Positions 1-64,000 of a DNA stretch of 64,000 nucleotides are shown here, in pieces. The DNA comes from Bacteroidota bacterium (lineage in GTDB: Bacteria; Bacteroidota; Ignavibacteria; UBA10030), in assembly GCA_040901865.1 (NCBI GenBank), contig JBBDYD010000194.1, positions 2,761-66,760 of the forward strand, in the 5' to 3' direction. The position numbers and the translations under genes are program-made. Position 1 is the first letter of the stretch. Every line of letters starts with the position of its first letter. The notes beneath the pieces were generated by a model that was not told where the DNA came from, did no database searches, and saw only the letters and a program-made list of their open reading frames with translations.

Positions 1-111
1 CGGAGACATATTTTGACCTCGAAGTCGAAGAAACGGAAACGACACCTGAGAAAATCGGGCCTCGTGCACAAGTCGGAAGCATACAAGATAAAAAGATTCT
101 TATCAGCGTAA
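1..111 (+). CDS. rpmI: 50S ribosomal protein L35, C-terminal fragment (5' end outside window)
   Basis: Frame 1 reads [36 protein letters not shown], which is basic and L35-like. It lies directly upstream of rplT, as in the conserved infC-rpmI-rplT operon. Confidence 0.8.
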
Positions 112-130
112 AGGAAAGGAATTCAGAATA

Positions 131-481
131 ATGCCACGCTCTCAAAACAAGGTAGCATCGCATCGCCGGCGGAAGAAGATTCTTGAGCAGGCGAAGGGGT
201 ATTGGGGTGGACGAAGCAAGGTCTACACCATCGCAAAGAACCACGTCGAAAAGGCATTGACCCATGCTTATCGGCACCGGAAGACGAAGAAACGAGAATA
301 TCGCGGACTGTGGATTACCCGCATCAATGCCGCGGCACGGCTGAACGGAACGACATATTCCCGCCTTATGACCGGTTTGGATAAGAAGCAAGTCATGATT
401 AACAGGAAAGTGCTTGCCGACCTTGCCGTGAACCATCCGACCGCCTTTTCGGAAGTTGTAAAGTTCGCTTCCGCTTCCTGA
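131..481 (+). CDS. rplT: 50S ribosomal protein L20
   Basis: 116 aa, [30 protein letters not shown]...; typical L20 N-terminus and length. Confidence 0.97.
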
Positions 482-499
482 TTCAATCGTTGAAAGCGT

Positions 500-526
500 C
501 CCGGCGGCTCTGCCGCCGGGATTGTT
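500..526 (+). terminator. GC-rich hairpin after rplT (possible terminator/attenuator)
   Basis: cccggcgg (500-507) pairs with ccgccggg (513-520) across a 5-nt loop. It is followed only by the weak T-tract attgtt. Confidence 0.45.
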
Positions 527-562
527 CCCGCTCCCGTAACGGCGCTATCCTCAAGGCAACCC

Positions 563-1567
563 ATGGTCGAGAAAATCCGTCATATCAAAGAACAGTTTGA
601 GGCAGACTTGAAGGGCGTCGAGGGGCCCGCCGATCTCGAAGCCCTGAGGATCAAATACCTCTCGCGCAAGGGCTTGATTGCGCAACTGTTCGATCAATTA
701 AAGGCCGTGGCTCCGCCCGACCGTCCGCCATTAGGCAGATCTTTGAATGAACTGCGCGCGTTTGTCCAAAACCTCTTCGAAAGCAAAAGCTCTTCTGCCG
801 TTGCCGGCGGCCACACTTCTGGTATCGATCGTTCGTTACCCGGCCGCCCGCGCCCAGTCGGCACCAAACATCCCCTGACGCAGACCATCGAAGAATTAAA
901 GCGGATCTTCGCGGGGATGGGATTCGGCGTGGCGGTGGGACCGGATATCGAGGACGAATATCACAACTTCACAGCGTTGAATTTTCCCCCAGAACATCCC
1001 GCGCGGGACATGCAGGATACATTTTTCATCTCGAAGAACATCCTGTTGCGTACCCACACTTCGCCTGTCCAGATTCGGGTCATGAAAAGCCGGAAGCCGC
1101 CGGTGCGGGTGATCATGCCCGGCCGCGTGTATCGGAATGAAGCAGTGAGCGCCCGGAGTCATGTGTTGTTCCATCAACTCGAAGGGCTTTATGTCGACCG
1201 GCACGTGACGATGAGCGAGCTCAAAGGGACGCTTGTCTCATTCGCTCACCAGTACTACGGAAGTTCGGTTAAATATAAGTTCCGGCCCACCTTTTTCCCT
1301 TTCACCGAGCCGAGCGCCGACATGTACATCTCGTGCATTATCTGCAACCAAAAGGGATGTGCGATCTGCAAATATAACGGATGGCTCGAGATTCTCGGAT
1401 CCGGTATGGTGCATCCAAATGTCCTGAAACACGGCGGGTGCGACCCCGAGAAGTATTCGGGTTTTGCATTCGGCATGGGCATAGAGCGGATGGCCCTCTT
1501 GCGTTACGGTATTGACGACATTCGATTGTATTTTGAGAATGATCTTCGGTTTTTGAAACAATTCTAA
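563..1567 (+). CDS. pheS: Phenylalanine--tRNA ligase alpha subunit
   Basis: 334 aa with class II aaRS motifs (FPPEHPARDMQDTFF, GRVYRNE, GFAFGMGIERMALL). Confidence 0.97.
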   Translation: MVEKIRHIKEQFEADLKGVEGPADLEALRIKYLSRKGLIAQLFDQLKAVAPPDRPPLGRSLNELRAFVQNLFESKSSSAVAGGHTSGIDRSLPGRPRPVGTKHPLTQTIEELKRIFAGMGFGVAVGPDIEDEYHNFTALNFPPEHPARDMQDTFFISKNILLRTHTSPVQIRVMKSRKPPVRVIMPGRVYRNEAVSARSHVLFHQLEGLYVDRHVTMSELKGTLVSFAHQYYGSSVKYKFRPTFFPFTEPSADMYISCIICNQKGCAICKYNGWLEILGSGMVHPNVLKHGGCDPEKYSGFAFGMGIERMALLRYGIDDIRLYFENDLRFLKQF

Positions 1568-1576
1568 CGCTCCTTC

Positions 1577-3994
1577 ATGAAAATTTCTCATCAGTGGCTC
1601 AGGACTCTTGTTCCGGTGATGCTCTCTCCGGAGAAACTTGCCGAGGGCCTTTCCATGCTCGGCCTGGAGATTGAGCGGTTTGAGGACCAGGGAAAACGGC
1701 TTGACGGGTTTGTCGTTGGTGAAGTACGCTCGGTGGAGAAACATCCGAATGCGGACAAGCTTACTGTATGCCAGGTTGCCGTCGGTACACAAACGCTCCA
1801 AGTTGTCTGTGGTGCCCCGAATGTTGCCTCCGGCCAGAAAGTCGTAGTCGGACTGGAAGGAGCGACGGTGCCCAGAGACCAACACGCGACTGGTGGACCT
1901 CCGTTTGTGTTAAGGAGGGCGAAGATTCGCGGTGTCGAATCCCAGGGTATGATTTGCTCTGAGTATGAACTGGAGATGGGCGATGATCGGAACGGCATCA
2001 TGATCCTGCATTCCTCGGCAAAGCCGGGAACGCCGCATGCGCGGCATTTTGGGAGAAGCGATGTTATCTATGACGTTGAAATCACCGCAAACAGGGGAGA
2101 TTGGCTGAGCCACATGGGGGTTGCGCGAGAGGTGGCCGCATTGACCGGCAAGAAGGCCGCTATTCCAGCAGTGAAGCTCCGCGAAAGCCGCGAGCATGTT
2201 TCAAAGCATGCGAGCGTGATTCTTGGAGACAAGCATGGCTGTCAGCGGTATGTGGCTTTGGTGTTTCGCAATGTCCGTATCGGACCGTCTCCGATGTGGT
2301 TGCAGAATAGGCTGATGTCCGTCGGCGTTCGGCCGATCAATAACGTTGTCGACGCGACCAACTCGGTCATGCTGGAAACCGGGCAACCCCTTCATGCATT
2401 TGACAACGACAAAGTAGGCGGCCACTCGATCGTTGTACGGGGAGCGAAGGATGGAGAAGCATTTACGACGTTGGACGGGAAAACACGGACTTTGAAGGCC
2501 GGGTCTCTTTTGATTTGTGACAATCAAAGGCCCATTGCCATTGCAGGGATCATGGGCGGATTAAACTCTGAAATCAGCGACGTGACGACGAATGTCCTGC
2601 TTGAAAGCGCGTGGTTCGATCCGGTGAGCATTCGCCGTACGTCCCGGTATCTTGGACTTTCGACGGACGCATCACAGCGGTTCGAGCGGTCCGTGGATAT
2701 TGACACTTGCCTGTATGCCGCTCAACGGGCAGGGGGGCTATTTCAGGAATTGACCGGGGCAGAGGTGCTGAAGGGAGCCATTGATGTCTATCCGAAAAAA
2801 AGAAAGCAGACCCTGCTGAAAGCGAGAATTTCGAAGATCAACGCGATCCTCGGTACGAATCTCTCCGTCACAAGGGTCTCGGCACTTCTGGGTCGTCTTG
2901 GACTCGAGGTACAAAGCTCGACGGCAGATTCTGTGTCTTTGCGCATTCCTTCGTATCGGCGTGATTTGATCCAGGAAATCGATCTCGTGGAAGAGGTTGC
3001 CCGAATGTATGGATACAATAACATTGACACAGAGACTTCAGCACGGATTGGGTATGCCGCCCGGGCTGATGCAGGTCCCGAAGATGACGTACGAAACTTT
3101 CTTGTTGGTGGCGGATTCAATGAGATAGTTGTCAACAGCTTGCAGAAGCGAAGCCTCGCACTTTTGGGCGAAGAACAACCGGTTGAGGTATTGAATCCGG
3201 TCAGCGTGGACATGGAAATGCTCCGGACGAGTCTGATCCCGGGAGCATTGGAGGTGTTGGAGCATAATTTCAATCGGGGGGCAAAGGGCATGCGACTCTT
3301 CGAATGCGGAAAAGTCTTTTGGCGAGTGGCAGGCGGGAGTGAAGATGCCCTGGAAGATTACAAGGAGGAACAGCGGTTGCTGCTTGTTCTTACGGGCGAC
3401 CACTTCAACCGGCATCACAGTGAAAAGCAAAGAAAATACGATATCCTCGACCTGAAAGGAGAGGTTGAAGGATTGCTTGCCAAGTTTTTTCTTGACAAAT
3501 GTCGGTTAATTCCCTATGATAACGGCAAACCTTTAAGTGTCGATAACATTTCCATTGAAATTCAAGGCACTTACGCTGGTTTTCTTGGAAGATTAAGAAA
3601 GGAGATTGGTGCTAAGTTCGGGATTGAGGAAGAAGTATTGGTCGCCGAATTGAGCGTGGATGTCCTTTCTTCTTTTTGGAATAAGGACCGGAAGTTTCGA
3701 TCACTGAATCGTTTTCCAAGTGTCACAAGGGACTTGGCATTTGTCGTTGCCGCGAATGTCCCTCAAGGGAATGTGGAACAAGCTATCCGCGAAGCAGGCG
3801 GCGAGTTGCTAAGTGGTGTTTTCCTTTTTGATCTCTATTCAGGGGAACAGGTGGGAGTTGGAAACAAGAGTCTCGCCTACGCCCTTGAGTTTCAACCGGC
3901 TGATCGGACGTTGACTGACGAAGAGGTCAACGGAATTGTTTCAAAGATTATCCGTCATGTGCAATCTGCCTGCGGTGCCAGCGTCCGCGGGTGA
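1577..3994 (+). CDS. pheT: Phenylalanine--tRNA ligase beta subunit
   Basis: 805 aa with an N-terminal tRNA-binding domain (HPNADKLTVCQV), B3/4 and B5 regions and a C-terminal FDX-ACB-like region. It follows pheS. Confidence 0.97.
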   Translation: MKISHQWLRTLVPVMLSPEKLAEGLSMLGLEIERFEDQGKRLDGFVVGEVRSVEKHPNADKLTVCQVAVGTQTLQVVCGAPNVASGQKVVVGLEGATVPRDQHATGGPPFVLRRAKIRGVESQGMICSEYELEMGDDRNGIMILHSSAKPGTPHARHFGRSDVIYDVEITANRGDWLSHMGVAREVAALTGKKAAIPAVKLRESREHVSKHASVILGDKHGCQRYVALVFRNVRIGPSPMWLQNRLMSVGVRPINNVVDATNSVMLETGQPLHAFDNDKVGGHSIVVRGAKDGEAFTTLDGKTRTLKAGSLLICDNQRPIAIAGIMGGLNSEISDVTTNVLLESAWFDPVSIRRTSRYLGLSTDASQRFERSVDIDTCLYAAQRAGGLFQELTGAEVLKGAIDVYPKKRKQTLLKARISKINAILGTNLSVTRVSALLGRLGLEVQSSTADSVSLRIPSYRRDLIQEIDLVEEVARMYGYNNIDTETSARIGYAARADAGPEDDVRNFLVGGGFNEIVVNSLQKRSLALLGEEQPVEVLNPVSVDMEMLRTSLIPGALEVLEHNFNRGAKGMRLFECGKVFWRVAGGSEDALEDYKEEQRLLLVLTGDHFNRHHSEKQRKYDILDLKGEVEGLLAKFFLDKCRLIPYDNGKPLSVDNISIEIQGTYAGFLGRLRKEIGAKFGIEEEVLVAELSVDVLSSFWNKDRKFRSLNRFPSVTRDLAFVVAANVPQGNVEQAIREAGGELLSGVFLFDLYSGEQVGVGNKSLAYALEFQPADRTLTDEEVNGIVSKIIRHVQSACGASVRG

Positions 3995-4344
3995 TGAAGG
4001 AGATCACAGAAGGAGACGTATCGGTGCAAGAGTCACATGTGGAACCTGAAGTGACGAATGACAAAGAGATCGACCAGCTCGAGGGCTCTCTCCAGAAGTT
4101 GTGGGAGAAGGCACGACGGCTTTCGGACATCCTGCTGCGTCTCAAAGAGGAGAACGAATCGCTTCGCCGGCGACTCGAAGAAGTTGAGCAGAAGGAGCAT
4201 CGTTTGACTAGTGAGCTGAAGGGCCGTGAGCAGGAAATCCTGAAGCTTCAATCGAACGGTTCGGGTATGTTTACCCATGAAGAAAAGGAGGCACTTGTAA
4301 ATAAGATCAGGGACCTCATTGCAAAACTCAACGCACGATTATGA
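3991..4344 (+). CDS. Coiled-coil protein (ZapB-like cell-division factor?)
   Basis: 117 aa, rich in E/K/L heptad-like sequence (LLRLKEENESLRRRLEEVEQKE). It lies immediately upstream of zapA. The function is inferred from context only. Confidence 0.5.
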   Translation: MMKEITEGDVSVQESHVEPEVTNDKEIDQLEGSLQKLWEKARRLSDILLRLKEENESLRRRLEEVEQKEHRLTSELKGREQEILKLQSNGSGMFTHEEKEALVNKIRDLIAKLNARL

Positions 4345-4418
4345 ATTCCTTGATCTTTGTTTTGATTCGGCGTATGAACATTCCAGTCAGGTAAAGGTTA
4401 CGAACAATTAACTACGTA

Positions 4419-4721
4419 ATGAACGGTAAGAGCATCAAGGTTAAGATTTTCGGGTCAGAGTATCCGCTGAAGGGCGAGAACGAGGATCTGACAAAACGCA
4501 TAGCGTCCTATGTGGATGCCATGCTGACACGGATCCACGACAAGATCCCTGAACAGCCACCGCTTACCGTGGCAGTGTTGTCCGCTCTCAATATCACGGA
4601 AGATTTGATGAAAGAGCGGGAGCAGCATCAGGAAGCCGTCATGCATGTGCAAACGGAGATTGTAAAACTGAACAACTATCTCGATAATTGCCTTGATGCC
4701 GTGGGGGACACTGTAACGTAA
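4419..4721 (+). CDS. zapA: Cell division protein ZapA
   Basis: 100 aa; KVKIFGSEYPLKG...LTVAVLSALNITEDL matches the ZapA family pattern. Confidence 0.85.
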   Translation: MNGKSIKVKIFGSEYPLKGENEDLTKRIASYVDAMLTRIHDKIPEQPPLTVAVLSALNITEDLMKEREQHQEAVMHVQTEIVKLNNYLDNCLDAVGDTVT

Positions 4722-4795
4722 TTCGATACAGATTGGTTTGTTCTTTTCCATAGGAGCGGAGACCTATGAACAATGTCGACCGCACCGTCAGCCGT

Positions 4796-4980
4796 AATCA
4801 AGACTATTAAAGAACCTTACAAGTAACTTTAATAGGGAGCTTGACTCATAAGCGCAGAGCGCATGCCACGCGTATCCCAGCGACGACCCCGACATCGTCG
4901 GGCGAGCGGGAGTGGAAGTGTGAAGTGCTTAGGCAGGCACCCACCGTGTTTGAAGAGAGGTTCTTCGAATACAATTGATT
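4796..4980 (+). ncRNA. Candidate structured sRNA, 6S-RNA-like (about 185 nt)
   Basis: Lies in the 315-bp non-coding gap between zapA and rny. An imperfect closing helix joins 4796-4817 (aatcaa..tatt..aagaacct) and 4958-4980 (aggttctt..aata..ttgatt), as 6+4+8 bp. A large internal loop follows (31 nt / 26 nt). An inner helix pairs taagcgc (4849-4855) with gtgctta (4925-4931). An apical hairpin pairs cgacga with tcgtcg (4881-4900). In E. coli ssrS lies directly downstream of zapA. Confidence 0.35.
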
Positions 4981-5036
4981 TGGTTGGCGAGTGCGGCTTT
5001 GTTTTGTACGCAAGACGGTCTGACGAAGGAGTGATT

Positions 5037-6599
5037 ATGGAACTGTACCTCTTAATCCCGCTGGCGGTTGCTGTTGCCGGGACGGCGTTCTTTGCCGGAT
5101 GGTACGTGAATGTTCGCAGCGGGCGGAACAGAATTAGTAGTGCCGGGGAACGCGCAAAACGGATTGTGGAGGATGCCGAACGGGATGTGGCGTCCCTGAA
5201 GCGGGAAAAACTTTTGGAAGTGAAGGACGAGTGGTATAAAAAGAAGAAGGAATTCGATTCCGAGGCACAGTCGAAGCGGAATAAACATCAGGCGTTCGAG
5301 AAGCAACTCGAGAGCAGGGAAGAGAATGTCGATCGAAAACTGGATTTGCTGAATAAGAAGGAATCTTCTCTTCAAACGCTGGACCGGGAGCTGGGGGACA
5401 GGAAGAAACGGTTGGAGGAGAAGGAACAGGAATCTCGCAACCTGCTTGAGGAGCAGAATCAACGCCTCGAGCGTATTGCGGGGCTTTCACGCGATGACGC
5501 CAAGAAGCAACTGATGGATAATCTCCTGGATACCGTCAAAACGGAAGCGGCGGCGACATTGAAGGAAATCAGGGATCGCACGAAGGAAGAAGCCCGAAGA
5601 GAAGCACAGAAGATCATCATTCAGGCCATTCAAAGAACCTCCGCCGATCATACCGTTGAGACCACGGTGAGTGCCTTGGTGCTCGAAAGCGATGAAATGA
5701 AAGGGCGTATCATCGGCAGGGAGGGACGAAATATCAGGGCGTTTGAAGCAGCAACCGGAGTGGATGTGATCGTTGACGACACGCCGGAAGCGGTCATCCT
5801 CTCGGGATTCGACCCCTTCCGGCGGGAGGTAGCCAGAGTTTCCCTCGAGCGCCTCATCGCTGACGGCAGAATCCATCCTGCGCGCATCGAGGAAATTGTG
5901 GAGAAAGTTAAGAAGGAACTCGAGGAGGAAGTTCTGCGGCTTGGGGAGAACACCCTGCTAGAGGTGGGCTTGCATGGAGCCCATGCAGAAGTGTGCAAGC
6001 ACATTGGCAAAATGAAATACCGTTCGAGCTACGGGCAGAACCTGCTCCAGCACAGCATCGAAGTGGCGTATCTCATGGGTATCATGGCAGCGGAGTTGCA
6101 TCTCGATTCTATGATGGCAAAACGCGCTGGGCTGCTCCATGATATTGGAAAGACGGTGGATAAGAGCGTTGAGGGTCCCCATGCCTTGATCGGATATGAA
6201 CTTTGCCGGAAGTATAACGAGCATCCGATCGTTTGTAATGCAGTTGGTTCCCACCACGAGGATATTCCCATGGAGCATCCGATCGCCTCGCTGGTGCAGG
6301 CGGCTGATGCCATTAGCGGCGCACGCCCCGGGGCGCGTCGGGAATCCGTGGAGGGCTATGTCAAACGGCTGGAAAAACTCGAGCATGTTGCAAAATCATT
6401 TCCTGGCGTGCTGACGTCTTACGCAATTCAGGCAGGGCGCGAAGTCAGGGTCATCGTCAGCCACGAGGCGCTCGATGATGCAAAGGCAGATCAGTTGTCC
6501 CATGATATTGCCAACAAGATTCAACAGGAAATGGAGTATCCCGGACAAATCAAAGTGACGGTGATTCGCGAGTTCCGTTCCGTTGCCTATGCCAAGTAA
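5037..6599 (+). CDS. rny: Ribonuclease Y
   Basis: N-terminal TM helix (MELYLLIPLAVAVAGTAFFAGW), a long E/K coiled coil, a KH domain (GRIIGREGRNIRAFE) and an HD domain (LLHDIGK). The start is moved to the ATG at 5037, which has a gaagga RBS. The upstream extension of the tracked ORF is Arg-rich junk. Confidence 0.95.
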   Translation: MELYLLIPLAVAVAGTAFFAGWYVNVRSGRNRISSAGERAKRIVEDAERDVASLKREKLLEVKDEWYKKKKEFDSEAQSKRNKHQAFEKQLESREENVDRKLDLLNKKESSLQTLDRELGDRKKRLEEKEQESRNLLEEQNQRLERIAGLSRDDAKKQLMDNLLDTVKTEAAATLKEIRDRTKEEARREAQKIIIQAIQRTSADHTVETTVSALVLESDEMKGRIIGREGRNIRAFEAATGVDVIVDDTPEAVILSGFDPFRREVARVSLERLIADGRIHPARIEEIVEKVKKELEEEVLRLGENTLLEVGLHGAHAEVCKHIGKMKYRSSYGQNLLQHSIEVAYLMGIMAAELHLDSMMAKRAGLLHDIGKTVDKSVEGPHALIGYELCRKYNEHPIVCNAVGSHHEDIPMEHPIASLVQAADAISGARPGARRESVEGYVKRLEKLEHVAKSFPGVLTSYAIQAGREVRVIVSHEALDDAKADQLSHDIANKIQQEMEYPGQIKVTVIREFRSVAYAK

Positions 6600-7233
6600 G
6601 AAGTACCGCACCAGGCGATTCTCACCAGACAACCTTTGTTCAGTCGGCATAACAGGTGGGATCGGGAGCGGTAAAAGTACCGTATGCCGCCTCCTCGAAG
6701 AACAGGGATATCCCGTCCTCTCCGCAGACCCGCTTGCCATTGAAATCGAAGAAACGGACCCGGTCGTCATCACAAGAATCAAAGCATTGCTGGGCAGCGA
6801 GGCCTATGATTCCAAGGGATCCCTGAACCGTTCATACGTCGCCGGACGCATCTTCTCCAGCAGGGGTCTTCAGAAATCAATCGAGGCCGTTGTTCATCCT
6901 GCAGTGTTCCGTGAATTGCGACGAAGAGCCGCGGACCTCTCAAAAGCCGGCGAGCCCCTGGTTGTAATCGAAGCCGCTCTGATTTTTGAGTCTGGCATGC
7001 ACGAGGCTCTCGATTTCGTGGTGGTGGTGGATGCCGAGGAGGTCATTCGGATTGCTCGCGTGATGGACCGTGACGGCATTTCTGCCGCTGAAGTGCGAAA
7101 ACGCATGACCGCTCAATGGCCAATGGAGCGGAAAATACGGCTTGCCGATTTCGTGATCGGCAATAACGGAAGCAGGGAAGAACTCCAACAGCGGGTTCAA
7201 CTTCTCACGACCATGATCGACCAGTTCGTTTAA
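6583..7233 (+). CDS. coaE: Dephospho-CoA kinase
   Basis: P-loop GITGGIGSGKST and a CoaE-like body. The true start may be a few codons downstream, because the tracked ORF overlaps the rny end. Confidence 0.9.
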   Translation: MPMPSKKYRTRRFSPDNLCSVGITGGIGSGKSTVCRLLEEQGYPVLSADPLAIEIEETDPVVITRIKALLGSEAYDSKGSLNRSYVAGRIFSSRGLQKSIEAVVHPAVFRELRRRAADLSKAGEPLVVIEAALIFESGMHEALDFVVVVDAEEVIRIARVMDRDGISAAEVRKRMTAQWPMERKIRLADFVIGNNGSREELQQRVQLLTTMIDQFV

Positions 7234-7244
7234 AGGACGCACCG

Positions 7245-8423
7245 ATGCCTTCGCTGACGGAACAGGAACACAACCTCTTCTTCCAGACCTACAAACGCCT
7301 GCCTCTGGATATCGTTCAGGGAGAAGGGTGCATTCTGACAGATCGAAACGGAAAACAGTACCTCGATTTTTTCGGCGGACTTGCGGTCAACGCCCTCGGC
7401 TACCGGCACCCCCGAATCCTCGAAGCGATACGAGTCCAGTCGGAACGCTACATCCATCTCTCAAACTTTTTTATCCAGGAACCCCAGGTTCGGCTGGCGG
7501 AGAAACTTATTGCCGCTTCAGGGTTTAAGAAATTGTTTCTCACGAACAGCGGGACAGAAGCTGTGGAAGGGGCCATCAAACTGGCTAGAAAATGGGGAAA
7601 GGGTAAAGGCAAGAGTACCCTTTACGGACTCTCGAACTCGTTTCACGGACGCACCATGGGCGCTCTCTCCCTCACAGAGCGGGCAAAATACCGGGAGGGA
7701 TATGAACCGTTTCTTCCGAACACGGATCATATTCGCTTTAATGATGTTGAGGATCTACGGGCGAAAATCAACGCACAAACTCTCGGAGTGATTCTGGAAG
7801 CGATCCAGGGCGAGGGCGGTGTGAATATCGTGAGTCAGGAGTTCTGTGAGGAGCTCAAGGCTCTCAGGCAGCGCCACGGATTTCTAATCATTGCCGACGA
7901 GATCCAGTCTGGGATTGGCCGCACGGGAAAGTTCTTCGGATTTCAGCACATTGGGTTGAATCCGGATATTGTAGTTGTTGCAAAAGCGATCGGGGGCGGA
8001 CTGCCCCTTGGGGCATTTCTTGGAACGGAGGCAACTGCAGGGGCTTTAACGTACGGGGTGCATGGTACGACTTTTGGGGGAAACCCTGTTGCCTGTGCAG
8101 CCGGCGTTGTGGTGCTTGAGGAAGTCGTCGAAAAAGGGCTTATGCAACGAGCACAGGAAATAGGAGAGCGGCTTCGTAAAGCCTTCACAGAAATGAAGTC
8201 TCATTATCCCGAACGTATCAGGGATGTTCGCGGATACGGATGCATGATGGGGGTGGAACTTGCGGGGGATGGCCAGCCCATCGCTGACGAGTTGATGAAC
8301 CAGGGTGTACTGGTGAATTGCACGAATACGAAAGTGCTCAGGTTCCTGCCGCCGTACATTGCAACGGATGAACAATGCGATATCGTCGCGGCGAAGCTTG
8401 CGGTGGTTTTCGACGGCGCATGA
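7245..8423 (+). CDS. argD: Acetylornithine/class-III aminotransferase
   Basis: 392 aa with class III PLP aminotransferase motifs (SGTEAVEGAIKLARK, DEIQSGIGRTGKFF, VVAKAIGGGLPLGA). Confidence 0.88.
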   Translation: MPSLTEQEHNLFFQTYKRLPLDIVQGEGCILTDRNGKQYLDFFGGLAVNALGYRHPRILEAIRVQSERYIHLSNFFIQEPQVRLAEKLIAASGFKKLFLTNSGTEAVEGAIKLARKWGKGKGKSTLYGLSNSFHGRTMGALSLTERAKYREGYEPFLPNTDHIRFNDVEDLRAKINAQTLGVILEAIQGEGGVNIVSQEFCEELKALRQRHGFLIIADEIQSGIGRTGKFFGFQHIGLNPDIVVVAKAIGGGLPLGAFLGTEATAGALTYGVHGTTFGGNPVACAAGVVVLEEVVEKGLMQRAQEIGERLRKAFTEMKSHYPERIRDVRGYGCMMGVELAGDGQPIADELMNQGVLVNCTNTKVLRFLPPYIATDEQCDIVAAKLAVVFDGA

Positions 8424-8450
8424 AGGGAATACGCTCTCACTGTTCAAACC

Positions 8451-8478
8451 GGCGTCTTGTTTAGGCGCCGTTTTTTTT
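8451..8478 (+). terminator. Rho-independent terminator after argD
   Basis: A ggcgtc/ggcgcc 6-bp stem (one G-U pair) with a 7-nt loop, followed by a T8 run at 8471-8478. Confidence 0.75.
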
Positions 8479-8491
8479 GTACCTTATCATC

Positions 8492-9988
8492 GTGCGAGAG
8501 TTAGCCCATATCGAGGGAAAACCCCGTTCTCATTGCGGAGTTTTTGGGATCTTCGGGCATCCTGAGGCAGCCGTCATGGCCTATTACGGTCTCCACGCCC
8601 TCCAACACCGCGGCCAGGAGGCTTCGGGAATCGTCACAAGAGAGTTCATCCCCGAAAGACAGAAAACCCGCTTCAATTCCCACCGGGCCACCGGCCTTGT
8701 TACCGACGTCTTCAAGGACGAGAAACTTCTAAAACTTGCCTTGCGTGGTAGTGCCGCCATTGGGCACAATCGGTACTCTACAACCGGCGCAGCAGACAAC
8801 AAGGCCAACATCCAGCCCTTCATTGTCAATTATCGTTCCGGGAACCTCGCCCTCGGCCACAATGGAAACCTTACGAACTTCAATTCGTTGCGTGATCAGC
8901 TCCAGGCCGACGGAACAATATTCCAGTCGACATCCGACAGCGAAATCATTCTCCACCTGGCCGCACGAAGCCGCCACACAGACCAGGTCCTGCAGGTCAA
9001 AGATGCCCTCGACCTTGTGGAAGGTGCATACTCACTTGTAATCCTGACGGATGACGCGCTCATCGCCGCACGCGATCCCCATGGATTCCGGCCTCTGGCG
9101 TTTGGAAGGCTGGGAGACGCGTTTGTCGTGGCCTCGGAAACCTGCGCGTTCGATATCCTGGGGGCCGAATATATCCGGGACGTCGCACCTGGCGAAATAC
9201 TCGTCATCGATCAGAAAGCAGTGGAATCCGGCCGGACGCGATCGCTCTGGAGTTCGAGAAAATCCGTCCAGACCCACCATTGTATTTTCGAGTTTGTCTA
9301 CTTTTCCCGGCCCGACAGTCGGATCTTTGGTGAGAATGTGGACAAGGTTCGGAGGAAACTCGGGAAACTGCTGGCAGAAGAGTCCCCGGTGACAAGTAAT
9401 GATTCGGATGAAAAGGTGGTGGTAATCAGTGTTCCGGATTCCAGCAACACGGCCACTCTCGGATTTGTCCATGAAAGCGAACGGCAGGGAATCAACGCAA
9501 GACTGGAGATCGGACTGATCCGGAGTCATTACGTGGGCCGTACCTTTATCCAGCCCGACCAGAACAGCCGGGAAATTAAAGTGAAAACAAAGTTCAATAC
9601 CGTCAAGGGTGTGTTAAAGGACAAGAAGGTCGTTATTGTTGATGATTCCATTGTGCGGGGAACCACGTCGAAACAACTGGTAAAACTTGTTCGCGAGGCA
9701 GGCCCGAAAGAAATCCACTTCAGGATCACGTCTCCCCAGATCAAGTATCCATGCTACTATGGCATGGATTTCCCAAGCAAAGAAGAGCTCATCGCAAACC
9801 GGCTGCAGGGCGATCTTGAGGAAATCCGTAAAGAGCTTGGCGTCGACAGTATCGCGTATTTGTCCCTTGAGAAACTCCTCGAGGCCGCGCCGAAAGACGG
9901 CGGGCGCCACTACTGCACCGCCTGTTTCAGCGGTTCTTACCCTGTCCCTATCGACCGCACTGCGACAAAGGACGCGAACGACGCGTGA
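8492..9988 (+). CDS. purF: Amidophosphoribosyltransferase (with short propeptide)
   Basis: Catalytic N-terminal Cys context HCGVFGIFGH, a Ntn glutaminase domain and a PRTase motif (VVIVDDSIVRGTT). The start is moved to the GTG at 8492, because the tracked start at 8477 lies in the terminator T-run. Confidence 0.93.
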   Translation: MRELAHIEGKPRSHCGVFGIFGHPEAAVMAYYGLHALQHRGQEASGIVTREFIPERQKTRFNSHRATGLVTDVFKDEKLLKLALRGSAAIGHNRYSTTGAADNKANIQPFIVNYRSGNLALGHNGNLTNFNSLRDQLQADGTIFQSTSDSEIILHLAARSRHTDQVLQVKDALDLVEGAYSLVILTDDALIAARDPHGFRPLAFGRLGDAFVVASETCAFDILGAEYIRDVAPGEILVIDQKAVESGRTRSLWSSRKSVQTHHCIFEFVYFSRPDSRIFGENVDKVRRKLGKLLAEESPVTSNDSDEKVVVISVPDSSNTATLGFVHESERQGINARLEIGLIRSHYVGRTFIQPDQNSREIKVKTKFNTVKGVLKDKKVVIVDDSIVRGTTSKQLVKLVREAGPKEIHFRITSPQIKYPCYYGMDFPSKEELIANRLQGDLEEIRKELGVDSIAYLSLEKLLEAAPKDGGRHYCTACFSGSYPVPIDRTATKDANDA

Positions 9989-10542
9989 TGGCGGAGCGAG
10001 TCTGGACGACTTCAAACATCCTGAGTTGCTCACGGGTCGCACTTCTTGGCCCGCTCGCGTATTGCCTGTTTGGCGAGTTTGAGCACAACCGGCTGTGGGC
10101 GGCAGCGATCCTTATTGTCGGTGCCCTGACGGACTTCCTGGACGGCTATTTTGCCAGACGGTTCCACGCAGTGTCTGAATTGGGCAAGATCATTGACCCG
10201 CTGGCTGATAAAGTCGCTGTTGCCGTCATCGCCGTGTTCCTTGTAATCCTTGGGGCCATTCCGATGTGGTATGTGGCCCTCGCCCTTGTCCGCGATGGTC
10301 TGATTGTTGCCGGCGGTTTGTACATTCGAAAAAAGAAGAGTATCATCGCGCAGTCAAACATGGCAGGCAAACTGGCCGTGAGTTTCATCGCGCTCTTCCT
10401 TCTGCTCTCAGTTGTGCAGGCGGAATCGTTGGAAGGATTTCGCCTCTTCGTTCAATGGCTGAGCGTGTTCATGATGATTGTATCATTTGGGATTTACGGA
10501 CAACGCCTGTTTATCGGACGTGCCGTTGATCGGAGGGCGTGA
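9985..10542 (+). CDS. CDP-alcohol phosphatidyltransferase family protein
   Basis: Signature DFLDGYFARRFHAVSELGKIIDPLADK (DGx2ARx8Gx3Dx3D) in a multi-TM protein. Confidence 0.85.
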   Translation: MMAERVWTTSNILSCSRVALLGPLAYCLFGEFEHNRLWAAAILIVGALTDFLDGYFARRFHAVSELGKIIDPLADKVAVAVIAVFLVILGAIPMWYVALALVRDGLIVAGGLYIRKKKSIIAQSNMAGKLAVSFIALFLLLSVVQAESLEGFRLFVQWLSVFMMIVSFGIYGQRLFIGRAVDRRA

Positions 10543-10548
10543 GGATTC

Positions 10549-11505
10549 ATGGATTCGGTGATCAAGAGGCTGGCCAACGGACTTGCACGAACCCGGGAAT
10601 CTCTTGTCGCCCGCTTGCAGCGTCTTGTTCTTGCGAAGGGTACGATTGACGAGGATGTTCTTGCACAGGTCGAGGAAACACTTTTGGCCGGTGATGTCGG
10701 TGTGTTGACGACGAATACTCTTCTGGAAAACATGAAGCGGAGAGTGCGCGACGAAGGATATACCGCGAGCTCTGAGTTGCTTTCCCTCATCAAAGATGAA
10801 ATAACTCGATTACTTCGGCCGAACGAAACAGGGGAAGGCGGACTGGTCATTCCCGCGCAACCTCGCCCGTTTGTCATTCTGATTGTTGGGATCAACGGAG
10901 CAGGGAAGACGACGACCGTGGGGAAACTCGCGTACCAGTTTCGCCAGGAAGGGCACGCTGTTCTCATCGGGGCTGCCGACACATTCCGCGCAGCAGCGAA
11001 CGAGCAACTAGGGGTATGGGCCGAAAGGGCGGGGGTTGTGATGGTTCAGCAACGGCAAGGAGCGGACCCGGGCTCGGTTGCCTATGACGCCGTCAGCTCG
11101 GCCGTGGCACAACAATCGGATGTGGTCCTGATCGACACAGCTGGCCGCCTTCATACAAAGTCAAATCTCATGGAAGAGCTCGCAAAGATCCGCAGGGTTA
11201 TCGAAAAGCGACTCCCCGGCGCCCCCCATGAGGTTCTTCTCGTGCTTGATGCGGGCGGTGGGCAGAACGGACTTCAGCAGGTGCGCCAATTCTCAGAAGC
11301 AGCCGAAGTCACGGGCCTGATTCTGACGAAATTGGACGGGACAGCCAAGGGCGGAATCATCCTTGCCGCATGTAATGAATTCAAACTTCCGGTGCGATAC
11401 ATCGGGGTTGGCGAGGGGATCGATGATCTTCAGCCGTTCCAGCAGGCGACGTTTGTTGATGCACTGTTTTCCTCCCCCTCCATGTCGGAGAACTTCGAGT
11501 CATGA
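10549..11505 (+). CDS. ftsY: Signal recognition particle receptor FtsY
   Basis: NG domain with GINGAGKTTTVGKLA, DTAGRL and TKLDGTAKGG. Confidence 0.95.
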   Translation: MDSVIKRLANGLARTRESLVARLQRLVLAKGTIDEDVLAQVEETLLAGDVGVLTTNTLLENMKRRVRDEGYTASSELLSLIKDEITRLLRPNETGEGGLVIPAQPRPFVILIVGINGAGKTTTVGKLAYQFRQEGHAVLIGAADTFRAAANEQLGVWAERAGVVMVQQRQGADPGSVAYDAVSSAVAQQSDVVLIDTAGRLHTKSNLMEELAKIRRVIEKRLPGAPHEVLLVLDAGGGQNGLQQVRQFSEAAEVTGLILTKLDGTAKGGIILAACNEFKLPVRYIGVGEGIDDLQPFQQATFVDALFSSPSMSENFES

Positions 11506-12518
11506 AGATTACATTCTCGCCGTATGATTTGAAACTAAGGCATACGTTTACGATTGCACGGAGTTCACGCGATGTGTCACCCATCGTTCTCCTGGAACTA
11601 GAACACGATGGAATTGTCGGCTACGGGGAGGCAGCCCCGACGAGGCGGTACGGTGAAACGATCGAGACAGTGATGGGGTTTCTGAAGGCACTGAATCTCT
11701 CTAAGTTCGAATCCCCGTTTCAGCTTGAGAGCATTCTTGAATATGTTGAAAATGCTTCGCCCGGCAGCGCTTCTGCGAAAGCTGCCGTTGATATCGCGCT
11801 CCATGATTGGATCGGCAAGAAACTCAATGTTCCCCTGTATCGTTACTGGGGGTTGGACAAAGCGAAAGCACCCGTGACGTCATTTACGATCGGTATCGAC
11901 AGCCCGGAGATGATAGCCCAAAAAGTGCAGGAGGCGATGGAATATCCGATCCTCAAGATCAAGTTGGGCGGATCAAATGACGAGGAGATCATGAAGGCCA
12001 TCCGGCGCTCGACCGACAAGACGCTGCGCGTCGATGCTAACGAAGGATGGAAAACGAAAGAGATTGCTCTGAAGAAGATCCAGTGGCTTGAGCAGGAGGG
12101 GGTTGAATTTGTCGAACAGCCAATGCCCGCAGAGGATCTTGAAGGCACCGCATGGGTTCGCGATCGCGTGAACTTGCCCCTGATTGCCGACGAGAACTCT
12201 CTTCGACTTCACGATGTTCCAAAATTGCAGGGTGCTTTTGACGGTATCAACATCAAGCTCATGAAATGCACGGGATTGCGGGAAGCGCTGAGAATGGTGG
12301 CGGTTGCGAGAGCATGTGACATGAAAATCATGACAGGATGTATGATCGAAAGCTCAGTTGCAATCTCGGCGGCGGCACAATTCTCGCCACTCATTGACTA
12401 TGCGGACCTCGACGGAGCGGTGTTGACCACAAATGATCCGTTTGACGGCGTCACGATTGTTGAGGGGAAGCTCATGTTGACGGACAGACCTGGTATCGGT
12501 GTGGTGAGGAAGGTGTGA
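11502..12518 (+). CDS. Dipeptide epimerase (L-Ala-D/L-Glu epimerase-like, enolase superfamily)
   Basis: 338 aa with a muconate-lactonizing/mandelate racemase fold pattern (KIKLG, LRVDANEGW, FVEQP, IADE, KLMKCTG). Confidence 0.85.
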   Translation: MKITFSPYDLKLRHTFTIARSSRDVSPIVLLELEHDGIVGYGEAAPTRRYGETIETVMGFLKALNLSKFESPFQLESILEYVENASPGSASAKAAVDIALHDWIGKKLNVPLYRYWGLDKAKAPVTSFTIGIDSPEMIAQKVQEAMEYPILKIKLGGSNDEEIMKAIRRSTDKTLRVDANEGWKTKEIALKKIQWLEQEGVEFVEQPMPAEDLEGTAWVRDRVNLPLIADENSLRLHDVPKLQGAFDGINIKLMKCTGLREALRMVAVARACDMKIMTGCMIESSVAISAAAQFSPLIDYADLDGAVLTTNDPFDGVTIVEGKLMLTDRPGIGVVRKV

Positions 12519-12521
12519 ATC

Positions 12522-12728
12522 ATGTTCTTCCGGCGGCCCACGCACCAACGATTCGAATACCTGCCGAGGTTCTATGACCCGGAAAAGGATTCTGCTGAGG
12601 AATTCAAAAGGAAGTTTAAACGGGAGCGCAGTTTGCATCGCCGGAAATCCAGGCCAATTCTCTGGTGGCTTGTGGTGATCGCTCTTGCCGTTTACGCGTA
12701 TCTTTATCTAGCGGGAGTTATTCGCTGA
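12522..12728 (+). CDS. Small membrane protein, unknown function
   Basis: 68 aa with a basic N-terminus and one C-terminal TM helix (ILWWLVVIALAVYAYLYLAGVI). Its stop overlaps the mutL start (tgATG). Confidence 0.4.
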   Translation: MFFRRPTHQRFEYLPRFYDPEKDSAEEFKRKFKRERSLHRRKSRPILWWLVVIALAVYAYLYLAGVIR

Positions 12729-14539
12729 TGGCGTCGAAGATTCATATTTTACAGAGCGAGCTTGCGAACAAAATCGCTGCCGGCGAAGTTGTCCAACGCC
12801 CTGCATCAGCGGTGAAGGAGCTTGTGGAGAACTCTCTTGACGCCGGTGCGCGTTCCATTACGGTGATTATTCAGGACGCAGGCAAAGCCCTCCTTCAGGT
12901 TGTGGACGACGGGGAAGGAATGTCACACGAGGATGCCTTGCTTGCGTTCAAGCGACATGCCACAAGCAAGATCAGGACGTCGGAAGATCTTGAGCGCATT
13001 ACCACGTTGGGATTCAGGGGAGAAGCTCTCGCCTCAGTCGGAGCGATCGCGCAGGTGGAGCTCAGGACGAAGACGGAAGAGGAGGACGCGGGAACTTTGG
13101 TGCGGGTCGATGGCGACGATGTCAAAGAGGTTACGCGGGTCGCCTGCGAGAAGGGAACTTCTGTCACTGTCCGAAATCTTTTCTACAACACGCCGGGACG
13201 GAGAAATTTTCTCAAGTCGCAACAGACGGAACGGAAAAACACGACAGATGTCGTCACGAGAATGGCGCTCTCCTTTCCGGAAGTATCCTGGCGCTATATC
13301 AGTGATGACGAACCCATGTTGACCCTCGCACCGGCTTCCTTCGAGGATCGTGTGCGGGATATCGTGGGGAAGAAACAGTTCGAACAACTGGTTCGCGTGA
13401 AGGAAACAACCGAATACCTGAGTATTGACGGATTCATCGGGCGGCCTGATTTCATTCGAAAAAACCGGACGGAACAATTCCTCTTCCTCAATCGCCGGTT
13501 CATCGTCAACAGGGCAATCAACCATGCGGTGTTTCAGGCGTACGAACACCTCCTCGTCAAAGGAGCATTCCCGTTTTTTGTTCTGAATCTGAGCGTTGAT
13601 CCTCACAACGTCGATGTCAATGTCCATCCCTCGAAGATGGAAGTAAAGTTTGAAAATGAATCGAACATCTACAGGTTCGTCCTCTCGGTGGTTAAGCGAA
13701 CTTTGACAGCGAATGACCTGGTGCCGAACATGGAGATGGTATCCAGGGATTCCTCAGGAATGCCGGATGCCCGGCTGAAGTTCGGCGGGGTTGGTCCTAT
13801 CAGCCCGCAGGAAGTGATGGGCATTCCCGGCCAGTTCGATCTCGACCAGCTCTTTCGGCGCAATCGTCTGTCAGGCGAAGGTGTTGCAGTCGACTCTTTT
13901 GCCCCCGTGCTTCAACGCGAACGACAGGATCGTGTCTTCCCGCAGGAAACGGCTCTCAATGCTCCCCAGGAAGGGCGCGCTATCTGGCAGGTGCACAACA
14001 AGTACATCCTTTCGCAAATCAAGACCGGGATTATGATTGTGGATCAGCATGTGGCCCATGAACGAATCCTCTATGAGCGTGTACTTGCGAATTTCGAAAA
14101 CAATCTTCCGTCGTCGCAACAGCTGTTATTTCCACAAACCGTGGAATTGACGCCGGGCGATTATTCGCTGGCTCTGGATCTTCTGCCGCACATGGAGACT
14201 CTTGGTTTTGTTTTGAAGCCGTTTGGCAAGAATACCGTTGTGATCGAAGGAATCCCTGCCGATGTACGAATAGGCAGTGAACGGAAAATTCTTCAGGAAC
14301 TGCTGGATGAATTCAGAAATAACGAGCACAACGCGACCATGGACGCGAGGGATAATCTGGCAAAGTCATTTGCATGCAAAGCCGCCGTCAAGGCGGGGGA
14401 TCGGCTCACATCGCAGGAGATGATCAGCTTGATCGATCAATTGTTTTTGACTACCATGCCATACGTCTGCCCCCACGGGAGGCCTGTGGTGATAAAGATT
14501 TCGATAGATGAACTCGACAAGCGGTTTGGCAGAACCTGA
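12728..14539 (+). CDS. mutL: DNA mismatch repair protein MutL
   Basis: N-terminal GHKL ATPase (IAAGEVVQRPASAVKELVENSLDAG, LGFRGEALAS). The C-terminal endonuclease-type motifs include DQHVAHERILYE. The start is set to the ATG at 12728. Confidence 0.95.
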   Translation: MASKIHILQSELANKIAAGEVVQRPASAVKELVENSLDAGARSITVIIQDAGKALLQVVDDGEGMSHEDALLAFKRHATSKIRTSEDLERITTLGFRGEALASVGAIAQVELRTKTEEEDAGTLVRVDGDDVKEVTRVACEKGTSVTVRNLFYNTPGRRNFLKSQQTERKNTTDVVTRMALSFPEVSWRYISDDEPMLTLAPASFEDRVRDIVGKKQFEQLVRVKETTEYLSIDGFIGRPDFIRKNRTEQFLFLNRRFIVNRAINHAVFQAYEHLLVKGAFPFFVLNLSVDPHNVDVNVHPSKMEVKFENESNIYRFVLSVVKRTLTANDLVPNMEMVSRDSSGMPDARLKFGGVGPISPQEVMGIPGQFDLDQLFRRNRLSGEGVAVDSFAPVLQRERQDRVFPQETALNAPQEGRAIWQVHNKYILSQIKTGIMIVDQHVAHERILYERVLANFENNLPSSQQLLFPQTVELTPGDYSLALDLLPHMETLGFVLKPFGKNTVVIEGIPADVRIGSERKILQELLDEFRNNEHNATMDARDNLAKSFACKAAVKAGDRLTSQEMISLIDQLFLTTMPYVCPHGRPVVIKISIDELDKRFGRT

Positions 14540-14557
14540 CCATTCTGAACGAGGCTG

Positions 14558-16225
14558 ATGATGCACACTGATCCAAACAAACTCAGGGAATCACGAAAGC
14601 GCTGGGAAGAGCGTGTTCAGCGCGGCGGAAGCCAGCGCGGAATAAAGTTCACGACTGTGAGCGGAGCACCCATTGAATTGCTCTATGGTCCTGAAGATGT
14701 GCAGGACGCAGATTTTATTCGGGAGGTCGGATTCCCCGGGGAGTTTCCCTTCACGCGGGGAATTCACTCAAGTATGTACAGAGGAAAACTCTGGACCATG
14801 CGCCAATTTGCCGGATTTGGAACGCCGGAAGATACAAACGAGCGCTATCACTATCTGCTCGACCACGGACAAACCGGTCTCTCCGTTGCGTTTGACCTCC
14901 CCACACTGATGGGGCGCGATGCCGACGATCCCCATGCCCGGGGAGAGGTCGGAATCTGCGGAGTTTCGGTGAGTTCGCTGGCGGATATGGAAGTGCTTTT
15001 CAAAGGGATTAACCTGGGGGACATTTCAACCTCCATGACAATCAACGCCCCGGCAGCGATGATGATGGCCTTTTATCTCGCCGTAGCGGAAAAACAGGGA
15101 GTCGATTTTCGCAACCTGCGTGGGACTATCCAAGCCGACATTCTCAAGGAGTACATCGCACAGAAAGAGTGGATCTATCCCCCCGAACCGTCCATGAAAC
15201 TCATCATCGATATGTTTGAGTTTCTGGGAACGGAAGCGCCGCAATGGAATCCGGTGTCCGTGAGTGGCTATCACATCCGTGAGGCTGGTTCAACATCGGT
15301 CCAGGAACTCGCCTTCACACTGGCTGACGGCTTTGCCTATGTCGAGGCGGGAATTGCCCGCGGTCTCGACATCGATGATTTCGTTCCGCGGATATCCTTC
15401 TTCTTCAACTCGCATGTCGATTTCTTTGAGGAGATTGCAAAATTTCGGGCTGCCAGAAGGATCTGGGCAAGGCGACTGCGGGACAAATATGGGGCGAAAA
15501 ACCCAAAGTCCTGGATGCTGAGATTCCACACGCAAACGGCAGGGTGCTCTTTGACCGCACAACAACCGGAAAACAACATCGTTCGTACTGCCTACCAGGC
15601 CCTCGCAGGAGTTCTTGGCGGCACCCAATCTTTGCATACCAACTCGATGGACGAGACTCTCGCACTCCCTTCCGAAAAGGCTGCCAAGATTGCTTTGAGA
15701 ACACAGCAGATCCTTGCTTTTGAAACTGGAGTTACGAACACCATTGACCCGCTTGCGGGGAGTTATTTTGTCGAAGCCCTGACAACGAAAATGGAACGGG
15801 AGGCGGAACAGTATTTTGAAACGATCGATGCGCTGGGAGGAGTCATCCCTGCCATCGAAGCGGGATTCTTTCAGCGGGAAATTGCCGAAGCGGCCTACCG
15901 GTATCAACAGGAGCTGGACCGCAAGGAGAAGATCATTGTTGGTGTTAACGACTTTGTCGAGGAAGACAACCGGGTCCAGATTCCTATTTTGGAGATTTCC
16001 CCGGATGTCGAGCGCAAACAACTCAAACGAATTGGGGATGTGCGCCAGAGCCGGAACCAAAATGAAGTGAAAAAGTCCCTGGCGAAACTCACCGCAGACG
16101 CGTCGGACGGGAAGAATTTGATGCCTGCCATGCTGGAATGCACCAGGTCGTATGTTTCCCTTGGTGAAATGTGTTTTGCACTGGCGGAAATTTACGGTCT
16201 TTATGAAGAGCCGGCGGTGTTCTAA
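14558..16225 (+). CDS. Methylmalonyl-CoA mutase family, large catalytic (TIM-barrel) subunit
   Basis: 555 aa; [19 protein letters not shown] and [10 protein letters not shown] are typical. It has no B12-binding domain, which is encoded separately at 24426-24848. Confidence 0.93.
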
Positions 16226-16254
16226 GGACATCCACAAAACGTAGAACGACGCCC

Positions 16255-17148
16255 GTGAAATCCATCTTCAAGCTTATTCGCCCCCGCCAGTGGGTCAAAA
16301 ACCTGTTTTTGTTTGCCCCCCTCATTTTTTCCAAACACCTGTTCGAAGAAGGGTACCTGGCAACAGAAGCATTGGGGTTTGCCGTTTTTTGCCTCCTTTC
16401 CAGCGGCGTCTATGTGATCAATGACATTACCGATCGCGAGGCCGACAGACTCCATCCGCTGAAAAAAACCCGGCCTATTGCCTCCGGGCACATTTCTCCG
16501 CGCCAGGGATTTGGCATTTCGTTCGTGCTCCTTTCAGGAGCGGCTGTCGTTGCAAGCTTCTTGAACGGCCCGTTTCAGGTCGCGGCAATCTTGTACTTCG
16601 TTCTAAACGTGATGTACTCCATTCGCTTGAAGCATGTCATCCTCGTCGACGTGTTTGTTATCGCCGCAGGGTTTATGCTGAGAGTTCTCGCCGGGGCTTT
16701 CGTCATCAACGTCGAGGTCTCCCACTGGTTGGTGCTGTGTACTCTGTTCGTGTCGCTGTTTCTTGCAGTTTCAAAACGGCGGGGGGAATTGCTCCTTGTC
16801 CAGCAGTCAAACGAAGCAACCGCCCGCGAAGTGCTTCGCGAATACGACGTTGCGTTTATCGATCAAATGATCACGATCACGGCGTCGGGTATGGCGATTT
16901 CCTACGCGCTCTACACCGTGGCAGAACGCACCGTGATGATTTTCAAAACGGAAAACCTGATCTTCACCACAGTCTTTGTGTTATTCGGCATTTTTCGATA
17001 TCTTTACCTCATCAAAAAGAAAGAGACGGACGACAATCCGACGTTGATTCTCCTTGGAGATCCCGTCATGGTAATGAATGTCGCCGCCTGGTTTCTCTCG
17101 TGCATTGTGATCATTTATTCGGCCGAATTGAAATCCTTCCTTCTCTAA
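16255..17148 (+). CDS. UbiA-family prenyltransferase (decaprenyl-phosphate phosphoribosyltransferase-like)
   Basis: 297 aa, polytopic. The N-terminus LIRPRQWVKNLFLFAPLIFS and the Asp-rich motif NDITDREADRLHP are typical. Confidence 0.85.
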   Translation: MKSIFKLIRPRQWVKNLFLFAPLIFSKHLFEEGYLATEALGFAVFCLLSSGVYVINDITDREADRLHPLKKTRPIASGHISPRQGFGISFVLLSGAAVVASFLNGPFQVAAILYFVLNVMYSIRLKHVILVDVFVIAAGFMLRVLAGAFVINVEVSHWLVLCTLFVSLFLAVSKRRGELLLVQQSNEATAREVLREYDVAFIDQMITITASGMAISYALYTVAERTVMIFKTENLIFTTVFVLFGIFRYLYLIKKKETDDNPTLILLGDPVMVMNVAAWFLSCIVIIYSAELKSFLL

Positions 17149-17149
17149 G

Positions 17150-18298
17150 ATGAAACTTCCCGAACCCAAATCTCCGACACGCGTTACAGGACTACGCCGG
17201 CCGGATTCCACCGTCGCGGTCGTTAAGACGTCGCCTTCCACGATTCTTGAGGACATCCAGCGGGCAATGAAACTCGCTAATGTACAGGCAGCTCTGGATC
17301 CTGCGTCCCCGACGATCCTGAAGGACAATATTTCCTGGCATTTTCCCTTTCCAGGTGCCAACACCACACCCTGGCAGCTCGAAGCGACCATCCTTGGTTT
17401 GCAGGATGCGGGGTTCAAGGATCTTGTGTGCGTCCAAAACAAGACCGTCGTAACCGACGCATTCAAAGGGGAGGACCTGAACAAGTATGTGCCGATTTTT
17501 CGGAAGTATGCGATCCCCGTTCGGTTTAACTTCAAACCGGAGGATGTGAGCTGGAAGATCTTCGCGCCAAAGACCCCGCTACTGGTTCTTGATCAAATCT
17601 ATCCGGAAGGAATCCGGATTCCCGACTTGTTCCCGGGGAAAAACATTGTTCATCTGCCAACCGTGAAATGCCACATCTACACGACCACGACAGGGGCGAT
17701 GAAAAATGCGTTTGGCGGACTTCTGAACACTCACCGGCACTATACGCATTCGTGGATCCATGAGACCCTCGTCGATTTGCTTGCGATTCAGCAGGAAATT
17801 CACACGGGCATTTTTGCCGTGATGGACGGAACAACGGCCGGGAACGGACCGGGTCCCAGAACCATGTTTCCTGAAGAGAAGAACGTCATTCTTGCCAGCG
17901 CGGATCAGGTAGCGATCGATGCGGTCGCCGCGAAGATGATGGGGTTTGACCCGATGAGCATCAAGTACCTCTCGCTGGCACACCAGCGCGGACTCGGATG
18001 CGCCGACCCGCGGGAAATCAAAGTTGTCGGCGAAGATGTTTCTTCGGTCAATTGGAATTTTTCTGTTGGGGATAATGGGGCCAGCCTGGTGGGGGACCTC
18101 CTGTGGTTTAGCCCTCTCAAAAGACTTCAGAACATCTTTTTCCGAACTCCCCTCGTCAATGTTTTTATTCTGGGATCGGAAATCTATCATGACTATTACC
18201 GTTGGCCTTTGAAAGATCAGCGGATCTTTCGCCGTTGGATAAAGAACTCCCCCTGGGGACATCTCTTTGCATCCTACCCTCCGGCAAACGCTCAGTAG
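17150..18298 (+). CDS. DUF362 domain protein
   Basis: 382 aa. The family is assigned from overall sequence pattern only; function unknown. Confidence 0.65.
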   Translation: MKLPEPKSPTRVTGLRRPDSTVAVVKTSPSTILEDIQRAMKLANVQAALDPASPTILKDNISWHFPFPGANTTPWQLEATILGLQDAGFKDLVCVQNKTVVTDAFKGEDLNKYVPIFRKYAIPVRFNFKPEDVSWKIFAPKTPLLVLDQIYPEGIRIPDLFPGKNIVHLPTVKCHIYTTTTGAMKNAFGGLLNTHRHYTHSWIHETLVDLLAIQQEIHTGIFAVMDGTTAGNGPGPRTMFPEEKNVILASADQVAIDAVAAKMMGFDPMSIKYLSLAHQRGLGCADPREIKVVGEDVSSVNWNFSVGDNGASLVGDLLWFSPLKRLQNIFFRTPLVNVFILGSEIYHDYYRWPLKDQRIFRRWIKNSPWGHLFASYPPANAQ

Positions 18299-18331
18299 CG
18301 TTCTCCCACTCCTTCACCGATCATCTCCCGG

Positions 18332-19219
18332 ATGAAATCCCGTACCAAGGCGGAACTTCTGCTCCTCTCCTGCACCCTGATCTGGGGTGGAACCTTTACC
18401 GTGACCAAAACCGGACTGGAAGACGTTTCTCCGATGTTGTTTGTCGCCATTCGCTTTGTCGTTGCGACGCTTCTGTTTCTGCCGTTTGTGGCAAGCGGAA
18501 TGCGGAGTATGACACGTATGACAATGAGGGGGGGGACCATCATCGGCGTTCTCCTCCTGGTCGGTTTTGTCACTCAGACGATAGGCCTTCAATACACGTC
18601 GGCGTCAAAATCAGGATTTATCACTGGATTGCTGGTGGTCTTTACACCCCTGTTTCAAATCATATTTTCGAGGCAATTACCAAAAGCAGGGAATGTGATA
18701 GGCGTGATCCTGGTGACGGCCGGCTTGTATCTCCTGACATCACCGGAGGGATCCGAGTTTAACGTGGGTGATCTCCTCACCCTGATCTGCGCGGCTTTCT
18801 TCGGACTGTATATTGTATTCCTCGATATCTATACGCGTACCGGGGACGTAAAGCAGATTGCTTTTCTGCAGTTTGGGGTAACGGCGGTGGGGTCTTTTGT
18901 CGGAGCAATGATTTTTGAAGAGACACTGTTTCGGCCAAGCGGGGACTTATTATGGGGGATTGCGTATCTTTCGCTGCTTGCGACTCTGTATACCTTGACC
19001 ATCCAGACAAAGTATCAGAGGGAAACAACGCCCACAAGAGCGGCGATTATTTTCTCCGTTGAGCCGGTCTTCGCCGCTGTGATTGCCTACCTTGTATTGG
19101 GTGAAACGATAGGACTCCCGGGGGTTTTTGGGGGAGGGATCATCGTCTTGGGGCTCCTGGTTTCAGAACTCTCGGATGTTCTCTTTCATACCCGCCGTCC
19201 CGCCTCCGAACCTCGCTGA
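18332..19219 (+). CDS. EamA/DMT family transporter
   Basis: 295 aa with about 10 TM helices in two EamA-like halves. Confidence 0.85.
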   Translation: MKSRTKAELLLLSCTLIWGGTFTVTKTGLEDVSPMLFVAIRFVVATLLFLPFVASGMRSMTRMTMRGGTIIGVLLLVGFVTQTIGLQYTSASKSGFITGLLVVFTPLFQIIFSRQLPKAGNVIGVILVTAGLYLLTSPEGSEFNVGDLLTLICAAFFGLYIVFLDIYTRTGDVKQIAFLQFGVTAVGSFVGAMIFEETLFRPSGDLLWGIAYLSLLATLYTLTIQTKYQRETTPTRAAIIFSVEPVFAAVIAYLVLGETIGLPGVFGGGIIVLGLLVSELSDVLFHTRRPASEPR

Positions 19220-19221
19220 CG

Positions 19222-19752
19222 TTACCATTTCATCCGCGTTCTCAATGAGGTGATATGTCCCTCATGGTGCTTTCCATGCCACGCGTAGAGCTGGAGAACA
19301 GTATCAAGCGTCATAATTCCGTTTTCCGGATGGTTCATTGTGCGCTTGAAATCTTCTGGACGCAAGTTCCGGAGAAACAAGACCCAGCGTGAATGGAGAG
19401 CCTCCAAGAGAGCCAGGGACATTTCAATAGGAGCTGATTTCGCTTCAAGGAGTTCAGCCCAGCGGGCTTCCTGATAGGGCTTGATTGTTGGATTGTCTTC
19501 CGTCATGGCGAGTTTGAAACGGATGTAAGCATTCAAATGACTGTCGGGAACATGATGAACCACCTGGCGAACAGTCCAGCCGCCGGGACGGTACGGTGTG
19601 TCCAATTGTTGATCCGTCAGAGTGCTGACCGCCTCTCGAAAACGTCGGGGAGTTTCCGCAATCTCGCCAATAAGCCGCGGGAATTCTGCATCCGGGAGAT
19701 TCTTATCAGGCTGAAAACGGCCGATGGGATAACGTAGGTCTGAATTTTCCAT
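19222..19752 (-). CDS. DinB/YfiT-family metal-dependent (thiol) transferase
   Basis: 176 aa; YPIGRF..., GGWTVRQVVHHVPDSH and AWHGKHHEGHI form the His triad of the YfiT/DinB fold. Confidence 0.85.
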   Translation of the reverse strand: MENSDLRYPIGRFQPDKNLPDAEFPRLIGEIAETPRRFREAVSTLTDQQLDTPYRPGGWTVRQVVHHVPDSHLNAYIRFKLAMTEDNPTIKPYQEARWAELLEAKSAPIEMSLALLEALHSRWVLFLRNLRPEDFKRTMNHPENGIMTLDTVLQLYAWHGKHHEGHITSLRTRMKW

Positions 19753-19755
19753 GAT

Positions 19756-20244
19756 TCACTCCTGGAAGTCGATTTTGTAAGTTAAGAAACCTTCTTCATG
19801 TAGCCAGCCGAGTTTTTCATACAAGCGTCTCGCTGGAGCGTTGTCGACAGCTGTTTCGAGTACTATTCCCCTCGCATTCGTCTGTTGAGCGTGTTTGATG
19901 CTTTGGTGAATAAGCGCTTCTGCAACTCCGTGCCCGCGTGCCACCGGAGTTACAAAAAGATCATTGAGAATCCATAGCGGCTTCATTGCCACCGAGGAGA
20001 AGCTGGGGTAGAGCTGGACAAAACCAAGGGGTTTGCTTCCTGGATCCTCGAACGCGATGTAGACGACAGAGTCACCATTCCTGAGCCGGTCCGAAAGAAA
20101 CGCGCGTGCTCCCTGTAAGTCCGGCCGCTGTTTGTAAAACTGACGGTATTGGTCGAACAGGGGGACAAGAAGATCAAGAGAATCGAGCGAAGAGCGAAGG
20201 ATTTTCATTTGCCTGAGAGTGGCTTTTGGATGTGATGACCACAA
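19756..20244 (-). CDS. GNAT family N-acetyltransferase
   Basis: Acetyl-CoA binding motif VTPVARGHGVAEALI and a GNAT-like length. Confidence 0.85.
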   Translation of the reverse strand: MWSSHPKATLRQMKILRSSLDSLDLLVPLFDQYRQFYKQRPDLQGARAFLSDRLRNGDSVVYIAFEDPGSKPLGFVQLYPSFSSVAMKPLWILNDLFVTPVARGHGVAEALIHQSIKHAQQTNARGIVLETAVDNAPARRLYEKLGWLHEEGFLTYKIDFQE

Positions 20245-20273
20245 TCCGATGCCGGTTCGAGGAGTGTGTTAAA

Positions 20274-21605
20274 CTACACCGCTTCGGAAAGACTGCTGAA
20301 GTTGAAATCCCGCACTTTGAGAGCAGGGATCATCATAGTGGGAGTGGCGGATTCCCGGGGTGGAACGCGCTGGGATTGTGACATTGATTCCACATTTTGA
20401 AGAACTGCGGCGGGGCTTTCATTCCAACGGAAGTTCATGACCGGAAAAGCAATGACACCGTCCTCAATCCAAAAAACACCATCACGCGTGAGCCCAGTCA
20501 GCATGAGTGTTTGCGGATCGACAGAACGTATATACCAAAAGCTCGTCACCAGCAGTCCCTTCTTCGTGGATCGAATGAGATCTTGTAGCGAGCCTTTCCC
20601 TCCAGTCATCAGAGTATTGGGGGGAAAAGCCACCGGTGCCCTGCCTTGCTTCTTTGCCCAGTAGCGGGAAGTTCTGAGGTTTTTCACAATCCCTTGATCG
20701 ATCCATTCCACACGTTTCTGTGCAATTCCATCCTCTCCCCATGGCGAACCCGGCACTCTTCTGTCCGAAGGATCTGAAGCGAGGCTGATATTTTCCGGAA
20801 AAATCTTCTCTCCGAGTTTTGTTCCGCCTCCCTTGCGGGAAAAATAACTTCGTCCTTCGTCTGCATTGCGTGCGTCCATGGCAAACAGAAGGGATCGAAC
20901 CATGTCGGCGACACAGGAGGGTTCCAAAATGGTTGTGTATTTTCCGGGCTCTATTTTCCTGGGGTTTCTTGACTCGAGAGCTTTTGTGACGGCGATGGAT
21001 GCAACCTCCTTGAAATCAATGTCCCTGACGCTATTGGCCGCCCTTGAAACCCAGCCAGAACCTCCGCCGTCCGGGGTTCGAACGGTTTCCGACATGGAGG
21101 CAATTGTGGATCGATGATAGGCAAACAATCCGGCGGAATTTCCGAGCGATTCACTTTCGGCATCGATCCGGAGGAATCCGGCGGCCACGAGGCCCCGGTC
21201 ACGGGCACTGCGAATGCATTCTTCTGCCCCGGAAGCGAGAAAAGGAGATCCGGCCTCGGCTGTTTCGTCAACCCAGGCATTGCTGGTTGGGTATTGTTGC
21301 GGACCAAGGGCCGGCATGAATTCCGCATCCTCCGGCGCCAACCGTGCAAGTTCCTCGGCTGTTCGAACCATCGAGCGTAGTGACTCTTCATCCAGCTGGT
21401 TTGTCCGTGCGGAACCTGTGCGGGTTCCCAAAGTGCATTGAACCGTGACCACGGTATCTGTTGTTCGTCCGCTGGTCGACGGCGTATTGCGGGCGAACCG
21501 GAGGTGCGTGGTTGTACCGGAGGAAATTGAAACCTCGGTTTCATCGGCTTTTGCGGATTTTAGAACCTTTGCAATAATGGCCTGTGATTCTTGTTGGGTA
21601 AGCAT
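20274..21605 (-). CDS. pmbA: PmbA/TldE-family metalloprotease subunit
   Basis: 443 aa in the TldD/PmbA family, adjacent to tldD. No signal peptide is seen. Confidence 0.88.
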   Translation of the reverse strand: MLTQQESQAIIAKVLKSAKADETEVSISSGTTTHLRFARNTPSTSGRTTDTVVTVQCTLGTRTGSARTNQLDEESLRSMVRTAEELARLAPEDAEFMPALGPQQYPTSNAWVDETAEAGSPFLASGAEECIRSARDRGLVAAGFLRIDAESESLGNSAGLFAYHRSTIASMSETVRTPDGGGSGWVSRAANSVRDIDFKEVASIAVTKALESRNPRKIEPGKYTTILEPSCVADMVRSLLFAMDARNADEGRSYFSRKGGGTKLGEKIFPENISLASDPSDRRVPGSPWGEDGIAQKRVEWIDQGIVKNLRTSRYWAKKQGRAPVAFPPNTLMTGGKGSLQDLIRSTKKGLLVTSFWYIRSVDPQTLMLTGLTRDGVFWIEDGVIAFPVMNFRWNESPAAVLQNVESMSQSQRVPPRESATPTMMIPALKVRDFNFSSLSEAV

Positions 21606-21612
21606 GGGGGTG

Positions 21613-23169
21613 TCAGGATTTGCCTGTATTGAGAATATTGATGTTGCGGAAGCGTGCGGGGGAGCATCCGTGGCTTACGGCATTTGATTGCCCGGGCTCG
21701 CCCTTGCCGTCGTTGAAGGACCCACCGAGCATGTATTCTTCGCTGCTGCAAATCGCGTCGCAAGAGTTCCAAAAGTCCGGTGTTCGCGCTTGGTACGCTA
21801 CATCCTTCAGCATACCGGTTATTCTGCCTTTTTTAACCTCGTAGTACGTTTGTCCACCGAATTGAAAATTATAGCGTTGATGGTCGATGCTGTAGCTGCC
21901 CCGGCCCTTGATCAAAATTGCATCCTCGGTGTCGGCGACAAGTTGTGAAAGAGTCAGAGGCTTCTTGCCCGGCTCAAGAGAGATATTGGGCATGCGTTGA
22001 AACGGAACGTCGGCCCAGCTTTGCGCATACGAACATCCGTACGATTCCTTGTGTCCGAGGATGTGGGCCTGTTCGCGCGTTGTCTGATAGTCCACAAACA
22101 CACCCCCTTTGATCAAATGCCACTCTTTTGAGGGAACCCCCTCATCGTCGTACCCGCATGTGGCCAGAGCCTTGGCTTGCGTCTTGTCTGCAACCAGATT
22201 GACAATGTCGCTTCCGAATTTGAAAGAACCGCGTTTGTCGGGGGTGAGAAAGCTGGTACCCGCGTAATTAGCTTCCATGCCGATCGCACGATCAAGTTCA
22301 GTCGGATGGCCGACAGATTCGTGAATCGTGAGCCAGAGATTTGAAGGGTGGAGAATGAGATCACGCGGGCCCGGCTGTACCGTTCGCGCTGAGTGTTTCT
22401 CAACGACATCTGCAGCCGCCTGGCGGATATCGTCTTCCCAGGGATATTGGTCAACGTACTCGTAACCCATCCCTTGCGGCTCCGAATATGAATTGCGGCT
22501 TTGGAACGAACCGCGCTCCCTGTCGACTGAAGTGACCGTGAATGATGGGTTGCAGCGGTAAAGCGTCTGCTCGATAAACGATCCGTCCGACGATGCAAAA
22601 TATTTGTGCTCTCTCACGAACGCCATGAATGATGTGCAAAAGCTTACTCCTTTTACGTTGAGAGCTTGCTCGTTGAGGTGGAGGAGGAATGCGGTTTTGT
22701 CGACCACCGGAACGAGAAAAGGGTCCTTCACATCAGGCGTGGCCCACGAGCCAATCATGGTTTTCACAGGGGCGAGTTGGACGGGCTCCTTCTGGAGGCG
22801 GGAATTTGCCAGGGCAATGGCAGCAGCTTGACGCGTAACCCTCTGGACTTCCTCCGCCGTGCGAATATTGCTGGCCGCAAAGCCCCAGGTTCCGTTTACG
22901 ATAACCCGAACGCCGAATCCCGAGGTTTCGGAATTTGAAATACCCGTAACTCTCCGTTCACGTGTTGAAACGGACTGGTTCCGGTAGTCGGCGATTCTAA
23001 TGTCGGCGTACGAGGCCTTCAGGGAAGCGGCTGTTGAAAGGGCGATTTCTGCCAGCCGGGAGACATCGGGTTCTTCCCGTGGGGCAAAGGGGGCGGGCAG
23101 AGGGAGCGAAGGAAGTAGAAGGAATGTACCGCTTGCAGCCGATGTTTTGAGGAATTCTCGTCGTCTCAT
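21613..23169 (-). CDS. tldD: TldD-family metalloprotease with twin-arginine signal
   Basis: 518 aa. The N-terminus MRRREFLKTSAASGTFLLL is a Tat motif (RRxFLK). HESVGHPTE is the TldD HExxxH metal site. Confidence 0.9.
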   Translation of the reverse strand: MRRREFLKTSAASGTFLLLPSLPLPAPFAPREEPDVSRLAEIALSTAASLKASYADIRIADYRNQSVSTRERRVTGISNSETSGFGVRVIVNGTWGFAASNIRTAEEVQRVTRQAAAIALANSRLQKEPVQLAPVKTMIGSWATPDVKDPFLVPVVDKTAFLLHLNEQALNVKGVSFCTSFMAFVREHKYFASSDGSFIEQTLYRCNPSFTVTSVDRERGSFQSRNSYSEPQGMGYEYVDQYPWEDDIRQAAADVVEKHSARTVQPGPRDLILHPSNLWLTIHESVGHPTELDRAIGMEANYAGTSFLTPDKRGSFKFGSDIVNLVADKTQAKALATCGYDDEGVPSKEWHLIKGGVFVDYQTTREQAHILGHKESYGCSYAQSWADVPFQRMPNISLEPGKKPLTLSQLVADTEDAILIKGRGSYSIDHQRYNFQFGGQTYYEVKKGRITGMLKDVAYQARTPDFWNSCDAICSSEEYMLGGSFNDGKGEPGQSNAVSHGCSPARFRNINILNTGKS

Positions 23170-23318
23170 AACGGCTCCTGATAAAGTGGGGCAAGCTACA
23201 GAAATCAGCTTAGAAAGTCAATGAACCCGGCGCTGAAAGCACCATGTTCAGTGCCGGGGGGCTTGTGTTTTATCTTGACAACTTCTACATTATACCCATC
23301 GGGTTGCCCGATCGGATT

Positions 23319-23735
23319 ATGCGCCACCGGACCTTCATACTCATCCTTTTCATCGTTTTCCCATCGATCCTTTCTGCCGAGGTATTCAAAGGAACCCCCA
23401 CGCGCGTTCAGGGTTCTAACATGACAATTCGTTGGGAGACCTCCGATGAGACGCCAGCGTCTGCCTTTGTTGTTGTTCGCCGGGAATTCCGTTCGGGTGG
23501 AATGGGGCCCTGGGAGGAAGTCGGAAGACTGGTCGCATCGCGGGCGAGTTCCGTTTACACGATGGAAGATGCCGGGGTCTTTAAGTCGGCAGACCGGATT
23601 CTGGAGTACGAAGTCCGGGCCGTTAATACAGAAGGCCGCGTGGTGGAATCGGTACGATTAACGACAATTCTTTCCACCAGCTTGACTTCCGCCGCGCGAA
23701 GAACCTGGGGAAGCATCAAAGCCATGTTCCGCTGA
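23319..23735 (+). CDS. Small secreted beta-sandwich-like protein, unknown function
   Basis: Signal peptide MRHRTFILILFIVFPSILSAEV. The C-terminus ends ...RRTWGSIKAMFR. The start is set to the internal ATG at 23319. Confidence 0.5.
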   Translation: MRHRTFILILFIVFPSILSAEVFKGTPTRVQGSNMTIRWETSDETPASAFVVVRREFRSGGMGPWEEVGRLVASRASSVYTMEDAGVFKSADRILEYEVRAVNTEGRVVESVRLTTILSTSLTSAARRTWGSIKAMFR

Positions 23736-23830
23736 CGAAGATACCTGGCGTGCGGAATAAACCTGAGCGATATGCAAATGTCGCTTTTTTTATGTACAGA
23801 CGTTGCCCGCCGAACTGAATTGGTGCACAA

Positions 23831-24412
23831 GTGAAACAACGGATCATCCTCGCGTCGCGTTCGCCACGCAGACAGTTGCTCTTAAGACAAATCGGCCTTA
23901 CATTTACTGCGCGTCCCAGTCGCATTGATGAAACCATTCGTCGCGGTCAAACGCCAGGTCAGAATGTTAAACGGATCGCGTTGGAAAAGGCACGGGATGT
24001 CGCCTCGCGAACGAAACTGGGAATTGTCGTCGGTGCAGATACGATCGTTGTTCTTGGAACAAGGATTCTGGGTAAACCAGGAAGCCGGGCCGAGGCCAGA
24101 CGGATGTTACGGAGTCTGAGCGGAAAAGCGCACTACGTTTACACCGGATTCAGCATCATCGATGCCAGTACCGGAAAAACTCACAGCGAGGTTGTCAGGA
24201 CCAAGGTGTGGTTCCGGCGACTGACAGGCAAGGAAATCGATCAATACGTTGCATCAGGGTCTCCGCTGGACAAAGCTGGAGCGTACGGGATCCAGGACGA
24301 CTTCGGCGCTGTCTTCGTGGAACGCATCAATGGGTGTTTCTACAATGTTGTGGGATTTCCCCTCGTGAGGTTCTACAGGGCTTTACGACGGTTTGGAAAG
24401 GACTTCCAATAA
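23831..24412 (+). CDS. maf: Maf-like nucleoside triphosphate pyrophosphatase
   Basis: 193 aa; [18 protein letters not shown] and KAGAYGIQ are Maf signatures. Confidence 0.93.
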
Positions 24413-24425
24413 ATCAGGAGTGTTC

Positions 24426-24848
24426 ATGTCACGGAAGATTCGGGTGTTGATTGCCAAAGCAGGTCTCGACGGCCACGATCGTGGAGCAAAAGTCGTTGCG
24501 GCGGCTTTGCGGGACGCGGGCATGGAAGTGATCTACACCGGACTACGTAAAACACCGGAGATGATCGTTGAGGCCGCTTTGCAGGAGGATGTGGATGTTA
24601 TAGGCATCAGTCTGCTGAGCGGAGCGCACATGACAATTTTTCCCAGAATTCTTTCCCTGATCAGGGAAAAAGGACTGGAAGACGTTCTGGTGTTCGGCGG
24701 CGGCATTATTCCTGACAAGGACATCACGGAATTGAAGAAACAGGGTGCCGGGGAGCTCTTTACACCGGGTGCCTCCACGTTGGAAATTGTTAAATATGTC
24801 AAGACGTGGGCGCAGAATCACAGAAAGGGAGTAGGGGCTTCAGCGTAG
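24426..24848 (+). CDS. Methylmalonyl-CoA mutase, small B12-binding subunit
   Basis: [23 protein letters not shown] carries the DxHxxG cobalamin-binding motif, and GGGIIP is also present. The start is set to the ATG at 24426. Confidence 0.93.
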
Positions 24849-24854
24849 ATATGT

Positions 24855-24908
24855 CAAAAAAAAATCCCGCCTGAGTTTGTCACCGGGCGGGATTTCTTGC
24901 TTTTTTGG
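24855..24908. terminator. Bidirectional rho-independent terminator between mutase subunit and cspA
   Basis: A 10-bp stem pairs aaatcccgcc (24862-24871) with ggcgggattt (24886-24895). It is flanked by an A-run upstream and a T-rich tract downstream, so it serves convergent genes. Confidence 0.75.
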
Positions 24909-24916
24909 GGGCAGAA

Positions 24917-25117
24917 TCAGACTTTTGAGACCTTCACGGCCTGCAAGCCCTTGGGACCTTGTTCAACTTCGAACTGCACATTGTCGCCTTCATTGAGGGT
25001 TTTGTATCCGTCACCCACAATCGACTTGTAGTGCACGAACACGTCTTCACCCGTTGACCGCTTGATGAAGCCGTAGCCCTTCGCATTGTTGAACCATTTG
25101 ACGGTACCCTGTTCCAT
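24917..25117 (-). CDS. cspA: Cold-shock protein (CspA family)
   Basis: 66 aa; [15 protein letters not shown] (RNP1) and VFVHY (RNP2). Confidence 0.97.
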
Positions 25118-25282
25118 AAGGATACTTCCCTTATTGGTTGGACATGTACACCGGCTCTTTGTCTCTCAGAACCAGGCGTCGAACGACGCCTTCATTGTTC
25201 AGCGAGGTACACGGCCCCTTGGGCTGCCTGAAGGATTCTCTCGCACTCCCTGAGGTTGGTACTGGCAAAACAACTCTTGATG

Positions 25283-25313
25283 AAACAAAAACGGTGCGTT
25301 GAATTGCAGCCGT
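25283..25313 (-). terminator. Weak terminator-like hairpin downstream of polB
   Basis: On the minus strand the acggctgc...gcaccgt hairpin is followed by tttttgttt. The stem is short and imperfect. Confidence 0.35.
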
Positions 25314-25365
25314 AGTATACAACTCGACCCATAGAAAAGCAAGCGACCCCCGCCTCACCCGGGCA

Positions 25366-27732
25366 TCAACCCTCTCCAAGCCAGATTCTGAATTCTGCCC
25401 TTTCCTGCTCATCCAATGGGGAGGGAGCATCTGTCTCGGAAGCGACCTTCCTTTGGACGGTCCGGATCTTGGCGGCATCAAAGCCGAATAGATCCGCGAC
25501 CGCAAATATCGAACGAAAGTCCTCCGGCATAAAAAACGCCTCAAACTTTGTTGTTGCCTCGTTCAATCGGGCAAGGTAATACTGGGTGTTCTCATCCGGG
25601 AAATTCGGATCCCACTCCTCAGCGAGCTTGCAGTTGTCCGAGATTTTGACCGCCCCCGAACTGCCTGTGACATAGTAGGAAACCTTGTCGCCGGGCTTGA
25701 TGATTCGTCCTGCCTGTCGGGCGACTTCATAGGCGGCGGCCGGATTGCGTTTTCCTTCCCCCACGTCACGTTCATAGACGGCGAATGAATCGTGTATTGT
25801 TTCCGTCCGGCAGAAATCCGCGGCCTCCCAATGGTGCGTTAACAAATCGTTATGGATCGACCCATAGAGAGAATGGAGATCCTCGATATTTCCGTCAATG
25901 AGATTTGAAATCGCGAGTCGTACAAATCGTCTCAGAAATCGTTCAGTACTTCGGGAAATCAGCGAACTTCCCTTGATGGTCAGCGATTCGTCAGATTCAA
26001 GAAGTGCATAGTTTTTCTTCTTGTAGCTCAACATTTTCCGGAATCGGCCCGAGGAAACAAGGTTGATCCCCTGCGGCAGGGAACGGGAAATCCGATCGAT
26101 GAGCGAATGAATTTCGTCGTCGGTGGAAACGTTGTTGGGCGGAATGAAAAATACACCGTCGGTATCGACTTCCAGAACGGTCCCATTGTGGAGTTCGATT
26201 TGCTGGACGATGCGCCGAAGGAGCTCCTGTCCGGTCTTTGTGATCTCATCGGCCTTTCGATAATCGTTGAAAAGCCCGCGGGCGTATCCCAGATATCCGT
26301 AAAAAGAATTGATAAGAATCTTGAAGGAGGACTGCAACGCGTCATGCCGGGCACGCACATTGCTTTCCTTGCTCTCTTTCATCCGTCGTTTTGCTTCAAG
26401 CCGCATTGTCACGAGATCTTTCAATAGAAGGGGGAAGATCCCAATCTGGTCCGTCACCGGTGCGATGTGTTTCTCCAGGATAATGGAGGGGTAGAGGGAT
26501 TCGACGTCGGCAAGCACAACATCCTCGAAAATCCCTGTCATGTACAAATCAGCATACCCCCCGCTCGTTTGCGAACCACGCTCAGGACGGGGAAGGGAAT
26601 GCTTCTGGCGAAGATATTCACGAATGAGAAGAGATTCGATTTTGACCGCGGATCCGGTTCTCGCAACGGTTCCATACGATAGCGGAACCATCTGCGTAAG
26701 GTAGAAACTGCTCGGTGACAGGTTCTCCGAAAGAAGGCGAACATCCCTTACATTCTGGCACAGGAACGCCAGGACTCGTTGCGGATCATCGTGCCAGACA
26801 GTGGGGATGTCCTGAAGTGGCAGGACGATCCGGGATTCTTGAGAAGGAGAAAAATGTGCGGCGAGACTTTGCAGGTCCAGATATTCGAGGGACCTTCGCG
26901 AAAAGTCATAGTCCTCTGCGAGGAAGAGAGTGTCGACAGCATGTCTTCCCGCGATCTCGAAGAGTGAAGATTCCTGATCGGCCTCTTGCCCACCGCCCCT
27001 GGTTTGGAGCAATTTGGGCTCACTAGTATCTCTTCCGAGCGTAAACGGGATTTCGTTGAGGGCAGTCCGTTGAATGAGATAGGGCAGATCGTGGCCAAAG
27101 AGATTATGGCCTTCCAGCACGTCCGGATCGCGTTCCTTGATGATTTCCACCAGGCGTTGGAGGAGAGAGGGTTCGTCCAGTTTTCGTCCGTCCAAGATTT
27201 CCTCCCATCCGGTTGAATCGGAGAGCCCGATTGCCAGAACCCTGTCCTCCGTCTTCCGCGGGTCGCTTCTGTGTCCGCGTGTGGCATGACCGATAAAGCT
27301 GATTTGCATCCTCAGAAGATCGCCGAACTCGAGCCCTTTGAACAAAGTTACACCGGACTGCATGAGGTACTGAGTGACCGGATCGGGCCGGAAATGCAGG
27401 ACGGGGGCGTCAGCATAGCCTTCGACACGTCCGCCTGCTGTCCTGCGGTAACGATCGATCACAACGCGGACGCCCTCCCAAGCGTCGGTCCAGCGCGTGA
27501 AGACAGCAAGGGTGTTATAAAAATTGGACCCGGCGAGGTCTTTCAACCAATGCTTCCTGTCGAATCCGCTGAGGAGGGTTTTGTCCGATAGAAAAAAAAA
27601 CGGGAAGAATTCCACATCTTGATGTGAAATCTTCCCATCCTGTCTCTTGTACAGACGAATATGCGAATCGTTCAGCTGGTGGGCGGCAACGATGAACTCG
27701 GCCGGATCATGTCCGTGCAAAAGTACATTCAT
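25366..27732 (-). CDS. polB: Family B DNA polymerase (Pol II-like)
   Basis: 788 aa. Motif A is DVESLYPSII, motif B is KILINSFYGYLGY and motif C is LEVDTDGVFF. Exo II is recognisable (GHNLFGHDLPYL), but the expected Exo I DxE is not. Confidence 0.93.
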   Translation of the reverse strand: MNVLLHGHDPAEFIVAAHQLNDSHIRLYKRQDGKISHQDVEFFPFFFLSDKTLLSGFDRKHWLKDLAGSNFYNTLAVFTRWTDAWEGVRVVIDRYRRTAGGRVEGYADAPVLHFRPDPVTQYLMQSGVTLFKGLEFGDLLRMQISFIGHATRGHRSDPRKTEDRVLAIGLSDSTGWEEILDGRKLDEPSLLQRLVEIIKERDPDVLEGHNLFGHDLPYLIQRTALNEIPFTLGRDTSEPKLLQTRGGGQEADQESSLFEIAGRHAVDTLFLAEDYDFSRRSLEYLDLQSLAAHFSPSQESRIVLPLQDIPTVWHDDPQRVLAFLCQNVRDVRLLSENLSPSSFYLTQMVPLSYGTVARTGSAVKIESLLIREYLRQKHSLPRPERGSQTSGGYADLYMTGIFEDVVLADVESLYPSIILEKHIAPVTDQIGIFPLLLKDLVTMRLEAKRRMKESKESNVRARHDALQSSFKILINSFYGYLGYARGLFNDYRKADEITKTGQELLRRIVQQIELHNGTVLEVDTDGVFFIPPNNVSTDDEIHSLIDRISRSLPQGINLVSSGRFRKMLSYKKKNYALLESDESLTIKGSSLISRSTERFLRRFVRLAISNLIDGNIEDLHSLYGSIHNDLLTHHWEAADFCRTETIHDSFAVYERDVGEGKRNPAAAYEVARQAGRIIKPGDKVSYYVTGSSGAVKISDNCKLAEEWDPNFPDENTQYYLARLNEATTKFEAFFMPEDFRSIFAVADLFGFDAAKIRTVQRKVASETDAPSPLDEQERAEFRIWLGEG

Positions 27733-27741
27733 GCCTGAGCG

Positions 27742-28533
27742 TTACTTTTTCCCCTTAGTCGTCGGGTTCATGAACGGCTTGAGGATATCGATCGGAACGG
27801 GGAAAATAGTGGTTGAATTGTTCTCCGTTGCAATTTCCGCAAGGGTCTGCAAATAGCGCAACGTCAAAGCGCTGGGATGTTTGCTCAGAATCTCTGCCGC
27901 CTCGGAGAGCTTCTGAGCCGCCTGGAATTCTCCCTCGGCCGCAATCACTTTTGACCGTCGCTCCCGCTCGGCTTCCGCCTGCTTGGCCATGGCCCTCTGC
28001 ATTTCCTGAGGCAGATCTATGTGCTTCACCTCAACATTTGACACCTTGATTCCCCAAGGCTCCGTTTGGTGATCGATAATACGCTGAAGCTGAAGGTTAA
28101 TCTTATCGCGTTCGGCCAGGAGATCATCGAGTTCAGACTGACCAAGAACACTGCGGAGGGTGGTCTGCGACAACTGGGAAGTTGCGAACAAATAATTCTC
28201 CACTTCGACAATGGCCTTTTCGGGGTTCAACACACGGAAATAGATGACCGCATTGACTTTCAGAGAGACGTTATCTTTTGTAATGACGTCTTGGGGTGGA
28301 ACGTCCATGACGATCGTTCTCAGGCTGACGGTGACCATCCGGTCGATGAAGGGAATGAGGATAATGAGACCGGGTCCGTTTCCCTGTCCGCCAAGGTTTA
28401 GGAATGCCCGTGCAATACGGCCGAAACGGAAAATCACTCCGCGTTCGTATTCGCGGAGAATGCGGACGGAACTGAAGAGTACGAGGAAGAGCGCAATGGC
28501 GGCAATTATAAATATGATGGGAATATTTTGCAT
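27742..28533 (-). CDS. SPFH/band-7 (stomatin-like) protein
   Basis: 263 aa with an N-terminal TM helix, an SPFH body ([30 protein letters not shown]) and a coiled-coil tail. Confidence 0.93.
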
Positions 28534-28545
28534 AGAGTGTCTCCT

Positions 28546-29853
28546 TTATCGTGATTCTGGGGGACGTTCAACAACGAGTGTGAGGTTTTCAACGCGAAGT
28601 ACACGGACGCGAGTTCCGGTCGGAATCCGATCGCCCGACGTCCGGGCATTCCAGATCTCTCCGTGGATCCGCACCCGGCCGTCAGTGGAGACGGCACTCA
28701 TGGTCTCACCGATTTCGCCGACCATTCCTTCCGCTCCGCTTATGGGCTTTTGCCGAAGCGTTCGAACACCGAATCCGATGACAAACGTGAAAAAAACGAG
28801 AGTGAGAGCGACAACAGAGATGATCACCGACCACGACAGCTCGAGGAACTCCAGCGCTGATTCCGACCGGATAAGCATCATGGAGCCGAGGAGGAGCGAA
28901 ATAACTCCGCCCACGGAGAGCATCCCGTAACTGGTGATCTTGATCTCGGCGATGAAGAGAATGATGGCAAAAAGTATGAGCGCCAAACCTGCATAATTGA
29001 TGGGGAGGGTATGCAGCGAATAGAAGGCAAGGATGAGACTGATAACTCCGACGACGCCTGGGAGGATCGACCCTGGGTTGTAGAGCTCGAAGAGGAGCCC
29101 ATACACGCCGAGCATGAACAGGATGTAGGCGATGTTTGGGTCGCTCAGAATGTCCAGAATACGCTCGGTCCATTCCATGGATTTCGTTTCTATCCGTGCG
29201 TTTCGGGTTGTGAGGGTTTTGGGGCCGTTCGGGAGATCTACCACACGCCCATCTATGGCGGCCAACAGTTCTCCCATGTCCTTGGCGACCAAATCGACCA
29301 CGCGGATCTTAACGGCTTCGGTTTCCGTTATTGAAAGACTTTTTCGGACGGCCTCCTCAGCCCATTCGAGATTTCTCCGCCTCTTTTCCGCAATGGTTCG
29401 GATAAATGCTGCGGCGTCATTGGTCGCTTTCTCCATCATGATGGAATCCTGTTCGCCCTGAAGCGTTACCGGGTGCGCTGCTCCGATATTTGTCCCCGGG
29501 GCCATGGCTGCAACATGGCCTGCCATTGTAATAAACACTCCGGCCGAAGCAGCTTGTGATCCTCCGGGGGCAACGTAGACAATGACAGGGATTTCGGCGG
29601 CTAGGAAATCACTCACAATCACCCGAGTGGATTTGAGGAGTCCTCCGGGTGTATTCAGCCTCAATACAAGGCATTCTGCGCCTGCCTCGGTTGCCTGCGC
29701 AATCGTGCGATGGATATAATCGGCTGAAGCGGGATTGATTGCGCCGTCAAGGGTTGCCTGGTAGACAACCTGGGAAACAGCCGGCGAAGAGCAGAGGGCG
29801 AGGGTCCCTGCTAGCAGGATTCCGGCGAAGAGGGATGAAGTGTGTGTGATCAT
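28546..29853 (-). CDS. NfeD-family membrane-bound serine protease
   Basis: 435 aa with a ClpP-like N-terminal domain, a central TM bundle and a C-terminal NfeD OB domain. It forms the usual operon pair with the SPFH gene. Confidence 0.9.
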   Translation of the reverse strand: MITHTSSLFAGILLAGTLALCSSPAVSQVVYQATLDGAINPASADYIHRTIAQATEAGAECLVLRLNTPGGLLKSTRVIVSDFLAAEIPVIVYVAPGGSQAASAGVFITMAGHVAAMAPGTNIGAAHPVTLQGEQDSIMMEKATNDAAAFIRTIAEKRRRNLEWAEEAVRKSLSITETEAVKIRVVDLVAKDMGELLAAIDGRVVDLPNGPKTLTTRNARIETKSMEWTERILDILSDPNIAYILFMLGVYGLLFELYNPGSILPGVVGVISLILAFYSLHTLPINYAGLALILFAIILFIAEIKITSYGMLSVGGVISLLLGSMMLIRSESALEFLELSWSVIISVVALTLVFFTFVIGFGVRTLRQKPISGAEGMVGEIGETMSAVSTDGRVRIHGEIWNARTSGDRIPTGTRVRVLRVENLTLVVERPPESR

Positions 29854-29892
29854 AAGGAAAGCGGATTGTCTGAGAGAATCCGCCCCGATGGT

Positions 29893-29978
29893 GGAGAGAA
29901 GAGGATTCCCCGTTTCACAAATAAATCGAAGAAGTAGTCCCTTATCGGATCAACCTCTGGGCGGGAGAACCCACGGTA
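29893..29978 (-). pseudogene. Decayed tRNA-Ser T-arm fragment with T-loop hairpin insertion (copy A0)
   Basis: ggagagaagaggattc (29893-29908) resembles the tRNA 3' acceptor/T-stem ggagagggtgggattc. A 58-nt insert follows (29909-29966), ending tccctt...ggga and homologous to the A' insert. Then comes gaacccacggta (29967-29978), identical to the tRNA. Confidence 0.55.
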
Positions 29979-30020
29979 ACTCATAGACTTTAGCCACTGA
30001 AAATGCTTAAAACTCTTTCA

Positions 30021-30086
<66 letters not shown>

Positions 30087-30108
<22 letters not shown>

Positions 30109-30365
30109 GGGTTGATGATGCCTTTGGCCCGAAGCCAAAGGTTGCCAGCTAATGATTTGAAGAATCTTTCTCTTGCCGTTGCTTCTCTCTTGGTGTTGAA
30201 CGCCTCCCAATAGTGGAGGACGTAGGGACTGTGGCCTTTTGTGTAGTGTCCTCGCCCAGCATTATGTGCCGCCAGCCTTGCATGAAGGTCAGCGCAATGC
30301 CCGTAATAATACGTTCCGTCCCGTAAACTGCGAAGAATATAGGTGTAAAACATCCCCCCAAACAT
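30087..30365 (-). CDS. Small GIY-YIG nuclease family protein (UPF0213/YhbQ-like)
   Basis: 92 aa; FYTYILRSLRDGTYYYGHCADLHARLAAHNAG...TKGHSPYVLHYWEAFNTKREATARERFFKS fits the GIY-(10-11)-YYG...R...E...N pattern. The last 7 codons and the TGA stop (30087-30089) lie inside the tRNA-Ser gene. Confidence 0.85.
30089..30272. repeat. 184-bp direct repeat, copy 1 (tRNA 5' part + GIY-YIG 3' half)
   Basis: Matches 30565-30748 at a constant offset of 476 bp with 4 mismatches. Confidence 0.9.
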
Positions 30366-30384
30366 TATTGATGCGCAAGCACTT

Positions 30385-30584
30385 GAGGGTGGGATTCTCC
30401 CTTTCAGAGATTATTCAGAGAAGGGATCCCTTCCTCGTGAATCCCCTTGAACGGGAGAACCCACGGTACCCTTACGGGCACACACGCTTTCCAGGCGTGG
30501 CAGTTCCCCCGAGCGCTGGAATTACCATTGAGGGGTCCCTTCATTGGTCCATCACAGAAAGGGAAACCACTCCTGCACCTCTCC
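30385..30584 (-). pseudogene. tRNA-Ser(GGA) paralog interrupted by hairpin insertions in T-loop and D-loop (copy A')
   Basis: All non-insert bases are identical to 30026-30108. A 59-nt insert sits at 30398-30456, between C and G of the T-loop TTC|GAA. An insert of about 58 nt sits at 30507-30564 in the D-loop (GGTT|GAAC). The last 4 nt of the 3' acceptor strand are replaced (cactt instead of cggag), so only 4 acceptor pairs remain. Confidence 0.8.
30387..30432. repeat. 46-bp exact direct repeat, copy 1 (T-stem + first T-loop hairpin)
   Basis: gggtgggattctccctttcagagattattcagagaagggatccctt is identical to 35700-35745. Confidence 0.9.
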
Positions 30585-30748
30585 GGGTTGATGATGCCTT
30601 TGGCCCGAAGCCAAAGGTTGCCAGCTAATGATTTGAAGAATCTTTCTCTTGCCGTTGCTTCTCTCTTGGTGTCGAACGCCTCCCAATAGTGGAGGACGTA
30701 GGGACTATGGCCTTTTGTATAGCGTCCTCGCCCAGCATTATGTGCCGC
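30585..30748 (-). pseudogene. Duplicated 3' fragment of the GIY-YIG gene
   Basis: 30565-30748 repeats 30089-30272 with 4 mismatches in 184 bp. It covers the last ~55 codons (AAHNAGRG..GIINPERCRS). It has no N-terminal half and no start codon. Confidence 0.8.
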
Positions 30749-30835
30749 TGGCAGTTTCCCTGAGCGCTGGAATTACCATTGTGGGGTCTCTTCATTGGTC
30801 CATCACAGAAAGGGAAACCACTCCTGAACCTCTGC
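30749..30835 (-). pseudogene. tRNA-Ser 5' (acceptor/D-arm) fragment with D-loop hairpin insertion (copy A'')
   Basis: tggcagtt, then a 59-nt insert (30757-30815; 4 mismatches to the A' D-loop insert), then aaccactcctgaacctctgc. It is fused directly to the GIY-YIG fragment at 30748/30749. Confidence 0.75.
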
Positions 30836-30966
30836 GTGTTTAAAATTACGCGCTTCCTTGTGTACTCGCGCAAGCGGCAAAAGATACCGAAAGAATGGTG
30901 CAAAATCAACGAACTGTTGGTATTGACGGGAACTTTTTGCATCTTCAACAACAATGCAGTCCGCAG

Positions 30967-31347
30967 ATGAATGAAACAATATTAGTTGCCGAAGATCAAC
31001 CGCACATTCGGGCATTGATTCAGTACAAACTGCGGAACAGCGGCTACCATGTTATTGCCGTCGAAGACGGTGCCGCCGCCCTGCAACAGGCGACGGAGTT
31101 GTTGCCTGACCTGATTCTCCTCGATGTGATGATGCCTCTGATGACGGGTTTTGAAGTACTCGCAGCTTTGAAGGAGAACGAGCAAACAAAAGGAATTCCT
31201 GTTTTGCTGGTGACGGCGCAGAGCAGCGAGGAGGAAGTTCTGAAGGGTCTTGAAATGGGTGCTGATGATTACGTCACCAAACCATTTAGTCCCAATGAAC
31301 TTGCCGCACGTGTGAAAACCGTCCTCTTGAGAAGAAAAAAGAAATAG
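30967..31347 (+). CDS. Single-domain response regulator (CheY-like receiver)
   Basis: MNETILVAEDQPHIR..., the DLILLDVMMP phospho-acceptor Asp context and a conserved Lys (YVTKPF). The start is set to the ATG at 30967. Confidence 0.9.
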   Translation: MNETILVAEDQPHIRALIQYKLRNSGYHVIAVEDGAAALQQATELLPDLILLDVMMPLMTGFEVLAALKENEQTKGIPVLLVTAQSSEEEVLKGLEMGADDYVTKPFSPNELAARVKTVLLRRKKK

Positions 31348-31353
31348 AGAATC

Positions 31354-32694
31354 ATGAGAATCAACGCCGGAATTGTTGCTGCCGTCGTCTTCTCCTCCTG
31401 TTGTGTCTGGCTTTCAGCATTTTCCCAGTCCGTTCCTCCTGAGGATCCCGATTCTGTGTTTGTCAGAGCCCTTCGGCTCCAGCGGGCAGGCAAGCTGGAT
31501 GTGGCGAAGCAGGAGTTTTTGCTTCTGCTACGCCGGTTTCCGGAGTATCATGACGCCCGCGTGCAATACGGGTTTCTCCTCGCGTGGGAGGAGCGATACC
31601 AAGCGGCCCTTCTTCAGTTCGATTCAGTGCTTTTTGTCCAGCCCTCTCATGTCGAGGCGCGGTTTGGAAAGTCCCAAACGCTGGCATGGTTGGGACGTTA
31701 CCGCCAATCGGTTGATATCATCCTCGCTCTTATTCAGGAATATCCTCAATCTGTCCGATTCCTTTCTGAAGCCGGTCATGTCTACCTGAGGGGCGGAGCT
31801 CCGAGAAAGGCTCTCGAGTATTACGAAAAGGCCTATATCAGACTCCCGAACGACAAGGATGTCATGCGGGATCTTGCACGGGTCCACAGAACTCTCGGAA
31901 ATAAGGATTTGGCTCTTTATTGGTATCGGAAACTTCTTGCAGCTTCACCGGGAAACGATGAGGCGAGAGCGGAGGTTCTTCGATTAACGTATGAAGCAGA
32001 TCACGAGATCCAACTGACCTCCGCGTATGAGTCCTTTACCACAGAAGGAATCCGTCAGCACACACTTCTTCAGGCAGAGTATTTCTATGCATTGGACAAG
32101 AATTGGAAGCCGTTTCTCCATTTCAGCATTGTATCGAAATTCTCGGAGCGCGAAAGCAGGTTTGGCGGCGGGTTCTATGCCATTCTCACGAATTCGATGA
32201 GTTCCTTCGTCCAGATCATTGTGTCGCCAAACGCAAATGTGGTACCGAGCCTTGATGTCACAGCGGAACTGAATGCTGGGATCGTTCGGTCTGTTGACCT
32301 CATTGGCGGCTTCCGTGTCCTTCAGTTCGATTCTGTGAATGTGAGCATCCTCATGCCCGGGTTGACCTGGTATATTGAAGATGAAGTCTGGATTACCACC
32401 AGAGGCTACTTCGGCCTTATTCCAAATCAAACAACCTCAAGCACGGCTGCCATCACGCTTTCCTTCAGGCCGACCCCCCTCACCACGATGCGCATCGGCG
32501 GTTTTTCGGGCAATGAAATCCTGCGGGCAACCACCATCGGTGAATTGTCGTCGATCCGGTCTTCAGGAGCGTTTTTGGAAATCAAGTCACGTCTCGATCC
32601 GCACTTCTCAATCGATGCGCAGTACCTGTATACAAACAGGAACTCTCCTTCGCATTCGCACCTCATGACGGTCACGGTCTCCGTATTGTTCTGA
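31354..32694 (+). CDS. TPR-repeat outer-membrane protein (PgaA/YaiO-like beta-barrel C-terminus)
   Basis: Signal peptide, then N-terminal TPR-like repeats (ARFGKSQTLAWLGRYRQS, ALEYYEKAY, DLALYWYRKLL). The C-terminal ~220 aa show alternating hydrophobicity and end in an aromatic residue (VSVLF), as beta-barrels do. Confidence 0.65.
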   Translation: MRINAGIVAAVVFSSCCVWLSAFSQSVPPEDPDSVFVRALRLQRAGKLDVAKQEFLLLLRRFPEYHDARVQYGFLLAWEERYQAALLQFDSVLFVQPSHVEARFGKSQTLAWLGRYRQSVDIILALIQEYPQSVRFLSEAGHVYLRGGAPRKALEYYEKAYIRLPNDKDVMRDLARVHRTLGNKDLALYWYRKLLAASPGNDEARAEVLRLTYEADHEIQLTSAYESFTTEGIRQHTLLQAEYFYALDKNWKPFLHFSIVSKFSERESRFGGGFYAILTNSMSSFVQIIVSPNANVVPSLDVTAELNAGIVRSVDLIGGFRVLQFDSVNVSILMPGLTWYIEDEVWITTRGYFGLIPNQTTSSTAAITLSFRPTPLTTMRIGGFSGNEILRATTIGELSSIRSSGAFLEIKSRLDPHFSIDAQYLYTNRNSPSHSHLMTVTVSVLF

Positions 32695-32704
32695 AAGTCG
32701 AATC

Positions 32705-33838
32705 ATGCGGATAGAATTCCTCATTGCCGCTGCACTTGCCGTCGGCGCAACATTCTTCGTAGTTATTGTCGCAATCGGCCTCTTTATCAACAAGCTAGTC
32801 GAAGTACGGCAGACACGAAACCGTGAAAAACTGTATCAATTGTACTCGGGAATGTTTGCCGACTTGTTGATGCAGCCGGTGGAGGCAATGTCGGGGAATC
32901 AAAGCCGCGGATCAGTTCTCGACCAATACGAAGATTTGATCGCGCCCGTAAAGAACGGATTGGAATGGTCCACCCCGGCCAGGAAAAAGCTCCACAGGGG
33001 AGTCATTCGGAGGATCCTCATTGATTTTGCGAATGATTTGGCAGGCGACTCAATGGATCGGTTGCTGTATTTCTTCTATTCCCTGGAATTCGTTAAGGAC
33101 GAACTGGAGTTGCTTCAGAGCAACAAGTGGTGGGTGAGGGCCCGGGCGGCCCGGGACCTGGGCTTACTCCGGGCGAAAAAGGCAACTACAGCGCTGACAA
33201 TCGCATTGGAAGATGAACATCCCGATGTCAGAAACGAGGCAATGCAATCTCTTATTAAACTCGTAGGCGTGGTGGCGCTGGGGACAATCCTGAAGTCCGC
33301 CAAGAACATCTCACAATGGACTTCTCTGGAGCTCTCGCTGATTGTCAAGGAGTCTGAGGAGGAAGCGTTTCCATACCTCGTCCAGGCGCTGGGGTATTCT
33401 GATCAATCCGTTGTTCTGTTTACCATTGAAATGCTTGCGGAGACCGGCTTTGTGACGGCGGTCGCGCCCCTGATGCAGGTGGTCAAGACGTATCCGAATG
33501 TTCTTGTGCGCGCAAAGGCAGCCGAGGCGTTGGGTCGGCTGGGAGACCAGCGGGCCGAAACACTCCTTCATGAACTTTTGAAAAATCCGTACCCGCAGCT
33601 CCGCGCGAGTGCGACGAGGGCGCTTGAACGCATCGGATCTCCCGACTCTACCCCGCTCCTCCTGGAGCGTATGCAATCCGGACCAGTGGCGGAGAGATTG
33701 TCAGCCGCACGGGCGATGGCGCGATCTGGGGAATCGGGATTGCAGAAGTTACGAGAGGCAGCCGAGGGTACAGATACACTTCAGAATGGGATTGCGCTCC
33801 ATGTGCTCGAAGAGGTCGAAGGCGTGGAGGTCCCGTGA
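32705..33838 (+). CDS. Membrane-anchored HEAT-repeat protein
   Basis: N-terminal TM helix followed by repeated (D/H)PxVRxxAAxALGxLG-type HEAT/PBS-lyase repeats (WWVRARAARDLG, HPDVRNEAMQSL, NVLVRAKAAEALGRLG, YPQLRASATRALERIG). Confidence 0.75.
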   Translation: MRIEFLIAAALAVGATFFVVIVAIGLFINKLVEVRQTRNREKLYQLYSGMFADLLMQPVEAMSGNQSRGSVLDQYEDLIAPVKNGLEWSTPARKKLHRGVIRRILIDFANDLAGDSMDRLLYFFYSLEFVKDELELLQSNKWWVRARAARDLGLLRAKKATTALTIALEDEHPDVRNEAMQSLIKLVGVVALGTILKSAKNISQWTSLELSLIVKESEEEAFPYLVQALGYSDQSVVLFTIEMLAETGFVTAVAPLMQVVKTYPNVLVRAKAAEALGRLGDQRAETLLHELLKNPYPQLRASATRALERIGSPDSTPLLLERMQSGPVAERLSAARAMARSGESGLQKLREAAEGTDTLQNGIALHVLEEVEGVEVP

Positions 33839-35256
33839 GTACCGTTCTCGAATTCTTTCTGGAATCCTACATATATTTCGTGACGGTCTACTTTATCCTC
33901 GTAAACGCGACGTACACCTTTCTCCTTATCCGGTCGTTCAAGGAAATCCAGTACTACATGAGGCACAATGAGTTTAGCAACTATCGCATCATCGTACAGT
34001 CCGAACTGACACCGGCCGTTTCCGTGCTGGCCCCGGCCTACAATGAGGAAGCAACCGTCGTCGAGAGCACCCGCAGTCTTTTAAAGCTCAGCTATGGAAA
34101 GTATGAGGTGATCGTGATAAACGACGGGTCGTCAGACGGCACACTGGAAACGCTGAAGAAGGAATTTCACCTGCATCCTTCAAAGCAATTGTATGTCCCT
34201 GTCCTGGAGACGGCGCCGGTGCGCGGAATCTACCGGTCTTCCAGGCCGGAGTACCGCAATCTTATGATTATTGACAAAGAGAATGGGGGGAAGGCGGACG
34301 CGCTGAACGTGGGGATCAATGCCGCAAAACATGATTTCGTGTGCTCAATTGATGCCGACTCGCTCCTTGAAGACGAAGCCCTCTTGCGCGTCATGAAGCC
34401 ATTCCTGGAGGATGAGACTGTCATCGCAGCGGGGGGGATCGTGCGAATCGCAAACGGTTGCACGGTCGTTAACGGTCGCGTGATCGACGTTGCTTTGTCG
34501 CGCAAGCTGCTGCCCGTGTTCCAGGTTGTGGAGTACTTCAGGGCGTTTCTCTCGGGAAGAATGGCGTGGCACGGAATGAACGGGCTTTTGATCATCTCAG
34601 GTGCTTTTGGAATGTTCAAACGGTCTGCCATGATCGAAGCAAACGGGTACGACCGGACAACGGTTGGGGAGGATATGGAACTGGTCACCCGGCTCCACAA
34701 GATCAAACGAGAGAGGAAGGAGCCTTACAAAATCGCTTTTGTGCCTGACCCGGTGTGCTGGACACAAGCGCCTGAGTCCTTGGCCATTCTTGCGCGGCAA
34801 CGAAACCGCTGGCATCGCGGATTGCTGGATACGATGCTCCGCCACCGGAGGATGCTCTTCAACGGTCGCTATGGGATCATCGGATTTGGAGCCATGCCGT
34901 ATTTTGTGTTTGTAGAGCTGTTAGGTCCGGTTATCGAGTTCCTGGGATACATTGCCCTCATTGTGATGTACGCGGCGGGCGTTCTTGATGTCAGGATGGC
35001 CATCCTCTTTTTCGTTGTCTCCTTGTTTTATGGAGTCATGTTCTCCGTTGGCGCTGTATTGCTTGAAGAAGTCTCTTTTCAACGATATCCGCGCCCCCGG
35101 GACCTGGCAATGCTTCTGTCGTTCGGTGTGATCGAAAATTTCGGCTATCGTCAGCTGACGATTCTCTGGCGCGTGAAAGCCTTCTGGGATTACTTCGTGC
35201 GAGGTGAGCGACGCTGGGGGGCGATGCAACGGAAAGGGTTTGCGGCGTCCGGCTGA
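33835..35256 (+). CDS. Processive family-2 glycosyltransferase (PgaC/IcaA/BcsA-like synthase)
   Basis: VSVLAPAYNEE, INDGSSDGT, SIDADS, VGEDMELV and the Q(R)xRW motif ARQRNRWHRG. TM helices lie at both ends. It has no PilZ domain. Confidence 0.9.
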   Translation: MSTVLEFFLESYIYFVTVYFILVNATYTFLLIRSFKEIQYYMRHNEFSNYRIIVQSELTPAVSVLAPAYNEEATVVESTRSLLKLSYGKYEVIVINDGSSDGTLETLKKEFHLHPSKQLYVPVLETAPVRGIYRSSRPEYRNLMIIDKENGGKADALNVGINAAKHDFVCSIDADSLLEDEALLRVMKPFLEDETVIAAGGIVRIANGCTVVNGRVIDVALSRKLLPVFQVVEYFRAFLSGRMAWHGMNGLLIISGAFGMFKRSAMIEANGYDRTTVGEDMELVTRLHKIKRERKEPYKIAFVPDPVCWTQAPESLAILARQRNRWHRGLLDTMLRHRRMLFNGRYGIIGFGAMPYFVFVELLGPVIEFLGYIALIVMYAAGVLDVRMAILFFVVSLFYGVMFSVGAVLLEEVSFQRYPRPRDLAMLLSFGVIENFGYRQLTILWRVKAFWDYFVRGERRWGAMQRKGFAASG

Positions 35257-35257
35257 T

Positions 35258-35532
35258 TCATTGGACCATTCCGTACTTTTTTCCCTGTTCCGTCATTCGA
35301 AGAAAATACCTGAGGCGCTGTTGGAAAACTTCCGGACGTCTCTTTGCTCCATCAATCCATCCAATACGTACTCGCTGATAGGGGCGGGAAAAGTTTTTGA
35401 AATTTCGCCATGCCCGGGGACTTTCTTCCTGTAATAGATGAGCCAGATTTCCGAGGCAGTGCTGTGGTTTTTTTTCAACCACGCGCGCCATGCTCCTCGG
35501 GTGGAGACGTAGAGCGTTTTTGTGATTTCCAT
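35258..35532 (-). pseudogene. YdeI/OmpD-associated-family gene remnant, frameshifted and truncated
   Basis: One frame gives MEITKTLYVSTRGAWRAWLKKNHSTASEIWLIYYRKK, the family N-terminus. The conserved GWIDG motif (RVRIGWIDGAKRR) appears in a different frame about 30 codons later. The total is about 90 codons against about 190 for the family. Confidence 0.5.
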
Positions 35533-35544
35533 ACCTGAGTGAAG

Positions 35545-35631
35545 CGGAAGGGGTGGGATTCGAACCCACGGTAGCCCGGAGGCCACTCCGGTTTTCGAGA
35601 CCGGCCGATTCAACCACTCTCGCACCCTTCC
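35545..35631 (-). tRNA. tRNA-Ser (anticodon CGA), type II
   Basis: Hand-folded. Acceptor GGAAGGG/CCCTTCC; D stem CGA/TCG; anticodon stem CCGGT/ACCGG with loop CTCGAAA; long variable arm GTGGCCTCCGGGCTAC; T arm GTGGG-TTCGAAT-CCCAC; discriminator G. Confidence 0.93.
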
Positions 35632-35698
35632 GTGATTACTTGTGAAAGACTCTAATTCTCAGGAAGCTGCTTTGTCACCTTCATTTGACCTACATGTT

Positions 35699-35902
35699 GG
35701 GGTGGGATTCTCCCTTTCAGAGATTATTCAGAGAAGGGATCCCTTGCATGATTACTCTTCGGAAGGGAGAACCCACGGGTAGCCCGGAGGCCACTCCGGT
35801 TTTTGCCGACGGCATCCCTTCGGGACGAGACCAGTCCGATTGTCCCTCGCATGAGCATTATCAAGTGAGGGATCCTTTGGGAAACCACTCTCGCAACTTT
35901 CC
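35699..35902 (-). pseudogene. tRNA-Ser(CGA) paralog interrupted in T-loop, anticodon loop and D-loop (copy B')
   Basis: Collinear with 35545-35631, with three inserts. One is 58 nt at 35711-35768 (T-loop, same TTC|GAA position). One is 22 nt at 35804-35825, inside the anticodon between G35 and A36. One is about 41 nt at 35842-35882 (D-loop). Several point changes are also present, and both acceptor strands are degraded. Confidence 0.8.
35700..35745. repeat. 46-bp exact direct repeat, copy 2
   Basis: Identical to 30387-30432. Confidence 0.9.
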
Positions 35903-36010
35903 GTAACGCTTTCACGGACGCAAATTCAAGGCGCTTTCCAGGCTGATGGGATACGGTGTCAAATCCCTCCCTGCGGACAAGAATATACAAAAAAGTGTCA
36001 GAATCTGCAG

Positions 36011-36025
36011 TCCCTGAGTTTGGGA
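36011..36025. repeat. Mini hairpin TCCC-N7-GGGA
   Basis: tccctgagtttggga has the same terminal tetranucleotides, and the same opening tccctgag, as the A'' D-loop insert. Confidence 0.4.
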
Positions 36026-36121
36026 AAAATCGTTGTCATTTCTGATTCTGAGATTCTTCTTGGAATGGGTCATCATTTCGATGTTCGTTATTCCACCCAA
36101 ATTCAATTGATCAATTTGTTA

Positions 36122-36160
36122 CCCCTCTCAATCTTGCGAGGGAGTTCCCGTCTTTGGGAG
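36122..36160. repeat. Double hairpin module related to the B' D-loop insert
   Basis: ccctc-tcaatcttgc-gaggga followed by tccc-gtcttt-ggga. This is the same two-hairpin architecture as 35842-35882 (tccctc-...-gaggga, tcc-ttt-ggga). Confidence 0.45.
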
Positions 36161-36210
36161 GAACAGGAGATGTTGTGTGTACCAGAACTCGCCGCAGACT
36201 GTCCGTTTTC

Positions 36211-36239
36211 TTGACTTTCCTGCGGTATTTGAATATATT
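36211..36239 (+). promoter_or_regulatory. Sigma-70-like promoter upstream of the Fur-family gene
   Basis: TTGACT (36211-36216), a 17-nt spacer, then TATATT (36234-36239), about 37 nt upstream of the start codon. Confidence 0.45.
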
Positions 36240-36275
36240 TTCATATAGTTTTTTTCTTAGGAAGGGTGAACAATC

Positions 36276-36671
36276 ATGGAATCTCTTATTACGAAACGTA
36301 GCAAACAACGCGAACGAATCCTCCAAGTACTCCGAAAAACAAGGGCACATCCGACTGCTGAATGGGTTTATGAACGAGTGCGCGAACAGATGCCGCGTAT
36401 TTCTCTTGGGACCGTGTACAGGAATCTGAGTATCCTCAAACATCAAGGAAAAATCAGGGAGCTTGATTTCGGAGAGACCTCACGACGTTACGATGCGTTC
36501 GTTGACGAACATTATCATTTTGTTTGTCTGCATTGCGGCGGAGTGAAGGATCTGGACGTTCCTCCCCAGGAAGATCTCAACGAGCGCGTTCGTCATTCTG
36601 TTCCGGGATCAATACAGCATCATCGTCTCGATTTCTTTGGAACGTGCTCCGACTGCCTGCTCAGAGGCTGA
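36276..36671 (+). CDS. Fur-family transcriptional regulator (PerR-like by context)
   Basis: 131 aa with a winged-helix N-terminus (ISLGTVYRNL), HYHFVCLHCG and a C-terminal CSDC, giving two CxxC pairs. Peroxiredoxin genes lie downstream. Confidence 0.9.
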   Translation: MESLITKRSKQRERILQVLRKTRAHPTAEWVYERVREQMPRISLGTVYRNLSILKHQGKIRELDFGETSRRYDAFVDEHYHFVCLHCGGVKDLDVPPQEDLNERVRHSVPGSIQHHRLDFFGTCSDCLLRG

Positions 36672-36849
36672 CCAACCCAGCGTTCGAACCAGTTGTTTCT
36701 CATTTTCTGTCGAAACAAGGGAAATGCTGTCCCCTTGCATCAAGATTCGTGGATCATTCCGGGAATGATTGTCGGAACGGGTAACGTTGCCTTTCTTTCC
36801 CAATCCCGGAGAAACCGGGACTCACTTTCTTGAATTGAAGGAGGATTGT

Positions 36850-37323
36850 ATGCCAATTACAGTTGGAACCAAAGCGCCGGATTTCACTTTAACCGATACC
36901 GATAAGAAACCCCGCTCCCTCAAGGAGTTTGCGGGAAAAAACGTCGTGCTGGCTTTTTTCCCCGGCGCTTTTACCGGAGTCTGCACGAAGGAAATGTGTA
37001 CGCTTCGGGATTCACTCGCGAACTTCAATTCCATGAATGCCCAGGTCATCGGAATCAGCGTTGATTCCCCGTTCGCCAACAAGGGGTTTGCCACACACAA
37101 CAATCTTTCATATCCGCTCCTTTCCGATTTCGGCCTCAGCGTCAGCAAGCAGTACTGCGGTGTTTATCATGACTTCTCCGGAGTGGCTGGTTACTCCGCT
37201 GCCAAGCGCTCGGTGTTTGTGGTTGACAAGACAGGCGTTGTACGGTACGCGTGGATTTCAGACAATCCAGGAACCGAACCGGATTACAATGCAGTTCAGC
37301 AAGCCGTTTCTTTGTTGAAATAA
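36850..37323 (+). CDS. Peroxiredoxin (AhpC/TSA family)
   Basis: MPITVGTKAPDF... with the peroxidatic Cys in FFPGAFTGVCTKE. A strong RBS (gaaggagg) precedes the ATG at 36850. Confidence 0.9.
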   Translation: MPITVGTKAPDFTLTDTDKKPRSLKEFAGKNVVLAFFPGAFTGVCTKEMCTLRDSLANFNSMNAQVIGISVDSPFANKGFATHNNLSYPLLSDFGLSVSKQYCGVYHDFSGVAGYSAAKRSVFVVDKTGVVRYAWISDNPGTEPDYNAVQQAVSLLK

Positions 37324-37330
37324 TTCCGAC

Positions 37331-37366
37331 GTCCCTTCGCAGTTTGCTGACGCGTGGATCCCTTGC
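37331..37366. repeat. Intergenic copy of the TCCCT...GGATCCCTT module
   Basis: gtcccttcgcagtttgctgacgcgtggatcccttgc aligns with the B' D-loop insert gtccctcgcatgagc...gtgagggatccttt. It also shares the 11-mer ggatcccttgc with 35738-35748. Confidence 0.4.
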
Positions 37367-37371
37367 CTGTT

Positions 37372-37846
37372 ATGAGTTCATCCCTGATCCTGATTGTTCA
37401 GATCTTATGCCTGGCCCTGTGGATCGGCGGCTCGGTGGTCGTTTTTTACGATTGTCACTCCGGAGATCTTTGGACAGCTTGTCGATAGAAGCCAGGCAGG
37501 AAGAATCGCGGCGGCTATTCTCGAGAAATTTCACGCATCGGTACTGGTAGCCGTTGTCATTCTTGGGGTAACAATCTGGATTCAACTCATTGCCCTTGGG
37601 CCTTCGATTGCCATCAGACTCCGTGTCGCGCTCATGCTGGTTTCACTCGCGATTCTGATTGAAACATACGTCCGGTTCATCGTTTTAAATCGGATGAGAA
37701 AAATCCTGAAAGAATCCGCGGAGACCGGAACGCGCGGGGGAAAGGATGAGTTCAGAAGACTGCACAACCGTTCCACGCGAAGTTTCCTGCTGAACCTTTT
37801 CCTCGGTATTGCTGTTGTGATAACACTCGTCATGCCTTCCTCATAA
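37372..37846 (+). pseudogene. DUF4149-like membrane protein with apparent frameshift in a T6 run
   Basis: The ATG at 37372 gives MSSSLILIVQILCLALWIGGSVVVF, then a stop. The rest of the protein (TIVTPEIFGQL...) continues in the frame of the tracked ORF 37394-37846. The frames join if the T6 run at 37442-37447 is read as T5. Confidence 0.5.
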
Positions 37847-37864
37847 TCATCATCCGGAACACTC

Positions 37865-38320
37865 ATGCTGTCCATAGGAGACAAAGCCCCGGAGTTCACA
37901 CTGCCGGATTCCAAAGGTTCACCCGTTCAGTTGAAGGACTTCCGCGGCAAAAACGTAGTTCTTTATTTCTATCCCAGGGATTCTACACCGGGATGCACAA
38001 AAGAGGCTTGTTCTTTCAACGATGCGTTGGCTTCCATCCATAAAAAGGGAGCCACAGTGCTTGGAGTCAGCGCCGACAGCGTTGAGTCCCACAGAAAATT
38101 TGCAGACAAGCATGGGTTGCAATTTCAGCTTTTGAGCGATCCGGAAAAGAACGTCATCAAAGCCTATGGTGTCTGGCAAAAGAAATCGCTCTATGGGCGG
38201 ACCTTCATGGGCATTGTGAGGACAACGTTTGTGATAGATGCGAAAGGAAAGATTCGGGCGGTCTTTCCGAAGGTCAGGGTCGAAGGACACGTCGAAGAGA
38301 TTTTACAAAGCCTTGAATGA
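37865..38320 (+). CDS. bcp: Thiol peroxidase Bcp (peroxiredoxin Q type)
   Basis: 151 aa; KAPEFTLPD and YFYPRDSTPGCTKEAC. Confidence 0.93.
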   Translation: MLSIGDKAPEFTLPDSKGSPVQLKDFRGKNVVLYFYPRDSTPGCTKEACSFNDALASIHKKGATVLGVSADSVESHRKFADKHGLQFQLLSDPEKNVIKAYGVWQKKSLYGRTFMGIVRTTFVIDAKGKIRAVFPKVRVEGHVEEILQSLE

Positions 38321-38331
38321 GAGGAGGTCTC

Positions 38332-38745
38332 ATGGTGTATGTAACCCGGCGGGCGACATTCAGCGCCTCACACCGCTTGTTTAATCCGGATTGTTCCGAA
38401 GAAGAAAACCGGGGTATGTTCGGCAAATGCGCCAACCTGAACGGCCATGGGCACAATTACACCTTGGAAGTGACGGTCGCTGGTGAGCCAGGCCGGAAGA
38501 CGGGGTACGTGCTCGACCTGAAGATTCTAAAAGAAATAATCGCAAGGGAGGTCCTGGACAAAGTGGATCACAAACATTTGAATCACGATGTCGATTTCCT
38601 GCGTGATATCATTCCAACTGCGGAGAACATCGCCGTGGCCATTTGGAAAGCACTGGCGCCCCGAATTCCCTCCGGAACTCTCTTTTCCGTTCGGTTGCAG
38701 GAGACGGAGAACAACACGGTAGAATATAGGGGGGAAGCCGAATGA
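38332..38745 (+). CDS. 6-pyruvoyl-tetrahydropterin synthase (eukaryote-like PTPS)
   Basis: FSASHRL...[14 protein letters not shown]...DHKHLN...[10 protein letters not shown]...[12 protein letters not shown] closely follows the animal PTPS pattern (FSASHRL, GKCNNPNGHGHNY, DHKNLD, TTENVAVYIW). The start is set to the ATG at 38332, which has a gaggagg RBS. Confidence 0.88.
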
Positions 38746-39317
38746 AGGCAGATCCGGGAACGATGGAATCCATGATTGAGGAAATCCTCAAGGGGATAGG
38801 GGAAAATCCAACACGGGAGGGGCTTCGAAAAACTCCTGACCGGGTGGCGAGAATGTTGGAGTTTCTGACAAAGGGGTATGACGAAAATGTTTCGGATGTT
38901 CTAAACAATGCTGTGTTTACGGAACGGTACAGTGAAATGGTTATTGTGAAGGACATCGATTTCTATAGTCTTTGCGAGCATCACTTGCTGCCGTTTTACG
39001 GTAAGTGTCACATTGCATACGTCCCCAAGGGGAAAATTGTAGGGCTCAGTAAGCTCCCGAGGTTGGTCGAAGTGTTTAGCCGCCGGCTTCAGGTGCAGGA
39101 GAGATTGACGCAGCAAATCGCCGACACGCTGTACAGCGTTCTCAAGCCCCAGGGAGTCGGAGTGGTGATGGAAGCCCGACATTTGTGCATGATGATGAGA
39201 GGTGTTGAAAAGCAGAACTCCGTTGCAACGACGAGTGCGATGCTGGGGAGTTTCCGAAAGGATGTGAAAACGCGCAGTGAGTTTCTCACGCTCATCCAGA
39301 GTGAACTGGCCAAGTGA
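38742..39317 (+). CDS. folE: GTP cyclohydrolase I
   Basis: 191 aa; [24 protein letters not shown] and [11 protein letters not shown]. Confidence 0.95.
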
Positions 39318-40033
39318 ATACTCTCAGGGTGATCCTGATTACCGGAGTGAGCAGTGGTATTGGGAGATCGCTGGCCCTCCAATTTGCGCGACGAGGTGAT
39401 CGAGTTGCGGGAATCGCGAGAAACCGCAGACTCCTGAAGGCTTTGGATCGGGAGATACGGTCGGAGGGTGGGAGCGGGATCATGCTACCGTGCGATGTGC
39501 GTGAGGAACGTCAGGTGCGCACTGCAGTGAAAAGGGGAATGGCAAGCTTGGGCGCGTATGACATGTTGATAAATAATGCCGGAGTCAGCGCCTTCAGAAA
39601 TTTCCTGGAAACGCCCGTTCGGACATTCAGGGAGATCCTTGACACGAATCTCACAGGCGCAATGCTTGTAACGCGAGCGGTGCTTCCGTTGATGGTGAAA
39701 CGGCAAAAAGGGACGATCATCAATATTATATCGTACGCAGCAAAAACAGTGTATCAGGGATCTTCTGCCTATTCGGCGGCGAAGGCGGGACTTGCCGGAA
39801 TGATGAATGTCGTTCGGGAGGAAGTCCGCTCGTCGGGGGTCAAAGTGATTAATGTCTATCCGGGTGCGATCCTGACCCCCATGTGGTCGCCAAAGCATCG
39901 AGCCGCGTTCAAAGATGATATGATCCCGCCCGATGACCTTGCCACTTTGATTTACGAGTTGACCTTGCAGCCGGTTTCGATGACTGTCGAGGAACTCGTC
40001 GTCCGTCCACCCATTGGAGATCTTCGCGTATGA
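39314..40033 (+). CDS. Short-chain dehydrogenase/reductase (candidate sepiapterin-reductase-type)
   Basis: TGVSSGIG Rossmann motif, NNAG and YSAAK (YxxxK). The function is suggested only by its position after PTPS and FolE. Confidence 0.8.
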
Positions 40034-40740
40034 GACTTCGTGGATCGGTTGCACTTGTCACGGGGGCCGGAAAAGGAATCGGAAGGGCCATTGCTCTCCG
40101 TCTCTCGGCTGAAGGAGCGACTGTGGTTCTGAATGCGAGAACACAGCCGGATCTTGAGAAGGTGCAATCAGAGATCCGCAGGGCAGGTGGGTCTGCCATG
40201 ATCGTCACCGCGGACATCACGGATGATGCTGCGACGGAGAAGATGTTCGAGCAGATTGATCGGGAATTCGGGAAACTGGATATCCTGATCAACAACGCAG
40301 GGAAGGGGACCTTTGCTCCAGTGCGGGATTTGCGGGTCGCCGATCTGGATGACATGTGGAATCTGAATATGCGTGCGTTGTTCCAATGCACGAAGCATGC
40401 GCTTGTACGGATGGAAAAGCAAGGGAAGGGGGCAATCGTCAACATTGCCTCCCTGGCAGGAAGAAATGCGTTTGTTGGGGGGGCGGGATATGCGGCGACA
40501 AAATGGGCGCTTATCGGGTTCTCCCGCTGCCTCATGCTTGAGGTTCGTGAAAAAAACATCAGGGTTGTCACTGTTTGCCCTGGATCGGTGGACACAGGGT
40601 TTTCCGGTGGACATGATCCTGATCAAGCAGCCAAGATCCTGGCGCCTGAGGACGTTGCGGAAGCAACGATTGCAGCTTTGACACTGCACCAACGGGCTCT
40701 CATGAGTGAAATCGACATCCGCCCGACGAACCCGCGATAA
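40030..40740 (+). CDS. Short-chain dehydrogenase/reductase (FabG-like)
   Basis: TGAGKGIG, NNAG and YAATK. Confidence 0.85.
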   Translation: MRLRGSVALVTGAGKGIGRAIALRLSAEGATVVLNARTQPDLEKVQSEIRRAGGSAMIVTADITDDAATEKMFEQIDREFGKLDILINNAGKGTFAPVRDLRVADLDDMWNLNMRALFQCTKHALVRMEKQGKGAIVNIASLAGRNAFVGGAGYAATKWALIGFSRCLMLEVREKNIRVVTVCPGSVDTGFSGGHDPDQAAKILAPEDVAEATIAALTLHQRALMSEIDIRPTNPR

Positions 40741-40782
40741 CTTGAAATCGTTCGTGCCGTGTGGTATATTAAGGTATTGCCA

Positions 40783-42675
40783 ATGAGTTCCCTCCGATTG
40801 TATTCAGCTGCCATCCTCTTCTTGATGGTTTCCCTGTTTTCGAGTTGCGCCGTGTTCCGGCCCGCCGGTGATGTAATTTCGGACGGGTATGAGAATACGG
40901 TGGCGTATTTTAACTCCTACTATAACGCAAGCAGGTTATTTCATGAGGCAGAGGATGAAATCCTCGCCGCCGAAAAGAGCCGACGTGCCCTGGAAGGATT
41001 TACCGATAATCGGCTGGATCCTCCCGGTGGTGCGAAGACAAAGCTCTCAACGGTTATTGATAAATGCTCAAATATTCTTTCCTTCCAACCGGGAAGTGCT
41101 CTTGTTGACGATGCGCTATTCCTGATCGGCAAATCATACTTCTATCAGGGAGAGTTTCTGAAATCAGAGAGAAAATTCTCCGAGTTGCTGTCATTCGCCC
41201 CCGGTGGCCCGCTTGCCATGGATGCCTCTCTCTGGCGGGCAAAAACTCTCCTTGAACTCAAAAATGAGGAAGAGGGCCTCCCGGAAACACGAGCGCTTAT
41301 TCAGAAAGCGATTGAATCGGGGGATGCGGAAACCGCCGGAGAGGCAAATCTGATCCTCGGGCACTTCTCTTCGAGAAGGAGTGACTCCCAGGAAGGTCTT
41401 GCAGCGTACCAAGAGGCAATCCGTTTGTCGGGGGATGAAATGATCAGGGCAACGGCTCAGTTTCGGATAGGTGACGAGAGAATGAAGCTCGGGGAATATT
41501 CCGGTGCGGCAGATGCATTTCTGCTGGTCGGTGAGTATTCTGACGAACCTGGCTTGTTCATCGCGGCACATCAGATGGCGACCCGCGCCCGACGCGAAGC
41601 GAAAGAGTATGACAAGGCCCTGGAAATCAGCCAAAACCTTGCAGAGGATTATCGCTTCGCCAGCTACGAGAATGCAGTGATGTATGAAATGGCTCTCACG
41701 CTTCGTGCGCGGGGGGATGTGGAAGAGGCTGTTGGATTGTTCACCCTCATTGATACGACGGGGACCCGAACGGAACTCGGATCGAAGGCAGCCTTCCAAC
41801 TCGGCCGGATCCACGAAGAGGCTGGAGAATACCAAAAGGCTCAGTTGGCCTATTCGCGTGCAACAGCGTTTCCGGTGCCATCCATGTATGCCATGGCACG
41901 CGATAGAGCGAGTGCGTTTAATCGTTTTCTTGCCTTAAAATCCCAACGAGCGGTGCGGGACACGCTCTTATGGAACCTCGCCGCAATCACGACTGATTCC
42001 ATTCCCGCCGCCGGAAATAGGGATTCTCTGCTTGCGTTGCAGGCCGTCAATGCTTATGACCTGGGCGAGGTATTCTATGCCGAGTTGGAAAAACTGGATT
42101 CGGCAGAAGTGTGGTATCGAACTGCTCTTGGAAGTCTGCGGGACAGCGCACGAACGCCGCGAATCCTCTTTATCCTCGCCGAACTTTCGAAGGAGGAAGC
42201 CGGAAGTCTGTATGAATCGATCATTAAGTCCTACCCGCGCTCTCACTATGCCGTGCGCGCAAAAATGAAACTCGGTTTGCATGAAGAGCCGTCGGCAGTT
42301 GATTCTGCGTCGATTGTTTATCGCAAAGCTGAAGAAAACATAGAATCCGGTGAGTATCAGAAAGCCGTCGTTCATCTCAAGGATATTGTGAGAGAGTATC
42401 CGCAATCCCCTTTTGCGGCCAAAAGCGCTTACGCCTTGGGCTGGCTTTATGAGTTCCGGCTGCAGTACCCGGACACCGCACTCTCGTATTATCGAAGCCT
42501 TCTTGAGCATTTTGGGGCCAGCGAATATGCTGTGACGGTGCGCCGACGTGTGGAGCCCAAATCCGTATCCCCAGATTCTCTTAGTGTTCCCCGGGAACGA
42601 CCGCAAGAAACTGAGGAGCAGGGTGGTGACCGAAAGGTCCAGGATAAACCACGTCAGAAAGTGATCATCGAATGA
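40783..42675 (+). CDS. Large TPR-repeat lipoprotein
   Basis: Lipobox LFSSC after a signal peptide, then multiple TPR-like repeats (ALFLIGKSYFYQGEF, AAFQLGRIHEEAGEY, SAYALGWLYEF). The start is set to the ATG at 40783. Confidence 0.75.
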   Translation: MSSLRLYSAAILFLMVSLFSSCAVFRPAGDVISDGYENTVAYFNSYYNASRLFHEAEDEILAAEKSRRALEGFTDNRLDPPGGAKTKLSTVIDKCSNILSFQPGSALVDDALFLIGKSYFYQGEFLKSERKFSELLSFAPGGPLAMDASLWRAKTLLELKNEEEGLPETRALIQKAIESGDAETAGEANLILGHFSSRRSDSQEGLAAYQEAIRLSGDEMIRATAQFRIGDERMKLGEYSGAADAFLLVGEYSDEPGLFIAAHQMATRARREAKEYDKALEISQNLAEDYRFASYENAVMYEMALTLRARGDVEEAVGLFTLIDTTGTRTELGSKAAFQLGRIHEEAGEYQKAQLAYSRATAFPVPSMYAMARDRASAFNRFLALKSQRAVRDTLLWNLAAITTDSIPAAGNRDSLLALQAVNAYDLGEVFYAELEKLDSAEVWYRTALGSLRDSARTPRILFILAELSKEEAGSLYESIIKSYPRSHYAVRAKMKLGLHEEPSAVDSASIVYRKAEENIESGEYQKAVVHLKDIVREYPQSPFAAKSAYALGWLYEFRLQYPDTALSYYRSLLEHFGASEYAVTVRRRVEPKSVSPDSLSVPRERPQETEEQGGDRKVQDKPRQKVIIE

Positions 42676-43445
42676 TCATAGCGGATGTCGTTGTTACTGA
42701 TGTGAAGATTGTTGCGGAAGGGACGAGAGTTCTTACGTTTGTTTCTCCGGATATTGCAAAATCCACGCTGCCCGGCCAGTTTGTCAATGTCCGCGTTCAT
42801 GCAGGTTCAGATCCGTTGCTTCGAAGGCCATTCTCGGTTTCCAGGGTCGAGGGTGACCATGTTGAAATTCTTTTCAATGTCGTTGGAGCAGGGACAGACA
42901 TCCTTGCAAGAAAAAGACCAGGTGACGTGATGAACGTCCTGGGCCCGTTGGGAGTGCCCTATGGAATCCACGGGGATTTCAAAAATGCCGTCCTTATCGC
43001 AGGCGGGTTGGGAGTAGCGCCGATGGCGATCCTGACGCAGCACCTGAAATCCTCGGGGAAGCATGTTGACACTTTCCTTGGTGCACGCAGTGCCCTGCAC
43101 CTCGTCGTAGACCACCTTGAGAATGTCCATGTAGCGACCGACGACGGATCAAAGGGATTCCACGGCAATGTTGTTCGGCTGGCAGATGAGTACTTGAAGG
43201 AGCATCCGGCCAGGAGCGCGAAGATTTTTGCCTGTGGACCAACTCGCATGCTCAAAGCAGTATCTGCTTTTGCGATCTTAGCCGGGATAGAAGGTGAAAT
43301 TTCCTTGGAAGGCGAGATGGCCTGTGGTATTGGAATATGCCAGGGTTGCCCTGTGGAGCGTGCCGGTGGGCAGAAGAAATACGCCCTTGTTTGCACAGAC
43401 GGCCCCGCCTTTCATTGTCAGGACATCATTCTCCGGGAATCATGA
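42672..43445 (+). CDS. pyrK: Dihydroorotate dehydrogenase B, electron-transfer subunit
   Basis: FAD/NAD-binding ferredoxin-reductase fold (RRPFSV, GGLGVAP) and a C-terminal 2Fe-2S Cys cluster (CGIGICQGC...C). Confidence 0.9.
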   Translation: MIIADVVVTDVKIVAEGTRVLTFVSPDIAKSTLPGQFVNVRVHAGSDPLLRRPFSVSRVEGDHVEILFNVVGAGTDILARKRPGDVMNVLGPLGVPYGIHGDFKNAVLIAGGLGVAPMAILTQHLKSSGKHVDTFLGARSALHLVVDHLENVHVATDDGSKGFHGNVVRLADEYLKEHPARSAKIFACGPTRMLKAVSAFAILAGIEGEISLEGEMACGIGICQGCPVERAGGQKKYALVCTDGPAFHCQDIILRES

Positions 43446-44383
43446 AAACGGGATTTTCCATACGAGGCGTTGAGTTTCAGAACAGGGTGTTCGTTGCCTC
43501 TGGAACGTTTGGGTATGGCGATGAAGTAAAGGATCTTGTCGATTTAAACAAGCTTGGCGGAATCGTCACCAAGTCCCTCTCCTGGAAACCTCGGGATGGC
43601 AATCCTCCTCGAAGAATCGTTGAGACAGCATCGGGGATGCTTAATTCCATCGGCCTCGCCAACATAGGTGTCGACACGTTTCTCGAGAAGAAGCTTCCGT
43701 TCCTGCGAACCCTGAAAACCAGAATCATCGCCAATATCGCGGCGAGTTCCATACAGGAATATGGAAACGTCCTCTCATTGCTCGAAGACCATGAGGGGAT
43801 TCACGGATACGAAATCAACGTTTCCTGTCCGAACGTGAAGGAGGGGGGATTGAGTTTCGGAACTGATTGTGCCATGACGGCGAAAATCACAGCCGATTTA
43901 CGTCCGAGAACGACGAAACCGCTCATCATAAAGCTCACGCCAAACGTGACGCATATTGCAGAGTTCGCGCGGGCTGTCAAGGGTGAAGGAGCCGATGCGG
44001 TTTCTGTTATCAATACCGTGATTGGCATGGCGGTCGATGTGAAATCGAGGAAGCCAAAACTTTCAACCGTGACGGGGGGGCTTTCTGGCCCTGCGATCAA
44101 ACCGATCGCGCTCGCAAAGGTATTTGAGGTCGCCCAAATGGTCGACATCCCCATATTCGGTATTGGCGGCATCACACGTCTGGAAGATGCGGTGGAGTTT
44201 CTGATGGTCGGGGCCACGGCGGTCCAGGTAGGCACAGCCAACTTTGTCGATCCCGCCACCGGAACCACCATTGCCGAAGCGCTGGAATCCTATGGACGGC
44301 GCCAGAATATGAGCGATATCGGCGAACTGGTTGGATCACTCATCGTCGACAAGAAGGCCTCGGTTCTGCAATCCTGGATGTGA
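43442..44383 (+). CDS. pyrD: Dihydroorotate dehydrogenase B, catalytic subunit
   Basis: ASGTFGYG, NVSCPNVKEGG, LSGPAIKPIAL and GIGGI. The start is set to the ATG at 43442, overlapping the pyrK stop. Confidence 0.95.
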   Translation: MKTGFSIRGVEFQNRVFVASGTFGYGDEVKDLVDLNKLGGIVTKSLSWKPRDGNPPRRIVETASGMLNSIGLANIGVDTFLEKKLPFLRTLKTRIIANIAASSIQEYGNVLSLLEDHEGIHGYEINVSCPNVKEGGLSFGTDCAMTAKITADLRPRTTKPLIIKLTPNVTHIAEFARAVKGEGADAVSVINTVIGMAVDVKSRKPKLSTVTGGLSGPAIKPIALAKVFEVAQMVDIPIFGIGGITRLEDAVEFLMVGATAVQVGTANFVDPATGTTIAEALESYGRRQNMSDIGELVGSLIVDKKASVLQSWM

Positions 44384-44411
44384 GTATAACCTCTCCTGAA
44401 CTGATTTTCTG

Positions 44412-45716
44412 GTGAAAACGTATTCGGAAGCGGTCGAGTTCCTCTACGGCCTCCAAGCCCGCGGCATGAAATTCGGACTTCGGGGAATCCGATCGCTGAT
44501 GCGAAGTCTGGGTCGGCCCGATCGCCGGCTCCGATGTGTCCATGTTGCCGGATCGAACGGCAAAGGTTCCACGGCGGCGATGATTGCTGCCACACTTACA
44601 GCGGCAGGATATCGGACGGGGCTTTACACGTCCCCGCACCTCATAGATTTTTCGGAACGAATCCGAATCGACGGGAAACCCATTCCAAAGAAAGCTGTTG
44701 TTCGCCTGACGCGACGGCTTCGCAAAGTGATCGAGATGCACCGCGTGACGTTCTTTGAAGCGACCACTGCGCTGGCGTTTCAATACTTTGCCGATGAACG
44801 TGTCGATATCGCAGTGATCGAAACGGGACTGGGTGGGAGGCTGGATGCAACGAACGTGATCTTTCCCCTGGTCTCTGTTATTACAACCATTTCCCTGGAA
44901 CATACGAACCTGCTTGGAAATTCTTTACGGAAGATAGCGTATGAAAAAGCCGGAATCGTGAAGTCAGGCGTTCCTTGTGTTATCGGTGTTCGGTCCCCAT
45001 CGGCCCTTCGCATGATCAAATCAGTATGTAGGGAACGGAAAAGCCGCCTTATCGATACGCGCAGCGCAGGCATCAGAATCCATCACCTTGGGCTTTCAGG
45101 CAGTACTCTGTCGGTTTCATTCAGAGGTGTGAAGGTACCGAAATTGATCCTCTCTCTTGCAGGGAGGCATCAAGCGCGAAACGCCGTACTGGCGATTGCA
45201 TCGTTGCAGGAGCTGGCTCTCCAAGGATTCAAAATCCACGAGGAAGCCCTTCGACACGGCATGGGGTCCATCAATGCCTTCACCGGACTTTGCGGCCGCC
45301 TTTCGCTGATCGGCCATAACCCTTCAATGATTGCCGACGTGGCACACAATACCGATGGCCTCCGGACCCTGGTGAAGGCTTTGCGCGCGCTCGGTATCCA
45401 CAAAGCCCACGTCGTGTTTGGTGTCATGAAAGATAAACCGGTTCGAACGATGATCAGGGTCCTGGCAGAAGTCGCACGCTCGATCGCGGCGGTTGAACCA
45501 GGGACGAATCGCTCCCTCCCGGCTGCTGAAGTAGGACGCGAATTCCGACGCTTACGGATTCCTGTCTTCTATCAAGGCCCCGTTGCGGGGGGAGTGGCTC
45601 TTGCCCGATCCGTGGCAGGAAAAAAAGGAACGGTTCTCGTCACCGGTTCGCACTTCGTTGTTGGAGAAGCCCTCGCAGCTCTGAAGCGCAAAAAATACTT
45701 GACAATAAACCAGTAA
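44412..45716 (+). CDS. folC: Bifunctional folylpolyglutamate synthase/dihydrofolate synthase
   Basis: VAGSNGKGST P-loop, TSPHL and a Mur-ligase fold. Confidence 0.9.
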   Translation: MKTYSEAVEFLYGLQARGMKFGLRGIRSLMRSLGRPDRRLRCVHVAGSNGKGSTAAMIAATLTAAGYRTGLYTSPHLIDFSERIRIDGKPIPKKAVVRLTRRLRKVIEMHRVTFFEATTALAFQYFADERVDIAVIETGLGGRLDATNVIFPLVSVITTISLEHTNLLGNSLRKIAYEKAGIVKSGVPCVIGVRSPSALRMIKSVCRERKSRLIDTRSAGIRIHHLGLSGSTLSVSFRGVKVPKLILSLAGRHQARNAVLAIASLQELALQGFKIHEEALRHGMGSINAFTGLCGRLSLIGHNPSMIADVAHNTDGLRTLVKALRALGIHKAHVVFGVMKDKPVRTMIRVLAEVARSIAAVEPGTNRSLPAAEVGREFRRLRIPVFYQGPVAGGVALARSVAGKKGTVLVTGSHFVVGEALAALKRKKYLTINQ

Positions 45717-45904
45717 TGGACTATCTTCATAAGAGAAGTGGTGACGTTGTCACCCATTTCGTTGTTCCATCCGGCGTCCTTCAAACGGTAATAATTCCCA
45801 ACCCTGCAGATTACGCGAGTTCTTCAACACAACGTTTGTCTTTCACCAGATCTAGTACGCCAATCATCCCCTTCCATCCCACCCTATCGTAAGGTTTTAC
45901 CGCC

Positions 45905-47158
45905 ATGCCAATGGACATTACTGAGCTAAAGTCCAAAAAAATCGCCGAATTGAATTCCATCGCCAAAGAGCTGAACATCCCCGGCCACAGCGATTTGCGC
46001 AAGCAGGAGTTGATTTTCAAAATCCTGGAGGCGCAAACGGAAAAGGACGGGTTAAGCTTCAGCAAAGGCGTCCTTGAGGTTCTTCCCGATGGATACGGTT
46101 TTCTCCGCTCTGTCGACTACAACTACCTTCCGTCCCCGGATGATATCTACGTCTCACCGTCGCAAATAAAGAAATTCGGACTCCGGACGGGCGACAGTGT
46201 CAGCGGACAGGTTCGTCCGCCAAAAGAGGGTGAGCGGTTCTTTGCCCTCCTGCGCGTTGAAGCGGTGAACGATGATCACCCGGATGTCATTCGGGAACGC
46301 GTGCTGTTTGACAACCTGACGCCCCTGTATCCGAAAGAACGGATCAAGCTCGAAACCGCACCGGGCGAATACTCCATGAGAATTCTCGACCTCTTGTCCC
46401 CGATAGGAAAAGGACAGCGTGGGATGATTGTCTCCCCTCCCAAGGCCGGGAAAACCGTCCTTCTGCAGAAAATTGCAAACAGCATCACCCGAAATCATCC
46501 GGAAATCAAATTAATCGTTTTGTTGATCGACGAGCGCCCAGAAGAAGTAACGGATATGGAGCGCACGGTGAATGCCGAAGTCGTTAGTTCGACGTTTGAT
46601 GAGCCGCCGGAACGCCACGTCCAGGTTTCTGATATGGTGCTGGAAAAAGCCAAACGGCTTGTTGAGGCGCGCCGGGATGTCGTGGTCCTGCTGGACAGTA
46701 TCACGAGGCTTGCCCGGGCCCATAACACGGTTGTTCCGCACAGCGGAAAGATCCTCTCCGGCGGTGTCGATGCGAATGCTCTCCATCGTCCAAAGAGGTT
46801 TTTCGGGGCGGCACGCAATATTGAGGAAGGGGGAAGCCTGACCATTATCGCGACAGCGCTGGTGGAAACGGGAAGCAGAATGGATGAGGTAATTTTCGAA
46901 GAGTTCAAAGGAACAGGCAATATGGAAGTCGTTCTTGACCGCAAGTTAAGTGACCGCAGAACGTTTCCGGCAATTGACGTCAATCGGTCAGGTACCCGTA
47001 AAGAAGAAATGTTGCTCGACCCGGAGGAGCTCAACCGCGTTTGGATTTTACGTAAACTCGTGAGCGATCTCAATCCGCTGGAAGCAATGGATTTTGTCCT
47101 GGAGAAAATGCGCGGAACGAAATCAAACAAGGAATTCCTCAAGTCCATGAATAGCTGA
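45905..47158 (+). CDS. rho: Transcription termination factor Rho
   Basis: 417 aa; [17 protein letters not shown]-like [14 protein letters not shown], Walker A PPKAGKT, then [10 protein letters not shown]. Confidence 0.97.
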
Positions 47159-47169
47159 TCGACAACCCC

Positions 47170-48345
47170 ATGCAGGACGCCGTTCTTGTCAGTGCTTGCC
47201 GCACACCCATCGGCTCCTTTCTCGGAGCCCTCAGTTCACTTTCCGCTCCCCGTCTTGGTTCGATTGTAATTTCGGAAGTCATACGTCGTGCGCGGATTCA
47301 ACCTTCAGATGTCCAGGAAGTCATCATGGGCAATGTCCTTACCGCGGGTGTGGGGCAGGCTCCAGCGCGCCAGGCTGCTCTCTTTGCAGAACTGCCACCT
47401 TCCGTCGAATGCCTTACCGTGAACAAAGTGTGTGGATCCGGTTTGAAAGCCGTGATCCTGGCAGCTCAGGCAATTCGATCAGGGGATGCTGAGATCATTG
47501 TTGCGGGGGGGATGGAAAGCATGTCCAATGTTCCGTTTGCTCTGGAGAAAGTACGCACCGGCATGCGTCTTGGACATGGAGAGGTCGTTGATCTGATGAT
47601 CAAGGATGGACTGTGGGATGTGTACAACAACTACCATATGGGAAGTGCCGCAGAGTTATGTGCGCGGGAATGCGGGGTGCCGAGGGAAGCTCAGGACGAA
47701 TTTGCCATTGAGAGTTACCGGAGAGCCCAGTCGGCCGTCAGCAAAGGGCTCTTTAAGGAAGAAATTGTTCCCGTGACTATTCCGTCGAAATCCGGCGACA
47801 CAGTTGTTGATACCGATGAGGATCCTTTTAAGACGGATTTCGCGAAAATTCCGACACTGAAGCCCGTCTTTCAAAAAGACGGAACTGTCACAGCGGCCAA
47901 CGCTTCGAAGATTAACGACGGGGCCGCAGCTCTTGTGGTAATGTCGGCATCGAAGGCAAAACAACTCGGATTGAAGCCGCTTGCAAGGATCATCGGGTAC
48001 GCTTCCGCGGCCAAGAAACCGGAATGGTTTACCACGGCCCCGGTGGATGTGATCGCAAAGACGCTTGATCGATGCGGCTTGAAACAGGAATCCATCGATC
48101 TCTTCGAAGTGAATGAGGCTTTCGCCGTTGTTACTCTCGCTGTCAACAGGATGCTTGGATTGGACCCAAAAAAGGTGAACGTGCATGGCGGAGCAGTGGC
48201 TCTCGGGCATCCTATCGGCGCCAGCGGTGCGCGCATTCTTGTAACGCTTCTTCACGCTCTCCGTCGCTACGACAAAAAGCTCGGCATGGCGGCGATTTGC
48301 ATAGGTGGCGGTGAGGCGAGCGGCATGATTGTCGAGCTTCTTTGA
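47170..48345 (+). CDS. Acetyl-CoA acetyltransferase (thiolase II)
   Basis: [11 protein letters not shown] (active-site Cys), [17 protein letters not shown] and CIGGGEA. Confidence 0.95.
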
Positions 48346-48394
48346 GTGTGCGTACGATGTCCCCGCTGCCCACGGAATCTCAGGCTAATACGTT

Positions 48395-49264
48395 ATGAAT
48401 ACAATAACTGTTGTCGGGGCCGGTACCATGGGAAATGGGATTGCCCACGTGTTCGCGCAGAATGGATTTTCCGTTGTCCTCTGCGATGTGAAGCCCGAAT
48501 TTGTCGACCGCGCCCTCAAGACCATCGACGCGAATCTTACGCGGCAAATCAAGAAGGGACTTCTGAAGGAAGAGCAGAAGCAGATGGTCCTTTCAAAGAT
48601 TCGCACGTCCGTCGATCTGGAATCTGCGTGCAAGGATGCCAACCTGGTTATTGAAGCAGCAACGGAAAATGACGTAGTGAAAAAGGATATTTTCAGAACG
48701 ATGGATCGGGCGTCGGGGCCGCAAACGATTCTCGCATCAAACACCTCATCGATTTCCATTACGGAAATCGCTGCTGTGACACGCAGACCCGGCAAGGTGA
48801 TCGGAATGCATTTCATGAACCCGGTCCCCGTCATGAAACTGGTCGAACTGATCCGTGGACTTGCAACAACTGATGAGACCTTCGCCGCGGTAAAAGCGCT
48901 GACGGAACAAATTGACAAAGTACCGGTCGAGGTCAATGATTATCCGGGGTTTGTTTCCAATCGTATTCTCTTGCCCATGCTCAACGAGGCGATGTATTGC
49001 GTCATGGAGGGCGTCGCAACGCCGGAAGCGATCGATACCGTGATGAAGCTGGGAATGAACCACCCCATGGGTCCGCTGACATTGGCGGATTTCATCGGCT
49101 TGGATGTATGTCTTTCCATCATGGAAGTTCTCCACAAAGGTCTTGGCGATGCGAAGTACCGGCCCTGTCCACTGCTCCGCAAAATGGTTGCCGCCGGTCA
49201 TCTCGGCCGCAAAACCGGAAAAGGGTTCTATGACTACCAGCCAGGCCCGGGGGTAAAAGGATGA
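48395..49264 (+). CDS. hbd: 3-hydroxybutyryl-CoA dehydrogenase
   Basis: [12 protein letters not shown] Rossmann motif, [13 protein letters not shown] and PGFVSNR. Confidence 0.95.
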
Positions 49265-50400
49265 ATTTCCATTTCACGGAAACGCAGTTGATGATCAAGG
49301 AAACCGCACGGCAATTTGCTGAGGAGGTCCTCGCGCCGTCGGCTGATGAACGGGACGAGCGGGAAGAATTCCCTCGTGAGGCGGTCGCGAAAATGGGCGA
49401 GCTGGGTTTTATGGGGATGATGGTCTCGGAACAGTATGAAGGGGCGGGTCTTGACACGATTTCCTATATCCTGGCGATGGAGGAAATCTCGAAGGTGGAT
49501 GCTTCGGCCGGTGTCATCATGTCGGTCAACAACTCCCTCGTGTCCTGGGGGATCGAAACGTATGGCAATGAGGGACAAAAGCAGAAATATCTGAAGGACC
49601 TTGCGACAGGAAGAAAACTTGGCGCCTTTGCCTTGTCGGAGCCTGAAGCAGGAAGTGATGCGACCAATCAGCGCACATCTGCAACGAAGGAGGGGGCTCA
49701 CTATGTTCTCAACGGAACCAAAAACTTCATCACAAACGGTGCAAATGCTGATATTGTTCTCGTGATGGCCGCGACCGATCGCACGAAAAGTACACACGGG
49801 ATCAGCGCGTTTATTGTGGAAAAGGGGACTCCGGGATTCTCTGTGGCGAAAAAGGAAAGAAAGCTCGGCATACGAAGCTCCGATACGGTTTCACTGACCT
49901 TCGAGGATTGCCGTATTCCAAAGGAGAACATTATCAAGGAAGAGGGCTTTGGGATGAAGTTCGCTCTTCGTACTCTGGATGGGGGTCGCATCGGCATTGC
50001 ATCGCAGGCCCTGGGAATTGCGCAGGGTTCACTGGAGGCCTCGCTTCGGTACAGCAAGGAACGCAAAGCATTCGATCATCCCATTGCGGACTTCCAGGCA
50101 ATTCAGTTCAAAATTGCTGACATGGCCACAAACATCGAAGCGGCACGAATGCTGACTCTGCTGGCAGGCTCCCTGAAGGACCGCGGTGTGAACTACGGCC
50201 CCGCCGCCGCAATGGCAAAACTCTACGCTTCAAAAGTTGCCGTGAGCGCTTCCCTCGAAGCCATTCAAATCCACGGCGGCTACGGTTACATCCGTGAGTA
50301 CAAAGTCGAGCGGTTTCTCAGGGATTCGAAGATCACTGAGATCTATGAAGGAACATCGGAGATAATGAAAGTCGTTATTGCCCGGTCCCTCCTGCAATAA
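49261..50400 (+). CDS. Acyl-CoA dehydrogenase (short-chain/butyryl type)
   Basis: 379 aa; [21 protein letters not shown] and IYEGTSEI. Confidence 0.95.
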
Positions 50401-50424
50401 CAATGCGCGGATTTTCTACTCAAG

Positions 50425-50447
50425 GCGATCATTCGATCGCTTTTTTT
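50425..50447 (+). terminator. Rho-independent terminator after the acyl-CoA cluster
   Basis: gcgatc-attc-gatcgc perfect 6-bp stem followed by a T7 run (50441-50447). Confidence 0.8.
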
Positions 50448-50598
50448 GTTTGGTGCGACCATACCAGGGGAATTCACCGCGAACTCCCTTCGATTTCTTT
50501 GCGTCTCTGTGCAATGTCCAATGGAATGAAGCGTGGCGTCAACCGGTAATCGCTTACCTTGTTTTTCCATCGAAGTTTTAGTAACATTCATTCTTACT

Positions 50599-51585
50599 AT
50601 GAATATCATCAGAATTCTCCATTTATCTGCGGTTTTCTTCCTCGTAGGAACCGTTCAGGCTCAGGTCGCTGAGCCTGTCACGATGCTGTTTGCAGGAGAT
50701 CTCACATTGTCAGACAATGTCGAGCGGTTTGTCGGATCGAGGACGGGCTATGTGTTTGAGCGATGGAAGCCCGGCAGGGAAGCAGATATCTTCATGGTCA
50801 ATCTCGAACACCCTATAACAACAGCAACGGAAAAAGTCGAGAAGAAATTCAACTTCAAAATGTCGCCGGAGTATGGTGCAATCCTGCTCGATGCGGGGGT
50901 GACCCTGGTGAACAGTGCCAATAACCATGTGTTTGACTACGGATTGAAGGGGATCGAAGACACCATGCGGTATCTTGACTCATTAGGTGTTCCGTACACC
51001 GGGATTGGCAGAACGCTCGAAGAAGCCCGCCGGCCGGTCATCATCGAGAAAAAAGGCCGGAAGATCGGTTTCTTGGGATACTATGGAGGCGGAGACTTCT
51101 CTGCCTCACGTGAGAGGGCCGGTTTTGCGCCGCGCTATGCCCGGTATATCCTCGAAGACGTAAGAAGACTCAAGCGGCGCGTGGACTACGTTGTTGTAAA
51201 TTTTCATTGGGGTGTCGAGCGTGCAGCGCTGCCCGATGACTGGCAGGTAACCCTCGCCAAACGTGTTGTGGATGCCGGGGCGGACCTGATCGTTGGTCAC
51301 CATCCTCATGTACTTCAGGGCATCGAACGATACAAGGGCGCCGTCATTGCCTATTCGCTCGGCAACTTCGTGTTTGGCGGAAACAGCCTGCATTCATACG
51401 AAACCGCCGTGCTGAAGGTGTCCCTTTCCGCCACGAGTGCAGATGTGGAGTTGATTCCGGTGAGCGTCAAACGATGGCAACCGCAGCCTTCAACCGGTGA
51501 AGTAAGAAAATCAGTCCTGAACCTCGTCCGCGAGCGTTCGTCTCTTTTTCCCGAAAACCTCTTTCTTACAGGAGTTGTCGAATGA
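50599..51585 (+). CDS. CapA-family (metallophosphatase-like) protein, copy 1
   Basis: Signal peptide, then FAGDLTL, NLEHPIT, NNHVFDYG, NFHWG and GHHPHVLQG. The start is set to the ATG at 50599. Confidence 0.85.
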   Translation: MNIIRILHLSAVFFLVGTVQAQVAEPVTMLFAGDLTLSDNVERFVGSRTGYVFERWKPGREADIFMVNLEHPITTATEKVEKKFNFKMSPEYGAILLDAGVTLVNSANNHVFDYGLKGIEDTMRYLDSLGVPYTGIGRTLEEARRPVIIEKKGRKIGFLGYYGGGDFSASRERAGFAPRYARYILEDVRRLKRRVDYVVVNFHWGVERAALPDDWQVTLAKRVVDAGADLIVGHHPHVLQGIERYKGAVIAYSLGNFVFGGNSLHSYETAVLKVSLSATSADVELIPVSVKRWQPQPSTGEVRKSVLNLVRERSSLFPENLFLTGVVE

Positions 51586-52187
51586 ACAAAAAACTCTCGG
51601 TTGGCATACTGATTCTTATCGGGGTTCTCCTTGTCGGGTCCCTGCTCCTGGTATGGGGAGTATCGACCTACAACAGGATAATTACTCTGGATGAGCAGGT
51701 GAAAGCGGGCTGGAGCCTGGTAGAGAGTCAATATCAACGCCGGTATGACCTCATCCCTAATCTTGTTGAGACCGTCAAGGGTTTTGCAAAACAGGAACGC
51801 GAGGTCCTGGAGAATGTAACGAATGCACGCGCCCGCGTCGGTCAACTCAACGTTACGCCCGAAGTTCTGAACGACCCCCAGGCGTTTGCGAGGTTCCAGC
51901 AGGCACAAGACGGACTCAGTTCGGCGCTGTCACGACTTCTCGTCATCACCGAGAACTATCCGATCTTGAAGTCGAACGAGAATTTTCTCCAGCTCCAATC
52001 GCAGCTCGAAGGAACCGAGAACCGGATCACGGTTGCCCGGAATCGCTTCAATGAAACGGTTCAGGCTTTCAACACCACAATTCGAAGATTTCCAGGATCA
52101 ATGGTCGCGTCGTTCTCCGGCTTCCAAGAAGCACAGTATTTTCAGGCACAAAGCGGAGCCGAGCTGGCGCCGCAAGTCAAGTTCTGA
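51582..52187 (+). CDS. LemA family protein
   Basis: N-terminal TM helix plus SQYQRRYDLIPNLVETVKG...ENRI..AR..FN, the LemA signature. Confidence 0.9.
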   Translation: MNKKLSVGILILIGVLLVGSLLLVWGVSTYNRIITLDEQVKAGWSLVESQYQRRYDLIPNLVETVKGFAKQEREVLENVTNARARVGQLNVTPEVLNDPQAFARFQQAQDGLSSALSRLLVITENYPILKSNENFLQLQSQLEGTENRITVARNRFNETVQAFNTTIRRFPGSMVASFSGFQEAQYFQAQSGAELAPQVKF

Positions 52188-52201
52188 GTCAGGGACTGCC
52201 C

Positions 52202-53242
52202 ATGCTTATTCTCATGCGTCAATCGGTCACACGGGATGAAATCGAAGGAGTCAAGGCAAAGGTGCACTCCCTCGGATTTACTGCTCATGAAATTCCAGGA
52301 GCCCAGCGTGTGGCCATCGGTGTCACGGGCAACAAAGGCCGGGTGAGCCCTGACCACTTCCTTAGCCTTCCGGGCGTCACAGATGCCATTCCTGTTTCCA
52401 AACCTTTCAAGCTCGTCAGCAGGGAAGTGAAGTCCGAGGATACTGTTATCCCGGTCGGACGCGACACGATCGGAGGCCGTGAGCTCACGATTATCGCGGG
52501 TCCGTGCTCCGTTGAAAGCAGAACCCAGATTCTCGATGTGGCTTGGCAACTGAAGGAAATGGGGGTAAAGTTTCTGCGCGGTGGTGCGTTCAAGCCGCGG
52601 TCGTCCCCTTATTCCTTCCAGGGACTCAAATCAGAAGGTCTCGAGTATCTCAGAGAAGCTGCCGACCAGACAGGCTTGCATACCGTCACAGAAGTCAAGG
52701 ACACGGAAAATCTCGCCGAAGTCGTCGCAGCGTCAGACGTGATCCAAGTCGGGGCACGGAACATGTACAACTTCTCACTTCTTGAAAAACTGGGTGAAAT
52801 CCGAAAGCCCGTTCTCTTGAAGCGGGGTTTCTCTGCTACGATTGAGGAACTTCTCATGTCGGCTGAATACATCGCTTCAAAGGGCAACTATCACATCATC
52901 CTGTGCGAACGGGGGATCCGGACATTTGAAACCTACACGCGGAATACTCTTGATCTGAACGCAGTGCCGGTCGTGAAAAAGCTTTCGCATCTTCCCATCA
53001 TTGTCGATCCAAGTCACGGCACCGGTGCCTGGGATCTGGTCATTCCTATGGCCCAGGCGGCAGTGGTTGCCGGCGCGGATGGACTCATCATCGAGGTCCA
53101 TCCCAATCCGGATTCCGCCCTCTCGGATGGCTTTCAATCGCTGCGCCCGGATAAGTTCAGAATACTTCTCGAGCGGCTGCGGGAGCTTGGAGCCGTTATT
53201 GGCCGTAGTTGTCCGGAAGAAGTGCGTGGCGTTATGCCGTGA
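52202..53242 (+). CDS. 3-deoxy-7-phosphoheptulonate (DAHP) synthase, type I-beta with N-terminal regulatory domain
   Basis: N-terminal ferredoxin-like domain of about 70 aa, then IAGPCSVES, FLRGGAFKPRSSPYSFQG, KRG, DPSHGTG. Confidence 0.93.
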   Translation: MLILMRQSVTRDEIEGVKAKVHSLGFTAHEIPGAQRVAIGVTGNKGRVSPDHFLSLPGVTDAIPVSKPFKLVSREVKSEDTVIPVGRDTIGGRELTIIAGPCSVESRTQILDVAWQLKEMGVKFLRGGAFKPRSSPYSFQGLKSEGLEYLREAADQTGLHTVTEVKDTENLAEVVAASDVIQVGARNMYNFSLLEKLGEIRKPVLLKRGFSATIEELLMSAEYIASKGNYHIILCERGIRTFETYTRNTLDLNAVPVVKKLSHLPIIVDPSHGTGAWDLVIPMAQAAVVAGADGLIIEVHPNPDSALSDGFQSLRPDKFRILLERLRELGAVIGRSCPEEVRGVMP

Positions 53243-55692
53243 AATCGCGCCGATCCTCACATAGAACCCCCCCGTCCAAAGAGCGGGCTATTGCTCCGCA
53301 GAGTGTTCGCGAAAACGTCTTCAGGGAAGTTTTTGACAATTCATCGGATGCCCTTGCTGTTATTGAGCCGAGGGGTCTCTTGATTGCCGCAAATTCCGCT
53401 GCGTGTCGAATCCTTGGATTCAAGATGACGGATGTCGGGAAAAAGGCAATTACCACTGCCCTCAAGGAGCCCGATGCACTCGCGTTGATACGAAAAGCCG
53501 CAAGGAACGGGAGGGGGGAGGTGCAGTGTGTCCTCAGGAACAAGCCCCGGGTGAGCATCCGGATCCGGCCGCGGAGCGTCGGTTCGCGATACGTCATCCT
53601 TTCCCTGACTCCTGATTCGACCACCCGTATCCAGAGGACATCAAAGGCGTCCTCCTTCCTGTCCCAATTCATAGCCGCCGACACACCCGACAGTGAGGGA
53701 TATTACCAGAGTATCGTCCAGCATTCTCCTTATGGAGTAGGCATCGTATTCGGCGGGAAACTGGTGATGGCTAATCCGATTTTTGCAAGGATCCTTGGAT
53801 ACCGCGCTTCGGAGGAACTCGAGGGGAAAGAGATTTCAGGGTTTATCGATTCCGCTTCAAGAAGGTTCTTTACACTCCTGTCGTCCCGGAAAGTCAAGGG
53901 AGAATCCGTCCCTGCGAGGTTTGAAACACAAATGTTGAGGGCGGACGGATCGTTGATTGACGTGGAGGCATCGTTTACCCTTGGATCCTATCGGGGCGAG
54001 CTCGCGCTCAACGTCACGATCAGCGACATCACTTTACGCAAGGAGCTCGAAAAACGGCTTACGGATTCCGAGCGCCTCTTCCGCAACGTGGTAAATTCCA
54101 TGGTGGATGCGCTGGTGGTCACGGATCTGGAGGGAAAGGTCCTCGATGTGAACGAGGAGTTTGAACGCCTTACAGGATTCTCCCGGCGCGAGGCATTGAA
54201 CGCGATGATTCCGTATCCCTGGATCGACGAAGAGGATCTTCGGATGTACATTTCCTGGCTGGATGGCCTCCGGGTAAAGAGCGAATCACGCGACTTTGAC
54301 CTGACGTGGGTGAGCAAAGGGGGCAAGAGGATCGCCGTAAGTCTCAACACGACCCTCCTGCATAATGCTTCAGGTGCTCCAATGCTGATGGTGAACATCG
54401 CGCGTGATATCTCCGAGCGGAAGGCAGCGCAGGAGGAATTGGGGCGGCAGCTCAATCGGCTTGAGGTGCTGTATGATCTTGGAAAGGCTCTGGGAGGAAC
54501 GCTGGATCCGGTTGAGATTGCACGCATCACGTTTGAACAGCTGAAAAAGGTTATTCCCACGGAAGCGTTTTATATCGACTTATACGATGAGCCCGCCCGA
54601 CAGGTGCGCTCGCTGATCGCCGTGGATATCATCAACGAGAAGCAATTGGAGTTGAAAGTACGTGATGACCGAATTCCACTCCATGAACGCATGGCCAATT
54701 GGCGCGTTGTTCAATCACGTCGACCCATTCTCGAATTACGGAAATCGATCCCTGCCAGGCCACCCGTGGTTCCCTTTGGAGATGAAGGCCGGGCGTCTGC
54801 CTCATTGATGTATGCACCGATGTTTTCAAAAGACCGGATTATCGGAATTATTTCCGCCCAGTCCTATGACATCTCGGCGTACACCGATGATCATCTCACG
54901 CTTCTCGAGAACATCGCGAACCTTGCGGCCATCGCCATTGAAAAAGCCAATTTGCACCAGGAAGCGCTTGAGAAGTCGCGGGAGGTTGAGGCCCGCAACA
55001 AGGAACTCGATGACTTCACGTATGTGGTGTCTCACGATCTGAAGGAGCCGCTCATTAGCGTCGAGGGTTACGCCAAGATCATCAAAGAGGAATATTCCGG
55101 TCGTTTCGATCCGGCTGCGAAGGAATATTTGAAGTCAATTCTCGATTCCTGCGGACACATGAAGGGGTTGATCGAAGATCTGCTCCAGTTATCACGGGTT
55201 GGTAAACTGGCTGAGCAAAAGCAGCGGCTGAATCTCCACGAAGTGATCAAAGATGTTCTTGAAGAACTGCAGTTTACGATTCGCGAGCGAAAAGCGGAAA
55301 TCAGTGTCGACGGCGAACTTCCCGAGGTTTTTGGGGTTGACCAACATCTCAAAATTGTTTTCAGAAACCTCTTGTCAAACGGAATCAAATTCTGCGACAA
55401 GCTGGTTCCGCAAATCAGGATAACAGCTGCCATAAAGGGAAATATTGTTGAAATTGCAGTCAAGGATAACGGAATCGGCATTCCTGAGGAGTTTCACGAA
55501 AAGATTTTCATGATTTTTCAGAGGCTCCACAAGAAGGAAGAGTACGAAGGAACCGGGGCAGGTCTTACGATCGTTCGAAAGATCATCGAAGCGCACGGGG
55601 GCACCATTCGCCTCTCCTCAGTTCCGGGAACCGGGACGACATTTTTCTTCACATTACCATTTGCCGACAAGAAAGAACCCGCCCGTGCATAG
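53209..55692 (+). CDS. Sensor histidine kinase (PAS-PAS-PAS-GAF-HisKA-HATPase)
   Basis: Several PAS-like segments, a GAF-like region, the H-box FTYVVSHDLKEPL, and N/G boxes (NLLSNGIKF, DNGIGIP, GTGAGLTIV). The true start is uncertain, because the tracked ORF overlaps the DAHP synthase end. Confidence 0.9.
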   Translation: MSGRSAWRYAVKSRRSSHRTPPSKERAIAPQSVRENVFREVFDNSSDALAVIEPRGLLIAANSAACRILGFKMTDVGKKAITTALKEPDALALIRKAARNGRGEVQCVLRNKPRVSIRIRPRSVGSRYVILSLTPDSTTRIQRTSKASSFLSQFIAADTPDSEGYYQSIVQHSPYGVGIVFGGKLVMANPIFARILGYRASEELEGKEISGFIDSASRRFFTLLSSRKVKGESVPARFETQMLRADGSLIDVEASFTLGSYRGELALNVTISDITLRKELEKRLTDSERLFRNVVNSMVDALVVTDLEGKVLDVNEEFERLTGFSRREALNAMIPYPWIDEEDLRMYISWLDGLRVKSESRDFDLTWVSKGGKRIAVSLNTTLLHNASGAPMLMVNIARDISERKAAQEELGRQLNRLEVLYDLGKALGGTLDPVEIARITFEQLKKVIPTEAFYIDLYDEPARQVRSLIAVDIINEKQLELKVRDDRIPLHERMANWRVVQSRRPILELRKSIPARPPVVPFGDEGRASASLMYAPMFSKDRIIGIISAQSYDISAYTDDHLTLLENIANLAAIAIEKANLHQEALEKSREVEARNKELDDFTYVVSHDLKEPLISVEGYAKIIKEEYSGRFDPAAKEYLKSILDSCGHMKGLIEDLLQLSRVGKLAEQKQRLNLHEVIKDVLEELQFTIRERKAEISVDGELPEVFGVDQHLKIVFRNLLSNGIKFCDKLVPQIRITAAIKGNIVEIAVKDNGIGIPEEFHEKIFMIFQRLHKKEEYEGTGAGLTIVRKIIEAHGGTIRLSSVPGTGTTFFFTLPFADKKEPARA

Positions 55693-56122
55693 CCCGTCTC
55701 CCCTCCGTATCCTTCTGATCGAGGACAACACCGACCACGCGAAGATCCTTAAGTGGGCATTTGAGCAGACGAATCATGCCACCCATCTGACGTTCTTCCA
55801 GGATGCGGATTCTGCCCTTAGTCATCTCGGCGGAAACGGAAAGGAGCCAACGGTGTTTCCGGATTTGATTTTCCTGGATTATAATCTCCCGGGGATCGGC
55901 GGACGGGAAGCCCTGATACGGCTGAAGGCCAATAAGCATTCAAAAGACGTCCCAGTCATTGTGCTGAGTTCTTCAGAGCGGGATGAAGATGTCCGACACG
56001 CGTATGAGTTTGGTGCAAGTACGTACATTAGCAAAGCGGTGATTCTCGATGAATTGAGAAATTCCCTTCAGGTCGTGCTGGACTATTGGTCGCGGATGGC
56101 AAAACTTCCGAGGAGGAGTTGA
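55661..56122 (+). CDS. Single-domain response regulator
   Basis: ILLIEDN, LIFLDYNLPG and STYISKA. The start could be the GTG at about 55685. Confidence 0.88.
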   Translation: MPTRKNPPVHSPSPLRILLIEDNTDHAKILKWAFEQTNHATHLTFFQDADSALSHLGGNGKEPTVFPDLIFLDYNLPGIGGREALIRLKANKHSKDVPVIVLSSSERDEDVRHAYEFGASTYISKAVILDELRNSLQVVLDYWSRMAKLPRRS

Positions 56123-56123
56123 A

Positions 56124-56804
56124 ATGGAACAAGAGAAACCCGTCAAGATCCTTCTTATAGAAGATAACGCCGATTTTGCGAAACTGGTGAAATTGTATCT
56201 TGCGAAATATGGCGAGACCCGGTTTGAAGTCGAATGGCGTGAAAATGGGAGGGAAGGTATCGAGCAAGCCGTCTCCTCCGGAGCATCCTATGACGTTATC
56301 CTTATGGATTATTTCCTTCCGGGATTGAACGGGTTGGAGGTGACGAGAAGCCTTCATGAAAAGGACGTGACGACCCCCGTCATTTTCCTTACGGTGAACA
56401 AGGACGTCAATCTTGCCGTTGAGGTGATGAAACTCGGTGTCGAGGATTATCTTGTCAAAGAGGAAGTATCCACTCCGATCCTTCCAAAAACCATCCTCAG
56501 CGTTGTGGAAAAAAGGAAGTTGCAGCGGGAGATGGAGAAACTGGAGATACGGAAGAAGCGGATCGAAGCCATGCAGGAACTGATCGTTGGGATCACGCAC
56601 GAGGTCGGCGCACCGCTCGATGGGATGAAACACATCATCGAAGAGCTGCTCCGAGGAGGTGGACACGAAAAGACCGGGAAGTATCTTTCCATTATCAAGG
56701 AAAATATCGATCGCATTCAGCTGAAGGTGGAAAAGCTGAACAATCTCAAAGAAGACAAAACGGTACAGTATATTAAAGACATTCGGATGATCGATCTCTC
56801 ATGA
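56124..56804 (+). CDS. Receiver domain fused to a HisKA/DHp-like domain (no ATPase domain)
   Basis: REC (ILLIEDN, VILMDYFLPGLNG, DYLVKE), a coiled-coil linker, then ELIVGITHEVGAPLDGM (H-box-like) and a second helix. The protein ends after about 226 aa without N/G1/G2 boxes. Confidence 0.8.
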   Translation: MEQEKPVKILLIEDNADFAKLVKLYLAKYGETRFEVEWRENGREGIEQAVSSGASYDVILMDYFLPGLNGLEVTRSLHEKDVTTPVIFLTVNKDVNLAVEVMKLGVEDYLVKEEVSTPILPKTILSVVEKRKLQREMEKLEIRKKRIEAMQELIVGITHEVGAPLDGMKHIIEELLRGGGHEKTGKYLSIIKENIDRIQLKVEKLNNLKEDKTVQYIKDIRMIDLS

Positions 56805-57658
56805 TGAAGTTCAGAGCCGCCATAGCCCAGGTTGACGCAGCGGTCGGGGATATGAAACGCAACATTGACCATCATCTGAAGGTCATTGACCGTTGTATTC
56901 GCGAAGGAGCACGTTTAGTTGTGTTCCCCGAGTTGAGCCTGACCGGCTATACGCTTCGGGATCTTGCGTATGAAGTCGCTCTGGACCCGATACGCGATCG
57001 ATTGCTCGAACCGCTGAGAAAACGAAGCAAGCGCATCTCGATTGTTGCAGGACTGGTGGAAAGCGGGAGTGACCATGGGATCTATAATTCCGCTGTGTGC
57101 TTTGAGGACGGCGAAGTGCGACACATTCATCGCAAAATCTATCTCCCCACGTACGGAATGTTTGAAGAAGGCCGCTATTTCGGGCAGGGGACATCCGTGT
57201 CAGCATTTGATTCGCGGCTGGGACGCCTCGGGATGTTGGTCTGCGAGGACTTTTGGCATCTTTCCCTCCCGTACCTGCTTGCACGAGACGGGGCAGAAGT
57301 TCTGCTAAGCCTTACGGCAAGCCCCACTCGCATGGCCGGAGCTCCGGATGACCTTACGAATGCTCGCGTGAACCACGAACACCACGCGACCTATGCACGG
57401 CTGCTGAGTTCCTATGTCTTGTTCAGCAATAGAGTCGGTTTTGAAGACGGTGTGAGCTTCTGGGGAGGATCAGCGGTGTTTGATCCTTCAGGAGAAAAAA
57501 CCGTCAAAGCAAAATACTTTGAAGAAGATTTGCTCGTTGCAGAGATAACCTCGGAAGAGGTTCAAAGAGCCCGCCGACTTTCGCGTCATGCCCTTGATGA
57601 AGATCCGCAACTCGTGCTCGACACCCTCCGTCGGTTAAAACGCCGTAACAATCCGTAA
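56801..57658 (+). CDS. Carbon-nitrogen hydrolase (nitrilase superfamily)
   Basis: VVFPELSLTGY (catalytic Glu), HRKIYLP (Lys) and MLVCEDFWH (Cys). Confidence 0.88.
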   Translation: MMKFRAAIAQVDAAVGDMKRNIDHHLKVIDRCIREGARLVVFPELSLTGYTLRDLAYEVALDPIRDRLLEPLRKRSKRISIVAGLVESGSDHGIYNSAVCFEDGEVRHIHRKIYLPTYGMFEEGRYFGQGTSVSAFDSRLGRLGMLVCEDFWHLSLPYLLARDGAEVLLSLTASPTRMAGAPDDLTNARVNHEHHATYARLLSSYVLFSNRVGFEDGVSFWGGSAVFDPSGEKTVKAKYFEEDLLVAEITSEEVQRARRLSRHALDEDPQLVLDTLRRLKRRNNP

Positions 57659-57791
57659 CGTTTGCTCAAAAGCCATTCCTTTTACGCCGTCTCCGTTGCA
57701 ACACGGATCGCAACCTGATTGAAAGTCGTGGGGAATTTTCGTACATTACTTGACTTTATAGACGAAATCTGAACCGGATGTAGAGGAATCG

Positions 57792-58640
57792 ATGAGCGGA
57801 ATGAAAACAGCAGTCCTGATGGCCTTGATGATGGGCCTGTTTCTTTTTGTCGGGCAGATGCTTGCCGGTGAAAACGGATTGCTCATGGCCTTCTTCTTTT
57901 CCCTGGTCATGAATGCAGTGATGTACTGGTTTTCTGACAAACTTGTACTTTTGGGCTACAGGGCGCGAGAGGTCTCGGAAGCTGATGCTCCTCGGTTTGT
58001 GACGATTGTCCGTAGGCTCTCCACACAGGCCGGACTCCCGATGCCGAAGGTCTATGTTATCCCGAGCGCCAACCCCAATGCCTTTGCTACTGGGAGAAAC
58101 CCACAACACGCTGCCGTTGCGGCGACAGAAGGACTCCTGACGATGCTCAAGGATGACGAGCTCGAAGGGGTTATTGCTCATGAACTCGCTCATATCCGCA
58201 ACCGTGATATTCTTATCTCGACCGTCGTTGCCACGATGGCTGGAACGATAACATTGGTGGCCCGCATGGCAATGTATGCCTCTCTTGCAGGGGGAAGGGA
58301 CCGTGAAGGTCATTCGAATCCAGTCGGTGACATCCTTCTGCTTATTCTTGCCCCAATTGCAGCCATGTTGATCCAGTTTGCGGTATCCCGTTCCCGTGAA
58401 TTTCTGGCGGATGAGGGTGGAGCACAAATCAGCGGGAAACCTCATGGGCTTGCCGGCGCTCTTCGGAAGTTGCATGCCGCGGCGGAGCAGATTCCGCTCA
58501 TCGGAGCCAAACCGAACACGGCCCACCTTTTTATTGTGAATCCGTTGAGTGCGGGCGGTATGATGCGCCTTTTTTCAACTCATCCACCAGTTGAAGAACG
58601 AATCGCCCGCCTGGAACAGATGGCAGGCAGACTGTCCTAA
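57792..58640 (+). CDS. htpX: Zinc metalloprotease HtpX (M48)
   Basis: TM helices, NAFATG, the HELAHIRNRD HExxH motif and FSTHPPVEERI. Confidence 0.95.
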   Translation: MSGMKTAVLMALMMGLFLFVGQMLAGENGLLMAFFFSLVMNAVMYWFSDKLVLLGYRAREVSEADAPRFVTIVRRLSTQAGLPMPKVYVIPSANPNAFATGRNPQHAAVAATEGLLTMLKDDELEGVIAHELAHIRNRDILISTVVATMAGTITLVARMAMYASLAGGRDREGHSNPVGDILLLILAPIAAMLIQFAVSRSREFLADEGGAQISGKPHGLAGALRKLHAAAEQIPLIGAKPNTAHLFIVNPLSAGGMMRLFSTHPPVEERIARLEQMAGRLS

Positions 58641-58661
58641 ATTTCTAGTTTCTACAGGAGC

Positions 58662-59372
58662 ATGAGTACCATTCAGGAATCGGTTTACAAAGAATCGGCC
58701 CCAGTCACCAATGAAGATGCCGCACGATACAAGGGAACGTGTGCATCGGAGCGTGCATCCCTGCAATCGATAGGGTGGCACCGACCCTCAACGTGCGGGG
58801 CATTTACGCTTAAAAGGATCACTTACGTTTGCCTTTTTTTTGTTGCGGCGATACCTCTGGCAACAGCGCAGGAGTCCGAGGCTCAGTCGGATGCGTTGGT
58901 TCTGTATGGTCAGATGAGGAGTATCGCGGAAGAGTTGGCCGCGGAGTTCAGTGTGCGTCCGGGACAGATCTTTGGCATGAGCGTCGAATCACAGCATCAG
59001 AAGACAGTCACTGAAAACCAGTTGCTGGAAGTTTTCAAAGAACGCGGGGCGTTGATTCACCTTTTTCCAGGTTCCGGGAGCGCGTCGGATTCGGTACTGA
59101 GGGTTGTTGTTCTCGTGCAAGAGGCAAAACGACATGAACGGGAAGAGGGCACGATCGTGAGGAGCGCTGAAACAGTAATAGATGCGCGGATTGAAACACG
59201 ATCAGGTGAAATTCCCGCGCAGAAAATGTTCCGTCGGACGACCACGGACACTCTGCAAACAAGAAATCGGACAGCGGAAATGTCGATGCTGGAGCGATTG
59301 CTCGAACCCGCAATTGTCATTGGAGGGGCCATACTGGTGGTGTATCTTCTTTTTACTGTGCGGAGTTCATGA
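58662..59372 (+). CDS. Hypothetical protein with internal signal-like segment and C-terminal TM anchor
   Basis: No recognisable family. The hydrophobic stretch VCLFFVAAIPLATAQE suggests the true start is downstream of 58662. The C-terminal TM helix is AIVIGGAILVVYLLF. Confidence 0.4.
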   Translation: MSTIQESVYKESAPVTNEDAARYKGTCASERASLQSIGWHRPSTCGAFTLKRITYVCLFFVAAIPLATAQESEAQSDALVLYGQMRSIAEELAAEFSVRPGQIFGMSVESQHQKTVTENQLLEVFKERGALIHLFPGSGSASDSVLRVVVLVQEAKRHEREEGTIVRSAETVIDARIETRSGEIPAQKMFRRTTTDTLQTRNRTAEMSMLERLLEPAIVIGGAILVVYLLFTVRSS

Positions 59373-60379
59373 AGCGGCTTCTGTGGATTGCTTTGTGGAT
59401 GGCGCCGCTGACGCATGCCCAGGAGGCAGGCCCGGCTCGGCTTCGACTCCTTGCTCTTGGTGATATTAATCTCGGCCGGTCTGTCGGCCAGATCCTGTTG
59501 AAAGACAGCATTGGTTACCCGTTTGTTTTTACAGCCCCCATTTTTCAGCACTATGACATTGTGTTTGGGAATCTGGAGAGCCAGGTAACCGACCAGGGAG
59601 GTGAAACTCAGCATCCCCGGGATCGATACATTTTCGCCGCCCCTCCGCAGGCAGCGCGGGCTCTCATCCAGGCAGGAATTTCCGTGGTCTCAACGGCGAA
59701 CAACCATGCATTCGATTACGGCATGCAGGGGCTCGCGGAAACTGTGGATCTTCTGGATGCAGCGGGGGTTCGTTTCATCGGCAGTTCAAAAGATTCTGTC
59801 GGATTGTTCAACCCCGCCCTCATTGAACGGAACGGGATTAGCATCGGATTCGTTGCTTATACAGAGTTTGTGAATCAAAAGGGGGCGTGGCAGGGAAGGA
59901 TATCGCTCTTTGATGCAGGGAGGGCCAGGAAAGAAATCGCCGCGCTTCGGGACGCAGCCGATATCATTGTAGCGAGCTATCATGGCGGGGTTGAATACGT
60001 CGATCGACCCCCGAAATACACACTCTCCCAAATGAGGCAGCTCATAGATCTCGGTGCGGATATAGTGATCGGACATCACCCTCATGTTCCGCAGGGAGTG
60101 GAGCAATACAAAGGAAAGTGGATATTTCATTCTCTCGGAAATTTTCTGTTTCTTCAAACACAGAGAGAGTGGACCCAGAAATCATTTGCCGTGGCCATGG
60201 AGTTTGTGAGGGATTCACAAAACGTCAGAATTGACGGTATCAGCTTGTTGCCTCTGCTGGTTTCCAATCAGCCGACATTTGAGGTCACAGGGCAAGCGAG
60301 AGAAACAATTTTCAGCCGTCTCGAACGGCTTTCATCGATTCCGCTAACAAGAAAGGACAGCGTCCTTGTCGTTCAATAA
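59369..60379 (+). CDS. CapA-family (metallophosphatase-like) protein, copy 2
   Basis: ALGDINLG, NLESQVT, NNHAFDYG, SYHGG and GHHPHVPQG. It is a paralog of 50599-51585. Confidence 0.85.
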   Translation: MKRLLWIALWMAPLTHAQEAGPARLRLLALGDINLGRSVGQILLKDSIGYPFVFTAPIFQHYDIVFGNLESQVTDQGGETQHPRDRYIFAAPPQAARALIQAGISVVSTANNHAFDYGMQGLAETVDLLDAAGVRFIGSSKDSVGLFNPALIERNGISIGFVAYTEFVNQKGAWQGRISLFDAGRARKEIAALRDAADIIVASYHGGVEYVDRPPKYTLSQMRQLIDLGADIVIGHHPHVPQGVEQYKGKWIFHSLGNFLFLQTQREWTQKSFAVAMEFVRDSQNVRIDGISLLPLLVSNQPTFEVTGQARETIFSRLERLSSIPLTRKDSVLVVQ

Positions 60380-61190
60380 CTTGCCGAAGGTACAATCACT
60401 CCTTGCTCTCATTGTGGTTGGCTCGATCCTGGCCGGATGCTCCCAGGAAGAGGCGACTGCCCCGAGGAGCGCGGAGATCATTTTCGAAAGTGCAATGGAA
60501 AAATACAAGAACGAGGATTTTCAGGAGGCGTATGAAGAGTTCCGAATCCTGACGCTTCAGTACCCTGGATCCGCGCTTTCGGACGATGCCCAGTTTCTCA
60601 TGGGTGAATGCAAATTCGCGAGAGAGGAATTCATTCTCTCCGCGTACGAATACGAAGTCGTCGTACGAACCATGCCGACCAGCGAATTCGTGCCGAATGC
60701 CCGTTACAAAATGGCCCTGTGTCACTATGAGTCCGCACGGCCGTTTTATCTCGAACAGGAGAGTACTCGGAAGTCCGTCGACGGATTCCAGGCCTTCATC
60801 GAGTATCATCCGACCGACGCGCGGGTGCCCGAAGCCGAGGCGAAAATTATTGAGTTGAATACCCGTCTGGCCCAGAAAGAGTTCGAAAGCGGCCTGATTT
60901 ATATGAAGATGGATTACTACAGGGCGGCGGGGGTCTCGTTTGACCATGTTCTTGAAAAGTATCATGATAGTCCCTACGCAGAGCCCGCTTACTTTAAAAA
61001 GGGTGAGGCCTTGTTCTACCGTCGGCGTTATAAAGAAGCAGGAGAAGTCCTCAAGAAGTTCATCGAGCGATACCCCACGAGTGCTCATCGCGAAGACGCC
61101 CTTTCCCTGATGAAGCAGATTGAGGGCCAGACAGCCGAAACTCGCCGCGTCGAAGAAGAAGTCACTCAATCAGGTGGAATCAAACGCTGA
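60366..61190 (+). CDS. bamD: Outer membrane protein assembly factor BamD
   Basis: Lipobox ILAGCS, then TPR-like BamD repeats (AQFLMGECKF, ARYKMALCHYE, GLIYMKMDYYRAA, AYFKKGEALF). Confidence 0.85.
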   Translation: MSFNNLPKVQSLLALIVVGSILAGCSQEEATAPRSAEIIFESAMEKYKNEDFQEAYEEFRILTLQYPGSALSDDAQFLMGECKFAREEFILSAYEYEVVVRTMPTSEFVPNARYKMALCHYESARPFYLEQESTRKSVDGFQAFIEYHPTDARVPEAEAKIIELNTRLAQKEFESGLIYMKMDYYRAAGVSFDHVLEKYHDSPYAEPAYFKKGEALFYRRRYKEAGEVLKKFIERYPTSAHREDALSLMKQIEGQTAETRRVEEEVTQSGGIKR

Positions 61191-61195
61191 AAACA

Positions 61196-61672
61196 ATGGC
61201 GACCCCGCGACCAAAGACCGTGAGAAATTCTCAAGTCGAAATGACCGAGATGGTTCTTCCGAATCACACGAACCGACTCGGGAATCTCCTCGGAGGTCAA
61301 CTGATGCATTGGATCGACATCTGTGCTGCCATTGCGTCGTTCCGCCACACGAACCGTATCTGTGTCACGGCCTCGGTCGATAATCTGAATTTTCTTCATC
61401 CCATTAAAGAGGGCGAAGTTGTCATCCTTCAGGGCTCGGTCAATAGGGCCTTCAGGACCTCCGTCGAAGTCGGAGTGAAGGTGACTTCGGAAAACCCTCT
61501 GAAGGGGATTCGCAAACACGCAAACACCGCTTATCTGACATTCGTTGCAATCGATGACAACGGCCAACCCGTGCCAGTGCCGCCTATTCGCCCGACTTCC
61601 CCGGCTGAGAAGCGGCGATATAGGGACGCAGCACGCAGGCGAGAGAATCGCCTCACGCATCGCAAAGGATGA
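61196..61672 (+). CDS. Acyl-CoA thioesterase (hotdog fold, YciA/BFIT-like)
   Basis: MVLPNHTNRLGNLLGGQLMHWID...TASVD...F..P is typical of family 4HBT-II thioesterases. Confidence 0.88.
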   Translation: MATPRPKTVRNSQVEMTEMVLPNHTNRLGNLLGGQLMHWIDICAAIASFRHTNRICVTASVDNLNFLHPIKEGEVVILQGSVNRAFRTSVEVGVKVTSENPLKGIRKHANTAYLTFVAIDDNGQPVPVPPIRPTSPAEKRRYRDAARRRENRLTHRKG

Positions 61673-61741
61673 CCCGACCTGTTCATCCTGCTCACCGCAA
61701 TTCCCCTCTGATACCTTGCGGTTGCGGAATGTAAATAGCCA

Positions 61742-63427
61742 ATGATAACCAGACGCTTTGTTGTTCCCCTCCTGCTCATTTCGTCTTTTGCTTTGGGTCA
61801 GATGAATTCTCTCGACCAGCTTCGGGCGCGGTTGGCGGAAAACGGAATTGAAATATCGGCGGAATCCGGAAAGTGCGGCACTCCGCTGATTGTCGAAGCG
61901 ATGCAGAGAATGCAAGACGCTCCCGCCGCCGTCCGCTCAGAGATCCAGTCCGCTCTTCAGCGCCCGACAAGACACGTGAACCGGCTCAGCACTTCTGGCC
62001 GCTTTCGCATTCACTACGACACCACCCTTACACACCAGCCTGCCATGATCTCGGGAGCCCCTGCATCGCGCGTGCCGAATTCGCACGAGGAGTTTGTGGA
62101 CTCCGTAGCATCGATTTTCGATCAAGTGTGGGAAAAGGAAATCGGCGAATTGGGATTCGAGCCACCGCCGGAGGACAATGGGGCCGGCGGAGGAAACGAG
62201 TATGATGTGTACATCGAATCTCAGAGCCCGGGAACTTTCGGAGGTACGTACTGGGAGCCAGGGGATATTCTTGAATCGGGAATCCACCAGCGCTATTCAA
62301 CCTACATTACCATCGATGTCGACTTCCTTGGTGAGCGTACTCCCGGGCTCGATGGAATTCGCGTTACCGCTGCTCATGAGTTTCATCATGCCGTTCAGGT
62401 TGGATCGTATGGCATTTGGACGAATGTTCCCGCCTTCGATTACTTTTTTTATGAGCTGAGTGCGGTTTGGCTTGAAGAAGTCGTTTTTGATGAGATCAAT
62501 GATTATTACTTTGATCTGGGTAATTTCTTCCTGAATTTCAAGGACTTGTCCAACCGGTCATTCGGATTCACAGTTTATGGTGCTCCCTGGCGTGGATACG
62601 AACGGAGTGTGTGGGCTTTGTTTCTCGAGAAGAAATACGGGCGTGACGTTTTGCGGCAGATTTGGGATGGGATGAAACGACTGCCGGCCCTCCAAAGCAT
62701 GGATGAAGTGCTCGAATTCCATGGAAGCAGTCTCGAATCATCCTTTGCAGAATTTGGCGCTTGGAACCTCTTTACAGGCTTCAGGGCCGATTCTTTGCTC
62801 TATTATGAGGAGGGTCGCAATTTTCCCGTTCTGTCAATGAACGCGTCAGCGGGATTTTCTGGTATGACGAGCTCCTTCAATGGATCTGCACTGCCACTGT
62901 CTCTCCAGTACTACCGGTTTGAATTGACCGGTGACACCGTTGTCGCGGTCATCGCAAACACGAATTCCAATAGCGCCTACTCGACTCCATCACAATTCGA
63001 ATCGTTTTCCGTCTCCCTGAGTTCGGGCACAGCGCAGGGAGCGACGCAAAAACTGAAGAACGGACGAACAGCCGGTTTCATTGCTGACGATTTCGGAGAA
63101 TGGCGGACCCACTACATCGGAATGACCCTGAACGTGGATATGCGACAGGAATCGTTTCCAGCGCCGAATCCCTTTCATCTCAGCGCTTCCGATCTCCTGA
63201 CTCTTCCCGTCGATAAAGCACCGGAGGGTCCGGTCGAAGTCTTCTTTCTGACTCCTTCACTGGACCTGGCGTACTCGGGGACTCATTTCATCACGAACAG
63301 GATCGGCAAATCGGAAGTCCTCGTTCCAACCAACGCCCTGCGACCGTATCTCTCCACCGGAGTCCATTTCGTGTTCCTTAAAACAGCGGAAAGAGAATAC
63401 GCCTGGAAGGTACTCGTTATACGATGA
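61742..63427 (+). CDS. Secreted HExxH-motif protein with T9SS-type C-terminal tail
   Basis: Signal peptide, a TAAHEFHHAVQ metal-binding-like motif, and a C-terminus (GVHFVFLKTAEREYAWKVLVIR) resembling a type-A Por/T9SS sorting domain. No closer family was recognised. Confidence 0.6.
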   Translation: MITRRFVVPLLLISSFALGQMNSLDQLRARLAENGIEISAESGKCGTPLIVEAMQRMQDAPAAVRSEIQSALQRPTRHVNRLSTSGRFRIHYDTTLTHQPAMISGAPASRVPNSHEEFVDSVASIFDQVWEKEIGELGFEPPPEDNGAGGGNEYDVYIESQSPGTFGGTYWEPGDILESGIHQRYSTYITIDVDFLGERTPGLDGIRVTAAHEFHHAVQVGSYGIWTNVPAFDYFFYELSAVWLEEVVFDEINDYYFDLGNFFLNFKDLSNRSFGFTVYGAPWRGYERSVWALFLEKKYGRDVLRQIWDGMKRLPALQSMDEVLEFHGSSLESSFAEFGAWNLFTGFRADSLLYYEEGRNFPVLSMNASAGFSGMTSSFNGSALPLSLQYYRFELTGDTVVAVIANTNSNSAYSTPSQFESFSVSLSSGTAQGATQKLKNGRTAGFIADDFGEWRTHYIGMTLNVDMRQESFPAPNPFHLSASDLLTLPVDKAPEGPVEVFFLTPSLDLAYSGTHFITNRIGKSEVLVPTNALRPYLSTGVHFVFLKTAEREYAWKVLVIR

Positions 63428-64000
63428 GAAACATTGTCTTGAAGGCTGAGAGAGTGTCCAAGAATTTCAACCGGAGAAATGTGCTCCGTGATATTTCGTT
63501 TGTTCTCTCGCCGGGAGAATCGCTGGCGGTGACGGGAAAAAACGGGTCGGGAAAGTCAACACTCGTAAAGATTCTCGCAGGGTTGCTTTCTCCGACCAGC
63601 GGGCTTGTTGTGTTCGAGGGTCCGGAATCAAGATTGAATCAGGACGAGATCCGACCGTTGATCGGCTTTGTGTCACCGTACCTCCAACTCTATGATGAAT
63701 TCTCGGCAGTCGAAATTCTCGACATTGTTGCCAGGATTCGCATGCCGGGAGCGTACGATCAGACCCGCAGACGAAACCTCCTGGAACAGTTCAATCTCTG
63801 GGGCAGAAAAGACGATGCCGTTCGAACATATTCTTCGGGGATGAAACAACGCCTGAAGTATGTTCTGGCACTGGAGCATTCTCCCGCGATCCTCCTGCTG
63901 GACGAGCCGACGGCAAATCTTGACGAAGACGGAATCGGCGCCGTCCGGAGCGTTGTAGCAGAGTACGGGAAATCCGGTGCTTTGGTTGTTGCAACCAATG
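63424..64000 (+). CDS. ABC transporter ATP-binding protein (3' end outside window)
   Basis: The ATG at 63424 overlaps the previous stop. Translation gives MRNIVLKAERVSKNF...GKNGSGKSTL (Walker A), YSSGMKQRL (signature) and LLLDEPTANLD (Walker B). It is absent from the ORF track because it runs off the window. Confidence 0.9.
   Translation, partial: MRNIVLKAERVSKNFNRRNVLRDISFVLSPGESLAVTGKNGSGKSTLVKILAGLLSPTSGLVVFEGPESRLNQDEIRPLIGFVSPYLQLYDEFSAVEILDIVARIRMPGAYDQTRRRNLLEQFNLWGRKDDAVRTYSSGMKQRLKYVLALEHSPAILLLDEPTANLDEDGIGAVRSVVAEYGKSGALVVATN

Follow-up and report, generated by a model that had tools for sequence, protein, structure and literature searches.

Hairpin-interrupted tRNA-Ser fragments beside a predicted single-domain GIY-YIG nuclease gene in an Ignavibacteria genome

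Two intact tRNA-Ser genes in a 64,000-nt stretch of DNA (the window) from a Bacteroidota bacterium (Ignavibacteria; UBA10030) lie close to collinear partial copies of themselves, the loops of which are interrupted by short modules that begin TCCC and end GGGA; this raises the question of what these copies are, and how the modules came to occupy their loops. The two tRNA genes are the only ones detected in the window by ARAGORN and Rfam, and both are on the minus strand, which carries every feature of the locus (Table 1; vertical bars mark insertion points).

Table 1. Features of the tRNA-Ser locus, in window coordinates
Feature	Position	Strand	Evidence
D', tRNA-Ser 3' fragment	about 29890-29978	-	
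D' T-loop insert, 58 nt, two units, at TTC|GAA, different from that of A'	29909-29966	-	
Intact tRNA-Ser(GGA)	30021-30108	-	ARAGORN; Rfam tRNA 52.7 bits
Single-domain GIY-YIG nuclease gene, between A' and intact tRNA-Ser(GGA)	30087-30365	-	Pfam PF01541, E 1.2e-13
A', tRNA-Ser(GGA) positions 1-83 with two inserts, without 3' acceptor end	30385-30584	-	
A' T-loop insert, 59 nt, at TTC|GAA	30398-30456	-	T*-arm covariance model 39.5 bits
A' D-loop insert, 58 nt, at GGTT|GAAC	30507-30564	-	
Truncated second nuclease copy, 3' 164 nt, between C' and A'	30585-30748	-	HMM match
C', tRNA-Ser 5' fragment, 5' acceptor strand and D-arm	30749-30835	-	
C' D-loop insert, shared with A', 92% identity	30758-30815	-	
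Intact tRNA-Ser(CGA)	35544-35631	-	ARAGORN; Rfam 56.9 bits
B', drifted tRNA-Ser(CGA) copy, 3' acceptor strand lost	35699-35902	-	
B' T-loop insert, 58 nt	35711-35768	-	
B' insert in anticodon, 22 nt	35804-35825	-	
B' D-loop insert, 41 nt	35842-35882	-	

An earlier note on this DNA placed A' and B' correctly; the strand with the tRNA sense is the minus strand throughout. It described A' as identical to tRNA-Ser(GGA) apart from its two inserts and a replaced 3' end, which is borne out (83 of 83 bases are identical once the inserts are removed), except that the replacement covers the final 5 nt of the 88-nt ARAGORN call rather than 4 nt. Its three insert lengths for B' are accurate, and the 46-nt stretch that it reported as shared is indeed identical in A' (30387-30432) and B' (35700-35745). 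A' is not recognised as a tRNA by ARAGORN or Rfam; B', 68 nt upstream of intact tRNA-Ser(CGA), differs from that gene outside its inserts by three substitutions and two single-base insertions, and matches the covariance model at 43.8 bits. The note overlooked C', D', the GIY-YIG nuclease gene and the truncated nuclease copy. C' ends past the D-stem, where it is fused to the truncated copy, and D', about 40 nt downstream of intact tRNA-Ser(GGA), comprises the end of the variable arm, the T-arm and a diverged 3' acceptor strand, in the same placement as the hairpin-bearing T-arm fragments found downstream of tRNAs in relatives.

These four copies are non-functional "ghost" duplicates of tRNA segments, not alternative tRNAs. 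The D-, anticodon and T-loop positions of the inserts recall non-canonical archaeal tRNA introns, and D' looks like the 3' tRNA end (attR) that an integrated element displaces; however, an origin as intron-containing or split functional tRNAs, or as leftovers of integrase-mediated integration into tRNA genes, is extremely improbable and is contradicted by the sequence. With no 3' acceptor strand in either A' or B', removal of the inserts would still yield no tRNA; TTC and GAA lie at the same end of the insert helix, which precludes a bulge-helix-bulge motif; and intact isoacceptor genes adjoin. A Pfam scan of nine neighbouring ORFs identified neither integrase nor transposase domains, and the repeats enclose just a gene of ~250 bp or a spacer of 35-140 nt. 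Some integrative elements reportedly generate a second copy of the 3' portion of a tRNA gene, their att sites lying in its anticodon loop or T-loop (Williams, 2002). The locus shares with them a retained intact tRNA, a displaced partial copy beyond the inserted DNA and junctions at symmetric loops, but differs in having no integrase among the scanned ORFs, a cargo of one ~250-bp gene or nothing, displaced 5' fragments as well, and a displaced arm broken by hairpins.

The gene between A' and intact tRNA-Ser(GGA) encodes a candidate for the mobilising enzyme that the earlier note suggested searching for. It probably starts at the ATG at 30353 (89 codons), an upstream ATG at 30365 giving 92 aa; there is no stop codon before the tRNA, and the frame extends 22 nt into it. 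The protein exactly matches the NCBI entry 'MAG: GIY-YIG nuclease family protein [Bacteroidota bacterium]', and its catalytic-motif residues do not vary across homologues. The truncated copy is 98% identical to the full one (repeat family D1: 30089-30272 vs 30565-30748). No nuclease genes of this kind were found in viral contigs.

All clear TCCC...GGGA units (29-30 nt) in the 64-kb window are inside tRNA-derived copies. The A' T-loop insert consists of two units (30 and 29 nt) joined at GGGA|TCCC, and the A' D-loop insert of two 29-nt units (TCCCTT..AAGGGA and CCCC..GGGG). The sequence AAGGGATCCCTT occurs exactly twice; allowing one mismatch there are three matches against 0.19 expected, a count reached in none of 100 shuffles. 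Each unit was proposed to fold as a hairpin, but in the window the units do so poorly: pairing is confined to the outer 4-6 bp, and for the A' D-loop insert folding is not improved over shuffles (z = -0.10). Complementarity between the two T-loop units is ~74%.

The same architecture, consisting of an intact tRNA, a nuclease gene and a same-strand tRNA fragment with a loop filled by one or two hairpins, was found in Ignavibacteriota, Bacteroidota, Kryptoniota, Saganbacteria and gammaproteobacterial MAGs, and affects genes for Ser, Pro, Glu, Met, His, Arg and Gln tRNAs and tmRNA. The hairpins, usually TCCC...GGGA, sit in the T-, anticodon or D-loop of the fragment, and near-identical loci differ in copy number. 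Comparison loci came largely from pattern-based searches, which yielded 35 genome loci (against a rough chance estimate of ~8 for the genome scan) and 21 metagenome loci; ~20 of the 35 were judged to contain true T-arm inserts, and these adjoin an intact tRNA wherever the sequence reaches far enough. Loci L036, L037, L038 and L066-L071 were fetched by protein alone, and hence form a sample unbiased for hairpins; in all of them hairpin-bearing tRNA fragments adjoin the nuclease gene, the hairpins being 7-14 nt from the gene-facing fragment boundary.

Comparison of the loci gives a common layout, in which the tRNA fragment bounds the nuclease gene on the side opposite the intact tRNA, and one arm of the fragment holds GC-rich palindromic hairpins, singly or in pairs, in its loop; a short "clamp" extending 7-14 nt past the hairpins closes this arm. 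With p as the interrupted position, 5'-type cassettes run tRNA 1..p, hairpins, p+1..p+k, nuclease gene, intact tRNA, and 3'-type cassettes run intact tRNA, nuclease gene, p-k..p, hairpins, p+1..3' end; p is mostly in the T-loop (TTC|GAA), otherwise in the anticodon loop or D-loop. L068 has an anticodon-loop 5'-type and a T-loop 3'-type cassette, one each side of a single tRNA, and L003 (Saganbacteria) has a D-loop 5'-type cassette. At one and the same locus, nuclease genes number four in L068, two in L069 and at least one in L070. In the syntenic locus L066, nuclease cassettes lie between the tRNA and NfeD. In the window, A', the nuclease gene and tRNA-Ser(GGA) constitute a 5'-type unit interrupted in the T-loop, and C' with the truncated nuclease gene represents a tandem duplicate of this unit, now decayed. 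D' is what remains of a 3'-type unit, and B' of a 5'-type unit whose nuclease gene has been lost. A' and B' are 3'-truncated duplicates forming one end of a nuclease cassette, not the independent paralogues first supposed. This copy of the cassette is old, with decayed hairpins and a lost nuclease stop codon.

Recurrence of the insertion points in related genomes, proposed in the earlier note as a test, is seen in L037, L036, L068 and L003. L037 is syntenic with the window (a response regulator adjoins tRNA*-nuclease-tRNA) and its well-paired T-loop hairpins are homologous to the A' T-loop insert; the arrangement of A' also occurs in L071, and the B' D-loop and anticodon-loop positions match those in tRNA-Ser(CGA) copies of L036 and L068. 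The D-loop insert is missing from the tRNA* of L037, so that of A' is a later gain. Restriction of inserts to loops, as first described, is true of the window; elsewhere a hairpin lies within a 3' acceptor strand (L064), duplication breakpoints can fall in stems, and a few hairpin doublets occupy intergenic non-tRNA sites, one of which (L049) is itself the loop of a TCCCTCT..AGAGGGA hairpin of greater size.

The hairpins constitute a DNA-level repeat family, both conserved and structured, that occupies tRNA-arm loops in many genomes. Covariation in the main hairpin is strong: for hairpin 1, 97.7% of cells are paired compared with 86.4% in shuffles (0/500 shuffles match the observed values), and 10 of 14 pairs have changed on both sides. 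Stem mismatches show no strand bias (11 G.T vs 13 A.C), which points to DNA rather than RNA, and the loops, mostly 3 nt, likewise suit palindromes in DNA better than RNA. The covariance model matches the palindromic units on both strands, and when folded as ssDNA the T* arm forms a three-way junction with complete pairing (z = -5.9). An action of the hairpins in the transcript, by stabilising the nuclease mRNA end that remains once RNase P or RNase Z has cut away the tRNA, or by spoiling the L-shape of the fragment so that tRNA-binding enzymes are not titrated, would accord with the invariable position of nuclease gene and fragments on the tRNA strand, with the better-than-shuffled folding of A' as RNA (z = -3.9), and with the Ignavibacteria start codon 2-3 nt past the tRNA 3' end, which suggests co-transcription. 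We nonetheless regard it as very unlikely, given the mismatches, loops and palindromic units described above, the lack of an Rfam family, and the decay of the window units although the flanking tRNA sequence stays identical. The tRNA-scaffolded structured RNA considered in the earlier note gains no support: its acceptor stem is missing, the stem mismatches lack strand bias, Rfam gives no match, and the window units are decayed.

The earlier statement that no described bacterial system resembles this locus was too strong, since Ssn (PMC11893778) and SegB (PMC13096335) are close precedents, although we found no description in the literature of a nuclease cassette with hairpin-plugged tRNA copies. 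SegB is a free-standing GIY-YIG homing endonuclease of phage T4/T6 tRNA gene clusters (PMC2330249; PMC13096335) that cuts within tRNA genes, preferring RAWTSGAAC, and drives recombination-dependent tandem amplification of the nuclease-plus-tRNA segment (PMC13096335); by our reading, this motif would match the antisense T-loop sequence GATTCGAAC. The present genes are similarly embedded among tRNA genes and show tandem arrays or copy-number variation (L066, L068-L070, and the truncated second nuclease copy of the window), but are chromosomal and domain-only, whereas SegB is a two-domain phage enzyme acting on dsDNA, for which neither hairpin modules nor hairpin-interrupted tRNA fragments have been described. 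A SegB-like homing endonuclease could cut dsDNA at T-loop-like motifs (TTCGAA, TCGAA, TTGAA), with hairpins splitting the motif in non-essential copies, protecting them from recutting, and spreading by break-induced gene conversion from already plugged copies. Insertion points in the window agree with this, 5/5 being at T[TC]|GAA-type sites (GTT|GAA, TTC|GAA, CTCG|AAA), and no insert being present in the Ser(GGA) anticodon loop (CTGGAAA), the only one to lack a motif of this type; the SegB motif corresponds to T-loop sequence, the L068 insert is at CTC|GAAAA, the L003 deletion begins exactly at TTC|, a hairpin in L036 links anticodon-loop CTC| to T-loop-type AATCCC, and the identical A'/B' 46-mer is compatible with gene conversion. 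Yet the intact tRNA retains the motif and would also be cut, a plug needs neither a conserved covarying hairpin nor an arm-closing clamp, the nuclease lacks the DNA-binding domain of homing GIY-YIG enzymes, and the D-loop inserts of L003 (CAG|TTTGG) and L065 are off YGAA sites; we therefore give such immunity plugs a minor share of the probability.

Of the options in the earlier note, a REP/MITE-like hairpin element came closest, in that the hairpins are conserved DNA-level repeats, but it missed the nuclease gene. As in REP/BIME with RAYT and in IS200/IS605, short palindromes clustered in pairs would be recognised as ssDNA hairpins by a small (here putative) nuclease, and a domesticated mobile element is proposed; those systems use an HUH Y1 transposase rather than a GIY-YIG hydrolase, and REPs are extragenic and genome-wide, not within tRNA-arm loops. 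Selfish repeats that target ssDNA hairpin loops and are mobilised by a different enzyme or by functions of the host, with the nuclease cassette doing no more than supplying redundant tRNA copies tolerant of insertions, could explain the Kryptoniota loci in which hairpin-bearing T-arm fragments have no nuclease gene within 8 kb, the intergenic doublets, and the gain of a D-loop insert by an already dead copy to which no nuclease gene moved (L037 vs the window). Such independence is unlikely, considering the adjacency of hairpins and nuclease in every locus fetched without reference to hairpins, the Pfam result for the neighbouring ORFs, and the pairing of just such a protein with such a repeat in Ssn.

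Ssn proteins are single-domain GIY-YIG enzymes that recognise the hairpin repeats (SRM/NTS) flanking their genes exclusively in single-stranded form and cut a few nt upstream, in a hairpin-gene-hairpin layout likened to an insertion sequence (Chenal et al., 2025; PMC11893778). Common to both systems are a single-domain protein of about 80-95 aa, flanking GC-rich inverted-repeat hairpins of 20-50 nt with pyrimidine-rich then purine-rich arms (ATTCCC..GGGAAT in Ssn, TCCC..GGGA here), the insertion-sequence-like layout, repeats away from the gene, and evidence here that favours DNA-level structure. Unlike in Ssn, the hairpins are inside loops of tRNA-gene fragments, which form direct repeats with the intact tRNA beside them (tRNA is never mentioned in the Ssn paper). 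They come from FCB-group bacteria, Saganbacteria and MAGs, whereas Ssn hosts are mainly Proteobacteria. Several observations count against an Ssn-like cassette: a hydrolytic nuclease by itself cannot insert DNA; the published SRM consensus gives no hits on these hairpins; by sequence, the nearest solved relatives of the protein are UPF0213 proteins, and it scores higher against an alphaproteobacterial GIY-YIG protein without an SRM match than against an SRM-flanked one, which makes it at most a putative member of the Ssn clade (cd10448); and nuclease-free Kryptoniota fragments and intergenic doublets exist.

An Ssn-like cassette is nevertheless our best reading, its mechanism being proposed by analogy, and we consider it somewhat probable that a selfish or domesticated element of this kind, flanked by ghost copies and with a predicted 80-90-aa single-domain GIY-YIG nuclease as its sole gene, colonised two functional tRNA-Ser genes. 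The hairpins would be putative cognate ssDNA binding sites of the nuclease, as in Ssn/SRM pairs, and nicks a few nt from the hairpin base would fall where the fragment boundaries lie. Breaks beside tRNA-derived direct repeats would provoke recombination, which may amplify the cassette in tandem, convert neighbouring copies (a possible source of the 46-mer common to A' and B') and carry hairpins over to additional loops of dead copies. tRNA genes may be favoured because their arms fold in ssDNA and their sequences are conserved, and insertions would be tolerable in redundant copies only.

The partial tRNA-Ser copies of the window, with their hairpin-forming inserts, are explained in outline as belonging to a cassette made up of a GIY-YIG nuclease gene and hairpins, of which the window holds a partly decayed example. 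ARAGORN and Rfam identify only two intact tRNA-Ser genes, both on the minus strand, and neither calls copy A' or B' as a tRNA, relaxed E-value included; at gathering and relaxed thresholds, Rfam otherwise returns only an antisense-tRNA artefact (Plastid-psbl-rps4), and no family for the hairpins.

Features of the two tRNA-Ser loci in the window; A' to D' are partial tRNA-Ser copies with hairpin-unit inserts
Feature	Position	Strand	Description or basis
Single-domain GIY-YIG nuclease ORF	30087-30365	minus	Pfam PF01541, E 1.2e-13; between A' and tRNA-Ser(GGA)
Intact tRNA-Ser(GGA)	30021-30108	minus	ARAGORN, Rfam
Intact tRNA-Ser(CGA)	35544-35631	minus	ARAGORN, Rfam
A'	30385-30584	minus	tRNA-Ser(GGA) 1-83 plus D-loop and T-loop inserts
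B'	35699-35902	minus	Drifted tRNA-Ser(CGA) copy
C'	30749-30835	minus	tRNA-Ser 5' fragment, D-loop insert as in A'
D'	about 29890-29978	minus	T-arm plus acceptor fragment directly 3' of intact tRNA-Ser(GGA)

The split tRNA-Ser copies described in an earlier note on this DNA were confirmed. Without its two inserts, A' has zero mismatches to tRNA-Ser(GGA) positions 1-83 (83/83 bases); the inserts comprise 58 nt at GGTT|GAAC in the D-loop and 59 nt at TTC|GAA in the T-loop (the bar marks the insertion point), and other bases stand in place of the final 5 nt. B' carries inserts of 41 nt in the D-loop, 22 nt within the anticodon, and 58 nt in the T-loop, and its 3' acceptor strand is missing; both copies are without the last 5-6 nt of that strand. 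A' and B' do share the identical 46-nt stretch claimed in the same note, and the 12-bp palindrome AAGGGATCCCTT that it saw at unit junctions occurs far above chance. The note had overlooked C', D', and the nuclease gene; the T-loop insert of D' again consists of two units, but it is a different insert from that of A'. A second, partial nuclease gene lies between C' and A' (the 3' 164 nt, 98% identical), giving the minus-strand order C', truncated nuclease gene, A', nuclease gene, tRNA-Ser(GGA), D', which is the outcome that would be expected from tandem duplication of the A'-nuclease segment followed by internal deletion.

The window nuclease has PF01541 as its sole domain (residues 5-72 of 92) and no DNA-binding domain, and its homologues are 80-85 aa long, the Tyr, Arg, and Glu positions being invariant among them. 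Its stop codon is lost, so that the frame enters tRNA-Ser(GGA) by 22 nt (30087-30108), unlike 80-81-aa homologues, which end just before or after the tRNA. The NCBI record name is "GIY-YIG nuclease family protein" (Bacteroidota MAG), and an exact-protein look-up of the window nuclease gave no record. Several database proteins (P0002-P0004; 146-150 aa) owe their length to read-through or to an upstream extension, with tRNA sequence being translated (e.g., GGTTCGAATCCC as G-S-N-P). An 8-bp GC-rich hairpin, CCTTTGGC-CCGAA-GCCAAAGG, lies within the nuclease coding sequence towards its 3' end (30120-30141) and again in the truncated copy (30596-30617).

The two tRNA-Ser genes are about 5.4 kb apart in the window vs 20-220 nt in most relatives. 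Between them, on the plus strand (30895-35256), is an operon for a response regulator, a TPR/YaiO beta-barrel protein, a HEAT-repeat protein, and a family-2 glycosyltransferase resembling a polysaccharide synthase, together with an OmdA relic. The latter is a pair of overlapping minus-strand ORFs in different frames downstream of tRNA-Ser(CGA) (35258-35625), one matching OmdA/YdeI (PF13376), and is probably a frameshifted pseudogene. The response-regulator junction is common to the window and L037, a locus from another genome.

The arrangement recurs widely. One genome per species was searched with the pattern GGGTTC-TCCC...GGGA-GAATCCC, which gave 35 loci against a rough chance estimate of about 8; by judgement, about 20 are true T-arm inserts, and about 15 of the 35 were set aside as chance matches or a different actinobacterial repeat. 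Several actinobacterial contigs (L007, L013, L025, and L026; Aeromicrobium) carry a separate repeat, GGGTTCTCCCTTCTCGTGG..CCACGAGAAGGGAGAATCCC, which was matched by the pattern in a non-tRNA context. A related scan of metagenomes added 21 loci; viral contigs gave no match to the pattern, and phage matches to the nuclease protein were weak and unannotated. The true matches are T-arms split at TTC|GAA, beside an intact tRNA or tmRNA wherever the sequence extends far enough (tRNAs for Ser, Pro, Met, His, Arg, and Gln, as well as tmRNA), in Ignavibacteriota, Bacteroidota, Kryptoniota, Saganbacteria, and gammaproteobacterial MAGs. Taking all loci together, the cassette ranges over at least five bacterial lineages and over Ser, Pro, Glu, Met, His, Arg, Gln, and tmRNA genes.

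As read from these loci, the general layout is a nuclease gene between an intact tRNA and a same-strand tRNA fragment; the hairpins occupy the loop of one arm of this fragment, and that arm is closed by a conserved clamp extending 7-14 nt past them. In the 5'-type the order is fragment, nuclease gene, intact tRNA, and in the 3'-type it is the reverse; by this scheme, we class A' as a 5'-type fragment with its junction in the T-loop, D' as a 3'-type relic, and B' as a 5'-type relic without its gene. The commonest layout comprises an intact tRNA, a nuclease ORF, and then CCGTGGGTTC, a long hairpin (TCCCTCA..TGAGGGA), a mini-hairpin (TCCCTTCGGGA), GAATCCC, and the 3' acceptor strand; it is often tandem, and in Ignavibacteria the nuclease start codon is 2-3 nt past the tRNA end. 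The split T-arm takes the form CCGTGGGTTC-hairpins-GAATCCCAC, for example in the window, L022, and L037. The last of these is syntenic with the window (hairpin-bearing tRNA-Ser(GGA) copy, nuclease, tRNA), with T-loop hairpins that are homologous to those of the window and well paired, and no D-loop insert. The same arrangement occurs at a tRNA-Glu (L071), its mirror image in L038, and a junction in the D-loop in the Saganbacteria locus L003, and a tRNA-Ser(CGA) copy in L036 has D-loop and anticodon-loop hairpins at the positions seen in the window. L027 (1017-1200, minus strand) contains a full-length tRNA-Glu-like sequence with an intact acceptor stem, not called by ARAGORN, in which a long TCCCGAC..GTCGGGA hairpin replaces the anticodon loop and the T-loop also has hairpins; and in L010 (1996-2222) the T-loop reads TTCAAAT in the intact tRNA-Pro(GGG) vs TTC..GAAT in the hairpin-bearing copy just upstream, a difference that may reflect escape of the functional gene from targeting or normal variation at position 57.

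Copy number differs between near-identical genomes at one tRNA-Ser(CGA) locus, with four nuclease genes in L068 (784-2129), two in L069, and at least one in L070. In L068, two units of tRNA positions 1-34, two anticodon-loop hairpins, GAAAACCGG, and a nuclease gene lie upstream of the tRNA, and two units of a nuclease gene and a hairpin-bearing T-arm lie downstream. Across L068-L070 the upstream proteins are of an 85-aa subtype and the downstream ones of an 81-aa subtype; the 5' half of the L068 split T-arm stem is GTGGG, as at Ser(GGA) loci, vs GAGGG in the local tRNA.

Loci chosen via the homologous protein alone, and thus unbiased with respect to hairpins, have a hairpin-bearing tRNA fragment beside the nuclease gene in every case, and the hairpins are about 10-45 nt from the gene in the window, L001, L022, L036-L038, and L066-L071. 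This invariable adjacency speaks against an autonomous hairpin repeat that merely exploits neutral tRNA copies, a reading to which the hairpin-bearing fragments of Kryptoniota with no nearby nuclease gene, and the intergenic hairpin doublets discussed below, lend some weight, and which we regard as quite improbable.

The hairpin units of the window are weak, with only the outer 4-6 bp paired, and folding of the A' D-loop insert is no more stable than that of shuffled sequences. With about 74% mutual complementarity, the two T-loop units together make up a long imperfect palindrome that has GGGA|TCCC at its centre. A covariance model was built on eight split T-arms and 39 matches (27 distinct) were aligned to it; in this alignment, which is fitted to the model, 97.7% of paired cells are complementary vs 86.4% in shuffles, and both-side changes occur in 13 of 26 pairs, 10 of them in the 14-pair long hairpin. 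None of 500 shuffles and no slid register came near the observed covariation. When folded as ssDNA, the split T-arm is predicted to form a completely paired three-way junction, the arms of which are the T-stem extended by TTC:GAA, hairpin 1, and hairpin 2 (z = -5.9). Under selection on a sense RNA, G.U would be the one mismatch tolerated, and the stem mismatches here are symmetric (11 G.T vs 13 A.C); the hairpin loops are mostly 3 nt, and the units score on both strands. Together, these features point to hairpins that act at the DNA level, and the mismatch symmetry in particular leaves roles in RNA disfavoured. The modules are homologous across Pro, Met, and Ser tRNA loci of one Kryptoniota genome (Bin_123), so they have spread as sequence rather than being made anew each time. 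Templated filler DNA was rejected as their source: the 12-mer common to a window D-loop unit and the L037 5' flank is at chance level (E about 0.4, many equal matches).

The earlier note held that insertion is confined to tRNA loops, which is correct for all inserts in the window and breaks down elsewhere. A few hairpin doublets are intergenic and unrelated to tRNA: in L049, the doublet TCCCGAAGGGA+TGCCTTTGGCA, similar to the B' anticodon insert, lies at two such sites (4800-4821 and 6951-6972), and at one of them a larger TCCCTCT..AGAGGGA hairpin encloses it in its loop. In L064 (about 350-445, minus strand), GACCGAC..GTCGGTC hairpins interrupt the 3' acceptor strand in two fragments of tRNA-Ser, at the same point where truncation ends A', B', and the copy in L037. 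Thus, among loci gathered by pattern or protein, arm loops or hairpin loops are preferred, without a strict restriction to those of tRNA. In A' and B', each of the five inserts lies at a site resembling T[TC]|GAA (GTT|GAA, TTC|GAA, and CTCG|AAA), so sequence may guide insertion besides loop position; the Ser(GGA) anticodon loop, CTGGAAA, has neither such a site nor an insert. As a full account of insertion into loops, this rule was rejected: it fits the window (5/5), L068, and L036, and fails at the D-loop inserts of L003 (CAG|TTTGG) and L065, and is a partial factor only. The rule, and the deletion in L003 that begins at TTC|, would suit hairpins that serve as immunity plugs by splitting a double-stranded TTCGAA-type target; we consider this unlikely, in that it leaves the conserved covarying hairpin, the clamp, and the escape of the intact tRNA from cutting unaccounted for. 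Immunity plugs, an independent repeat, and RNA-level roles can each coexist with the nuclease-plus-hairpin cassette.

To our knowledge, the Ssn proteins are the only experimentally studied small GIY-YIG nucleases that are paired with hairpin repeats. Members of the Ssn family are about 94 aa long and have a GIY-YIG domain alone, and hairpin repeats of 20-50 nt (NTS/SRM; core ATTCCC-N8-GGGAAT) flank their genes; Ssn binds the hairpin as ssDNA only and cleaves a few nt upstream, and the hairpin-gene-hairpin layout was noted as insertion-sequence-like (Chenal et al. 2025, PMC11893778). According to the same authors, the roles of Ssn outside Neisseria are unknown, and tRNA is nowhere mentioned in that paper (PMC11893778). 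Like Ssn, the window nuclease is a single-domain GIY-YIG protein of the about 80-100 aa class with no DNA-binding domain, and its gene is flanked by 20-50-nt hairpin-forming inverted repeats, here supported by covariation. The hairpins differ in being off the SRM consensus HGTCWYN(0-2)YYVSBRHN(0-5)WNVSBRGN(0-2)RNCYNB, which has one match in the 441 kb of window and loci, in the chance-hit locus L031, and none at hairpin modules; as a positive control, four matches flank the Shinella plasmid gene of L076. By hhalign, the window nuclease matches the SRM-flanked Shinella protein with 95% probability and 28% identity. The family HMM scores 44.5 bits for a Sphingomonas GIY-YIG protein without an SRM match vs 31.8 for the Shinella protein, and the nearest PDB entries are the UPF0213 proteins 1ZG2 and 1YWL (E about 2e-7). 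A profile search gave 3088 protein matches, the best 120 of which are close FCB-group relatives only, with no named Ssn protein among those 120. By analogy, the system probably works like the Ssn/SRM pair, of which it is not a proven member.

A second comparison is with SegB, a phage two-domain GIY-YIG homing endonuclease that cuts inside tRNA genes with the preferred motif RAWTSGAAC and drives recombination-dependent tandem amplification of the segB-plus-tRNA segment (Chihara et al. 2026, PMC13096335). By our reading, this motif would match the antisense T-loop sequence GATTCGAAC, and the likeness extends to a nuclease beside tRNA genes with tandem copies (L068-L070 and the second, partial copy in the window). 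However, the protein here is a catalytic domain only, whereas SegB-like proteins add a C-terminal DNA-binding domain; the nuclease scores 16-19 bits against TIGR01453 (group I intron endonuclease), for which the cut-off is 56. The hallmark of REP/RAYT and IS200/IS605 elements is a HUH Y1 transposase, and Pfam identified no such domain, and no integrase or other transposase domain, in nine neighbouring ORFs around the two window loci, which matched NfeD, SPFH, response-regulator, TPR/YaiO, HEAT, GT2, OmdA, and Fur families. Duplication of an integrase att site was rejected: D' is separated from tRNA-Ser(GGA) by only about 40 nt, the gap between the tRNA and the displaced 3' copy in relatives amounts to about 250 bp, taken up by the nuclease gene, or to 35-140 nt, and none of these nine neighbouring ORFs has an integrase domain. 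Spliceable introns, and split or functional tRNAs, were likewise rejected: the 3' acceptor strand is missing, intact genes adjoin, and the geometry around the inserts reads as a symmetric junction, not a bulge-helix-bulge. Searches of the accessible literature on small GIY-YIG/UPF0213 proteins, tRNA-adjacent genes, and T-loop palindromes turned up no account of the arrangement.

The comparisons show an architecture that returns in different phyla and at different tRNA species, with its parts on one strand, a tandem copy number that varies, and hairpins of conserved structure. Beyond these observations, we propose a mechanism in which the hairpins would be putative ssDNA binding sites of the nuclease, by analogy with Ssn. 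The nuclease would nick near the hairpin base, coinciding with the fragment boundaries at 7-14 nt; breaks beside tRNA-derived direct repeats would stimulate recombination, which would amplify the cassette, homogenise its copies, and carry hairpins into more loops of redundant copies. Homogenisation would explain the 83/83 identity of A' and the 46-mer of A' and B' despite an arrangement that is old (shared with L037); comparison of A' with L037 indicates that the D-loop insert was gained in an already dead copy. Transfer RNA genes are conserved, heavily transcribed, and fold into arms, which would make them favoured targets, and heavy transcription often leaves the sense strand single-stranded. 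Insertion into a functional tRNA would be lethal, so that only the redundant copies carry hairpins. A hydrolytic nuclease cannot join DNA, and the first entry of a hairpin into a loop is beyond such chemistry. It is possible, although we advance it only tentatively, that the cassette represents a new class of tRNA-gene parasite: a minimal unit of an Ssn-like ssDNA nuclease and hairpin-capped tRNA half-arms that enters ssDNA cloverleaf loops, supplies a replacement tRNA segment such that the host gene stays intact, and sheds the displaced halves outward as hairpin-plugged fossils.

The cassette and its relatives give a small GIY-YIG nuclease/hairpin pair a consistent genomic behaviour: it resides at tRNA genes, is bracketed by tRNA fragments with hairpins in their loops, and grows and shrinks in tandem between near-identical genomes. 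This accounts for the tRNA pseudo-copies that crowd tRNA loci in Bacteroidota and Ignavibacteriota, and for the short genes annotated there as "GIY-YIG nuclease family protein"; both can mislead tRNA annotation, as well as tools that predict genomic islands from tRNA fragments taken as att sites. The three-way junction of the split T-arm is a concrete, testable substrate for a nuclease that is abundant in both phyla, and the system is a possible chromosomal counterpart of the tRNA gene amplification driven by phage SegB. If the parasite reading is true, it would provide a natural role for Ssn-type nucleases outside Neisseria and a new targeting logic, structure-specific insertion into tRNA arms.
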